Assembly (NCBI RefSeq): GCF_001447785.1
Contig: NW_015168098.1
Location: 188,789-252,788 of the forward strand
Length of the DNA: 64,000 nt
Origin: Gekko japonicus
Taxonomy: Eukaryota
Direction: 5' to 3'
Part shown: piece by piece, positions 1 to 64,000 of the stretch
Position numbering within the stretch: position 1 is the stretch's first letter
Layout of the letters: each line of letters opens with the position of its first letter
The notes under the pieces: generated by a model
What the model was told of the DNA's origin: nothing
Database searches by the model: none
Seen by the model: only the letters and a program-made list of their open reading frames with translations
Made by a program: the position numbers and the translations under genes

Positions 1-64
1 CGCCCCCTGGGCTCTTTACTGCCGGAGCTCTGCTCCTGTGCGCTCCTGCAGGAAATGACCCCTG
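1..64. mobile_element. Right end of non-autonomous hAT-like MITE
   Basis: Ends in ggaaatgacccctg, the same TIR type as the complete element at 5891-6357. Confidence 0.5.
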
Positions 65-100
65 CTTATACCAGCCCCCAACTCATGGGCCTTTTTTTTT

Positions 101-190
101 AGTAGAATCTCCAGGTGATGTTGGTTTATGATACGACTACAGCCAGATCTTTGTCCTTCTTGCTGGTACCCTTTGCGGTGTTCTGCTAAA
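101..190 (+). other. Remnant of OR stop region/3' UTR, paralogous to 7970-8056
   Basis: tagaatctccaggtgatg...gccagatctttgtccttcttgctggtaccctttgcggtgttctgct aligns by eye to tagaatctgcaagtgatg...gccagatttttgtccttcttgccggtaccctttccagtgttctgct. Confidence 0.65.
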
Positions 191-527
191 TAGTGGCCGA
201 TTGTTTCCCTCATAGTTCTGCCCAAAGCAAAATTATTGCTGATGGATCTTCTGATGGTATAGCTGACGGATCGTTGTCCACTTTAAACAAAGGAGCAACA
301 TTCTACTCTGTGTGATATCACAGCACCATCATAAACTAAGGAAAATCACCAATCCATAGTAAAGGAACTTTAAAGGGAGAATCTGGTGTGTGGAAAACCC
401 CCCCCCCCCATACTCAAAAATGGAATCCTTAGCCATTATGTGTTATGTCCCATTAAGCTGCTTCTGACTTATGGAACCCTACAAATTAATGACCTCCAAA
501 ACATCCTATTGTTAATTGCCTTGCTTG

Positions 528-872
528 TAGGCTTGCCAAGTTCCCCTGGGGGGCGGGGAAACCCCCGCCCCAGAGGCCCGTTCCCTGCCGGCGGCAGATC
601 GGGCCCCGGGGGGAACCCCACCCCCCAAGCACTGGACATGCCCGGTGTCAGCACGCCACCCGTGACGCAGCCACGCCAGGCACGCCGGGGGCGGGGCCGC
701 AGTCATCCGAGGGAAAACTGTATGTTTTTCCCTCGGATGACCTCAGCCCCGCCCCCGGTGCGGCCGACATGGCCACGTCACTTCCGTGTGACATGCTTGC
801 TGTGTGCACACACACTCACGGAACAACATGGGAGTCCCCCGCCGACGGTACAGATAAGACTTGGGAACCCTA
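528..872. mobile_element. Non-autonomous hAT (Blackjack-like) MITE
   Basis: TIRs taggcttgccaag / cttgggaacccta; perfect 8-bp TSD cttgcttg at 520-527 and 873-880. Confidence 0.85.
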
Positions 873-1277
873 CTTGCTTGGGTCTTCCAAACTGTGGGCC
901 GTGTCTTCCTTGACTGAGTTAATCCACCTCATGCTGGGTCTTCTCTTTTCCTATTGACTTCAACTTCTCCTAGCATTTTTATCCTTTTCAATTAGTCTTG
1001 TCTTCTCATGATGTGGCCAAAGTATGAAAGCTTCAGTTTGGACATTTTAGTTTGTAGGGGTAACTGAGGCTTGATTTGATCTAGTCATTATTAGCCATTA
1101 TGTATCAGCTGTACTAGTAAAACAGGAGACTGTGCCAATTATCATGTTACTAGCTAAGCAAAACCAGCAAAATGGCCCATTATAGTCCTTCTGGTTGGCT
1201 TCTAGATGTATCTGGTTTGGATTTCCATTTTACATATTTTCATTTCATCCTGTATTTACTCATTTCATGACACCATC

Positions 1278-2034
1278 TGTGATTTCCTCCTTATTGGGGA
1301 GGACTGGTTTCCCTTTAAAAGTTCTCTTTATTTTGTTTAACAGGGTAGAATCGGCTGCCACCAGGAAATTTTAAGGATTTCCAAACCTTTATGCTTTTAC
1401 TTTTGCTCTTACTGGTTAGGTAGACCGAGTTCAAGGCTTACGAGGAACTATGTGGTTCTGGGAAGTATTTCTTTCAGAGCTGGTATACTTGAATGAAAGA
1501 GGATTTATTGAAATAAAGCATAAATAAGAGGGTAGTACAATGTAACTAGTAATGTGTAAATACTGAACAAATGCTTTGGTATCCCACACAATCTTCTCTC
1601 TCACTGACAGAGATCTTTGCATGTAACTTTGTAACACTTGTTGATCTCAATTCCCTATACGTTTACTGTTTCACTCCAGTCTGTTATGACACACAGAATT
1701 TCCTATAACTTTTCTTCACTTAAACTTTACTTTACTTTACTTTTCCTAGACATTCAGCTTTTAGATCTCTTTCCTTTTTCTCTGAACAACATCAACAGAC
1801 AGCTTAACTGCTTCCACACCAAACTAACTGAACATCAACTGTCAAGATCTAACTTAAACTACTGACTGACTCACATACTCATCCAACCGGATTCACTTCC
1901 AAAGCCCCTCCCCCTCTCTGTCAACCATCAATCATACCACACTTGCCTCTTTCAACCACTCTAGTCTATCTACCACAGCCATTCAACCAAACTTTTAAAG
2001 AGGCACACACACACAGAAACAAGGAATCATTACA
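1278..2034 (-). mobile_element. Solo LTR
   Basis: Termini tgtgat...attaca (TG..CA); 5-bp TSD ccatc at 1273-1277 and 2035-2039; minus-strand AATAAA near 1327-1332. Confidence 0.75.
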
Positions 2035-2104
2035 CCATCGATCGAGCATTATTTTTTTCATGCCTCCTTTTTCGAAAGTCTGCCAGGTGAGAAGTCAGTG
2101 CCTT

Positions 2105-2186
2105 TCATTTGATAAAGAAGGTTCTAGTCCATGAAACTCTATGTTGGAATAAAATTGTGTTAGTCTTTAAGGTACCACTAGACTGC
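2105..2186 (+). mobile_element. Penelope-like terminal fragment with degenerate hammerhead-like motif
   Basis: ttgataaag...tccatgaaactctatg...aataaa...gttagtctttaaggtaccactagact; reverse-oriented relatives at ~37895-37960 and ~38975-39015. Confidence 0.45.
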
Positions 2187-2279
2187 AATTGATTAAACAG
2201 AAAATAAAGGTATTCTGCCACATTAGGGGTTTTTTTGCAACAAAAAATAAGCATTTGTAGTCACAAGCTTTGATTCTAG

Positions 2280-2756
2280 CACATGTTCCGCACATGCTCA
2301 CACATGTTCCCCAGAGAGCACTGAAGTCGGGGTCTCAAAACCATTTGGCCCTCCTTGGACTGAAAGTCACCAGACTTGCCTCTACCAGGGCCAGGGCCTT
2401 CTCAGTAGCAGCTCCACATGGGTGGAATGAGCTTCCGGAAGACATCAAGGCCCTGCGGGACCTTCTACAGTTCTGCAGGACCTGTAAAACGGAGCTCTTT
2501 CACCAGGCCTTCGATTAGGAGCCACTACGAATAACAACTGATCTGTCAAGGCCCTCTATGTTAACACCAACAGCCTGTTATATATTGGACGCTGACGGTG
2601 GCCATACTTCGTTATCATTTTATCATGGCCTATCGGGATGTTACTGCCACCAGCACTTTATCTGTATTTGTGACTTATTATGTGTGAGTTTTTATGACGT
2701 TGCATTGTATTAATACATCTGTGTTTTAATATATACAAATCAAATTAAATAAATAA
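2280..2756 (+). mobile_element. L2-clade LINE 3' end
   Basis: Peptide RAFSVAAPHGWNELP...KTELFHQAF is a typical L2 ORF2 C-terminus; (aaat)-rich tail at ~2735-2755. Confidence 0.7.
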
Positions 2757-2981
2757 GTTGTCGAAGCTGGAAGAACACTTCAAATGCCAATCAAAGCAAT
2801 ACACAGTCTCCAGAAGGAAAACAACAACGACTATAAATCTTAAAACATTATTTTATTATATATTCATGTGTATAATGTTGTTGGGAAATGCTCAAAGGGA
2901 CTTCAACAAGTCAGTAGAGCCTTACATCAAGGGAAAATCTAAATCCTTAAAGCTGTTGAATAGCAGAACAAACATACACCA

Positions 2982-3367
2982 CTGGCAGCGAGGCCCAAGC
3001 GGCTTCCAGCTGCCGGGTCTCGCCGGTCTCCTTCTTCCCCTTCCCCCCGGCTCCAGTGGTCTCCTCCTCCTCCACTGCCGCCGATCTCCTCCTCCCTCCC
3101 CCCACTCCTGCAGTGAGGCCTGAGCGCCTTCCAACCGCCAGCCTGCCACAGAGTTCCCAGAGCGTTCCCTGCGCGTGCGCAGGGAAGGCTCTTTTACTTT
3201 TGGGGGGATTTAAATATCCCTCCAATATTTTTTTCACCTTTTCAGATTTTTGTGCACACCTGGGGACTGCCCCAAGTGTGCACGAAAATCTCCCTCCCCC
3301 CAGGTGCCCCGATGTGCAGATTCAGGTATCCGCACGCAAGGGGGTGCCTTCACTATTAGTATATAGA
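2982..3367 (-). mobile_element. Non-autonomous Helitron, unit B
   Basis: Minus-strand 5' end TCTATATACTAATAG at 3367; 3160-3367 homologous to 4567-4777; imperfect hairpin at 2988-3023 near a CCAG end. The 3' boundary is uncertain. Confidence 0.6.
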
Positions 3368-4777
3368 CAAGTGGGGGACCCGCGATACTCGCGGGAGAGG
3401 AGGACCTCCGCACCTATGAGGAAGAGGAGGAAGCAGCAGGAGGAGGTAAGTTCCCCCCCCTATCCCGCCGGTTCCCCATCTCCTCCACCCCCTGGGTTGA
3501 TCTTCCCCTCCCCCTGCCCTGGAGCACCCCCCCTTCCGGAGGCCGGGTCTCCCCACCCCTTCCCATTGCAGGGGTAGACCTGGCCTCCGGAGGAGCCCAG
3601 GTCTACCAAACCCTTCCAATTGCAGGGGTAGACCTGGACTCCCCTGGAGGCCAGGTCTACCAACCCCTTTCCATTGCAGGGGTAGACCTGGCCTCCAGAG
3701 GAGTCCAGGTCTACCAACCCATTTCCATTGCAGGGGTAGACCTGGCCTCCAGAGGAGTCCAGGTCTACCAACCCATTTCCATTGCAGGGGTAGACCTGGG
3801 CTCCTCCGGTTCCCCATCTCCTCCACCCCCTGGGTTGATCTTCCCCTCNNNNNNNNNNNNNNNNNNNNNNNNNNNNNNNNNNNNNNNNNNNNNNNNNNNN
3901 NNNNNNNNNNNNNNNNNNNNNNNNNNNNNNNNNNNNNNNNNNNNNNNNNNNNNNNNNNNNNNNNNNNNNNNNNNNNNNNNNNNNNNNNNNNNNNNNNNNN
4001 NNNNNNNNNNNNNNNNNNNNNNNNNNNNNNNNNNNNNNNNNNNNNNNNNNNNNNNNNNNNNNNNNNNNNNNNNNNNNNNNNNNNNNNNNNNNNNNNNNNN
4101 NNNNNNNNNNNNNNNNNNNNNNNNNNNNNNNNNNNNNNNNNNNNNNNNNNNNNNNNNNCAGGTCTACCAACCTCTTCCAATTGCAGGGGTAGACCTGGAC
4201 TCCCCCGGAGGAGGCCAGGTCTACTCACCCCCACCCCGCCCCTTCCCCTTCCCACATTCCAAGGGGCGGGGCCCGCGGGAGGGAGGAAGAGGAAGCAGAA
4301 GGCAGAGGTAAGTACACCCCCGTCCCCCTCGGCTCTTCCCCCCACCCCGCCTTCGTGGCGAGGCCTCGGGAGGCTTCAGCCGCCCGGGCGTCGCTGTTTC
4401 CCCCCCCGCCGCCCTGCTCCGCGGCCGCCCGCCCGGCGGCGGCGGCAGCTCCCCCTCCCCCCGGCTCCAAGCCGAGGGCCGAGCGGCTGGCCGCTCGGCC
4501 CTCGCCGGTCAGCCCCCCCGCTCGCCGCTTGCCTTCCAAGCGGCGGCGGCGGCGTTGGCGTTCGTAGAGCGTTCCGTGCGCAGGCGCACGGAACGCTCTT
4601 GCACTTTCGGGGGGATTTAAACATCCCCCCAATATTTTTTTTTAGTTTTTAGATTTTTGTGCACCCCTGGGGACTGCCCCAAGAGTGCACAAACCTCCCC
4701 CTCCCCCCCCAAGTGCCCTCGGAGTGCTGATTTAGCGATCCGCACTCCGGGGGCCACTTGGCAATTAGATATATAGA
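3368..4777 (-). mobile_element. Non-autonomous Helitron, unit A (contains assembly gap)
   Basis: Minus strand: A|TCTATATATC 5' end at 4777; hairpin cccgcga-tac-tcgcggg (3379-3395) 11 nt from a CTTG|T 3' end at 3368; no TSD. Confidence 0.75.
3562..4225. repeat. 54-bp minisatellite with an internal hairpin in each unit
   Basis: attgcagggg recurs at 3565, 3619, 3673, 3727 and 3781, and again after the gap; each full unit has ggtagacctgg-N13-ccaggtctacc. Confidence 0.9.
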
Positions 4778-5012
4778 TATGGAGCAGATGTCCATCAGTG
4801 GCTATTAGCCACAAGGTATAGATAGGGACTCTGGGACAAGTGATGCTCTATCTTCTTGGTGCTTGGAGGGGTCAACAGTGGGAGGGCTTCTAATGTCCTG
4901 GCTCCACTGGTGGACCTCCTGATGGCACCTGGTATTTCTGGCCACTGTGTGACAGAGTGTTGGACTGGATGGGCCTTTGGCCTGATCCAACATTGGCGTC
5001 TCTTATGTTCTT
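4778..5012 (+). mobile_element. CR1 LINE 3' end
   Basis: ...tggcctgatccaacattggcgtctcttatgttcttatg tail; homologous to 39250-39495. Confidence 0.7.
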
Positions 5013-5019
5013 ATGATGG

Positions 5020-5830
5020 ATGTATTTATGCCAGGATATGTGGCCACTATTCATTAGGAAGTTGCCTTTAGCCTGGCAGTGGTCAGCTAGGGGTTCTTCT
5101 GATGGGGAGAAGTTAACAGCCTTGTTGTATGAGATCAATGCACAAGAGGAGTGCTATGATTATCATCTGCTGTGGTCCAGAACGGCTGCCAAGAAATGGC
5201 AGGGGGCTCTCTGCCCCTGGACGATGTTGGGACGGAAGCCACAGCTCTGCTTGAGCCCGAGGAGGCTGGCACATCACAACCAGGCTTAACTGTATCAGTG
5301 GTTTTGCCTGTTCCTATTTACCCTCCCCTCATGATGTACTCCAACACTATGTTATGCCCTGCAAGGGGCCCTCAGTTGCCCAGAGAGCCGAGCTGGGCTT
5401 GAGAGGAAGGGGACGTGAAGCAGGAAGACCCAGTGGATGAAATTATGCTCTGTTACCAACCAGGTCGAGTGCCACAGCAAGGTGGAGACCCACAGGGAGT
5501 TCAGGTTTTTGGGTTAGCCCCCCCCAGTTTCTCAGCCTCTCCTAGATGGTCCCTCCCAGCAGGAAACCCCACAAACCCCACAGCAGTTACCGAGGGTGGG
5601 ACATCAAGTCCCTGTAGACTTTGGGAAGCTCGAGCATTCCATAAGGAAGTTGTGGGATTCTTTGGACCCTGTACATTTGGAGAAACTTGTACTTGAGCAG
5701 GGAAAGGAAGCCCCTTCCCTAAAGCAGCTGCAAAAAGCAGCCTATAGAAGATATAAAGTGGTGCAGACAATGGGGACAGGACCCAAAAAGGTTCTGCTGG
5801 AGGCATCAGTGGATGGAAAACCTTGCCTCC
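5020..5830 (+). mobile_element. Possible decayed Gypsy gag/protease fragment
   Basis: Peptide ...PKKVLLEASVDGKPC resembles the start of a retropepsin domain; the reading frames are broken. Confidence 0.3.
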
Positions 5831-5890
5831 TTCCCTTTTCTCCTCTCCCTTTTCTTTGATCTGGAACAGCCTGGTGTGTGGTCTGAGGAG

Positions 5891-6357
5891 CAGGGGTCGT
5901 TTCATAGAAAAAGAGCTAGGGGAACTCATTAGCATAACACAATAGCATATGCCACACACCCTGACATCACTGGAAGTGTGTCATAAGGCCACACCCCCTG
6001 ACATCACCGGAAGTGTGTCATAAGGCCACACCCCCCGCCCCCAACGGTCCCGGCCACCGCTGCCGGCCTTGCAGCTCCACTGCCGAGCCCCATGAGGGGC
6101 CTGGCGGTGGACCCGCAAGGCCGGCGGGAGTGCAAGGAAGCCCCGCGAAGGCTCTCCCTGGCCCCAGTCAGGCAGGGGTGGGGAGAGGCAGGGAGGAAGC
6201 AACTTACTCTCCCTCTTCTCCTTCCTCCTCCTGACTGAATGAGGGCCGGAAGCGGGGCGGCCGGAAGCAGGGGGTAGGGCTTCGTCATGTGCCCCGCCCC
6301 CCATACCTCACCCGGGGGAACTGCAATCCCCCGCGATCCCCCCCGAAATGACCTCTG
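5891..6357. mobile_element. Non-autonomous hAT MITE
   Basis: TIRs caggggtcgtttc / gaaatgacctctg; 8-bp TSD ctgaggag at 5883-5890 and 6358-6365; internal ~38-bp tandem duplication at ~5955-6035. Confidence 0.85.
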
Positions 6358-7038
6358 CTGAGGAGAGTGAGGGAGGAAGAAGAAGGTGAGCATGCCCCCC
6401 TCTCCCCAGTATGGGTCTACCCAAATTTCACTGAGCCATAGCAGGAACTGTTGGATGCTTTGATGTTCATCACCTTGGGGACTCTATCGGGCATAGAATT
6501 GTTTTAAACAAAATAACTAACTAACTAAATAAATAAACACATCTCTTTGAGCTGGTGGAAGTACAGGAGAAAACTGTGATCATTTCAGGACGTTTGCCAA
6601 CTTAGCTCCCTACTAAATTTGTGGCATTTGTTAAACAAATAATCTCAGTGGGAATTACCACAAGGGTCAAAATGGGGATACGATGATAAATACTATAGTA
6701 GTCCCTGGGGGGAAAAAGAGTGAAGACATATATTAGGCCCAATGCACAGCATGAACACTTCTAATTCTCTTTACCCCTTCTGTTTCCTTCTTCTTTCTTC
6801 CTGTGTAATGCTGTATGGAACCCAATGTGTGTTGAATCAATATGATGGTCCTCTGAACCCTTTTCAAAGGGTTTACTTCTTGGTGGCTTTCATCTCAGTG
6901 TTTTGCATAGAACCTCACTGAGACTGCTGCAAAATTACATAATCATGGCTGGAAGCAATAAGGGACTCTTTGCACCACTGAAGGAATAGTGCTTCAAGAG
7001 ATTTTTCCCAGGATTTGACCCACAAGTAAACAGCCAGT

Positions 7039-7986
7039 ATGGAGAACGAGACTGCGTTTGTATCTGAGTTTCTCCTTGTGGGCTTCACTGACATCCGATG
7101 GCTGCAGATCCTCCTCTTCCTGCTACTTCTTCTCACATACCTCTTGACCCTGGTGGGGAACGTCCTCATAATCTCCATCACCTTGCTTGACCATCGCCTC
7201 CAGACGCCCATGTATTTTTTCCTCCGGAACTTCTCTGTCGTGGAAATCGCTTTCACCTCTTCGTCTATCCCAAAGGTTTTGTTCAACCTGGCTTCTGGCA
7301 CTAACACCATTTCTGTGGCTGGCTGCTTTGCACAATCCTTTTTCTATTTCATTGTGGGCACCACCGAATTCTTCCTCTTGGCCACGATGTCCTTTGACCG
7401 GTATGTTGCCATCTGTAACCCGCTTCGCTACATGATGATCATGAACAGCCGATTCTGCACCCAGTTGGTATTGGGTTCTTGGATCTTCAGTTTCCTGTAC
7501 CTTATAGTCCCTCTTGTGTTGTGGTTTCGTTTGCCCTTCTGTGGTCCAAATGTCATCAACCACTTCTTCTGTGACTTCCTACCACTAGTCAAACTGGCTT
7601 GCACAAACACCCAGGCCCTAGAACTGCTGGATTTTTTCTTGGCCATGTTTACTGTCTTGGGAACTTTAACTGTTACGATCATTTCCTACATTAAAATCAT
7701 TTCAACTATCATGCACATCCCATCCACAGTGGGAAGGCAAAAAACCTTCTCCACTTGTGCTTCCCACATCACCGTAGTCTTCATCACCTACGGGAGCTGC
7801 ATTTTCATGTATGTTAAGACAGCAAAGAGTGGGGGTCTGGACCTCGGTAAGACGGTGGGTGTTCTCAATAATGTTGTCTCTCCTCTGCTCAACCCATTCA
7901 TCTATAGCCTGAGGAACAAACAAGTCAAAGAGGCCTTGAAAGATGCAGTTAAGCAGAGAGGAATGCTTTGTAGAATCTGCAAGTGA
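7039..7986 (+). CDS. Olfactory receptor, class II family-6-like, intact (315 aa)
   Basis: N-glycosylation site NET; [53 protein letters not shown]. Confidence 0.97.
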
Positions 7987-8344
7987 TGATGGTTTGTGAT
8001 AGGACTATGGCCAGATTTTTGTCCTTCTTGCCGGTACCCTTTCCAGTGTTCTGCTTTGTTATTAGTTATGAAAATGCAAGATGAAGTAGTGAAAGCCACA
8101 ATGATTAGATGGGCACAACTTTTGGTTGGTTGGAGTTCATGGTGCTATTAGGAGGGGAAGGTCTGGTTATTGTTACATTGATGACTTTCTGTTTGGACGC
8201 TTACCTTGACTCCATTAAGAGCAAGAAGGTTTATATATTGGGTATTTTTTAGGGGTCAGAGCTGCCTTCAGATTGCTTATTTGAGGTCACTGTGGGCAGC
8301 CAAAAGGTATCTCTTCTTTATTAGGGAATTCATGTACACAATCT

Positions 8345-9220
8345 TCTTCTTCTTTTTTTAAACAAGAAGTTTATTTAAACAACAAGACGCTTTACTTGAA
8401 GGGAAAACTATCCAAGATCGTTTTTGTTTAGAGTAATTTATCCCTACTTAAAGACAGATTGCTCTACATGTAACAGCTACATACAAAAAAGTTATAAAAT
8501 CGTCCTTGGTTGTACAACGATAAAAGAAAAACATTGAAATTATCCAATCAAATAAGGTATGCAAGGTTTTTTGTTTTTTTCCCCAACAATGAGAGCAAAA
8601 TAACTTACTGGAATATAAAGATAAAAGTTAAAGGAGCATGCCACTAGTGAAGAAATGGGGCACTTTCACAGACCAGTTTGTTTTTACCACCCCATCTCCA
8701 TACGATGTTGATCAAAACATATCATTGGCCATTTAGTTTAAAAAAGTATGTATGTCTGTGCACATACACCAGTTACCTTATGTACAATAGAAGGAATAGG
8801 AAAAGAAATCAAAGAGAAAAAGCTATACTGCAGTAGTCAAGATGTGGCTGAACCAAGTCTCATTTTTCTAGTTGTGAATGTGTTGTCTGTGGGAAAGGAA
8901 GTTTGGTTCTCTTTTAGTAGACTCCTCCTGTCTGCTGCTGGAACACGTCAATTGTATCTTCATCCTCCATTTCCAACTGTGCAGGCGTATCTGTTTCATT
9001 GATCGACTGCCCATCAAACCGGAATCTGATTTGCCTCATTGACAAACCCTGTCACTCACAGTAGGCTTTCATTAGTTTGCTAAGTGGTGTATGCCCATCT
9101 TGCCCTGCAACCTTCAGATTAATGTGGTCATTATTTTCAGTCTTCACTCCTTCCTTGGGCTTCTCATTGGCCATGGCGAGTCTGCAGGTCCGCTCCACTC
9201 CAAACACCTCACAACAAGTT
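8345..9220 (-). pseudogene. SUMO2: SUMO2 processed pseudogene (CDS remnant 8914-9174, full 3' UTR, poly(A) remnant)
   Basis: [85 protein letters not shown]. Intronless, 9-codon deletion (SVVQFKIKR), CGA>TGA stop, AATAAA plus T-rich tail at ~8345-8375. Confidence 0.93.
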
Positions 9221-10069
9221 GGGGGGGGGGCAGAAAGATGAAAACAGTGGGCTGGAAATGGGGCTCCAGGCTTGGAGCAGGTGGGAGGCACAGGTGTTTT
9301 CTGGTGCTGGGCTGGGAGTGGTCAGGGAGGGATGTACTCAAGGCAGGAGCAACAGGGAGTTGGGTTGTGGAAGGGGAGGGTGCTTGCCCCCACCCTCTGA
9401 ACCACTGCTCTCAGAGTCCTCCTCTCCAGACACTGTTAGCAACTGTTGGTGTCTGGCCAGTGCTAATAAGTCTTTTGTCTCTGTGGAGAGCCCCAGGAAC
9501 AGATCAGGGGAAGGAGGTTCTGAGACCCCTGGTGATGACCTGCTAGGGCCAGGCTCCAGTGAGCTGGCAGATGGGTTTTGTGCTTGGGTACAGAGTCTGT
9601 GGTAATGTGGTATGCAGCCTCCTCTCCTACTGTCATAAATCAGTCTGTGCTCAGTGACAGCACAGATTACACAGATGAAGAGCTACCTGCAGCCAGCCCT
9701 CAGCCAGTAATTGACCAACTGGGAATCACTGATTGGGGGGGGGCAGTTGAACCCATTTGCAGTTCAGTGAGCTCTATGCGGTCACCACAAGTCAGCTCTT
9801 ACTGCAGCAGAAAATAAGCTACCTGAACCTCATTTAGGTTTTAAAGATCAGTTCAGACCTGTTAACAGCTCTTCCACTTCCTTCTACTAGCTTAGAAGCA
9901 ACTTACACATGAAATAGCCTTCTACAGAGTTGTGCCCTTGGTTTGTCAAGGTCATTATTTTTAAAAAAAAATTATTGTAGATTTTTTTAAAACAGAAAAA
10001 AGTACAGGGGGGAGGAAAAAGAGAGAAAAGAAGTTACCATTCATGTTTCTAAATGACAAAGACAGATAC

Positions 10070-10260
10070 ATTAGTGGCTGTAGATTTTCCGGGTTGTCTG
10101 GCCGTGGTCTTGGCATTGTAGGTCCTGAAGTTTCGCCAGTAGCTGTGACTGGCATCCTCAGAGGTAAAGCACAGAAGGATGGAGTGCTCTCTGTGTCAAG
10201 GTGAGAAGAAAAATGGTAGGCAGGAAATTTATATCTACTCAGGAAGTGAAACAGGTGAGT
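10070..10260 (-). mobile_element. Penelope-like element fragment containing a minimal hammerhead motif
   Basis: Minus strand 10164-10124 reads cct-CTGAGGA-tgccagt-cacagct-actggc-GAAA-ct-tc-agg. Confidence 0.65.
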
Positions 10261-10884
10261 GGCAGGGAGCAAAAAGTAGGGGTTTAAAGGAACTCTGAGT
10301 CCTTTTAAACCCCTGCTTTCTACTCTGGCCACAATCCACCACGAACCACCATGACCTGCTTTAAAAGTTCATGGAAGTTCACAAACCACAAACAGGGCAA
10401 AATTCATGACACATTTTGCTGTGTGGTTCAGCGTGTGCCCATCCCTACACAGAAATAACAAGGACGATAAAGGGGATTGATGAACTGTGATGGATATAGA
10501 AGAAAGACAGCTGGGGTGGACCTTAAAGGAGCTGAAAGAATTGAACACTGCCCAATTTTTGTACATCCTAGCCTTCCTTTCCATATTAAATGAACTCAGT
10601 TCCCCTAAAGCATTCTAAGAGTTAAGCAGCTGCTGTAGTTCCCTACTCAGAGGCTGAGTCAGTGTGCAGCTTGGTTCACTTCCTTGGAGTCAAACAGAAC
10701 ATACACCTTTCTGTGGTTTTCCTGAGCTCTGTTGTCAACCCAGTTCCAATTCCAGAAGTAACTTCTGAAGTTGCAGTGTAACTGGAATTCAGAAGTGGGA
10801 CACAGAACTGAACAACCCCATGGAACAATCACCTGACCCTTGGTTCTTGGAAGACCAATGATTGGTTTCACTCCTTAATCCCAA

Positions 10885-11035
10885 TGTGGTTGTTGAAAGT
10901 GCTAGGAAGTCACAACCAACTTGTGGCAACTCCATAGTGTTTTTAAGATGAGAGATAAACATAGGTGGTCGTAACTAGTCCAAACTTGTTTCAGTTCTGA
11001 TAAGAGTGGGCTAGCCTGGGCCATCTGGGTCAGAG
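10885..11035 (-). mobile_element. 5S rRNA-derived SINE fragment (5S-Sauria-like)
   Basis: Degenerate reverse copy of the family at 63195-63412. Confidence 0.5.
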
Positions 11036-11154
11036 TGATCACTATGTAGGGAATCATTTTATTCAAATAATGGCTTTTCCCCTTGCTCTTTTCTCAGCAG
11101 CATATGTGGCTCTTGCATGACAAGCTGCTTTTAGAAGATAGGAGATCAAGTGCT

Positions 11155-12230
11155 ATGGAAAATCAAACTAACTATTTCCTTCTACTGGCATTTCCTGACA
11201 TCCTTTGGATAGAAATCCTTCTCTTCGTCTTGCTGCTAATGGTCTATCTCCTGACTCCAACAGGAAACATTACCATCATTCTTATAACTATATTGAACAA
11301 CCAGCTGCACACGCCAATGTATTTCTTTCTGAGGAACTTCTCCATCGTGGAAATTGGCTTTATCTCCATCGCTATCCCCAACATGCTCCTCCAACTCCTC
11401 TCTGAGCAGCGAGCCATCTCGTCAGTAGCTTGTTTCACCCAGGTGTTCTTCATTTATTTTCTTGGCATCATGGAATTTGGCTGTTGGCTGTGATGGCCAT
11501 CGATCGCCACCTTGCCATTTGCCACCCCTTCCAATATTCCATTATCATGAATGACTGGCTTTGACTTCTTTTGGTAGTCACCTGCTGGCTGGTTAGCTTC
11601 CTGTTTTCCTTTTTTGTTGTTGTTGTTCAGTCGCACAGTCTAGTCCGACACTTTGTGACCCCATGGACCAGATCATGCCAGGCCTTCCTGTCTTCCACCG
11701 TCCTCTGAAGTTGGCTCAATTTCATGTTCGTTGTATCTATGACACTAACCATCTCATCCTTTGCCGTCCCCATCTTCTTTGACGCATCATTTTCTTAATC
11801 TAGCTTCTGTTTTGTGGACCCAACACCATCGATCATTTTATGTGCGACAGTGCCCCGCTGATCCACTTGGCCTGCTCTGATACACACTTCATTGAATTGC
11901 TCTATCTTATCATAGCCATTGTTGTACTGTTGGGCACCTTGGGGATTATAGTGGTTTCGTACATCAAAATTATCTCTACGGTGCTGAGGCTTCCATCTGC
12001 CGAGGTCCGGAATCGGACTTTCTCCACTTGCTCCTCACATTTTCTCATTGTCATCTTGCTGTACGGCAGCTGTATCTTTGTGTACATCCAGCCACAGCAA
12101 GAAAAATACCTTAAGTTTCAGAAGGAGTTGTCCATTCTCAACATGGTGGTGGTTCCTTTGCTGAACCCCTGCATATAAAGCTTCAGGAACAAGAAAATGC
12201 CGGAGGCCTTGAGAGTCACTGGTGGTAGAT
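11155..12230 (+). pseudogene. Olfactory receptor pseudogene
   Basis: MENQTNYF...[11 protein letters not shown]; 1-bp frameshift near 11478; RTE/BovB insert at ~11612-11783; resumes FCGPNTIDHFMCD...TFSTCSSH...PLLNPCI then a premature TAA (12176-12178) at the conserved TM7 Tyr. Confidence 0.92.
11612..11783 (-). mobile_element. RTE/BovB LINE 3' end inserted in OR pseudogene
   Basis: Reverse complement of ...tccatggggtcacaaagtgtcggactagactgtgcgactgaac(aac)n, the BovB-type 3' terminus. Confidence 0.75.
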
Positions 12231-13856
12231 AGTTAAGTCAATGGAGAAGCTAGAGCTGGTCCTACCACTGTGAATATTGAATGTATGGAAAGAGCCCTTC
12301 TTCCTGGACCTGGAGCCTCCAGGGATGAGTCTGGGACTTTCTCAGCAAGCTGGGACTGTGTTTGTTTAAGGAAGTCACTTCTAGGGCACAGAATGCACTA
12401 GGGATATGCAGTGTTTGCTCTTGTGGTTGGCAGGTTGCATGACCCCTCAGATCTATAAAAATATAGGGAAAAATAAAATCTGATATGTTATCAAGTTTTT
12501 GTCTGTCATCATGTACACAGTAAGTTAGTAACAAAAGTGAGATAAACGGATGCAGTAAATACAAACAAAAGGAAAAATCCTCCATATAATTAAACCTCCA
12601 AAAATTGAACTTGAATCTTAAAAAAAAACCTATTTGCACAATTTATTTATATGAATTTCAAGATTTGTATTGGGATAGTTTTGTATGTTTGTTATTGCTG
12701 ATTATGTAAATAATTTGTAAGTATTATTTTCAGTGTCTGCATATTTTGGGAGGTTTAATTATATGGAGGGTTTTTCATTTTTTTGTAATCACGAACACAA
12801 GAAACTGATGTGATTTGGATGGATTCCCAGAAGGATCACCAACTCCTGGGGGGGGGGGGGGAACAAAGAATCAGAAAATGTCCCATCAAACTTCACAGAG
12901 GGGAATTGAAGAGCAGCCAGATAGCTTGGGTTCTCATTTGGATACCACAACAATGGCCACATAAAACACACAAGAAAAACCTACAAGATGAAACTGGTGC
13001 AGCATGGAGTTACTCTGGCAGACACAGAATTAATTTTGTGCTCTTTGGGGAAGTACAGTGACTATCCCATGGGTCCCATAACAAACAGGGAGCTTCACAA
13101 AAGATAGGTTCTTAGGTGTGTGAATATGCCACTTCTCAAAGGTTTCCCCAGTGTTCACTGCTGGTCCAGAAAGGTGGAGAAATGCATCTGGAGAATTGGA
13201 AGATAATTTGATGCTATAACGTTTTGAAGTTAAATATCTTGTGAACCCAGAAAATGAAGACTCGGCAAGCTAGCGTTTAAAGACTCTGAACCTACACTTG
13301 AGGAATAAAAATAAAAATATAGCCTCTATAAAAATAAGGCTATAGGATAGAAAAGCAGGGGGGAAATCTGACTATCCTACAGCCAATGAAGATTTTACAT
13401 GGTAAGTGTTCTGTTAAGATAGTGAATTAAGGTGCATTGATTTATTATATTACATTAAACATCATTTATGGCATAATGATCTTTTGTTGTTAAAATGCAC
13501 ACAAGAGCAGAAACCTAGTAAGGTTTGACCCAGGACATGCCTCCTCCTGTCATTTTCTCATATAGAAAAGCATCATGCGAGGCTTTAACTGAGGTCTGGA
13601 AGGGTGGTTGTATTGGAGACACTTGACCTTTCCCCCCCCCTAGTGTTTTCCCACAGAAAATAGTCATTTCCTATCAACTTCTATCTCAAAACAGTAGCAA
13701 TAAGAACCCAATATTCCAGTCTCCATGTCTGGTACAACATACATAGTAGCAACCCTTGTAGGTGCTTTCTAAAGCTTAGGAGACCTGGCCGATATAGAAA
13801 CTGAATAATGTTTACCTGTTAAGAAACTGCAATGAGACTTCCTGTAGTGCTTTGTA

Positions 13857-13916
13857 GTTCCTGAGGAAGGACTTGAAGTCCGAAACACTAATCAATACCT
13901 AGGAAAAGTGTTGGAC
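13857..13916 (+). ncRNA. Type I hammerhead ribozyme motif (Penelope-like pLTR remnant)
   Basis: gttc-CTGAGGA-a-ggac-ttgaa-gtcc-GAAA-cact-(loop)-agtg-TT-ggac; all three stems can pair. Confidence 0.6.
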
Positions 13917-14505
13917 ATCTATTCCAGACTTCATTGTGGACATCTATTCCAGACATGATTGTTTTGAGAGACTGTTATTCTGGACTTTGTTCTTTCCCTT
14001 TGGGATATTATGGGCTTGTGTATTTTCCTATGATGGATTACATGTACTGCATTACTTATTGTGTTGAAGTCTCTTTTTAATAGCTCTTGTGTGGGTTTTT
14101 CAGTGCACAGTTGTTATTTATTGGTTTTCCTTAGTCAAGATAACAGAGCATGAAACCTTGAGATCAGATTTGAAAAACTGTTGTTAGTTGGGAGGTAAAG
14201 GCCTTTTCTCCCATATATGTTATGTAGTATTAGATTTACTTTGTAACCCTGAGAAAGGAATTAATGAAGGGGTGGGAATAATATTGATCATGATGCAAGT
14301 TCTGAAGTCTAGAACCTTTTATTCCCTAAAGCAGAGGTGCTGAACTCATTTCTTATCAGAGCCTCATCTGACATAAATGTCACTTTGACGGGCTGGGCCA
14401 TGTGTGCCATAAAATGTAATGCCAGGTACCAGAGATATAAACTATATAAAGGACTCAGGCAAACCCAATTAACAATATTTTTTTTTTTACTCAAAATACA
14501 AATAG

Positions 14506-15090
14506 AAGCAATTGATTCCTTGCAGTGAAAGCAATTGATTTACTGGAGACATCTGTCTCCACTTAGACAGGCAAAAACGATAGTAACATGAAAGGTAAAT
14601 GCTGGCTGTGTTCTGATGAAAACACCTCCTTCTGAAATTGGCTTTGTAGATGACTGATTTCTGTCCTCACAATACAAAATCAAAAGCAATTGATTCCTCG
14701 CAGTGAAAGCAATTGATTTACTGGGGAGTCCACAAAAGTCCCAATAAATGTATTTAATCATATGGAAGACTAAGTTTTTTCCCAAGGGATACCATAAAAG
14801 GGGGAGTACCTTGTATTTCCATACATACCAGTTGCTTGTGGGCCAGGTAAGAGCCCTGGATGGGCCAGTTCTGGCCCCCGGGACTTGTGTTTGACACTCC
14901 AGTCCTAAAGGGTCTAACTTCCCATTAAGACTCTCAGACAAAATATTATCCAAACGGCCAATCAATGACATCTGTCTCCACTTAGACAGGCAAAAACGAT
15001 AGTAACATGAAAGGTAAATGCTGGCTGTGTTCTGATGAAAACACCTCCTTCTGAAATTGGCTTTGTAGATGACTGATTTCTGTCCTCACA
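14506..15090 (+). repeat. Local A-B-A'...B' duplication
   Basis: 14548-14671 is identical by eye to 14967-15090; it is flanked by ~40-50-bp direct repeats at 14506-14546 and 14684-14724. Confidence 0.85.
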
Positions 15091-15094
15091 TAGC

Positions 15095-15545
15095 TAACCA
15101 GAAGAAGGCAACCAAGATGATTAGGGGGGTGGGGTACCTTTCTTTTGAGGAAAGGCTGAAGCGCCTTGGAATTTACAGTTCAGACAAGAGATGGCAAAGA
15201 GGGAACATGATAAAGGTTTATAAAATTATGCATAGGGTGGAGAGAGTTGCCAAAGAACTTCTTGCCTGCCTCCCAAAATACTGAACTTTAGGGCATCTAA
15301 TGGAGATGATGGGCAGTAGATTTAGGAAATACTGATTGAAATGTGGGATTTGCTGCCAGAGAATGTAGTGATATCCTCAGGCATAGACAGCTTTACAAGG
15401 AGATTAGACAGATTCGTGCTGTTTAGGACTATCAGTGGCTACTAGCCATGGTGATTAAAGGGAACCACCACATTCAGAGGCAGTAAACCTCTGAATACAA
15501 GTGCCAGGAGGCAACATCAGGGAAGACTACAGCCTCTATGCCATG
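15095..15545 (+). mobile_element. CR1 LINE 3' fragment
   Basis: QKKATKMIRG...SFEERLKRLG.YS..KR..RG.MIKVYKIM, a CR1 ORF2 C-terminus. Confidence 0.8.
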
Positions 15546-16015
15546 ATGTCAGGGGTGACACTCTGGGGGTTGGGTAAAATTCTATGGTAGAAACTAATTT
15601 TACCATAGAGTTTTGCCCTCAAAAAACCAGACTGTCACCCCCTGGTGTCCCTACATCACTTCCAATTTTCAGTGTTCCTCCCCGTTCCTGGTAAGTTCAC
15701 CCCCATCCCTCATCAGCAGGTCCAAGGGACCTTGCAGTCTTTGTTACCCATTTGCATCCCACTGAAATGGCTGGTGTTTTGAATATGGAAACGTGCACCT
15801 CCCACTGAATCTTATGCTGCATTGGGAGGAATCTGTGATAAGGACTGGTGTTCCATTCATGTTCTGTCCCTGTAGATATCTTAATTATGTCACCTATGAT
15901 CATGTTCATTCAACTGCAAAAAAGCAGAGAGTGAAAACAGCACAATTAACATTTCTTACAAAATGTCATTGCAAAATATTGGTTTCTGTGCATTATTTTT
16001 AGGAAGTTGCTGAAA

Positions 16016-16984
16016 ATGACAAATGGGACCAGAGTGGAGGAATTCATACTCTTGGGTTTGACTGATGACCCGAACCTTGAAATCTTGATTTTTCTCCTCC
16101 TGTTCAGCACATATCTGTTGACCATCATGGGGAACGTACTCATTATTGCAATCACACTGGTGGACCATCATCTCTATACCCCAATGTATTTCTTCCTACG
16201 ACACGTTGCATTTGTGGAGATTGGTTACACCACCACTATCATTCCCAAAACATTGGCCAACATGGCTAAGGGCCATAAAACTATCTCTGTAATAGGTTGC
16301 TTCACACAGTCCTATCTATACTTCAGCCTGGGAACTACAGAGTTCTTTCTGCTGGCAGTAATGTCTGTGGACAGGTATGTGGCTGTCTGCAACCCTCTTC
16401 GCTATTCAACCATAATTAATGGTCAAATCTGTCCATTGCTAGTGCTTTGCTGTTGGGTTGCAGGATTTTTGCTAATTTTGGGTCCGGCAGCTACATTATT
16501 TCAGATGCCATTTTGTGGCTCGAATATCATCAACCATTTTTTCTGTGACAATGGACCTTTACTCAAGCTTGTTTGTGCAGATACAAATCTACTGGAACTC
16601 GTGTCTTTCCTTTCGGCTATATTGTCTCTCATTGGGACTTTGGCAATAAATCTTGTGTCCTATGTCCATATTATTTCTAGTGTCTTACACATCCCATCAA
16701 CTGCAGGAAGGCAGAAGACCTTCTCTACTTGTTCCTCACACATCACTGTGGTCTCCATCACATACGGCAGTTGCATTTTCTTGTATGTAAAGCCAAAAGG
16801 CACTAGCAGGTTGGACTTCAGCAAGTCCGTAGCTGTCCTTAACACAGTTATATCACCTCTTCTAATCCCATTCATATATTGCCTGAGAAACAAACAAGTG
16901 AAGACTGCCTTAATAGGTGCATTTAGACAGGGACTTGTGCTCTGCAAAGCACAAGATGATAGGAGACATCAACATGAAAGTTAA
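16016..16984 (+). CDS. Olfactory receptor, family-6-like, intact (322 aa from ATG 16016)
   Basis: [10 protein letters not shown]; [51 protein letters not shown]; putative splice acceptor ttttttag at ~16002. Confidence 0.96.
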
Positions 16985-17116
16985 AGTCCGCATGACGTCA
17001 ACATGAGAATTCAACACTATTGGGGGGGGGAGGTGTCAATATATTTTCTTTCCATACTTTTTGAATCCCTACCAACATATTGGTTCTCCTCAGGAACTAG
17101 TTTTTTCTCACCTCTT

Positions 17117-17600
17117 TCATAGAATTGTAGAGTTGGAGGGTACCTCCAGGGCCTTCTAGTCCAACCCCCTGCACAATGCAGGAAATTCACAAATACCTCC
17201 CCCTCCACACCCCTGTTCCATGGCCAGAAGATGACCAAAACAAAAAACAAAAAGCCAACCCTCCAGGATCTCCAGCCAAACTGGCCTGGAGAAAAAATTA
17301 CCTCCTGACCCCAAACTGGGGATCAGCATTTCCCTGGGCATGTGAGAAAGGGCCACGAGAACTAAGCACTGATGCAACCCTTCCTGCCTTCCCTCTCATG
17401 ATCTGCCTAAGTTGACAGAATCAGCATTTCTGTCAGATGGCCATCTAGTCTCTGCTTGAAAACCTCCAGAGAGCCCACCACTTCCCGAGAAAGCTTGTTT
17501 CACTGAGGTACCGCTCTGACAGGAAGTTCTTCCTAATTTTTTAGCCAAAAACTCTTCTGATTTAATTTCAACCCATTGGTTCTGGTCCAACCTTCTGGGG
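17117..17600 (-). mobile_element. CR1 LINE 3' end
   Basis: Reverse of the ...ccaactctacaattctatga CR1 terminus; related to 63449-63930. Confidence 0.75.
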
Positions 17601-17622
17601 GAACATAATTTCTTTTTAGAAG

Positions 17623-19604
17623 ACATGTGTGATGGACTGCACTTTTTAAGAGGCTTAGAAGTGCTGTACCGAGATTTGGCATTTGTAGACCTCCTCTTTC
17701 TTTGGCATCACAAAGTATTTTCATTTTGATCCTTGGTTTCTTGCCTGCCCAAACAAATTTTGACAACTCTTGTTGCCACTTGGCCAACAAATCCGTTTTA
17801 TGCAGAATTGGTATTGTTTGGAACAGGAACATCAAACGTGGTAGGACATTCATTTTTATAACTGATATTCTTCCCATCAGTGATAAGTTCATTTTATCCC
17901 ATTTCTTAAAATCTTGAGTCAGCTTAGTCCATAATTTCTCATAATTATTCTTATATAGGTCTATATTTTTTGCCGTTAATTCAATTCCAAGGTATTTTGT
18001 TTTTTTAACTACTTCACATTGTACCAGTTCTTGTAGTTCCACTTGTTTTTGTCTGATCATGTTTTTACATATAAGTTTTGTTTTATTCTTATTTACGTAA
18101 AAGCCGGCCAATTCTCCAAACTCCTTTATTTTTTGAAAAAGCAATGTCAATTTTTCTGTTGGGTTCTCCACTATAAACATTACATCGTCTGCAAATGCTC
18201 GATATTTGTATTGGTGTCCTTTATGTGTCAAGCCCTTTATTTCTTGATCGTACTGTATTTTTTGTAAAAGTATTTCCAATACCCAGATAAATAATAACGG
18301 TGATAACGGACAACCTTGCCTTGTTCCTTTCTGTACTTTGAAGTTATCTGTCAGTTCTTTATTCACATTTATTTTAGCTCTTTGTTCAGAATAGATAGCT
18401 TCAATACAATTTCTAAAATGTTGTCCCGCTTCAATCTTTTCCATCATCTGGTGCATAAAATTCCAATTAAGATTGTCAAAAGCTTTTTCTGCATCAACAA
18501 ACAGAAAAGCTACTTCTTTTTCTGGGTGCTTTTCATAATATTCAATTGCGTCCATTACTATTCTTACATTGTCTCTAATCTGCCTTTTGGGTAAAAAGCC
18601 CGCTTGATCTTCAGAAATTACCGTTTGTAAATAGTTTTTCACCCTTTCTGCAATAATTTTTGCAAAGATTTTATAATCGTTGTTCAAAAGAGATATTGGC
18701 CTGTAGTTCTTTACATTTGTTGAATCTTGTCCTTCCTTTGGAATCAAAGAAATAATTGCTTCTTTCCATGAGTCCGGCACCTTTTTGTTTTCTCTTATTT
18801 CGTTGGTTAAAGCTTCCAGGACCGGGGAAATTTCTTCTTTCATCTTTTTGTAGAATTTCGCTGTAAATCCGTCCGGCCCAGGCGCCTTCCCCAACTTTGT
18901 CTCTTCTATTGCCTTCTATTGAAATGTTCTTTTAAAAAAGCACCGGAAATTCTGCTTTTGGGACTTAAAATGGAAGAAGTCAATACGACTAAAAAGACTT
19001 TACTCTGGTACCTGATAGTGACAGCGAGAATGATTTATGCTCAGTTTTGGAAGACAGAAAAGGTACCAGAGGTTGAAGAATGGATACAAAAAGTTCTGTT
19101 CATGGCACAAATGGATAAGATTACAAAAAAACTGAATAACAAAGAAGACGATGAGTTTTTTGGAGAATGGAAGGACTTTAAAATTTATCTGGAAAAGAAC
19201 TGGGATGTGAAACAAAACTTAATATGTTTAGATCAATATTAAGTCAAATGATGTTATCTTTAGATTGTAATGATGAGAAACTGATATTGTTGATGATATG
19301 AAGTAATTTGGAGCAGGGGTGGAAGCATTGTGGGAAGCCATTGGAGGGAGGGGAGGAACTGGGAATGGGGTAGACAATTGATAGAATGAAAAGTTTTATA
19401 TGTTGTATTCCTGAGAAAATAAAAAATTTGTTTACCAAAAAAAAAAAAAGAAGTGCTGTACCGACAACTAAAGAACTGCGAACGGTTAATACTTGAGTCC
19501 ACCCTCTGTATACTAGGTTACACAGAAATTAACCCTTTACAGTCCTTTAGTTGTTGGTACAGCACTTCTAAGCCTCTTAAAAAGTGCAGTCCATCACAAC
19601 ATGT
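17623..19604. repeat. ~76-bp-arm inverted repeat interrupted by the L1
   Basis: Left arm 17623-17672 plus 19465-19490 is the reverse complement of 19528-19604. Confidence 0.85.
17673..19448. mobile_element. L1-clade LINE, 5'-truncated and 5'-inverted
   Basis: Minus-strand RT segment 17673-~18915 (KAPGPDGF, NYRPISLLN, GTRQGCPLSPLLF, FADD); plus-strand 3' segment ~18918-19448 with poly(A); 16-bp TSD agaagtgctgtaccga at 17657-17672 and 19449-19464. Confidence 0.92.
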
Positions 19605-20454
19605 TAGATATTTTTGACTACTAGCACATGTGTTAAAAAATAATAATATAAAACTCAATCCAGTTTGCCCCCAAATTGCTTTGAACATGAACTGCTAGAT
19701 GAAATGCTGAGATACTTGTAAAAGATGCCCAATTATGCAATACTGAATGTGAATTATTCAGTTTCTGAGCTGGATCTCATGGATGGTTTCTGCTAATGGT
19801 GGAGCCTTCATCCATCCACAGAAGACTCTCTTTCATGGATGGAAGGCTTTGTTTTACTCTAGAGGAACACTCCACCCATAGTGGAATGGATCCATGGTAT
19901 CCAAGTCTATATTTGGAGCATTAAATATGTGTGCATTATTGGTCGCTGTTATGATGTTTATCAGCTATGTTTGAAGACATGAAGTCTCCAGATGATATGG
20001 TCAAGTAATGTAAGCATCTTAACACATGAAAGCTAACATGAACAGCAAATGAACAGAGATGTGTCTAGGAATCATGGATGGGGGTCAGCCACCACCTCCC
20101 TTCCCTCTGATGGGTTCAGCCATGACAGTTAGAAGTTGGAGGTAAGTTCTCAGTAGTACCTGGGTCCATCCTCAGTATACTAGGTTATACAGAAATAAGA
20201 GTAACATCTAGCCATTACCAAAGGGTCTAAAAAGAAGGTGGGTAGAGGTTTCAGGTTCTCCTTGTGAGGTTCTCTGAGACATGCAATGAATGGTCATTGT
20301 CCAAAACTGAAGATTGATCTGCTTGTCCTTTGATCTGACCCAAAACAAACTCATTTGATGGCCATACGAATGATAATCTACCTTTGGTTTTGCCAGCATA
20401 CAGTTCCATGTGTTTCATTAATTAATTTGTTCATTCATTCATTCAAAGTCAAAG

Positions 20455-20647
20455 GAACACATAAAGCTGCCTTATACTGAAACAGACCCATTGAAGTCAG
20501 TACTGTCTAGTCAGACTGGCAGCAGCTCTCCAGCGTCTTAGGTAGAGGTATTTCACATCATATCTTTTTTACTTGGAGATGCTGGGGATTGAACCTGGGA
20601 CTTTCTGCATGTCAAGCAGATGCTCAACCACTGAGCCAAAGCCCCTC
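20455..20647 (-). mobile_element. tRNA-derived SINE with CR1-like tail
   Basis: Reverse tRNA head (gggattgaacctgggac...accactgagcc); relatives at ~30060-30590, 34440-34643, 41185-41400 and 49745-49960. Confidence 0.7.
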
Positions 20648-20964
20648 AGTTTCTCACTGAGACTCCAGGTGGATTGTCCATTACAGATCAAACACAATCA
20701 ACAATATGGCACATCCTGTACACAAAGCAATAAGGTTTGGAAACTTATTTATTTATTTGCATTTATATCCTGCCCATCCCGAGGGTGGGCCCAGGGCGGG
20801 TAACATCATAAGAATAAACACAATTTCAGTTCAAAACATTAAACATTAAAACACGATAAAACATTATAACAATTAAGACAATGGGGACTGCTTAGAACAG
20901 CGTCAGTTGGCTATAAAGTTCTGGCACAATGGTGCAATGAGTTAAAGGCCAGTTGTCGTGGTCA

Positions 20965-21150
20965 GTAGATGGGTGACAGGCGGGTGACAACTTATTGGAA
21001 GCACATCAGCCCTGCTCAGTCGTTGGATGGGAGGCCACCATGGAAGTCCGGAATTGCTATGAAGAGGCAGGCAATAGCAAACCACCTCTTTTCATCTCTT
21101 GCCTTGAAGAAAACCCCATGTGGTCTCCATGACTCAGCTGTGACTTGTGA
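20965..21150 (+). mobile_element. 5S-derived SINE (degenerate)
   Basis: ttggatgggaggccacc...gaggcaggcaatagcaaaccacctc. Confidence 0.55.
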
Positions 21151-22592
21151 AGGAGAATTGAAATGTACTAAGGGTGATGGAGATCTCTTTGCTGATGGTA
21201 GTCTCTTATCAGGTCAGCCAGTTTAACACTGTTAAGCTCAGACATGGTATGAAATGTCCACAGAACAGAGCATTTCCTACAACACCCATGAATCAGTATT
21301 AAATAATGCGTATGTGTAAGCTAGTGTGAGGGCTAACTATGGGTGATGTAAATAGAAATAAAGTGTACTGATGGGGAGGGGGTTGGTGCAGTATTGACTT
21401 ATTGTGTAACTGGTGTAAAAATTCTGCAAGATCCTGACATCCTTTTGCCTATACGTGCTGAGGCTTTTGTCTGTAAAGCTGTTAGGATCTTCAACTTTCT
21501 TTGGAGTAGATGGTTCCCTTGATCGTGATCAATCAATAAAGGAGTTTCTACTCAGGTGACTCTAGTAGTGATTGGACCTCCTTCTTTTTAATTTTTTTTA
21601 AATATTTATTAAGATCAAGTATAACTTATAACATGTACAATACCTGCAAAACAGTATACAACAGTTCTGAGAATCCAACATTACAAACCAGCCAGTTAAT
21701 CACCAACAAAGTTGCCATCATACATCAATAGTTATAACATAGTAACATACTAATGTAGTATCAGATCTGTTCCCATAGATAAGAATGACTTTTGAACTAT
21801 CAATCCCAATGAATGGAGTCAGGTTTAAACTACAACAATTTTAGGAGTCTGCTACTCTGAACAACAAGAGGAGTCTCGGCAGCAAGGCGGAGGTCAGAGT
21901 TAAAGCAAAAGTGAAGCCATGTGTGATAGCTCGTCCTAGAGGGCAGCACTGTTGTATTCTAAAATTACTTTTTTCTCCATCATTTGACAGCAGCCCCCCC
22001 CCCCAAACAATCTAGGAGATAAATGATTTTGAGACAATTTGATAGGCAAGTTCTCCAAGTCAGTTTAATGATCCTTTCAATAAACACTTTCACAGGACAT
22101 CCCTTCATTACATTTCTTTCTTTTATGTCTCTTGTTTTTCAAATGATACCTAACTCTGTATCGGATCAGGTGGAAAGAGGGGAGACAGCTGAAAATAATG
22201 AAAAACAGAGTGTCCAATAGATGTCCTCCCATGTGCAGACATCAAATTACTTTGATCTCTGGGACTAGCCTGAAAAATACAATTGCAACCATCAGCTATG
22301 CATTGCATTCAGAAGGATTTTGGCCTCCGCTCATAACCAAATCTGGGTTTTCCTAACTGGGGAGGTTTGATTCCAGTTTCTCCAGTTCCAGATGTGGCAG
22401 TAACATTTCTTGAACAGATCTAGCCCACACCTTCATCTCACATCCTGGAGGTGGGTTAGGTTTGCATTTGCCATCATGAATAGACAGCTTTTGTCTCCAG
22501 TTGGTGGTCAGCTGCTGGCTGTTTAGCTTCAGTGTTCCTTAACATCCATTATTTTCTTATCACAACTTCCCTTTTGTGTCACCAATAGCGGC

Positions 22593-22775
22593 CAGGGCTC
22601 TTTTCGTAGCAGGGAATCCTTTGCATATTAGGCGACACACCCCCTAATGTAGCCAATCCTCCAAGAGCTTACAGAGCTCTTCTTACAGGGGCTACTGTAA
22701 GCTCTTGGAGGATTGGCTACATTAGGGGTGTGTCACCTAATATGAAAAGGAGTCCCTGCTACAAAAGGAGCCCTG
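22593..22775. mobile_element. Fully palindromic MITE
   Basis: cagggctcttttcgtagcaggg...aatgtagccaatcctccaagagcttacag / ctgtaagctcttggaggattggctacatt...ccctgctacaaaaggagccctg. Confidence 0.75.
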
Positions 22776-23149
22776 CATACCACTGATCATGTTATGTGTA
22801 ACAGTGCCCCACTGATCCACTTGACCTGCTCCGATACATGTTTCTGAGCATAACACTGTGCCTTTCTGATGTCTCTTCTTTGATGACTATCCATTCTGTT
22901 ACATTAGTGCTACATTCTTCTACATTAGAGTTTGCACTGCTTATGCACAAATATTTGAGGGTGAGGGTCCTGTAATAGAACTGAGGCATCCATGAAGGTC
23001 TTGGGAACAGTACTGGTGGCAACAGAAACAGCCACCCATTTTTCATGAGTTTTATTTCCAATATACAGATTGATCAGGCTTCATGCGAATGCACATGGAA
23101 GGGAATGCACAAGGTGTGTTACCTCCAAAGAAGCATCAGAGCCCCTGAG

Positions 23150-23540
23150 TATAAAAGTTATGTATTTATCTGAGCATTTATATTCAACCTTTCCTTGTGG
23201 TTCAAGGCATCTTACAATAATAGCTTAAATATATATTCAGTTAAAGCTGAAAATAAATTCTCCTCCCTCTCCCCCTTTGAAGATGACTGCTATTCAACCC
23301 CCCACAACAGCTCTGGCAAACAGGCAGGCCTTGCAGTGTTTCTTGAAGATCTCCAAGGAGGAGGTCCCCCCACCACCACTTCAGGGAGCCCATTCCACAG
23401 AGCAGGAACCAAGATGGAGAAGGCCTTGGGCTCTGGTTGGTCTGAAATGGACCACGCTAAGTAGTGGAATAGCCAACAGACGCATGCCTGATTATCATAG
23501 TTGATGCACAGGGACATATGAATGGAGGAGGTTCTTCATA
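23150..23540 (-). mobile_element. Old L2 LINE 3' fragment
   Basis: Minus-strand peptide KAFSILVPALWNGLP. Confidence 0.5.
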
Positions 23541-24203
23541 GTTATTGATCCTCACCACCATCAGCCATGGAAGCACTACTCAGGCAATTCAAGAGGGTCA
23601 TCAAAGAACCCTGCTTCTCTTAGCAACTCTGAGCGACCACACAGAAGTGGTATCATTCATATTAGTCCTGGTTTGTGGGAGTACTTACAAGTATGTTCCA
23701 TTTGAGTGGATGAAAAAGTTTCTCTGTGTGTCAACATTACTTCTCATGGTTACCCATAAATGATTATAGCACAGCCTCCAAAATGGTCCGAGCGCATAAT
23801 AGGACAATGTAGATCACAGCATTGTATATATGAAATTAAGAAAAACAACAACTATCCATCTAACCTGTTTGTCCATCTACTTATCTGTATGGGTTGGATC
23901 CAGCCAGCTTTTTCATTCAGTCTCACCCTATTCCTGTCCTTACAAAACCCCTTTCACACGTGGCTGTTGTACATGAAGTCTCATAGTCCCCAGAATTTCC
24001 ATGTAGTGGGTAGGACCCTTCTGTGTGTCTGTGTCCCCCCCCCCCAACAAACTGGGATCCAACTGTATATATAGTTCCTGATTATTATTGGTTGGATAAC
24101 TCAATATATAAGTAATGGGAAAGAAAGATTAATGGAGTTGCACAAATAGATGGAGAAGTGACCACCAAGTTCCTCCTACATTCTTCAGATCTCACTAAAA
24201 ATG

Positions 24204-25160
24204 CTACATATGATTCATCAACAACTTCTGAGCCATAACTGCTCCCCGTCCACAAATCTCACCTAGAATTCCCTTGAACAAATCGTTCCTCAGAGTATAG
24301 ATAAAGGGGCTCAGGAATGGATTGACTATACTACTGAGTAATGCTGGGGTTTTGCGAGCCCCTAAAGAGGATTTCTCAGATGGAATCACATACAGTAGGA
24401 TGGAGACAGCTGTAGACATTAGAAACAAGGTGAGATGCGCAGCACATGTGTTGAAGGCCTTCTTCCGGCCGGTGCCAGTGGGTATGCGCAAAATGGCAGA
24501 GACAATGTAAGCATAGGAGATGACCGTCAGAGCCAAAGAGCAGAGAATGACGACTGATGACAACCCAAAAGTGACTAGCTGTATCAGGCGCGTGTCAGTA
24601 CATGAAAGCTTCAGCAGAGGTTCGCTGTCACAGAAAAAGTGGTCAATGATGTTTGACTTGCAATAAGACAACCTGGTGATTATGATTGTTGGATAAAGGA
24701 CAGAGCAAAACCCACCCAACCAGCAAAACAACACTATCTGGACACACACGTGGCTATTCATGATGGAAGGGTACCGCAAGGGGTTGCATATGGCAACATA
24801 GCGGTCGTAGGACATGCATGTCAAGAGGAAATATTCCACTGTACTCAGGAAGAAATAGAAGTAGGATTGGGCCATGCAACCAGCAAAGGAGATAGTCTTG
24901 GCATCAGAGAAGAGGTTCCTCAGAAAGCTGGGAACAGTCACTGTTGAAAAGGCAAAGTCCAGCACAGAGAGGTTGGCAAGGAAGAAGTACATGGGCGTGT
25001 GAAGGCGGGTCGTGGTGATAATGATGATCAGAACTGACATGTTACCAAGCAATGTCAAGAGGTAGACAGCCAGGAGAACCACTGCCAATAAGATCTCTGC
25101 TTTACGTCCGATCAGAAAGCCCAGGAGGACAAAGTCTTCATGTCCAGTGTGGTTTCCCAT
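24204..25160 (-). CDS. Olfactory receptor, family-6-like, intact (318 aa from ATG 25160)
   Basis: MGNHT; [55 protein letters not shown]. Confidence 0.95.
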   Translation of the reverse strand: MGNHTGHEDFVLLGFLIGRKAEILLAVVLLAVYLLTLLGNMSVLIIIITTTRLHTPMYFFLANLSVLDFAFSTVTVPSFLRNLFSDAKTISFAGCMAQSYFYFFLSTVEYFLLTCMSYDRYVAICNPLRYPSIMNSHVCVQIVLFCWLGGFCSVLYPTIIITRLSYCKSNIIDHFFCDSEPLLKLSCTDTRLIQLVTFGLSSVVILCSLALTVISYAYIVSAILRIPTGTGRKKAFNTCAAHLTLFLMSTAVSILLYVIPSEKSSLGARKTPALLSSIVNPFLSPFIYTLRNDLFKGILGEICGRGAVMAQKLLMNHM

Positions 25161-25923
25161 TCCTAACCTCACCAAAGACAAACATTAAAAAAGATTTTGA
25201 CCCCTCCAAATACAGATACGCAAGAAAAATCAATTTATCTTTTAGTTTTGTTAACCCACTTTTCCACATTTGGAATATTTCCTTGCCTCCCATTTCACAT
25301 CTGTTTTCAATTCTGCAGTGCAGGAAAGTATTGGATTATGAACCTCTGTCTCACGATATGTGAAAGTGGGCGAGAACTCTGATTCCACGATATCTCTGGT
25401 TAGAGAAATATGTTCATAATCTACCATTTCAGGACTGCAGTAATCCTTCAGTGCAATCCTAAACAATGTTACACGTTTCTACAGTGGAGTCAATTGTTTT
25501 ACAGAAGTGTAGGATTATATTGTTGGCTTGTTTATTTATTTTTCAAATTTATACTCCGCCCTCCCCCTTCTTTGCTTCTATCTTTGCTATATTTGCGTCT
25601 TGGTATTCCTTTTCAGATTTTAATATTTTAAGGGCAATACAGACATATGAAATGGTTCGTTCAACTGGCAATGCTTTTTCTTAACAAGAAAGGCTTGGGG
25701 ACTTAGAAGACCAGGAAGCGCTACTCTCAGGATTGAATAAACATATCCTTACAAAATATGATAGAAATACATAGCATTAATACTTTTAGAGCGTTATGAT
25801 ATTAAACTGTCCTGTACGCAGAACACCTTTGAGGATACAATCATGATTGGTTGCCATGCCTGATCTCAATATCCAGAACTCCCAGTACTTTTCAGGCTGG
25901 CAATGACATGTCAGTAATGGTCA

Positions 25924-26268
25924 TAACAACAATGGGAAAGAGCTGTGAAGCTGGACACAGTAGAACTGGTAAAAATGTTAATATATCGGACAGATACAAT
26001 GTGTGCAGTACATGAATATAATCATTGCACAATAAAGCACAATAATACTAAATATGAATCTTCTTCGTTGGAAAGAACTATTTTGGAAAGAGAATTTTAT
26101 GGAATATTTCATTGTGTATCAGAAGATTCCTATTTAGCTTCTAGTATTATTGTGCTTTATTGTGCAGTGATTATATTCATGTACTGCACACATTGTATCT
26201 GTCCAATATATTAACATTGTTACCAGTTCTACCGTGTCCTGCTTCACAGTTCTTTCCCATTGTTGTTA
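25924..26268. repeat. Long inverted repeat, ~140-bp arms (probable Penelope-like inverted pLTR remnant)
   Basis: 25924-26063 is the reverse complement of 26122-26268 with few mismatches and a ~58-bp spacer. Confidence 0.85.
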
Positions 26269-26442
26269 CTACTATACAGCTGTGTGATCTCCTTTTTTGT
26301 TTAACCTATGTCAGGAATGATCAGCATTCACCCACATATCTAAGACTTCCCAAGCATTCACAAAGGCCTTGGGATCTTAAAGTCAGACTCCCTGCTGCAA
26401 TTTCAAATTTCCCACACATTAGTCCCTGCTATGTAAGTTACA

Positions 26443-26792
26443 GTAAAGGTAAAGGTTTCCCTTGCTCGAAAGCCAGTCAAATCCGACTCTAGGGTTGCGG
26501 TGCTCATCTCCGTTTCAAAGCCGAAGAGCCAGCGCTGCCCAAAGACGTTTCCGTGGTCATGTGGCCGGCGTGACTAAACACCAAGGCGCACGGAACGCTG
26601 TTACCTTCCCACCGAAGTGGTCCCTATTTATCTACTTGCAATGTCTTGCTTTCGAACTGCTAGGTTGGCAGGAGCTGGGACTAGAGACAGGAGCTCACTC
26701 CGTCATGCGGCACACCCGGGTCTCGAACTGCTGAACGACCGACCTTCCACAGCCTGCAGTTCAGCGTCTTAACCCCTTGAGCCACCGCAGCT
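26443..26792 (-). mobile_element. Sauria SINE, full length
   Basis: (accttt)n tail; tRNA-like head ggagctgcggtggctcaag; ~16-18-bp TSD cctgctatgtaagttaca at 26425-26442 and 26793-26810. Confidence 0.9.
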
Positions 26793-27044
26793 CCTGCTAT
26801 GTAAGTTACATCCAAACTAAACAGTAAGCACAGTCCTGAATAGAGGTACACCTTTCTAAATCTATTTAAGTCAATGGACTTAGAAGAGCTTAACTCTGCT
26901 CAAGATTCCATTGTGCATTTGGAGTGGGGGGGGGTGATGTGCATAAAGTAGGTATGATGGGAATGTTAATGTCATTCCAGAAACAATTTAGTAGAACCAT
27001 CCAGACGATGCATCCACGGAAGGTCCACATATAGGCTACCGAGA

Positions 27045-27270
27045 GGCAGCATGGTGTAGAGGTTAAAGTGGCAGACTAGGATCTGGGACAGCCAGGTTTG
27101 AATCCCCGCTTGCCCCGTGGAAGCTTGCCGGGTGACCTTGGGAAGTCACACACTCTCACCCAGACTACCTCACAAGGTTTTGTGAGGGTAAAACAGAAGA
27201 GAGAATGGGAGGATTGGAAGATCTAGGAGAAAGGTGGAGTACGGATTAAGAAAGTCAATGAATAAATTAA
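27045..27270 (+). mobile_element. Old tRNA-derived SINE (Squam3-like)
   Basis: ggcagcatggtgtagaggttaaagtg...ggtttgaatcccc A/B boxes. Confidence 0.55.
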
Positions 27271-28354
27271 AAGATGTGTATGATGGGGAACTAGGAATCC
27301 TTCAGCCCCTTTGCTTAGGAAACCCAGATGCACTACTTACTTAGGGAGATCGCATTATGAAGCTTCTTTTCATCATCTTTGCTTTGGTGCCCAGCGCTCT
27401 CCTTTTGTATATTCTTATTCATTCTTAATTTCTACGATTAAAAAAAGGCCTTCCTCCCCAGAAGTAAGTTTCACTGAGTTCAAAAAGATGTCTTCCCTGG
27501 GGGCCAACACCTTCCACTGACAAAGTCATTATCCCATCCCAGATATTGTCCGGCTAGTAACACGTGAAGATCAAGACCAACTAGTCCCTTGTTAGAGCAC
27601 GAGTATTATCAGCCAAGGCAGCATGCATTGAGTGGGAAAGAGGTGTCCTGTGAAAAGGTTCTGACCAGATGACCCCAGTCTTCATTTTTCTTGTATGCCC
27701 TTCATTGGGAACCACATGAGTCTCCTCTTAAATAACAACTGCCCAACATGTTCCACATTTGGAAGAGGTCTTAATGAAACAGTGCAGGCAGGAAGTTGAT
27801 GCCAAATAGTGAAGTGAATGAGAGCAAGGAAAGATAAAATAGATGTACATATCTGCCCAGAATTTAAAGGGCAAATGAAAGAACAGGGAATGGGAGCAGA
27901 TGCTACAAACCCAGGGTTTGATAATCTCTGACAACATAATCCAATGTTCTCAAGTTCTCCAACAAGAAGAAACATTTATGGTTGATTTCCCATGATATAA
28001 TAGATTCTTTTAGTTGTTGTCTTTCTAATTCAGTAGCTCTGCTTTTACAAGATGATTCCAATGATCTTCTCAAGGGAAGCAATTTAGAAATGTTTGCCCA
28101 CATGAGTATGACTTATTAGCATAGAAATTAGGGAATAGTGTCAAATGTATGTATTTGGTATTGACCGATTAAAATATAGTGTTATGTTCTCAAACTGGTT
28201 TATGAGAACTGTGAAAACTAGTTGTTTCATATATTTAAGCAATAAAATGACAAACTGATCTTAAGCAATCAAACAACACCATTCACACAAAAAAAATCAA
28301 TTGAATCTAAAATCTGTTATAATGCCTTAAAACTAAGAGCAAAATCCAAAAGGG

Positions 28355-28356
<2 letters not shown>

Positions 28357-28404
<48 letters not shown>
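28357..28404. repeat. (GA)n microsatellite
   Basis: Directly visible. Confidence 0.95.
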
Positions 28405-28406
<2 letters not shown>

Positions 28407-28434
28407 TTCTCAGACTTGGCATTTATGAGATAAA

Positions 28435-28638
28435 CAGTGTTCCCTCTAAGCTGAGTTGGTGTGAGTTAGCTCACAGTTTTTTAGCCTCTGGCTCACAGAT
28501 ATTTGCTCAGGAAGGATGGCCTCGAAGCAAACTGATTTATGAAGCAACCTAATGGCTCACTCACAACTTTAATGCCCATAGCTCACAAAGTAGGATTTTT
28601 GCTCACAAGACTCCACAGCTTAGAGGGACATAACATTG
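28435..28638. mobile_element. hAT MITE
   Basis: TIRs cagtgttccctctaagctg / cagcttagaggga...acattg; near-perfect 8-bp TSD gagataaa / gacataaa. Confidence 0.75.
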
Positions 28639-28989
28639 GACATAAACAGTGCAATCCTAAGAATACTTTCCTAGGAGTAGGCCTCATTGAACAGGACTTA
28701 GTAAGATTCAGAGTAGAACTACTTAGGATTGCTTTCTTAGAACCCACTCCTAACCATCTTTACTAAGAAGGTGGGCAACCCCATCGAATTTAACGACATT
28801 TATTTTCCAACTGATGTGCTCCTTTTTGTAGTCTTAATGTTTAGGATAGTTTCTTCATTGTCTCTGTTTTTTGTCTGTTTTAACATCTATCAGATTTAAA
28901 AGTCTACTGCTTAAAACAAAAATTCAAATTAAATGTAGCAGAAGCATTCTGCATAGCCGTAACTAGGGAGGCAAAACCTATATACTTTC

Positions 28990-29266
28990 AGGCCAGTTTG
29001 GTGTAGTGGTTAAGTGTGCGGAGTCTAATCTCGGAGAACCGTGTTTGATTCCCCACTCCTCCACTTGCACCAGGCTGGATGACCTTGGCCAAGCCGTAGT
29101 TCTGATAAGAGCTGTTCTTGAAAAAATAGCCATTTCTGTCAAGAGCTCTCACAGGGTGTCTGTTGTGGGGAGGGGAAGGGAAAGGAGTTGGTAAGCTGCT
29201 CTGAGACACCTTTGGGTAGTGAAGGGCAGGGTATAAATCCAATCTCTTCTCTTCTCCTTCTTCTTC
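28990..29266 (+). mobile_element. tRNA-derived SINE (Squam3-like)
   Basis: gccagtttggtgtagtggttaagtgtgcgga...tttgattccccactcctccac; (ctt)n tail; relatives at ~37030, 42500, 43900, 51240, 53483 and 54187. Confidence 0.8.
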
Positions 29267-31589
29267 TGTAGTAACAGAACAAAAAATTGAGTTCTGGAGC
29301 ACTGTAAACACCAACATTCCCCCCTCCCAAGTCAAAGCACACTTTGTCAGATGACCAAGAAAATTAATCACTTGGAAAATGTTGGTTTACTTTTTACTCT
29401 GCTACAGGATTCAAAAATCTATATATGAGTAATTCAACCAGAGTGCACTAAATTCTTTCATGTGCACGCTGGGGTACTTTTGTCCCAGAAGGCTTCCCAT
29501 TCACTTCAATGGATGAAGGAGCTCTGCACGTATGGAGCTCATCTCCATGGAAGTAGATGGAGAACAATTTATGTGGTGAGGATGAAGGAACTGAAATGAA
29601 GAGGAGATGGACAGTTGGCATGGTGCAGTGGTTGGACTAGGAATGGAGAGCCCTGGGTGACCTTGGCCCCCCAGTCTGTCACAACCCATCAGTCCTCACA
29701 AGACTGCTGGAGGGGAGAACTATGTATGTTGGTTGCCAACTGTCCATCTCATGTATGTTGGTTGCCCAGGGCTCCTTGGAGGAAGGATGGGATAAGAAAT
29801 ATGATGAACAGAGGAAAGTCTTCCAATGATTCAAGGCAATGAAGTTTGATTCTTTGATGTCTCTCAAGTAAGAAGCAAAGTTTTTTGGCTGTTCTATCAT
29901 TTTAGGAGACCCCGCAGTGTGCATGTGAGCACCTCTTAGAAAGTCGATATCTTTGCCCAGCTTTCCTCAAAAGCTAGGTTTTGAGAAAATTACAGTCTCT
30001 TCCTAAAGCGTTCACTCAATTAGCCTACTTCCCCTAAAATACAGACCTGGCCTCTATTTAGGGAGGGGCCATGGCTCAGAATTAGAGCATCTGCTTGGCA
30101 TGCAGAAGGTCCCAGGTTTGACCCCTGGCATTGTTGGAAAAGGCGATGTCTGGTATAGAAAGAAGAAAAGAAGACCCTGCAGGGGGCTGCAAGAAAAAAA
30201 ATTAGACAGAATAGTGAGGCCAGTACCTTCTCTCCTGTTAAGTGCCATTCCTTGTCTGTCTCCAGATAGCTACTCTTAGGACAATTTCCCCCTCCTCGGA
30301 AGTGCCACACTCAGTCTTACCCTCTGTTTTCAACTAGAGGTGTAGTTAGGGACTCTGTCTCTCCTCTTTCTGATCAAGTATGTTAATTCCTAAACAAACC
30401 TTTTCTCTACTCTTTAATCAGGTTGGGCACCATTGCTGTGTTAATTATTTTGCCAATGGGTATCTCCAGTAAGGATCAAGGTGTAGGTAATGTGAAAGAC
30501 TCCATCTTGGAGAGCCAGTCTGAGTAGACAATACTGACCTTGATGGAACAATAGTATGATTCACTATAAGACAGCTTTAAGTGTTCATGTGACCTATGTA
30601 GTCTCCTGAGAGGATCCTACCTCCTCCAATTATCCCTCTGGAGGCACAAACCTTATCTGACTCAAACTGGCAGTTTTACAAACTTTCTCCTCCGCCCACC
30701 CCCTTCTGACTCCTCCAGAATTCCATACATCCTGATTGGCTGTTAGATGCTCTGCATATACACCAAACAGGCATGCAGGGAACTGGTGATTGACAGAAAG
30801 ACGCAGGACTTTTGCCTGTTAGTCACATAGATAGATGCTCTCTCCCGTTCTTTAATGTTATTCTGAAGACTCCCATTTTTCCAATGTAAAGTTTTTGGAG
30901 AACTGGGTGGGGGAACCTCTTATGGAATATTTTCTTTTCTTTACTTTAATTTCTTTTCTTTTTTTAAATGAAATGTCTTTTCAGCCAACATTTGACTCAC
31001 TCAAAATGTATGAAACTTTTTATGAAAGCTAAACTACAGCATCAGATAATGATAATTCCTGTATTTATTTGTAGACATATACAACATACGCACATTCAAG
31101 TATTTGGATTTTTTTGTACACATAGAACACATTTTGCCCAGAATTAATACGCTATAATGTGCATGATTTCATTTATTTTACTTTGTTAATTTCTTTATTT
31201 ATACCAAGTCTTTCTTCGTTCATGTTTTCATAAGGTAACTTATGATGTTAATATACAATTGAAGAGTTCAGAACTTTCAATGTTCTAAAGTTTAACTTAA
31301 TAACCAAAGAGACTGCCGGTCCTATATTTACTGTATGTGGCAGTTCCATCCAAATAATACACTTGATTTTGTTTAGTACAAAATGTGTGTGTTTTATTTT
31401 TGATTTCTATTATTTCCCCCATCATATTTGGCGTCTAATTTTGTTTTTTTTTAAACTATGACATTCAGACTAAATTTGATAAATACTACAATGTTATATG
31501 CTCATCTCGTTCTACATTATACACCTTAAATCACTAAAGCGGTCAAATTATGTTCAGGAAGAAAGTTAGTGGAGGGAAGTCAACATGAC

Positions 31590-31710
31590 ATGGCTCAATC
31601 TTGTCAGATCTCAGAAGCTAAGTAGGGTCAATACTTGGAAGGGACACCACCAAGGAAGACTCTGCAGAGGAAGACAATGGCAAACCACTTCTGCTTCTCA
31701 CTTGCCTTGC
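31590..31710 (+). mobile_element. 5S-derived SINE fragment
   Basis: atcttgtcagatctcagaagctaagtagggtc...gaggaagacaatggcaaaccac. Confidence 0.65.
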
Positions 31711-32208
31711 TGGAGTCATCATACTGGGACATACAAGAAAGTTAGCAATTCATATTTCCATTTTCCTCCATATTTATGTTCCACCCCTCCTACAAAAATA
31801 CATTTTATTGCCACTGCTCTGTACTGAGACTAATCTCGTCAGCCCCATCTTGGGGACACAGAACAATGGACTGCTAGGATCCTGGGATGGACCTATCACC
31901 CATGAGCAAATAGCCTATTGTTGGGAGTGGGTGTGTGATGGGTGTGCCGTTTTACAGGCTTATAAGCAGGGCTCTGGCCCTGCTAGAGTTGTCTTTAGTT
32001 TGAGCTGAAACCACTAATAAACTATGAGCTGATCACTCAACACGTCTGAACCCAGTATATTTCAGCCACATTGTCAGATATTATACATCGCTACTGTTCA
32101 TATCTTGTTTATTTATCATTGTAGGTATCCATTTATGAACCTGCAACATTTCCCCAAATGGGCTCCAGGTGTCTTTACAAAAAGGAAACTCTTAGGTACC
32201 CATTAAAC

Positions 32209-32642
32209 CAGGGGTGTCAAACATGTGGCCCAGGGGACAGATCAGGCCCCCAAAGGGCTTTTATCAGGCCCGCAGTGGAACTGGCTGTCTTCTGCTTCTT
32301 CTTCCAGTTTTGCTGCTGCGTCATAGTAGGTTTGGAGCTTATAGACACACACCTGAACAGCATACTCAAGATTGCAACGGCACAGACATTCTGACGCAAT
32401 AATTCTGAGCAAGAGATGATGGTCAGTTATCAGACACTGTTAAATAAACAAAATATTGCAAGAGTGCTAATGGTTTAAGCATGTTTTTATTTTAAGTAAA
32501 AAAAGCCTTTTGTGTTTGTGTTCTTTATAAAGTTTATATCTCTGCTACCTGGCATTACATTTTATGATACACATGGCCCGGCCCAACAAGGTCTCATTTA
32601 TGTCAGATCCGGCCCCCATAACAAATGAGTTCGACACCCCTG
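32209..32642. mobile_element. hAT (Charlie-like) MITE
   Basis: TIRs caggggtgtcaaac / gttcgacacccctg; perfect 8-bp TSD cattaaac at 32201-32208 and 32643-32650. Confidence 0.88.
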
Positions 32643-33239
32643 CATTAAACAGTATCAAGTCCTACAAGAGTCAAAGAAATATCACACAAAACTAACAAAG
32701 AAAACCTCAAACATCACGGAAAGCCCTAAGCCCTTAATTTGCACTGTTTGCTCAATTCTGAAGAGATCAGATACCATAGAGATACTGGTGAACAGGAATA
32801 GCTTGGAATGCATGATTCAGGAGATTGTGATGAAAAATGTCCATCAATTATGGCCAAAGTAAATTAGACAGACTTGTCCATTGTTATCTTTTCTTGTCCT
32901 GCATGGCAATTTTCTACCCTTTGATTTTTCTACCATACACGATGATTGTGATTTCAAATGCTGCTCTGAGGTCTTTAGAGGACAGTCACGTACTCAAGGC
33001 TGCACTCCTAAGCATTTTTTAAAGGGTAAGAGCCATCGAACACAATGATATTTACTTCTTAGGAGACACATACAGAAAGACATGAGAAGGGTAGAAGAAG
33101 TAATGTCCTAGAAGTTGTTCTCAAACTGAAGAGATCAAAGTAAAGGAACACAGAGTAAGATGATACCTTCCACTTGTTTTATTGCATGTTCTCACTCTTC
33201 TGCATTGCCCCCTTTTTATTAAAATTGGTCCTTCTTTCT

Positions 33240-34190
33240 CTAGAAACTCATGGTTTTTTGAGTGATCAGTTGTATGTTCCTCCTTAATGCTTCCCTTATT
33301 GCCTGCTTTATATTGTCATTTTTCAATGTGAAGATGAAAGGATTCAGGAAGGGGCAGACAATGGTGGTAAGAACAGCAGGTACCTTGTGTACTTCTAGTG
33401 TCTCCTTCTGGGATGGTGTGATATAGATGAAGATGGTGATGCCACAGGAGATGGAGATGATGGTCAGATGAGAAGCGCAGGTGTTGAAGGCTTTTGACCG
33501 GCCAGTGGTGGTAGAGATGCGCAATATTGCTGAGATGATATATGTATAGGAAACCAGCGTCAAGACCAGTGAGCAAAGAACAACAAGAGAGGAGAGCAAA
33601 AAGTCCATCAGTTCTATGAAATGTGTGTCTGAGCAGGATAGGTCCAATAGTGGACCACTGTCACAAAAGAAATGGTTGATGACATTGGACCTACAGTACG
33701 ATAACCTGGTGATCATGATGGTGGGACAAAGGACAGAGAGGAACCCTCCCAACCAGCTACCCAGCAACATCTGAATGCACACCCGGCCATTGATGATGGC
33801 ATGGTACTGAAGAGGCTTGCAGATGGCAGCATAGCGATCATAGGACATGGAGGTGAAGAGGAGGAACTCCACTGTGCCCAGGAAGAAGTAGAAATAGGAT
33901 TGGGCCATGCAGCCAGAAAAAGAGATGGATTTGTCATTAGAAAAAAGATTCCACAGTAGCTGAGGGCTAATAACAGAAGTGAAGAGGATGTCTAGCACAG
34001 AGACGTTGCTGAGAAAAAAGTACATGGGGCTGTGGAGCCGACTGTCCGTCAATACAATTGAGAGGACAGTCATATTCCCTGCCATGGATATAACGTACAT
34101 AGCCAGAAAGAGGCACGCAAGAAGGATCTCTGCTTGACGTCCAACAGAAAATCCCATCAGGATGAATTCAGACACGCTCTGGTTCTCCAT
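33240..34190 (-). CDS. Olfactory receptor, family-6-like, intact (316 aa from ATG 34190)
   Basis: MENQSVSEF; LHSPMYFFLSN, MSYDRYAAICKPLQY, NHFFCD, KAFNTCASH, PFLNPFIFTLKN. The longer track ORF runs through a probable splice acceptor near 34224. Confidence 0.95.
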   Translation of the reverse strand: MENQSVSEFILMGFSVGRQAEILLACLFLAMYVISMAGNMTVLSIVLTDSRLHSPMYFFLSNVSVLDILFTSVISPQLLWNLFSNDKSISFSGCMAQSYFYFFLGTVEFLLFTSMSYDRYAAICKPLQYHAIINGRVCIQMLLGSWLGGFLSVLCPTIMITRLSYCRSNVINHFFCDSGPLLDLSCSDTHFIELMDFLLSSLVVLCSLVLTLVSYTYIISAILRISTTTGRSKAFNTCASHLTIISISCGITIFIYITPSQKETLEVHKVPAVLTTIVCPFLNPFIFTLKNDNIKQAIREALRRNIQLITQKTMSF

Positions 34191-37100
34191 CGTGCTTCTT
34201 CCTTCTTCACTTAGCAGTTTTACCTGAAGGTTCGAAGGGAGAGTATAATTAGGCAATATTTCTATCACAATACATTCCCCAATCCCAGTCATATTTATAA
34301 CAGCTTTTCCCATATCTTATCTAGAAGGGAGGTCAGTTCTGATTATTCCTATTATGTGGACGATGAACAACTGAGATGAAGAGACAGTTATTTGCCTAAG
34401 GCAGACAGGTGAGGACATAAATCAAGAACAACGTATGAACCCACGAAGCTGCTTTTTACTGGGTCTGAGCTTTGATCTAGCAAGGCTAGTCTTGTCTACT
34501 TTGAATGGCAGTAGCTCTCAGGCATCTCAGAGGTCTTTCTCATCACCTGCTACCGGATCCTTTTCACTGGAGATTCAGGGGATTGAACCTGGAACACTCT
34601 GCATGAAAGACTGGTGCTCTACATTTGAGCCATGGCCCTTCCCTAACTCAACACTCTCCTAAATTCAAATGAAAAACGTAGCTGATCTTATTATGAAGAA
34701 TGAGGAAGCAGCCAGACCAGCAGATTCCAGAGGTGCTACCATTTCCTTGGGTCTCATCTCTACTCTCCTTTTGTCATTTAAAAGCAACTATAGTCAGTTC
34801 AATTCAGTTCTTTACTGTTACAGTTATTTGACCAAACATATAATCAATTTTAAAGTTTCCACAATAAACAACAATAAAACATGGTCTAATAAAACTTAAA
34901 CCTGGTTACTATACAATTTCTGTAGCCTACGTATCAAGAACGATAGTCAAGAACACAGGTCTGGAGGGTACAGTACTCACATTGACACCCTATGGTAGAT
35001 GGAGAAGCTAACGCTAGACCTTCCACATATGCTAAATAATGCACTTTCAATCCACTTTCAGTGTACTTTGCAACTGTATGGAACAGTAAAATCCACTTGC
35101 AAATGATTGATAAAGTGCATTGAATGTGGAATGAAAGTGCATTATGTTCTGAGTGTGAAAGCACCCTTTTAAGTTCAGTGTTCTACGCCACCAGCCAACC
35201 TAGCCACCCAACTGCCAACCAACCCAAAAGACACTTTTTGGAATGAGTTTGTTACTATGAATTGAACTACACATGAACACCGATGTGTGAGCTAATGCTA
35301 AATATTGTAGTATGGGAGGGAAACTAGACACAAGAAATGCTTAGTAAATATGATCATATATTTATGTTTGTATTACAAGACTTCAAAGGGAGAAGAGCAA
35401 TCCAAGAAGTCTTCTGGTTTGGGGACATTTTACTGGGGGGGTACAATTAAATGGGGACGGGAGAAGTGGTTAATAAAACTGTGCACAGTGAGAAGAAAGT
35501 AAGGTAGAACTTCTTTTTCTCCCTCCCCTGTTCTACTAGAGTAAAGATGGTGCGGGGAAAAAGATTTAGGAGAGGTAGGAGGAGGCACTTTGTCACACAG
35601 TGCATGTGTGAAGACTGGGACTTTACTGTCACAGGGGTCATGACGGTCATTAGTTCCATTGTCCTTAAAAGGGAATTAGACAAAGTTCTGACCAATCGGT
35701 CCGTAATGAATATGAGTCGGGGTGCTGGACGATGGTGGCAGCATGAGTAGTTTATCTCGGAACTCTCCCCTGAATGGGAAATACTGGGATTAAACCTGGT
35801 ACTTTAATGAGTAGTTTATTGGATTACTGGGGACATCTGGTTACCCACTATAGGAAATCCAGCACTGGTGAAGATGAACCCTTGGTCTGATCTTCTTATG
35901 CACTAACAATTTGATTCCTGTATTTTCCATAGGGGACAAGTAGACTTAAAGTTCAGTCCACCTCAAGGATGACAGAATGATGTGTGCCCAAGTGAGCAGT
36001 CAAAGTAATCTGTTCCTACCCCTCCTGTTTCATTCTCCCACTTCCTCTTCACACCACCCTTCTGCTTAACTGAATTACTGCTCACTCACTTTCTGAACAT
36101 CTGGTCAGTACAATCCTGGGAAGGGGACATCTCCAAAAGTCTCCGTTCTTCCTACACAATCACCAACAAGCTTCCTTCTATGCGTCCTTCTGTCCTGAAT
36201 CATCTCTGCAAGATTTTCCCCACCCGTCTGGAAACACCTGAATCCTTTTTCTGAGAACACGTGTCCCTCTTATTCTCAAAGGTGCAGTACACCTTCTCTC
36301 CCTTTGTCTCTTCTGCTCGTTCAAGGAGTGTCAAAGTAGCTTTGATGAATCAACAGTCCATGATGACTAGCATTCTATTTTTAACCACGTCTACTAGATA
36401 CAGCCCCTCTGGGAAACCACAAGCAACCAATAGGTCTGTCTGACTGGTTCTCTGTCTAGGTACCTACCTGCTATGTATTACTGTAGGCATCCGCTCTTCT
36501 GATGTTTCTGTCTCTATCTGGATCCTGCCATCCACAAGAAAAGTGAATTCTATCTCTCTCTGTTCTCCATGGCAGATACCAGTGGCTTTGACTTCTCTCA
36601 TTGTCAGCTAAACTGATCAATGGAGGAATTCCATTTGGCCACAACCTGCTAATCAGAACTCATTACTTGGGCTACAGGGAAACAGACTCTAGGGACTGTA
36701 TCAGAGGCATGATGAGATATCGAGTCGAGCAGGGACTTCTCATACTGTTTTATCCAGTCTCTTCTAGAAGCATAAGAAATATAGTAACTTTTTTTTCTTA
36801 TTATTTTTCTTATTATTACCACTATGGTGCAATAGATGAAGAGGTCAACTTCAGTGGGCGAGATCTGGGTTCAAATTTGCTTTCTTCCTCAAAGTTTGCA
36901 CAAAACCAAAAATGTGACCTTTCTTTGTTAATCAAGAAGTGTGAAAGAATGGGGGACCATGTTGCCCAAGCTTTCCCTTCTGTGTGTGGAGTGGGTATCC
37001 TCAGATGTAATCCATAACCATCACATCCTGGTAGAGTGGTTAGAGTTTCAGACTAGAAACTGGAAGACCCAGTTTCGAAGCCCTCTTCTGCCATGGAGGC

Positions 37101-37324
37101 TCACTAGGTGAGCTTGGTCCAGTAAAAAACTTACTTCACTGGGGTCTTGTAAAGATAACATGGATCAGAGGAGACAGCAGTAAACAGCTTCGAGTCCCCA
37201 TTGGAGACAAAGACAGGGGAGATATGAAGCAAGGAAATAAATAAATAAATAAAGCCGCTAATACTCACAATAAGTCTCTCTGGCCAACCTCTCCAACACA
37301 CACCTTAGGTGTATGGTGGTAAAA

Positions 37325-37530
37325 ATTGCAATCAAGTTGCAGCCAACTTCTGGTGACCCCGTAGGGTTATCAAGGCAAGAGACATTCAAAGGTGGTTAGC
37401 CATTGCCTGCCTCTGTGTAGCAACCCTGGACTTTCTTGGTGGTCTCCCATCCAAATACTAACTCGGGGTGACCCTGCTTCACTTTGGAGGTGTGATGTGG
37501 TCGGGCTAGCTTGGACCATCCAAGTCAGGG
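37325..37530 (-). mobile_element. 5S-derived SINE
   Basis: ggtggtctcccatccaaatactaac...gaccctgctt is the reverse of the 5S internal control region; RTE-like tail. Confidence 0.75.
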
Positions 37531-38157
37531 CACCTGAGGTGTGTACCTTAACAAAATATAATGTTTGAAGCCATTTTGAAACACACTCAAGAATTGGAAA
37601 CAATCAATTTTTCCAACTGGGGAGAAGATGACTCTACGAAAGAAGATAATTGTGGGAATTTGAAAGCCTCCGTGGTTACATGTGTTCTGGGTTAGGACTG
37701 TAGTAAGGATGGGAATCGATTGAGATTGAGTGAAATGCGAGCTGAGTCTCACACACAGTGCTGGAAATCCCTCACAAGCTCAGGCTTTGTTGCCCATCAC
37801 ACATTACAAGTATTCTTCAGGATGGGGAATGAAGGAACACTATGCTAGGAGCCCCTGAAGTTCTACACTCCCATATGAGCTTATGTTTTAGGGACAGTGG
37901 CCATGTTAGCCTGCAGTAGAAGAGCTAACTTCGAGCCTAGTAGCACCTTAGAGACCAATATGCTTATGAATTTCTGGTTTGGGATGCCATGAATTTCGTG
38001 GCTAACACGTTTGACAGACAATCTTACAGTATTTGACTGCCATGATCAGACATGAGAGAATCCCCAGGGAGTTTGGTTCAGCCCCAAAGCAGCTAAACAC
38101 CTGCCAAACAGTCTGCATTGGATTTTTCAAATGACGCGTGCCCCAAAACCATGCTGA

Positions 38158-38682
38158 TCTAAACAGATCAGCAGATAAACAAATATAAGGTCAACAGTCG
38201 TGTTAGTCTGACCCGCAATCAACAGTCATACAACTTATAAGAATTGCTGTACATGTATTGTGCTCTGAAGCATTACAATATGATACACAACTTAATAGAA
38301 TTTATAAACCAAGGTACAACGTCGTCTCCGGATTATTTACCAACGTTTCAAAAAATGAATCTTCTTCAGGAAATTTATAGAGGTGCCAAAGCTCTAATTT
38401 TCATAAAAGCTAGACAACAAGTCTTAAGCATATCACGATTCAGTAGGACGCTGATCTCAATTAACACACTGTGTTTTTTTCTGGATCCTAGGCGTCCTTG
38501 GTTTATAAATTCTATTAAGTTGTGTATCATATTGTAATGCTTCAGAGCACAATACATGTACAGCAATTCTTATAAGTCGTATGACTGTTGATTGTGGGTC
38601 AGACTAACACGACTGTTGACCTTATATTTGTTTATCTGTTTTAGGCGTGTGTGTCCAGATTTTTTTCTAAACAGATCAGCAG
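38158..38682 (-). mobile_element. Penelope-like remnant: 143-bp inverted arms, hammerhead-like core in spacer, 17-bp flanking direct repeat
   Basis: Arms 38172-38314 / 38496-38638; tctaaacagatcagcag at 38158-38174 and 38666-38682; minus-strand CTGAAGA...GAAACG at 38369-38344. Confidence 0.7.
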
Positions 38683-39139
38683 CCATTAACGTCGCTAAGG
38701 GCTAATTTGTCAAACACTTACTGGTAAGGGTTTTTAAAAAAAATTAAAAAGCCAGATTTTAAAAAAAATATATATATATTTTTTTTTTTACTATTTTTTC
38801 TGCATGTTTGAACAACTGCCTGCTGGGAAGAGCAGCGGGGAGGTGGGGGTGGGTGGGAAGTGAACTCAACTGGGATGTGAACACAGATGCCAAAAGCCAA
38901 TTCTATTGTACAGGATGGTTAGCAAAGAATACAGCCTACTGAACAGTCAGAACCAGGTCACTGAACAGATGGAAAACTAGATTTGAGTCCCGTCACACCC
39001 TAGAGACCAACAAGTATATAAAGTATAACTCTCAAAAGTGTATTTCCCTTACCCCCTTTCAACTTCTGTATCTCACTTTTTCCTGAGAAAATAATTTAAA
39101 AACCCTTAATAGATGAATAGTCCATATAGTTTGCAACTG

Positions 39140-39495
39140 TTTAGAACACATAAAAGGGAGTACTACTTCACCCAAAGATTAATTAACATGTGGAATTCAC
39201 TGCTGCAGGAAGTGATGGCAGCTACAAACATAGACAGCCTCAAGAGGGGATGGGATAAACATACGGAGCAGACATCCATCAGTGGCTATTTGCCACAAGG
39301 TATAGATGGAATAAACATCTGGGGTAGTGATGCGAAGTATACTTGGTGCTTCGGAGGCAACAGTGGGAGGGCTTCTGGAGTTCTGGCCCCACTGGTGGAC
39401 CTCCTGATGGCATCAGAGTTTTGGTCAATGAGACACAGAATGTTGGACTGAATGGGCCAAAGCCGTGATCCAACATGGCTTCTTTTATGTTCTTA
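39140..39495 (+). mobile_element. CR1 LINE 3' end
   Basis: FRTHKREYYFTQRLINMWNSL...; tail ...atccaacatggcttcttttatgttctt. Confidence 0.8.
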
Positions 39496-39589
39496 ACTGA
39501 TCCAAAACCAGCATGTTTATGCATTACTTCATTTGATATTGCATCTCACTGCATTTTTTTAAAATAGCAGTAGTGTTTTAAGGCAGAAT

Positions 39590-40480
39590 CCACCATGTTA
39601 GCACTATTAATCTGATACATCTGTTGACCAGGTTGCTACCCTAGTGGATTGTGTGAATGCTGTGGATGCCATATAGTTTGATTTCAATGAAACATTTAAC
39701 AGAGGGCTCATGATACTTTGATAAGCAAACTGGTTCAGTGTGGGCTAGATGACCAGGAGTTTTCACAACTGGTTGTAAAAATATTATAGATGTTCTGGTC
39801 ATTAGCCCTTCATAAATTTGCACTGAGATTTTGATCCTGCGAGACTCTTTCCTGGCCATGATATTTAACAATTGTTTTTAATCAAAAACTTGTGTGAATC
39901 CCTTTCAGATCTGCAGATGACACAAATCTAACAAGGACAAGCAGGCAACTCAGAAAACAGAAATACAATTCAAAATGCCTGTGATCGGTTGAGAAGCTGG
40001 GCTGAAACTAAGAGGAATTCAACAGGCAGAAATGCAAAGTGCTGCATTTGGGGGGCTTAGTGTTAGCACAAGTGAATAGAATCCCAGGGCTGCAATCAAC
40101 CTCAAGGTGAACACAAGTTGGCAGTGTGATGCATCTGCAAGTAAAAGTCTAATGCAATACATATGCATCATCAAGTTGCAAGCAACTGACTTATGTTGAC
40201 CCCAGCAAGGGGCTTTCAAGGCAGGTAAAAAGCAGCGATGGTTTGCAGCTGCCTTCCTCTGCAAAGTCTTCCGTGGTGGTGTCCCATCCAAGTTCCAACC
40301 CTCCTTAACTTCTGATGAGGCTGGGCTGTACCATACTGTGCCACATCCTAATACAATTCGATATGTCATCAATTGAGGCATGATGTCCAGATCACAGGAA
40401 ATAACACTTCTGCGCTACTCTATGTGATTAGACTTCATCTGGAGGACAGAGTTCAGTTCCAGGTACCGCACTTTAAGAAA
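39590..40480 (+). mobile_element. Old CR1 RT fragment, interrupted by a 5S-derived SINE at ~40170-40340
   Basis: Degenerate ...gcagatgacacaaa (ADDTK) and aaatgcaaagtgctgcatttggg (KCKVLHLG). Confidence 0.55.
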
Positions 40481-41437
40481 GATTGAGATTCTGGTAGGCC
40501 CATGGTGCATATTTTCTCTTCTATGCTCAGACACTTTGACTTACCAATGCTGTCTTCGAGGCTTCTAGCATTGGCATATTATCTCTTATATAAATAGCTC
40601 TGCCTGGATCAACTCATTCAAATGCTCTATTTCTCCCACTAAGATCTTCCTGCTGTCTCTTCTGTGCGGGATGTTAGATCTGTATCAACCTGAACAAGGG
40701 CTTCCTCCCTCCCCCCCACCAGATCCATGTGGAATGGGCTGCCTAGAACATTTAGAGGACTACATCATCTTCACATCTGTTCAGAATAAGGCTGTAAAGC
40801 GGAGTTCTTTAGGAAGTGCTTTTGTTTCCTCTGGTTTCATCGATGCCCTTTTGACAGGTTATCTGATAACCCCCCCCCCAGTGTTAAATTGTCACTTGAT
40901 ATTTTATTTTATTTTATTGTGATTTGCTGTGATCTCCCCCCCCCCATTTCATTTCAAATAAATAAACAGATTGACTAATCAAAGTGAAGGTGTTCAACAG
41001 GTGAAAGGTATAGAATGAGATAGATGGAATAAATATTAAACAGCTTTTACTACAGATTATGTCTGAGAATACCATGATGCTTTGATTAAAAAAAACACTC
41101 TTTAAAAAGGAAAAATAAAGGATCCTCTGTAATAAAGTAAAAAAAAAACCCATCCATCTGAAGTATATTAAGGATTTTTCACATATGAACATCCATGAAG
41201 ATGCCTTCTACTGAATCAGACCCTGGGCCCATTAGGGTCAGTATTGTCCACTCAGACTGGCAGCAGCTCTCCAGGGTCTCAGGCAGAGGTCCTTCCCTTC
41301 GCCTAAATCCCTATCTTTGTAACTGGAAGTGTCCAGGATTGAACCTGGGACTTTCTGCATGCCAAGCAGATGCTCTACCACTGAGCCACAGTCCCTCCCC
41401 TATAGATTGCTAAAATAATTCACAATTGTGTACCTTT

Positions 41438-41906
41438 TTACAGACTTTTCCCTAATTTGTTTCCTTTGAAAGTAGCCAGAACATTTTCCATAATCATATC
41501 GCAGGTCTTTTGAACGGTCTTTCTCAGGGCCTCCTTGACAGAATCATTCTTCAGAGTGAAGAGGAATGGGTTCAAGAAGGGGCAGACAATGGTGGTCAGA
41601 ACGGCCGGCACCTTGTGGGCATCCAGGGTCTCTTTCTGTGAGGGAGTTACATAGGTGAAGATGGAGATCCCGCTGGAGATAGATATCATTGTGAGGTGTG
41701 TGGCACAGGTGTTGAAGACTTTAATCCGGCTGGTGGTGGTGGGGATGAGCAGAATTGTTGAGATGATACACGCATACGAAATCAGGGTCAGGACCGCTGA
41801 ACCAACGATCACAAGAGAGGACAGCATGAAATCCATTAGTTCAATGAAACGGGTGTCGGTGCACGACAGCTCCAGCAGAGGTCCAGTGTCACAGAAGAAA
41901 TGGTTG
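41438..41906 (-). CDS. Olfactory receptor, 3' half (5' part lies in assembly gap); recent paralog of 49998-50990
   Basis: NHFFCDTGPLLELSC...KVFNTCATH...PFLNPFLFTLKN; open frame up to the gap. Confidence 0.85.
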
Positions 41907-42967
41907 NNNNNNNNNNNNNNNNNNNNNNNNNNNNNNNNNNNNNNNNNNNNNNNNNNNNNNNNNNNNNNNNNNNNNNNNNNNNNNNNNNNNNNNNNNNNNN
42001 NNNNNNNNNNNNNNNNNNNNNNNNNNNNNNNNNNNNNNNNNNNNNNNNNNNNNNNNNNNNNNNNNNNNNNNNNNNNNNNNNNNNNNNNNNNNNNNNNNNN
42101 NNNNNNNNNNNNNNNNNNNNNNNNNNNNNNNNNNNNNNNNNNNNNNNNNNNNNNNNNNNNNNNNNNNNNNNNNNNNNNNNNNNNNNNNNNNNNNNNNNNN
42201 NNNNNNNNNNNNNNNNNNNNNNNNNNNNNNNNNNNNNNNNNNNNNNNNNNNNNNNNNNNNNNNNNNNNNNNNNNNNNNNNNNNNNNNNNNNNNNNNNNNN
42301 NNNNNNNNNNNNNNNNNNNNNNNNNNNNNNNNNNNNNNNNNNNNNNNNNNNNNNNNNNNNNNNNNNNNNNNNNNNNNNNNNNNNNNNNNNNNNNNNNNNN
42401 NNNNNNNNNNNNNNNNNNNNNNNNNNNNNNNNNNNNNNNNNNNNNNNNNNNNNNNNNNNNNNNNNNNNNNNNNNNNNNNNNNNNNNNNNNNNNNNNNNNG
42501 GGTTTGATTCCCCACTTCTCCACTTGCACCTGGCTGGATGACCTTGGGCTAGCTGTAGTTCTGATAAGGAGAGCTTTGGGAAGACATTAGAGAGAGGTTG
42601 CATTGANNNNNNNNNNNNNNNNNNNNNNNNNNNNNNNNNNNNNNNNNNNNNNNNNNNNNNNNNNNNNNNNNNNNNNNNNNNNNNNNNNNNNNNNNNNNNN
42701 NNNNNNNNNNNNNNNNNNNNNNNNNNNNNNNNNNAAACACTTTTCGGGAACTCAACTAATGAGGACTTCTCATTTTGCTTTGCACACTTTACAGCTCCGT
42801 CAGGACGTCTCAAAGAGTAAACATGCCAGGAGCTCAGCCAAAACAATGTCAAGAATAACTACATCAAGATTTTGTATTGTTTTGTATTGTACTCATATCA
42901 TTTACTGGCTTTGCTTATGTTCATATATAATGAATGGATGCTAGTTAATACAGGGGATTTGTTATAA

Positions 42968-43700
42968 ATCCACAGCGAAATGCAGAAAATACTACAATGC
43001 TCAAAATAGCAAATATGAACCAAAATATGTCTAATAGATGTTGGAAATGTAAAAAACATGAAGGCTCATTTTATCATATGTGGTGGACTTGTGAAAAAGC
43101 TGTGGATTTTTGGATAAAAATCCACAGCGAAATGCAGAAAATACTACAATGCTCTTTCAAAAAAGCGCCGGAAATTCTGCTTTTGGGACTAAAAATGGAA
43201 GAAGTCAATGTGGGAAAAAAAACCTTATTCTGGTACTTAATAACGACAGCAAGAATGCTTTATGCACAATATTGGAAACTTGAGAAAGTACCAGAGATTG
43301 AGGACTGGATACAAAAAGTTCTGTTCATGGCAGAAATGGACAAAATTACGAAGAAATTGAACAACAAAGAAGATGAAGAATTTTTGGAAGAATGGAAGGA
43401 CTTTAAGAACTATCTGGAAAAGAACTGGGATGTGAAAAAAAGTTTACTGTGTTTAGAACAATATTAAGCTAAAAGATGTTATCTTTTAAAGAGATAAGAA
43501 ATATGATATCGTTAATTATGGAAATATATAAAAAGGTGGGGAAAGGGGTGAAAGCATTGCGGGAAGCCACAGGAGGGGGGAAGGAGTATAGACTGTAGGG
43601 GGAACAATTTTTTTTAATGTATTTTTATTTTTAAAGAACTATTGGCTAAATATTGATTACCTACAACTGAAAAATAATAAAAACTTTGTTTACCAAAAAA
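42968..43700 (+). mobile_element. L1-clade LINE 3' fragment with ~119-bp target duplication
   Basis: CWKC...HMWWTC zinc knuckle, poly(A); flanking repeats at 42866-42967 and 43699-43817; single-copy empty site at 53940-54058. Confidence 0.88.
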
Positions 43701-44949
43701 GATTTTGTATTGTTTTGTATTGTACTCATATTATCATTTACTGGCTTTGCTTATGTTCATGAAATGTACTTCATATATAATGAATGGATGCTAGTTAATA
43801 CAGGAAATTTGTTATAAGGAGATTTGTTATAATTATACAACTAAGTGTGTTAAAGATATAGAAGAATAATTTTCTTTGGTGTGCCCTATTTTTCCTATTG
43901 TAGTTCTGATAAGAGCTTTCCTTGAAACAGAGCAGTTTCTGTCAGAACTCTCTCAGCCCCATCTACCTCACAGGGTGTCTGTTGTGGGGAGGGGAAGGGA
44001 AAGGAGTTTGTAAGCCACTCTGAGACACCTTTGGGTAGTGAAGGGCGGGGTGTAAATCCAATCTCCTTCTCCTCCTCTTTTTCTTATTTCATTTTTAAGG
44101 ATTTTTTGAATTTTTTGACATGTGAACATAGGCTACATCAAGACATGAATATGCAATATTAAGGATGCCCGAATAGTCACATTTTAAACGTGAGTTGAGG
44201 TTGTGAGAATGCAGAATGCTGCATTAGCTGAGAGCAGAACAATACTTACATGGCAGACCAGGTGACATTTAAATCCATTTACCTCATCCTTATATCCTTA
44301 TTCTTCCATGCTGCCTTCTCTCTCGAATATTTAAGAGTTGCATTCCTTTACCTTGATCCCACAAAAATGGAGAAAAAATATGTGAAATCGGCTGAATTAA
44401 CAGAATGTAGTCCATCTAATGGATGGAAGACAGACTCCCTCCCTNNNNNNNNNNNNNNNNNNNNNNNNNNNNNNNNNNNNNNNNNNNNNNNNNNNNNNNN
44501 NNNNNNNNNNNNNNNNNNNNNNNNNNNNNNNNNNNNNNNNNNNNNNNNNNNNNNNNNNNNNNNNNNNNNNNNNNNNNNNNNNNNNNNNNNNNNNNNNNNN
44601 NNNNNNNNNNNNNNNNNNNNNNNNNNNNNNNNNNNNNNNNNNNNNNNNNNNNNNNNNNNNNNNNNNNNNNNNNNNNNNNNNNNNNNNNNNNNNNNNNNNN
44701 NNNNNNNNNNNNNNNNNNNNNNNNNNNNNNNNNNNNNNNNNNNNNNNNNNNNNNNNNNNNNNNNNNNNNNNNNNNNNNNNNNNNNNNNNNNNNNNNNNNN
44801 NNNNNNNNNNNNNNNNNNNNNNNNNNNNNNNNNNNNNNNNNNNNNNNNNNNNNNNNNNNNNNNNNNNNNNNNNNNNNNNNNNNNNNNNNNNNNNNNNNNN
44901 NNNNNNNNNNNNNNNNNNNNNNNNNNNNNNNNNNNNNNNNNNNNNNNNN

Positions 44950-45010
44950 CTTCCTTCCTTCCTTCCTTCCTTCCTTCCTTCCTTCCTTCCTTCCTTCCTT
45001 CCTTCCTTCC
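44950..45010. repeat. (CCTT)n microsatellite next to a gap
   Basis: Directly visible. Confidence 0.9.
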
Positions 45011-45059
45011 TCCTCTGACCTATATGTCTTAGGTAGTTTTAGTCAAACATGGCTGGGAA

Positions 45060-46000
45060 TACGAGAAAGAAACGAAGAATTCGCGCCAGAGAGCTATAAA
45101 GCCACATAAGCTGCGAAACAGCTGTTTTCCTGTATGTTGCCTGAACTCTCATGGTCTGGACTGAAAATGTCGCTAAACTGAGTCAATGTTCTACTCTCAA
45201 ATCTGCTAATAACTTTGGAACTAAAATATCAGCTGAAGACTCTGACCACTGTAGCATCAGAGGTTTAATCCAGTTCTGTCCCTCACTGTCGTACCAGGGG
45301 CACTCACATAAAACATAGCTTACAGATTCGATAACACCCAAGCCACAGCCACAGTATCTATCTGGGAAAGGTATGCCCAACAAGCGGCCTTCGGAAACTG
45401 AAGAGGGTAGTGCTTTTCGTCTTGAGAGCATAATTGCTCGCCCATACTTTGGGACTGTTAAGATGAACAAATAGATAGGAATTGTGAAGCTTGGAGGAAT
45501 CCCAATATAAAGGGAAGAACAAACCCTCCTAACTCTGCATATAGTACTCTTTACAGCTATCTTCATACTTTTTAAAATGATTTTACAAGCTGAAGGCCAT
45601 CCTAGAGAAGCAATTACATTTTCTGGGCATTGCATGACATTCAGTTCTTCTTCTGTTCCTTGTTTCCACCCACCAGAGAAATTATCATGCTTCATATAGA
45701 ACAGGAGGCTGTTATTCTCGGGGGGGGGGATATTTCAAGTCTCATGTGCAGAGCCAAAATCCAGGCTCTAGCTTTGATGGAGTGTTGGCCCACTTCTAAC
45801 CTGAGGATGGTACCTGCTATATATTTCAGTACTCCACAGATCTAATGTAAGAACTGTGTTAACAGTCGATCTTTGGTTTTATCTGTTTTATGCATCCAGA
45901 CTGCTGCTCCATATAATATTTGAGGTATCATCTTGGTGTTGAAAACTGTAATTGCAGCTGGCAGTTTTTGTCCACCTAAAGGCAGTCTAAACCACCATTT
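45060..46000 (-). mobile_element. Decayed non-LTR retrotransposon (RTEX-like) ORF 3' part; paralog at ~54325-55640
   Basis: LPSSVSEGRLLGIPFPDRYCGCGLGVIESVSYVLCECPWY zinc-knuckle-like motif; PQILYGAAVW. Confidence 0.5.
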
Positions 46001-47149
46001 GTTNNNNNNNNNNNNNNNNNNNNNNNNNNNNNNNNNNNNNNNNNNNNNNNNNNNNNNNNNNNNNNNNNNNNNNNNNNNNNNNNNNNNNNNNNNNNNNNNN
46101 NNNNNNNNNNNNNNNNNNNNNNNNNNNNNNNNNNNNNNNNNNNNNNNNNNNNNNNNNNNNNNNNNNNNNNNNNNNNNNNNNNNNNNNNNNNNNNNNNNNN
46201 NNNNNNNNNNNNNNNNNNNNNNCAAAAGGGTTGCTTGCAATCACACCCTATCCTTAAAATACAGATTTTCCATACAAACAGATACCCAGTCTTTCGCGAG
46301 CCTATGAAAAGCAGGTACAGACAGCATGCATAGGCAGAGAATTCTGAGCAGTAACAAACTTCCACCTTGACATTATACTTACCACTCAGCAGAAGAAACT
46401 GTTCTGGATGTATTGGCATTGTTAAATGAGAGGGATGCCTATGGTTTTAAAGGTACGATAACTCAGTGAATACTGTTCTTCACATTCTATGGTAGTAGAC
46501 TTTGGGGGAATGTTGGCGTTCCGGGGGGGGGCGTTCTTCACATTCTATGGTAGTAGACTTCTGGGGGAATGTTGGCGTTCCGGGGGGGGGGCTCTTTTAT
46601 AATCACACAGGGTGCACCTCTGAGATTAAGTTATATTTCTTTCCCCAAAGAATACAGAAATGTATTACTGGTCCAAAACCATTAGTCTGGTACCAGGGAT
46701 TGGATCCCACCAGAATACTTTGACTAATAACCGGCTAAATGAAATACATCTCACTCTGTAGGGTAAGTTGCACAAAATATTCAACCTATGGTTAAAGAAT
46801 TGCATTCATACTCTTTATTTAACGTGTGTTACTTTTTATTGAACTGTGTATCATACCCTGTCTTAAAGACCAAAAGAGTAATTTACATTAAGGGGAGGGG
46901 GGGCAAAACAAGTGTCTGACAATATTTTGCTACTTATTATTTAAATTGCCCTTCTTCTAGGCAGCTTGGCATGACCTCCATTGTCTGCGCACACCCCCTT
47001 ATTATTTTCACAACAGACTTGCAGAGTATGTTAGGCTGAGATATGGCTGATGGCCCAAAGACACCCACTTTGCTTCATAGCAGGTCCCCTCAGTCCTGCT
47101 CAGATACTTTGATCACTTTACCCTATTGGCTCTCTTCTCGGTTTTGGTC

Positions 47150-47335
47150 TTGGTTTTGTGCCATCAAGTCACAGCTGACTTACAGCAACCCTGCGGGGTT
47201 TTCAAGGAAAGAGACGTTCAGAGGTGGTTTTGCCACTGCCTGCCTCTGTATAACAACTCTGGACTTCCTTGGTGGTCTCCCAGCCAAATACTGACCAGGA
47301 CTGACCCTGCTTAGCTTCTGAGATCTGATGAGATT
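47150..47335 (-). mobile_element. 5S-derived SINE; paralog at 56780-57205 carries an extra ~240-bp insert with a (gtt)n tail
   Basis: ggtggtctcccagccaaatactgaccaggactgaccctgcttagcttctgagatctga. Confidence 0.75.
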
Positions 47336-48049
47336 GAGCTTCTCTTCTCTTCTTTGCTCTGTTCTGTATGCTGAACATAATAATGGCCTACAGCAGGGGT
47401 GGCCAAACTTGCTTACACAAACAACTAGTACACACACGTTTTTATTGGAATACATGCAAATTTGCTCTGTACTAACATTAAATGAGACTGCCGAAAATAA
47501 AAACAAAAGGGGTAAAAACAGATATTGATAATTATATTTATTTGTCCCATGATATTTGTTTGTTTGCTAATGATATTTATTTGTCTAAGAGAGAGAGGTG
47601 GAAAGAANNNNNNNNNNNNNNNNNNNNNNNNNNNNNNNNNNNNNNNNNNNNNNNNNNNNNNNNNNNNNNNNNNNNNNNNNNNNNNNNNNNNNNNNNNNNN
47701 NNNNNNNNNNNNNNNNNNNNNNNNNNNNNNNNNNNNNNNNNNNNNNNNNNNNNNNNNNNNNNNNNNNNNNNNNNNNNNNNNGTAAATAGATGGGGAGGGA
47801 GGGAGGCAGAGAGAGGGAGATCCAATAGATGAGGGAGGACAGAAGGAAGGAAGGAAGGAAGAGAAAGAGAAAGGTGGAAAGAATGAAAGAGGGGGAAAGA
47901 AAGAAGGAAAGGGAGAAAGAGAGAAAGAAACAAAGAACGCAAATAAATGGGGTAGGGGGGAGGAAGAGAGAAAAAGAGAGAGAGAGAGGAAGCAAGGAAG
48001 GAAGGAAGGAAGCAAGGAAGGAAGGAAGGAAGGAAGGAAGGAAGGAAGG

Positions 48050-49744
48050 TGTTAGGGAACAAGCCTGATATTTGTTTTATGGACTGCTTATTCCTACACA
48101 ATGGACTGTGCACATACACATAGGCTCACAGAACTGTACCCTTTAGGTCACCTGTTATGATGACACACATAGAGGGCGCCTGCACATACCTTACATGTAA
48201 ATAAGGTTTCAGCAATACAGTTGCCCAGCCTGGTGAAGAAGCACAAATCTCCATTATTGTGAGCAATGAAACAACAACTTTGGGAAGAAACAGCCACCAT
48301 AGCAAAACTACTTGTGGTCACGTATCACCCATCAACTGCTTTGTTCCTGAGCTGGCATTTCCTGCCAGATGGACATTTGGTTATCAATGGAACTGGCCAA
48401 CTTCATCAGCACAACAATGAAGCATCCTGACGCCTGGATTTTCACACCTGTCCAGATGCCAATACTTCGAGTAAGGTTTTAGGTTACAATATTGGCCATC
48501 CCTCCTGGGTAACCTCCCCTCCCTACCTGCAACCCATAGGATTGTTTTTGGTATGGACTAACAGGTAGGTGGGTCAAGAGGTTGGCACAGTTACCACCCA
48601 TCTCTTGAACCCACTAGAAAAGGAGAGAACCAGTTACCTGGCCCCTCCTACCTGGCTAGATAGCATCTCCCCCGTAACAACCCCTGTCTGCTTTTGCCCC
48701 TCTTAAGTCCCACTTGCTATCCCCAACCCTTGCCTCTACTATTGATCTCTTGATCTGCAGTCAAGAGACCCACACGTTCCGGCTGGTTCTGGTAGTGTGG
48801 ATTCCCTTTGTTTTCCATTTCTTCCCATCCATTCTTCCTTGGAACAACCAAGCTTCAAGACAGATAAGTATTGCCCACCATCACCCCTACCTGCTAATGC
48901 AACTGTGCTTATTTCCTACTGTAATTCTTAGGAACTTGATTGAATGTGTGAGTGCATCAGTATTGTTTTATGAGACATATTTCTAGTAAAAGACATCTAT
49001 TTTAACTACAACAGCTTCGTAATCCTTTACTGGTAACCCTTGGTGGGATCAGGACCTTGGTATAAATTGGCAAGAACCCATTTATACATTGCCAATTGCT
49101 GTAAATAAAGCTATTCGGCTAAAAGGAATTGGAGGCACCGCTGGGATTGCCTTGCGCGTGTGACGGTCAGCGAGTCAACACACTGTCTCTCGGATGTGCA
49201 GACGTAGAGGAATCGTTCCCTCCGGGGACCAGTGAAGGTTGTGTGAAAGGTTGCTGTCTACGTGCCTGGCTCTAGCAGAGCACTCTATTGTGTTTGGGTA
49301 TCTTTGTCTCTTTCTGTCCTGAAAGCCTTAGAGCAACTCTGCCCCGTGCTTCCGGTCTATCGTGGGTGGGCGACGAGATGAATAGTGTAGGACGATACGT
49401 TAGCCCACAGTTGCACCAAGCACTGCATACACACACGCACACACCCCAAGCTTCCCTGAGGGCGAGGCTGCACTCAAAAAGGGAAATTCTAGCTCTTAGG
49501 TTGGCTTTGCAAACAAAGCGACGCCGTGGTAGAGGTCCCCACATCAGAAACATTGTCTGGAAACCTCCAAATCAAGTTAGAGGTAACCTCGCCTAAGGGT
49601 AGGAACCACAATCCTCGACAGCTAGTTAGCGGTTACCCAGTCAGAGAAGTGTGGCCTTGGCCCCCTGCACTCTCAAAACCTGCACCCTGGTTCAAGATGC
49701 ACCTTGGGTGGGAGGGAGAGACCCCTGCCCTAAACTCAGGCTCC
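48050..49744 (+). mobile_element. ERV 5' end: LTR (~48050-49088), tRNA-Thr PBS (49130-49147), leader; truncated
   Basis: Starts TGTTAGG directly after (GGAA)n; candidate LTR end TTATACA; TGGAGGCACCGCTGGGAT is complementary to the vertebrate tRNA-Thr(AGU) 3' end as I recall it. Confidence 0.7.
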
Positions 49745-49997
49745 ATGAACATCCATGAAGCTGCCTTATACTGAATCAGACCCTGGGCCCATCAAGGTCA
49801 GTATTGTCCACTCAGACTGGCAGCAGCTCTCCAGGGTCTCAGGCAGAGGTCCTTCCCTTCACCTAAATCCCTATCTTTGTAACTGGAAGTGTCCAGGATT
49901 GAACCTGGGACTTTCTGCATGCCAAGCAAGTGCTCAACCACTGAGCCACAGTTCCTACCCTATAGATTGCTAAAATAATTCACAATTGTGTACCTTT

Positions 49998-50990
49998 TTA
50001 CAGACTTTTCCCTAAAACAAATTTGTTTCCTTTGAAAGTAGCCAGAACGTTTTCCATAATCATATCGCAGGTCTTTTGAACTGTCTTTCTCAGGGCCTCC
50101 TTGACAGAATCGTTCTTCAGAGTGAAGAGGAATGGGTTCAAGAAGGGGCAGACGATGGCGGTCAGAACGGCTGGCACCTTGTGGGCATCCAGGGTCTCTT
50201 TCTGTGAGGGAGTTACATAGGTGAAGATGGAGATCCCGCTGGAGATAGAGATCATTGTGAGGTGTGTGGCACAGGTGTTGAAGGCTTTAATCCGGCTGGT
50301 GGTGGTGGGGATGAGCAGAATTGTTGAAATGATACACGCATACGAAATCAGGGTCAGGACCACTGAACCAATGATCACAAGAGAGGACAGCATGAAATCC
50401 ATTAGCTCAATGAAACGGGTGTCGGTGCACGACAGCTCCAGCAGAGGTCCAGTGTCACAGAAGAAATGGTTGAGGCTGTTGGATCTGCAGAAGGACAACC
50501 TGCTAATCTGGATGGTGGGGCAGAGGACAGAGAGAAACCCACACAACCAAGAAGCCAGAACCATCTTGACACACACCTCGCCCCTCATGATGGTGTGATA
50601 ATGCAGAGGTTTACAAACTGCCACATAGCGATCGTAGGACATGGACGTCAAGAGCAAAAACTCCACGGTGCCCAACAAGAAGTAGAAGTAGAGCTGGGCC
50701 ATGCAGGCTGAGAAGGGAATAGATTTGTCACCGGAAAGGAGGTTCCACAAGAGCTGTGGACTGATGACGGAGGTGAACATGATGTCTAATACGGAGAAGT
50801 TACACAGGAAGAAATACATGGGAGTATGGAGCTGACTGTTTCCCAACACAAGGCAGAAGATTAGCATGTTGCCAGCCAGCGATGTGATGTACATAGCCAG
50901 AAAGACCAGAGCAAGCAGGATCTCTCCTTGGTGCCCAAGGGAGAACCCCAATAGGATGAATTTGGTCACAGTTCTGTTGAAGGTCTCCAT
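49998..50990 (-). CDS. Olfactory receptor, family-6-like, intact (330 aa)
   Basis: METFNRT; LHTPMYFFLCN, MSYDRYVAVCKPLHY, NHFFCD, KAFNTCATH, PFLNPFLFTLKN; probable acceptor ctctccacag upstream. Confidence 0.96.
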   Translation of the reverse strand: METFNRTVTKFILLGFSLGHQGEILLALVFLAMYITSLAGNMLIFCLVLGNSQLHTPMYFFLCNFSVLDIMFTSVISPQLLWNLLSGDKSIPFSACMAQLYFYFLLGTVEFLLLTSMSYDRYVAVCKPLHYHTIMRGEVCVKMVLASWLCGFLSVLCPTIQISRLSFCRSNSLNHFFCDTGPLLELSCTDTRFIELMDFMLSSLVIIGSVVLTLISYACIISTILLIPTTTSRIKAFNTCATHLTMISISSGISIFTYVTPSQKETLDAHKVPAVLTAIVCPFLNPFLFTLKNDSVKEALRKTVQKTCDMIMENVLATFKGNKFVLGKSL

Positions 50991-51307
50991 CTCTTGTCAC
51001 TTTTTGCCTGCGACTTAGTAAGGCCACCTGTGGAGAGAAGGCTGGTAGTTAAGGATTCCACAATCTCCAGATGGACTTGGTCAGAGCTCCAGGCTTTTGT
51101 GTTCACAAAGAGAATTGGAGAATCAATCGACTATTTCTGATTTCTGCTACTTTGGTTCTCTCCCATTTATAAAAATCTCAACCCAGGATTTTCTAGATCC
51201 TAATTTCTCATTTTCTCATCATCATCATCATCAATCAATCAGTTTGGTGTAGTGGTGAAGTGCATGGACTCTAATCTGGGATAACCAGGTTTGATTCCCC
51301 ACTTCTC

Positions 51308-52956
51308 TCTCTCTCTTTTTTTTTGTAAGTACCCAAGGGTACATTTTTATTGATTTTTTCATTATAAACTACAAACATACATAACAACAGACAAACACCT
51401 ACCTACAACTAAGAAACACAAAACATATAGCGAGAGGCTTATATTTAATATTATATCTTTGATTAACTATGTGTTAATTTTCTATCCTTTTATCTATCTT
51501 ACTGGCTTTTTCTTTTCTATGTTCTCAAATTTCCACAAATCAAGTTATTTCGCTTATAATATACCAGTCATAAAATCTCTTCCAAGTGTTCTGAAAAGTC
51601 CATTCAATTCCATCTCTCATCTCTAATGTCAGGTTATCATTCTCAGCCATTTCAAACAGTTTATTCACAAATTCTTGTTTCGTTGGAGTCTCCATTGTTT
51701 TCCAGTACTTAGCATATAAAATTCTTGCAGCTGTTTATAAGTGAACAATCAAATACCTGTCTGTTTTATCAAAATCTTTCGGAAATATATTCAGTAACAG
51801 TGTCTCTGGAGTAAAAGGAACCTTACATCTTATTATTTTTTGCATTATTTCATGTACCCATTTCCATAATCTTTTTGTTATATCACATAACCACCACATA
51901 TGATAAAAAGAACCAATCTTATTCTTATATTTCCAACATTTGTCTGAACAATTAACATTTTGTTTAGCTAGTCTGTCTGGTGTAATATACCATCTATAAA
52001 ACATTGTATACGTATTCTCTTTATAGGATACTGCATTAGTCAGTTTAACATTTTTCAGCCAAATCTGCTCCCATTCCTCTAGATTAATATTACGACCAAT
52101 GTTGTGGGCCCGTGCAATCATTTCCCCCCCCAAAAAAATTTCATCTATCATCACATCATCTAGTAAAATCTTATATAATTTATTTATCACTTTACTTTCT
52201 GCAGTTAATATAGTTTCTTCCAACTTAGTTATTTTATTATTAAATCCTAGCTTCTTGTCCTTCAGGTATATCGATTCCAATTGTGCTTTTCTCCACCCGG
52301 ATATCTGTTCTGGTATTTTAAGGTTATCTTTTTTATCCAAAATGTCCTGGTATCTTAACAGCTCTTCTCCTACATAAACATTCGGTAAAGTAAATGCCTC
52401 TAAAGGTATTATCAGTCTCAATCTTTTAGTATAAAAGTTTTTATGTATAAAGTCCCAGACCTTTAGTAATCCCGCTCTCAACCAGTGCTGCTTAAAATAC
52501 TTTTGGGAGCCTGCTTTCTCATACCATAAAAAAGCATTCCACCCTAACAGTAAGTCATGGCCTTCAATTTTCAAAAGTCTCTTATCTTCTAGTGTAATCC
52601 ATTCTTTAATCCATACCAGGGCTGCTGCTCTGTGATACAATAACCAGTTCGGAACGCCAAATCCTCCTCTTTCCTTTGCATCATGTAGCATTTCCAGTCT
52701 TATTCTTGCCCTTTCCCCTTGCCATATAAACTTAGATGTTAATTGGTCTAACTCTTTGAACAGCTTTTGATTTTGCAATATAGGGATAGTTTGAAATAGA
52801 AACATCCATCTAGGTAAAATATTCATTTTTATTGTAGCTATTCTTCCCATCATAGAGAGTTGCAGGTTTTTCCATTTTTCTAAATCTTGTTTAGTTGCTT
52901 GTAATAATGTTTTATAGTACATTTTCTGTGTATTACATTTATTTGTGACAATAATA
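51308..52956 (-). mobile_element. L1-clade LINE, 5'-truncated ORF2 C-terminal half
   Basis: LSMMGRIATIKMNILPRWMFLFQTIP, KERGGFGVPN, CWK...HMWWLC; poly(T) at ~51316-51324 on the plus strand. Confidence 0.9.
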
Positions 52957-53207
52957 AGGTTCCACAACAGTTGTGGATTGATGACGGAGGTGAACACGAT
53001 GTCTAATACCGAGAAGTTACACAGGAAGAAATACATGGGAGTATGGAGCTGACTGTTTCCCAACACAAGGCAGAAGATTAGCATGTTGCCAGCCAGCGAT
53101 GTGATGTACCTAGCTAGAAAGACCAGAGCAAGCAGGATCTCTCCTTGGTGCACAAGGGAGAAACCCAATAGGATGAATTTGGTCACAGTTCTGTTGAAGG
53201 TCTCCAT
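51735..53207 (-). pseudogene. Chimeric ORF: OR N-terminus (TM1-TM2, ~84 aa; 52957-53207) fused in frame to L1 ORF2 (~405 aa)
   Basis: METFNRT...LHTPMYFFLCNFSVLDIVFTSVINPQLLWNL|IIVTNKCN...; 490-aa open frame. Confidence 0.8.
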
Positions 53208-53431
53208 CTCTTGTCACTTTTTGCCTGCGACTTAGTAAGGCCACCTGTGGAGAGAAGGCTGGTAGTTAAGGATTCCACAATCTCCAGATGGACTTTGTCA
53301 GAGCTCCAGGCTTTTGTGTTCACAAAGAGAATTGGAGAATCAATCAACTATTTCTGATTTCTGCTACTTTTGTTCTCTCCCATTTATAAACATCTCAACC
53401 CAGGATTTTCTAGATCCTAATTTCTCATTTT

Positions 53432-53475
<44 letters not shown>
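53432..53475. repeat. (CAT)n microsatellite, expanded relative to the paralog at ~51216-51232
   Basis: Directly visible. Confidence 0.95.
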
Positions 53476-53477
<2 letters not shown>

Positions 53478-54825
53478 ATCAATCAGTTTGGTGTAGTGGT
53501 GAAGTGCACGGACTCTACTCTGGGAGGACCGGGTTTGATTCCCCACTTCTCCACTTGCACCTGGCTGGGTGACCTTGGGCAAGTCGTAGTTCTGATAAAA
53601 AGAGCTTTTGGGAAGACATTAGAGAGAGGTTGCGTTCATCCACATTATTGGCATTCCTCGCTGTGTCACAGCAAGAGACTGGTGACAAACGCCAACTGAG
53701 AGAGAGAGTTGAAAAAGACATACGAAACCACTGTTTAATCTTCACAAAGTGTGTTCTCTTTATCTTTTACATTCCTCAGAACTACATGTTTTCAAATGGA
53801 GGAGTGATAAACACTGTTCAGGAACTCATATAATGAGGACTTCTCAGTTTGCTTTGCACACTTTATAGCTCCGTCAGGACGTCTCAAAGAGTAAACATGC
53901 CAGGAGCTCAGCCAAAACAACGTCAAGAATAACTACATCAAGATTTTGTATTGTTTTGTATTGTACTCATATTATCATTTACTGGTTTTGCTTATGTTCA
54001 TAAAATGTACTTCATATATAATGAATGAATGCTACTTAATAGAGGAGATTTGTTATAAGGAGATTTGTTATAATAATACAACTATGTGTGTTAAAGATAT
54101 AGAAGAGTAACTTTCCTTTGTGCGCCCTATTTTTCCTATTGTAGTTCTGACAAGAGCTGTCCCTGAAAAAGAGCAGTTTCTGTCAGAGCCAGTTTGGTGT
54201 AGTGGTTAAGTGTGCGGACTCTAATCTGGGAGAACCGTGTTTGATTCCCCACTCCTCCACTTGCACCTGCTGATGTGACCTTGGGTCAGTCACAAGCTCT
54301 GGCACAGCTGTCCTTGAAAAAGGCCCAACAAGCGGCCTTCGGAAACTGCAGAGGGTAGTGCTCTTCGTCTTGAGAGCATAATTGCTCGTCCATACTTTGG
54401 GACTGTTAAGATGAACAAATAGATAGGAATTGTGAAGCTTGGAGGAATCCCAATATAAAGGGAAGAACAAACCCTCCTAACTCTGCATATAGTACTCTTT
54501 ACAGCTGTCTTCATAATTTTTAAAATGATTTTACAAGCTGAAGGCCATCCTAGAGCAGCAATTACATTTTCTGGGCATTGCATGACATTCAGTTCTTCTT
54601 CTGTTCCTTGTTTCCACCCACCAGAGAAATTATCATGCTTCATATAGAACAGGAGGCTGTTATTCTCGGGGGGGGGGGATATTTCAAGTCTCATGTGCAG
54701 AGCCAAAATCCAGGCTCTAGCTTTGATGGAGTGTCGGCCCACTTCTAACCTGAGGACTGTACCTGCTACATATTTCAGTACTCCACAGATCTAATGTAAG
54801 AACTGTGTTAACAGTTGATCTTTGG

Positions 54826-55504
54826 GGTTTTGGGGGGGGGGTTGTAAACATTTTATTTTTAGGATATATTCAACAAAGTCCAACATTTGTATTACACTTC
54901 TTATCCCTTTATATCCTACCCTCCTCCCTTTCCCCCCCTATGTATGGATTCCCACAATGCTACAACCTCCTGCATATCCTTAGGTTACTCTTAAGTACTC
55001 CTCGTTATCTCTACATATTCAACAGGTAACTCAATAGTTATCAAAGCAAAATAAATTGTCTCTCACATCCCAATATTTTTCCAAGTATTCTTTTAAATCT
55101 TTCCAGTCTTCAAAAAAGTCTTCTGCTGCCATGTTATTCAATTTCCTTGTAATCGTATCCATTTCAACCATGAAAAGTAGTTTTTTAATCCATTCTCCAA
55201 TTCCAGGAACTTCCTCCTGTTTCCAACTTTGTGCATATATCATTCTAGCATGTAACAATCATGTACCACATAGGCGTCCTTTTTGCCACATTAACCTCTT
55301 CCATTTTGAGCCCCAAAAGTAATATTTCTGGCTCTTTTTTAAATTTGCAGTTAACTATTTTTTCCATCTCTGCATGAATCTCAACCCAAAACTTCTTTGC
55401 TTTTTCAAATTTCCACCACATGTGGTAAAACGAGCCTTCTACTTTTTTACATTTCCAACATTTACTCGACATTTTTGTATTCATATTTGCAATCTTTTTT
55501 GGAG
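54826..55504 (-). mobile_element. L1-clade LINE 3' fragment, unit-2 specific
   Basis: KCWKCKKVEGSFYHMWW; 17-bp TSD taacagttgatctttgg at 54809-54825 and 55505-55521; empty site at ~45860-45880. Confidence 0.88.
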
Positions 55505-57261
55505 TAACAGTTGATCTTTGGTTTTATCTGTTTTATGCATCCAGACTGCTGCTCCATATAATATTTGAGGTATCATCTAGGTGTTGAAAACTGTAATTGC
55601 AGCTGGCAGTTATTGACCACCTAAAGGCAGTCTAAACCACTGTTTGTTACCATATGGCAACCCTTCATTACTAATTCACAGATTTGTTCATAATTGTCCC
55701 CCCCCCTTTCTAATGTTGTAATCTTTGAACTTATGTTCTTTATTGTGGTTTNNNNNNNNNNNNNNNNNNNNNNNNNNNNNNNNNNNNNNNNNNNNNNNNN
55801 NNNNNNNNNNNNNNNNNNNNNNNNNNNNNNNNNNNNNNNNNNNNNNNNNNNNNNNNNNNNNNNNNNNNNNNNNNNNNNNNNNNNNNNNNNNNNNNNNNNN
55901 NNNNNNNNNNNNNNNNNNNNNNNAGGTTGCTTGCAATCACATCCTATCCTTAAAATACAGATTTTCCATAAAAACAGATACCCAGTCTTTTGCGAGCCTA
56001 TGAAAAGCAGATAGACGGCATGCATAGGCAGAGAACTCTGAGCAGTACCAAAATTTCACCTTGACATTATACTTACTGGTACCACTCAGTAGAAGAAACC
56101 CGTTCTGGATGTAATGAAGCCAGCATAGGCATTGCGAAATGGGAGGGATGCCTATGGTTTTATAGTTATGATAACTCAGTGAATACTGTTCTTCACATTC
56201 TATGGTAGTAGACTTCTGGGGAAATATTGGTGTTCGGGGGGGGGCTCTTTTATAATCACACAGGGTGCACCTCTGAGATTAAGTTATATTTCTTTCCCCA
56301 AAGAATACAGAAATGTATTACTGGTCCAAAACCATTAGTCTGGTACCAGGGATTGGATCCCACCAGAATACTTTGACTAATGACTGGCTAAATGAAATAC
56401 TTCTCACTCTGTAGGGTAAGTTGCACAAAATATTCAACCTATGGTTAAAGAATTGCATTCATACTCTTTATTTAACGTGTGTTACTTTTTATTGAACTGT
56501 GTATCATACCCTGTCTTAGAGACCAAAAGAGTAATTTACATTAAGGGGAGGGGGGGCAAAACAAGTGTCTGACAACATTTTGCTATTTATTATTTAAATT
56601 GCCCTCCATCGTCTGCGCACACCCCCTTATTATTTTCACAACAGACTTGCAGAGTATGTTAGGCTGAGATATGGCTGATGGCCCAAAGACACCCACTTTG
56701 CTTCATAGCAGGTCCCCTCAGTCCTGCTCAGATACTTTGATCACTTTACCCCATTGGCTCTCTTCTAGGTTTTGGTCTTGGTTCTGTGCCATCAAGTCAC
56801 AGCTGACTTACAGCAACCCTGCAGGGTTTTCAAGGAAAGAGACATTCAGAGGTGGTTTTGCCCAATGCCTGCCTCTGGATAACAACTCTGGAGTTCCTTG
56901 GTGGTCTCCCAGCCAATAGTTTTTATTCGAGAGCTATTATTGCTTTAAATGCTGTATGAAATTGGAATTTGGGTGACATTGGTGGTTTAAGTTGCAATGT
57001 GAACCTTAAGGGAGTTATGGGATGGTTGTGAATGGTTGTGTGAGTGTATGAGTATGGTTGTAGATCACCGAATGATTGCACCTTTAATTTCATTGTACTA
57101 TGTACAATTACAATAAAGTATATTATTGTTGTTGTTGTTGTTGTTGTTGTTCTTGTTGTTGTCCAGGACTGACCCTGCTTAGCTTCTGAGATCTGATGAG
57201 ATTGAGCTTCTCTTCTCTTCTTTGCTCTGTTCTGTATGCTGAACATAATAATGGCCTACAG

Positions 57262-58426
57262 CAGGGGTGGCCAAACTTGCTTAATGTAAGAGCCACATAG
57301 CATAAACGTCAGATGGCTGAGAGCTGCAAGACACAAACAACTAGTACACACACATTTTTATTGGAATACATGCAAATTTGCTCTGTACTAACATTAAATG
57401 AGACTGCCGAAAATAAAAACAAAAGGGGTAAAAACAGATATTGATAATGATATTTATTTGTCCGATGATATTTGTTTGTTTGCTAATGATATTTATTTGT
57501 CTAAGTGAGAGAGAAAGAGAGAGAGGTGGAAAGAAAGAATGAAAGAGGTGGAAAGAAAGAGAGAGAGAGGCAAAGAAAGGAAATAAATGGGGGGAGGGGG
57601 AGGAAGGAAGGAAGAGAGAGAGAAAGGGAGAAAGAGAAAGAAAGGTGGAAAGAAAGTACCGTAAATAGATGGGGAGGGAGGGAGGAAGGAAGGAAGAGAG
57701 AGAGGGAGGAAGAGAGCCAATAGATGAGGGAGGACAGAAGGAAGGAAGAGAAAGAGAAAGGTGGAAAGAATAAAAGAGATGGAAAGAAAGAAGGAAAGAG
57801 AGAAAGAGAGAGAAACAGAAACAAAGAAAGCAAATAAAGGGGGGAAGGAGGAAGGGANNNNNNNNNNNGAGAAAAAGAGAGAGAAAGAAAAAGAGAGAGA
57901 GTAGAGAGAGGAAGGAAGGAAGGAAGGAAGGAAGGAAGGAAGGAAGGAAGGAAGGAAGGAAAAAGAAGTGGAAAGAAAGTAAATAGATGGGGGAGGGAGG
58001 GATGGAGGGGAAAAGAGAGAAAGAGAGAGAGGTAGAAATAAAACAAATAAATGGGGAGGGGGAGGGGAAGGGAGGGAGAAGTGTAAGGGGTAACTTTAAA
58101 TGTGTCCTCCAATACCCTCCCACACACACACATCCCTATGCCAGCTGACTTGGCTTGGAGAAGGGATTTAAAGAGACATATTCCTTCTCCAAGCCAGCTG
58201 GAGATGGTGTATGTGTGCTTTGAGAATGCATTTAAAGTTAAAGTTGTTTTCTTTTTCTGCTCCCGCCCCCCAAGCCTACTCAGGAAGGGGAACACTGACT
58301 GCGGAAGGGAAGACTGATCAGGGAGGCATGCCTCCCCTTCTGTTCCCCAGCCGTCCTTCCAGGAGCCACATAATATGTGTGAAAGAAGCTGCATGTGGCT
58401 CCTGAGCCACAGTTTGGCCACCCCTA
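57262..58426. mobile_element. hAT MITE carrying a long GA-rich tract (truncated paralog from 47394)
   Basis: TIRs caggggtggccaaact / agtttggccaccccta; 8-bp TSD gcctacag at 57254-57261 and 58427-58434. Confidence 0.85.
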
Positions 58427-58619
58427 GCCTACAGCAACCATTAGATAAGGATAGTGATCCAGTAGAGGTCAAAACAAGCTACCTTCTCCTAGATCTCTCA
58501 CCGGGCCCACCATATTTGGCCATCTAGCTTCTTTCCCTGGTCTCAAAGTATACACATTCAGAAGCAGATACCATGGCATATCCTCCATTTCCCAGTCTTC
58601 TTTACTGGGAAAAGGAACA

Positions 58620-58805
58620 GGCTAGTCTGATTTTGTCCAATTTCAGAACTGAAGCAAATTGACCATGGTTAATACTTGGATGGGAGACCAAGAAGTCCCG
58701 GGTTTCTACATAGGCAGGCAATGGCCAACCATCCTTGATTGTCTCTTGCCTTGAACAACCGACTGGGTTGCCATAAATCAGCTGCGACCTGACAACATTT
58801 TCCAG
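58620..58805 (+). mobile_element. 5S-derived SINE
   Basis: ggttaatacttggatgggagacc...ggcaggcaatggccaacca. Confidence 0.65.
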
Positions 58806-58821
58806 CGCCACTGGCCCAGTC

Positions 58822-59997
58822 TGTATAATAAAGCCTTAATGTGCAGAAATGAACAGTTGAAGCTGTCAAGGTTTCTCTCTCTCACCCCAGTCCAGGAGAG
58901 AAACCAAGCGTTCAGGAACAATTAAACAAATGCCAGGATAATGTCTGTACACTCTCTAGGCCTTACCACTTGTCACTGCCACCAGGATCTCTTTAACCAG
59001 TCCCGCAACAAAACTCAGGAGCGGTGATCCCAAACTCCTTGCTTTATGGGACTGACCCATGTTACCAGCTCTGTACCAGGGCTGCAAACAATTAATTAAC
59101 ACAATGGTAGCCTCCTTAACCGAACAGCTTAGACACAAGATTCAGTCTTAGAGGTCAGGTTGCAACAGAGAAAACAGGTCCAGATAATATTGATTATATA
59201 TTATCTTTATTCAGTGCACAAGCATGCATATAACATGAGACTAGCAAAAGATAAGAAACAAAAGATATCTATAGCTTGTTCAGCTTTAGCTATACAATAG
59301 AAGTATGTCATAGTTACCAGGCTGGTGTGCAAATAGTCCAAGGTCTCACCAGGGAATCTTGAAGAGAAAACCCATGGTTTTGTGGGCAGCTAGTGCAGCT
59401 TGGCTGCCTAACAGTCTCACTCCATGTTAACAGCAAACAGACAGTCCAAAATAACTCTTTGTTTTCCAGAGAGGAATTCCCTTAACTCTCCTCTCTCTTG
59501 TTTCCCATATGGATCATTGCAGATATACCCCCCCTCCGTCACCACCAGGTATGGCCATTTACCCAATAGTGAGAGAGTGGGAGGGCGTTCCAATCTCTGG
59601 TTACCATGCATTGTCAGGGAGGGTATGTTTTGATTGGCTAGGAGTTGGACATCCCACTCCAGCCTCTTCTACTGGCCATGTGTCATGTCAGGGAATGCTT
59701 TTGATGTGCTAATGTACTGGGCGTAGCCCATGCTTGGGAAGGCAAGTTGCTCTCTCTTGGCAGAGGTGTCAAAGTGTCTTGTATATGATGGCCTGGCCAT
59801 CTAGCAAGCCATTTGCACAGGTGACAGGAATCACGCAGTAATGTTACCAGCGAGGGCCATCTGGCCCAAGCAGGGAGGATTTTAGAAAAGCCTTTTTCTA
59901 TACAGAAGCTTTTCATGGGATGGAGCTGAATAACATCATCTAGTCTTTGCTGCTTGTCAAATAGTTGTTAAAGAGCAGCTAGAGGGCCAGTTTAACA
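58822..59997 (-). mobile_element. Putative solo ERV LTR
   Basis: Minus-strand termini TGTTA...TTATACA match those of the 48050 LTR; minus-strand AATAAA at ~59206; no clean TSD. Confidence 0.4.
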
Positions 59998-60503
59998 GTC
60001 GGCAACACTAAATCCTGGGGACCGCTTTTGCCTTTTAGGAATAATTCTTGACTATTAAATTAGTCACCACAGGTGGCAAAGAGACAGTGAACTACTGTGT
60101 AACTGAAGGCTTGGGACAAATTGAAAATAACGATCCCTGATTTATTTATTTATTTGCTTTTTAAAGTGAAGTTGAATGCAGCTATGCTGGCAGTCATAAA
60201 GAAAATTACCTGACATAGACTATGAACTCACATACTAATGATGAGTTGGCATTACACAAACACTTCCTGAATGATCAGTGGAATTCAGAAACCGAGGACT
60301 GATAGCAGAGGTGGATTAAACATTTCCTGACCTGCTGATGAACTGCAGCCACATAACCTCTCACATCTGACTTCATGAAAGATAACATGAGAGCCCTGTG
60401 CATCCTTTTTTGACCTATGACGGCTGCCTCCCACATTGCAAACTAGTACAAGTGTTGCAGTCATTGAATATTGCTGGGAATATGAATATTGGTGTGAATT
60501 TAC

Positions 60504-60578
60504 AGGAAGGAAGGAAGGAAGGAAGGAAGGAAGGAAGGAAGGAAGGAAGGAAGGAAGGAAGGAAGGAAGGAAGGAAGG
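60504..60578. repeat. (GGAA)n microsatellite
   Basis: Directly visible. Confidence 0.95.
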
Positions 60579-61547
60579 ACTTCCAGTACTATCTCAAAGA
60601 AGCAGTCAGTCATATACTACAAGACACCCAGACCAGGTTCACACAGGCATAGGACTTAGATGATGATGGAAGTGCGTGTGAATGGTTAAACACAAGGGTA
60701 TGCATTTGGATATGCCTGAGCTGAAAATTATACGTAAATTAGCTGTTTGGGGTGGCTCAAGGGACACCCGAAATTATGCAAAACACTCTCGAAATTCAAA
60801 GAGTGATAATTTATCTCCTGGAATTTGGGGATTGTTTTGGGGTAGTGTATAAGTGAGGAAGGATAGACAGGAAGCCAGCTAACAAATTCATTTTCAGTCC
60901 TTTCAATCAAGTTCAGTTCACCATCCTAGCCAGAATAACATTCCGTTTATCAAATTTATTTATTTTTACTGTGCAGCATGCAGGTTACTTTACTGAACTA
61001 CACACATCCATTTAGTTTTCCCAACCACTCCTTTATTTGGATGCAGACAGAATTTTCATATCACTGCTAACACAATCGTTTACAATGGAATCTGACCAAA
61101 CAGTCATTTGTGACAGTTGAGTGTTGAGTAATCATCGACTGATAGCTGGGTGTATGTGAAACAATCAAAAGATGTCAAAACAGCCCAGTGGGAACATCAG
61201 CTTTTATCCTACCACCCTGCTCAGGCAAGTTTGAAGATTCCCTCGAACCTAAGAAGACTTCTTCTGATGGTTCTTCTGAACCTCTTCCATTAGCAAAAGA
61301 CTTCTTATGCCAACAGAAGGCTTCAAAATTGATTAAGATGCATAGTAGGCTACAAGCCATCCAGTGAATTCACCTTTCAAAAAGAAGCAGGATTCCATTG
61401 CTTCTGGAAGCATCCAGACAGAAGTTAATCCTGCTTTGCCTCGAAGGAAGAAGAGTTCACATCTTTCCCACCTAAGGACTTGAAGGATCCAAGGTCTAGT
61501 TTCACAGTATCCTACTGTCTGTTTCTAACAGCAGTATCACTCATTCA

Positions 61548-62522
61548 TCACAAGCCCATGAAAGTCTTTTTTCGCTTGATTTCTTTGGTGCAAAACAGTC
61601 CTCTCTTCTGTGCAGCCTCTCTGAGGGCTTCCTTAACTTTCTCATTGCGTAAGGTGTAGATGAAGGGGTTGAGTGATGGGGCCACCACACTGGTCATGAG
61701 TGCCACCACTTTATCGACTCTCTCTGTGTAGGTGTGGGTGGTGCGGACATGCATGAAGATGTGGCTGCCATAGACTATCGTGACCACCATCATGTGGGAG
61801 GCGCAGGTGGAGAAGGCCTTGCTCCGGCCTTGAGCAGAAGGGATCCGGAGCACAGTCATGGTGATCAGACAATAGGAGATGACCGTCAGCACCAAGGACC
61901 CCAGGATCAGCACCCCAGCCAGAACCAAGTTGATGTTCTCTACCCATTCCGTATCAGTGCAAGCCAAGTTGACCAATGGTGTGCGGTCACAGAAGAAATG
62001 GTTGATGACATTGGAGTTGCAATAGGGAAGGCCGGTGACCATGATGAGAGGACCAAGGATGGTGAAAAAAGCCGCCACCCATGAGCCACACACCAACTTT
62101 AGGCAGAACTTCCCAGTCATCAGCGCCGGGTAGCGCAAGGGGTTGCACACGGCTTGATAGCGGTCAAAGGACATGACGCCCAAGAGTAAAAACTCAGTGG
62201 CCCCAAGGAGAAAATAGAAGTAACACTGAGCCATGCATCCCACAAAGGTGATGGTGTGGCTGCCGACGAGGAACCCGGCCAGAAGTTTGGGCACTGTCAC
62301 TGTGGTGAACCAAATTTCCACAAAGGAGAAGTTCCGGAGGAAGAAATACATGGGGCTCTGCAGGCGGTGGTCTGACAGGGTGATAGAGATGATGACACCA
62401 TTCCCCGTGAGGGTAATGAGGTAATTGGCCAGCACCAGGAAGAAGAGGAGCAACTGGACAGAAGGGTCCATGGGAAAACCCACCAGGAAGAACTCTTGTA
62501 CTGAATAATTGCTGTGAGACAT
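61548..62522 (-). CDS. Olfactory receptor, family-6-like, intact (324 aa from ATG 62522)
   Basis: MSHSNYS; [55 protein letters not shown]. Confidence 0.96.
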   Translation of the reverse strand: MSHSNYSVQEFFLVGFPMDPSVQLLLFFLVLANYLITLTGNGVIISITLSDHRLQSPMYFFLRNFSFVEIWFTTVTVPKLLAGFLVGSHTITFVGCMAQCYFYFLLGATEFLLLGVMSFDRYQAVCNPLRYPALMTGKFCLKLVCGSWVAAFFTILGPLIMVTGLPYCNSNVINHFFCDRTPLVNLACTDTEWVENINLVLAGVLILGSLVLTVISYCLITMTVLRIPSAQGRSKAFSTCASHMMVVTIVYGSHIFMHVRTTHTYTERVDKVVALMTSVVAPSLNPFIYTLRNEKVKEALREAAQKRGLFCTKEIKRKKTFMGL

Positions 62523-62705
62523 GGGTGGCAGGAAGTGGTTGTTTCTGCAATGGCAAGATAATATTGACAAGAACAAGAGCGCAAAAGACTGCCCAGAACT
62601 AGTACGAACTTCAGGTGGAGTCAGGTTATCTGAAGTGGCTCACAATCCCATTCAAACCACCGGATTGTTAAGACCTCTCTGTGAGTTTTTTTTTTATTCT
62701 GCTTG

Positions 62706-63045
62706 TAAGTGGTTAAGACGCTGAACTGCAGGCTGTGGAAGGTCAGTAGTTCAGCGGTTCAAGACCCGAGTGTGCCGCAAGACAGGGTGAGCTCCCGTCT
62801 CTAGTTCCAGCTCCTGCCAACCTAGCAGTTCGAAAGCAAGAAATTGCAAGTAGATAAATAGGTACCACTTCGGTGGGAAGGTAACAGCGTTCCGGGCGCC
62901 TTGGTGTGTTTAGTTATGCCGGCCACATGACCATGGAAACGTCTTCGGACAGCGCTGGCTCTTCGGCTTTGAAACGGAGATGAGCACCGCAACCCTAGAG
63001 TCGGATTCGACTGGCTTTCGAGCAAGGGAACCTTTACCTTTACCT
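62706..63045 (+). mobile_element. Sauria SINE (slightly 5'-truncated)
   Basis: Highly similar to the reverse complement of 26443-26792; acctttacctttacct tail. Confidence 0.88.
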
Positions 63046-63194
63046 AATAATTTACATGACCCATCATTTTATCCTCACAACCAACCTGTGAGGTTGGCGG
63101 GGCTGAGAAAATGGATGGCTCAAAATCACCCTTCTAAGTAGGAGTTCAGGAGGGGGGGGGGATTCAGTCCCTTTAATAAAGAGAGCCTTACTGT

Positions 63195-63412
63195 GTGGCT
63201 CCCCACTCTGGATGGCCCAGACTAGCTCGATCTGGTCAGACTTTAGAAGTTAAGCAGGGTCAGTTCTGGTTAGGACTTGGATGGGAGACCACCAAAGAAG
63301 TCCTGGGTTGCTACGTAGAGGAAGGCAATGGCAAACCACCTCTGGATGTCTCTTGCTTTGAAACCCCACGGGGTCACCATAAATCCTCTACAACGTGATG
63401 GCACTTTCCACT
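63195..63412 (+). mobile_element. 5S rRNA-derived SINE with RTE-type tail (5S-Sauria-like)
   Basis: cgatctggtcagactttagaagttaagcagggtc...tggttaggacttggatgggagacc resembles the 5S A/C boxes; tail gaggaaggcaatggcaaaccacc. Confidence 0.8.
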
Positions 63413-63448
63413 TTCTGATGCATAGAAATTGTATGGAGGCAAGTAATA

Positions 63449-63932
63449 TCATAGAATCATAGAGTTGTAAGGGGCCATACTGACCATCTAGTCCAACCCC
63501 CTGCCCAATGCAGGACCAGCCTAAAGCATCCCTGATTCATCCAACCTCTTCTTGAAAGAAGCTGTCAGTGAAGGGGAGCTCACTACAACCCCTGGAAGCT
63601 GATTCCGCCTTTGAACCACTCTGACCGTGAAAAAGGTTTTCCTAATATCCAGCCAATACCTTTCTGCATGTAACTTAAACCTGTTGCTTCGGGTCCGACC
63701 CTCTGCTACCGACTGGAACAGCTCCTTGCCCTCCTCCAAATGACAGCCTTTCAAATATTTAAAGAGAGCAATCATGTCCCCCCCCAATCTTCTCTTCTCC
63801 AAACTAAACATTCCCAAGGCCCTTAGCCTTTCCTCGTAGGGCTCAGTCTCCAGACCCCTGATCATCCTCGTCACTCTCTTCTGCACCCTCTCGATTTTGT
63901 CCACATCCTTTTTGAAGTGAGGCCTCCAGAAT
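63449..63932 (-). mobile_element. CR1 LINE 3' end
   Basis: FWRPHFKKDVDKIERVQKR...YEERLRALGMFSLEKRRLGGDMIALFKYLKG; (attctatg)2 tail. Confidence 0.9.
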
Positions 63933-64000
63933 ATCACCTAGTAAAGAATGTTCTGTTAAGCCTATATTCAAGGGGCAGGACATTTTGTCTCCAGGTTTTT

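Follow-up and report, generated by a model that had tools for sequence, protein, structure and literature searches.

The window analysed here, a stretch of 64,000 nucleotides from Gekko japonicus contig NW_015168098.1 (forward strand, position 1 being its first letter), contains a 5'-truncated L1 that probably represents one insertion, the 5' end of which would have been closed by slip-prone synthesis far from the first nick. The structure on which this reading is based was confirmed in the assembly and comprises the following features.

42555-42568 and 43900-43913, + strand: 14-bp duplication bracketing the host repeat, within a SINE (from sequence).
42570-42865, + strand: 5' part of a dispersed host repeat of ~580 bp, with an N run at 42607-42734.
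42866-42967, + strand: left (5') copy of the duplication, 102 nt (from sequence alignment, and raw-read depth in run X17).
42968-43698, + strand: insert, a 731-bp L1 3' fragment between the left and right copies.
42968-43002, + strand: exact 35-nt duplicate of L1 43120-43154, a putative template jump; a second version of the locus, on scaffold C13035, lacks it.
43003-43467, + strand: C-terminal 154 open codons and stop of L1 ORF2, 5'-truncated (from translation).
43468-43700, + strand: L1 3' UTR, with AATAAA at 43676-43681 and a six-A tail at 43695-43700.
43699-43817, + strand: right (3') copy of the duplication, intact, 119 bp (to 43832 if the duplication is 134 bp).
43818-43899, + strand: remainder of the host repeat, ending at the SINE.
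53940-54058, + strand: empty site in the tandem paralogue, within a host-repeat copy at 53600-54146.

The left copy (102 nt) aligned with the right copy (119 nt) at E=3e-32 within the window. The L1 3' fragment between direct repeats described in the first-pass annotation was thus borne out, and its end was corrected from 43700 to 43698, the final two A of the tail being common to tail and target. Both small deletions reported for the left copy were found at short direct repeats. One removes TAT from TATTAT (counterpart 43729-43731 in the right copy) and the other removes 14 nt between TTCAT repeats (counterpart 43756-43769). The two copies also differ by two adjacent substitutions at 42955-42956. 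The insert begins with an internal L1 duplicate as had been noted, 42968-43002 and 43120-43154 being identical over all 35 nt. The right copy begins at the nick ACATC/AAGATTTT, which is TCTT/GA on the bottom strand. The duplication has its start at a site of endonuclease type, adjoins the A-tail and is represented once at the empty site. The target finishes with a tandem pair of 15-bp units, and for this reason two duplication lengths can be read: 119 bp, or 134 bp (to 43832) with one substitution and a third deletion, of 15 nt, that removes one tandem unit. Alignment scores were nearly equal (182.5 vs 181.2 for the 119-bp and 134-bp readings), and the length of ~119 bp for the proposed target-site duplication (TSD) is one of two equally readable values. 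The possible 15-nt deletion is weaker evidence than the other two because single-unit forms of the tandem are common across the host-repeat family.

The paralogue carries a single copy (53940-54058) and no L1, as first described, and lies in a tandem segmental duplication (window about 41185-48050 vs 49745-58000, mostly 85-98% identical by block) in which the L1 is confined to the first copy. A 13-bp equivalent of the 14-bp flanking duplication is found at the paralogue. Contrary to what the earlier description implied, the paralogue is not the sole empty site, since about 75 exist in the genome: a 29-nt empty-site pattern gave 77 hits, of which two were filled left copies. Two further repeats were observed in the window, a perfect 124-bp direct repeat (14548-14671 and 14967-15090, at a distance of 419 bp) and an inverted repeat of 143 bp (38172-38314 vs 38496-38638, 98.6% identical).

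The duplicated DNA had been taken for host sequence, and this part of the first description did not hold. It belongs to a multi-copy, non-coding, dispersed repeat of ~580 bp whose copies start at one fixed 5' position, vary at the 3' end and often occur as inverted partial pairs. A total of 296 candidates was obtained and 40 were scored; full-length hits were 92-100% identical, and with 77 empty-site pattern hits a unique host flank was ruled out. Flank duplications of 13-19 bp were present at 11 of 49 host-repeat loci. Several host-repeat copies end at the same SINE motif; the neighbouring SINE is presumably related to the squamate Sauria SINE, which it resembles. At one locus (C11208, L086:1159-1217 and 1699-1758) direct repeats of 50-60 bp with 93% identity, possibly another long TSD, lie on either side of a host-repeat copy that is itself within a SINE. 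The inverted partial pairs, fixed 5' start, variable 3' ends and 13-19-bp flank duplications give the host repeat the look of a non-autonomous Penelope-like element, a group with TSDs of about 10 bp for which inverted pLTRs are described in the passages covered of PMC3846280. No long ORF (RT plus GIY-YIG) was found in six frames of the paralogue copy, and a hammerhead ribozyme/Rfam search of the repeat returned six sub-threshold matches, none of them credible. As neither an ORF nor a ribozyme was found, the repeat, which resembles such elements in layout, was not assigned to them. No upstream coding region was common to 30 host-repeat loci, and the parent element was not found among them.

The insert belongs to an L1-clade LINE, judged by its poly(A) signal, A-tail and 5' truncation, and by the short TSDs of its family. 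Sister L014, which is 89.5% identical to the insert, matched residues 1048-1248 of human ORF2p (E=2.9e-11), and through this sister the L1 ORF2 C-terminal domain with its CCHC zinc knuckle was recognised. The insert by itself gave zf-RVT only, below the cut-off (E=0.018). Four sister ORFs were scanned for RVT_1; that of L017 contained it upstream in the same ORF (E=2.5e-07), and the three others, which are fragments, gave no hit. The closest sister, L004, differs from the insert by 6 substitutions and two small insertions over about 620 nt, and the small number of substitutions indicates that the insertion is young. Older L1 3' fragments are also present in the window at 18923-19357 (+) and about 55027-55496 (-), and are 80% and 73% identical to the insert.

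Twenty-nine sisters were retrieved, taken from the 30 best of 40 scored loci among 3845 candidates. The 5' junction was resolved in 15, the 14 that end in gaps being outside the tally. TSDs were 10-22 bp in 14 of these 15 and absent in the other; the 119 bp of the window exceed the usual length about eightfold. A BLAST test that recovers the 119 bp of the window found no long duplication abutting the junction in any of the 15, and long TSDs were thus rejected as a trait of the L1 family. None of the 29 sisters lies inside the host repeat. A target-specific Tx1-type LINE was rejected on this count, and also because the four inserts found at the same base are of different families.

These four were recovered with a pattern joining A-tail and target, which gave five hits: the window, the duplicate piece on C13035, and three independent inserts. 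The latter, on C4781 (L079), C16785 (L082) and C10 (L084, L095), are A-tailed inserts in the same orientation at the base corresponding to window 43699. The C4781 insert is a 383-bp L1 end from another family (76% identical over 135 nt) with a TSD of 19 bp. The insert on C16785 is A-tailed and 735 bp long, resembles none of the other inserts and has a TSD of 12 bp. The C10 insert, with a TSD of 17 bp, is ~3.95 kb long and unlike the window L1, has a 163-aa acidic frame near its 3' part and ends in a long A/T-rich tail (L084). Its start resembles what we take to be an L1 5' end motif, and we presume that it may be of a half-L1 type. A long TSD dictated by the target was ruled out by these values of 12, 17 and 19 bp in three unrelated inserts at the identical nick, and the long duplication is thus specific to one event.

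Another long duplication was observed on C17351 (L096:1431-2126). Here a 560-bp segment matches the C16785 locus at 99.3% (the 5' part of the host repeat together with ~207 nt from the start of the nested insert) and lies in a new place, without an A-tail and with a 5-nt microhomology at its 3' end. It is flanked in the assembly by a 78-bp duplication, the left copy of which lacks 4 nt; as in the window, a long duplication is thus paired with sequence loss from its left copy.

Several variants bear on the origin of the deletions. Neither the 3-nt nor the 14-nt deletion occurred in any of 37 other aligned repeat copies, and standing repeat variation was rejected as their source. In 35 complete cores of other repeat copies, indels of at least 3 nt numbered 4 per 57 substitutions. 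At this indel/substitution ratio, two such indels between copies that differ by one or two substitutions have P about 0.002-0.009, and the left-copy deletions therefore likely arose together. G at 42825 was found in the window and paralogue and in 0 of 27 other copies. G at 42956 was found in the left copy, the paralogue and the second tandem unit of the right copy, and in none of 37 others. The left and right copies also have G at 42937 in common, which agrees with a single locus; it recurs in 2 of 37 others, and that one of these is the inverted arm of C13035 itself counts against this reading. Taken with the scaffold geometry, the diagnostic variants favour an origin of both copies from one molecule.

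Against the structure it must be said that the assembly is of short-read type (191,500 contigs) and that 128 N precede the left piece, compared with 172 bases at this place in the paralogue. Raw run X17, from another sample and another study, gave a depth of 1.0 at >=98% identity across 42930-42968 and 0.62 in the preceding bin. As a binned depth, this matches one read over the 14-nt deletion and the L1 junction, and it argues against misassembly; intact aligned repeat copies could not give such depth. About one spanning read was observed, compared with 1.8 expected if the allele were fixed, from four raw runs at 0.7-fold coverage, in which about 1% of each run (4% of X18) was covered. This support covers the left junction alone; 43002/43003, 43698/43699, and the presence of both junctions on one read or contig lie outside it. 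Contigs of X1 and X2 gave zero depth on the deleted copy. They also lack the 42825 G present in raw reads of X15 and X16 and are therefore uninformative within the host repeat, including on polymorphism. Reading a polymorphism from their zero depth was rejected, since these contigs drop other locus-specific variants as well.

On a second scaffold, C13035 (L031; L046:4183-5783), the same deleted copy is joined to the L1 at 43120, without the 35-nt jump. The L1 junction is followed by 368 N, 253 bp identical to 43684-43936, and then more N; the gap agrees with the geometry of the window, from which 358 nucleotides would be expected between the left junction and the right flank. C13035 differs from the window at 42885 and 43260. 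At 43260 its L1 has the family-majority A (28 of 29 sisters), whereas the window and the closest sister have a rare T. The segment present in the window version alone has a T at 43115 that is common to one of the 29 sisters, again the closest. C13035 is probably a chimeric scaffold, in which its own repeat arms lead into the deleted copy, L1 and right flank of the window between gaps; it is possible that it is an allelic or converted copy of the window locus.

Because the duplicated DNA is a multi-copy repeat, a chimera of two loci had to be weighed, made by assembly or ectopic recombination from the left arm of C13035 and a right arm belonging to another L1 insertion. In favour of it, the junction recurs on C13035, where it runs without a break into unique sequence of that scaffold; the flank is a multi-copy repeat; N runs adjoin both loci; and the 42937 G in the inverted arm of C13035 means that the deleted copy could belong there. 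Such a chimera would nevertheless require that a repeat making up <0.01% of the genome (estimated from about 300 copies x 600 bp) received two L1 copies of 99.5% identity (1 difference in 206 nt) no more than 120 bp apart, and G at 42956 marks the lineage of the window locus. Moreover, the right piece of C13035 is identical to the window over its whole 253 bp, includes the repeat-SINE junction of the window and is bounded by gaps, and the majority A at 43260 fits a patchwork assembly path. We regard this explanation as unlikely. About equally unlikely is a two-step history, in which the L1 was inserted with an ordinary TSD of 12-19 bp and its 5' junction broke at a later time; error-prone repair with the downstream flank or another repeat copy as donor would then have lengthened the left copy and added the 35 nt. 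The short TSDs of the other three same-nick inserts, the about 75 empty copies available as donors and the two versions of the 5' junction held by the assembly all agree with it. Against these stand the exact start of the duplication at the nick and its continuation in register, the little time left by 6 substitutions in about 620 nt, and the lack of any short-TSD version among the 40 scored of 175 candidates.

Another explanation retains the long duplication as real and places the start of the insert at 43120, the 35-nt duplicate and 43003-43119 being over-extension during gap filling. C13035 has a form that starts at 43120, and the depth in X17 is compatible with either form. The T at 43115 is nonetheless a rare allele of the insert's own sublineage (1 of 29), the sister that carries it starts at 43079 and cannot supply 43003-43078, and a short form would also be expected from collapse of the 35-nt repeat or deletion between the two 35-mers. 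This is unlikely, although less so than the two explanations above. A single insertion with slip-prone closure of its 5' end, as suggested by the first-pass annotation, is the reading supported by the short TSDs of the sisters, the lack of the deletions in the 37 other copies, the lineage-specific variants of the left copy and the X17 depth over the left junction.

For this preferred reading the following course is proposed. The 3' junction is that of ordinary target-primed reverse transcription at TCTT/GA. Here the L1 endonuclease would have nicked the bottom strand and the A-tail would have primed a cDNA reaching at least 43003, with a second nick absent within the usual ~20 nt. One low-processivity tract would then have used 119-134 nt of the downstream target as template and slipped at direct repeats, losing 3, 14 and perhaps 15 nt. 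This tract would have joined the target to the L1 at 43120 via partial similarity (target end GGATTTGTTATAA; L1 upstream GGATTTTTGGATAAAA), extended over 35 nt of L1 and then switched to 43003 at 3-4 nt of imperfect homology. Strand invasion, with synthesis of the tract starting from the genomic end upstream, is a tentative choice that falls somewhat short of an even chance; a cDNA extended over a long overhang from a distant break is rather less probable. The two routes are inseparable by sequence. Distant second-strand cleavage or repair, as originally suggested, fits the locus, a distant second nick and strand-invasion copying being likewise indistinguishable by sequence.

What follows on published systems is limited to the passages of each paper that were covered. 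Top-strand nicks by ORF2p fall at +7, +11 and +19 (PMC7617806), and a boundary at +119 or +134 therefore needs another route. The locus thus resembles canonical L1 target-primed reverse transcription (PMC7617806, PMC2912911) in its bottom-strand nick, A-tail priming and 5' truncation, and differs in a boundary beyond the reach of the ORF2p nick. In HeLa cells up to 10% of recovered human L1 events had TSDs >100 bp, and most events in NER-deficient cells had large TSDs, ascribed to a distant second nick (Servant et al., PMC5223499). The gecko locus is like these de novo insertions in its endonuclease-type site (TCTT/g is tabulated there), A-tail and TSD >100 bp, and unlike them in being natural, inherited and from a non-human vertebrate. 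Deletions inside one TSD copy are not reported in the covered passages of PMC5223499. A literature search by title and start of abstract also found no report of deletions within one TSD copy; the supplements of large-TSD papers may hold such junctions.

Templated L1 insertions in tumours have templates <250 bp long and <=15 bp from the site, account for 22 of 3,598 insertions and are attributed to an SDSA-like switch (bioRxiv 10.1101/2024.08.27.596794). Local rearrangements of ORF2p-made ends occur in L1-expressing cells (PMC11702581). Both share with the gecko locus the copying of a local template into the 5' junction (bioRxiv 10.1101/2024.08.27.596794; PMC11702581). Unlike the tumour cases, the gecko template starts exactly at the nick and hence reads as a TSD; the locus also has clustered direct-repeat deletions and a 35-nt L1 duplicate in the same orientation, whereas internal duplications in tumours accompany 5' inversions. 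Zebrafish ZfL2-2 in chicken DT40 cells gave one long TSD (1228 bp) among 25 events in wild type (PMC2666801). The rarity of the long TSD is shared, and extra 5' nucleotides of ZfL2-2 are ascribed to template jumps (PMC2666801), while ZfL2-2 differs from the gecko L1 in belonging to another LINE clade and in being engineered. Long TSDs and local templated insertions are accordingly already published for cultured and tumour cells, and the gecko locus looks like a real, natural case of an L1 insertion outcome that is known but rare. It adds a slippage record in the 5' copy together with three same-nick controls.

The shared base of the host repeat looks like an insertion hotspot. Among 30 loci with the 5' part of the host repeat, five were filled at this base, by four events including that of the window, whereas the rest of the repeat showed no A-tailed insert with a TSD in this set. 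Other interruptions in the 30-locus set, and in a set of 33 loci, were elements of different kinds at scattered positions. At three control sites within the host repeat 0, 1 and 0 hits were obtained, the single hit being local slippage in the alignment. Three further events at one of four sites have P=0.016, and P=0.0003 against 15 candidate sites, both values being rough since sites are unequal in quality and inserts >1.5 kb are visible from one side only. The nick context is pyrimidine/A-A-purine, as in several sisters. No same-base insertion hotspot in a repeat was found in the literature by title and start of abstract. A bolder proposal combines two claims: that this base is a precise landing site for unrelated A-tailed retroelements (4 events, about 75 empty copies), and that the genome closes 5' ends by an error-prone long-patch pathway that leaves deletions in the upstream copy only, the 78-bp duplication on C17351 being a further instance. 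The repeat's own mobilising enzyme or structure would perhaps expose the nick at the shared base. We consider this combination improbable; if it were true, the locus would be a natural same-nick experiment recording the polymerase that finishes retrotransposition.

No function is implied for the duplicated DNA, which is a dead repeat. The three ordinary inserts at the identical nick indicate that target sequence does not decide the outcome of insertion. The long duplication, the slips in the upstream copy alone and the adjoining template jump may be read as a written record of L1 5'-end completion, and the slips point to low-processivity copying over two clean nicks.
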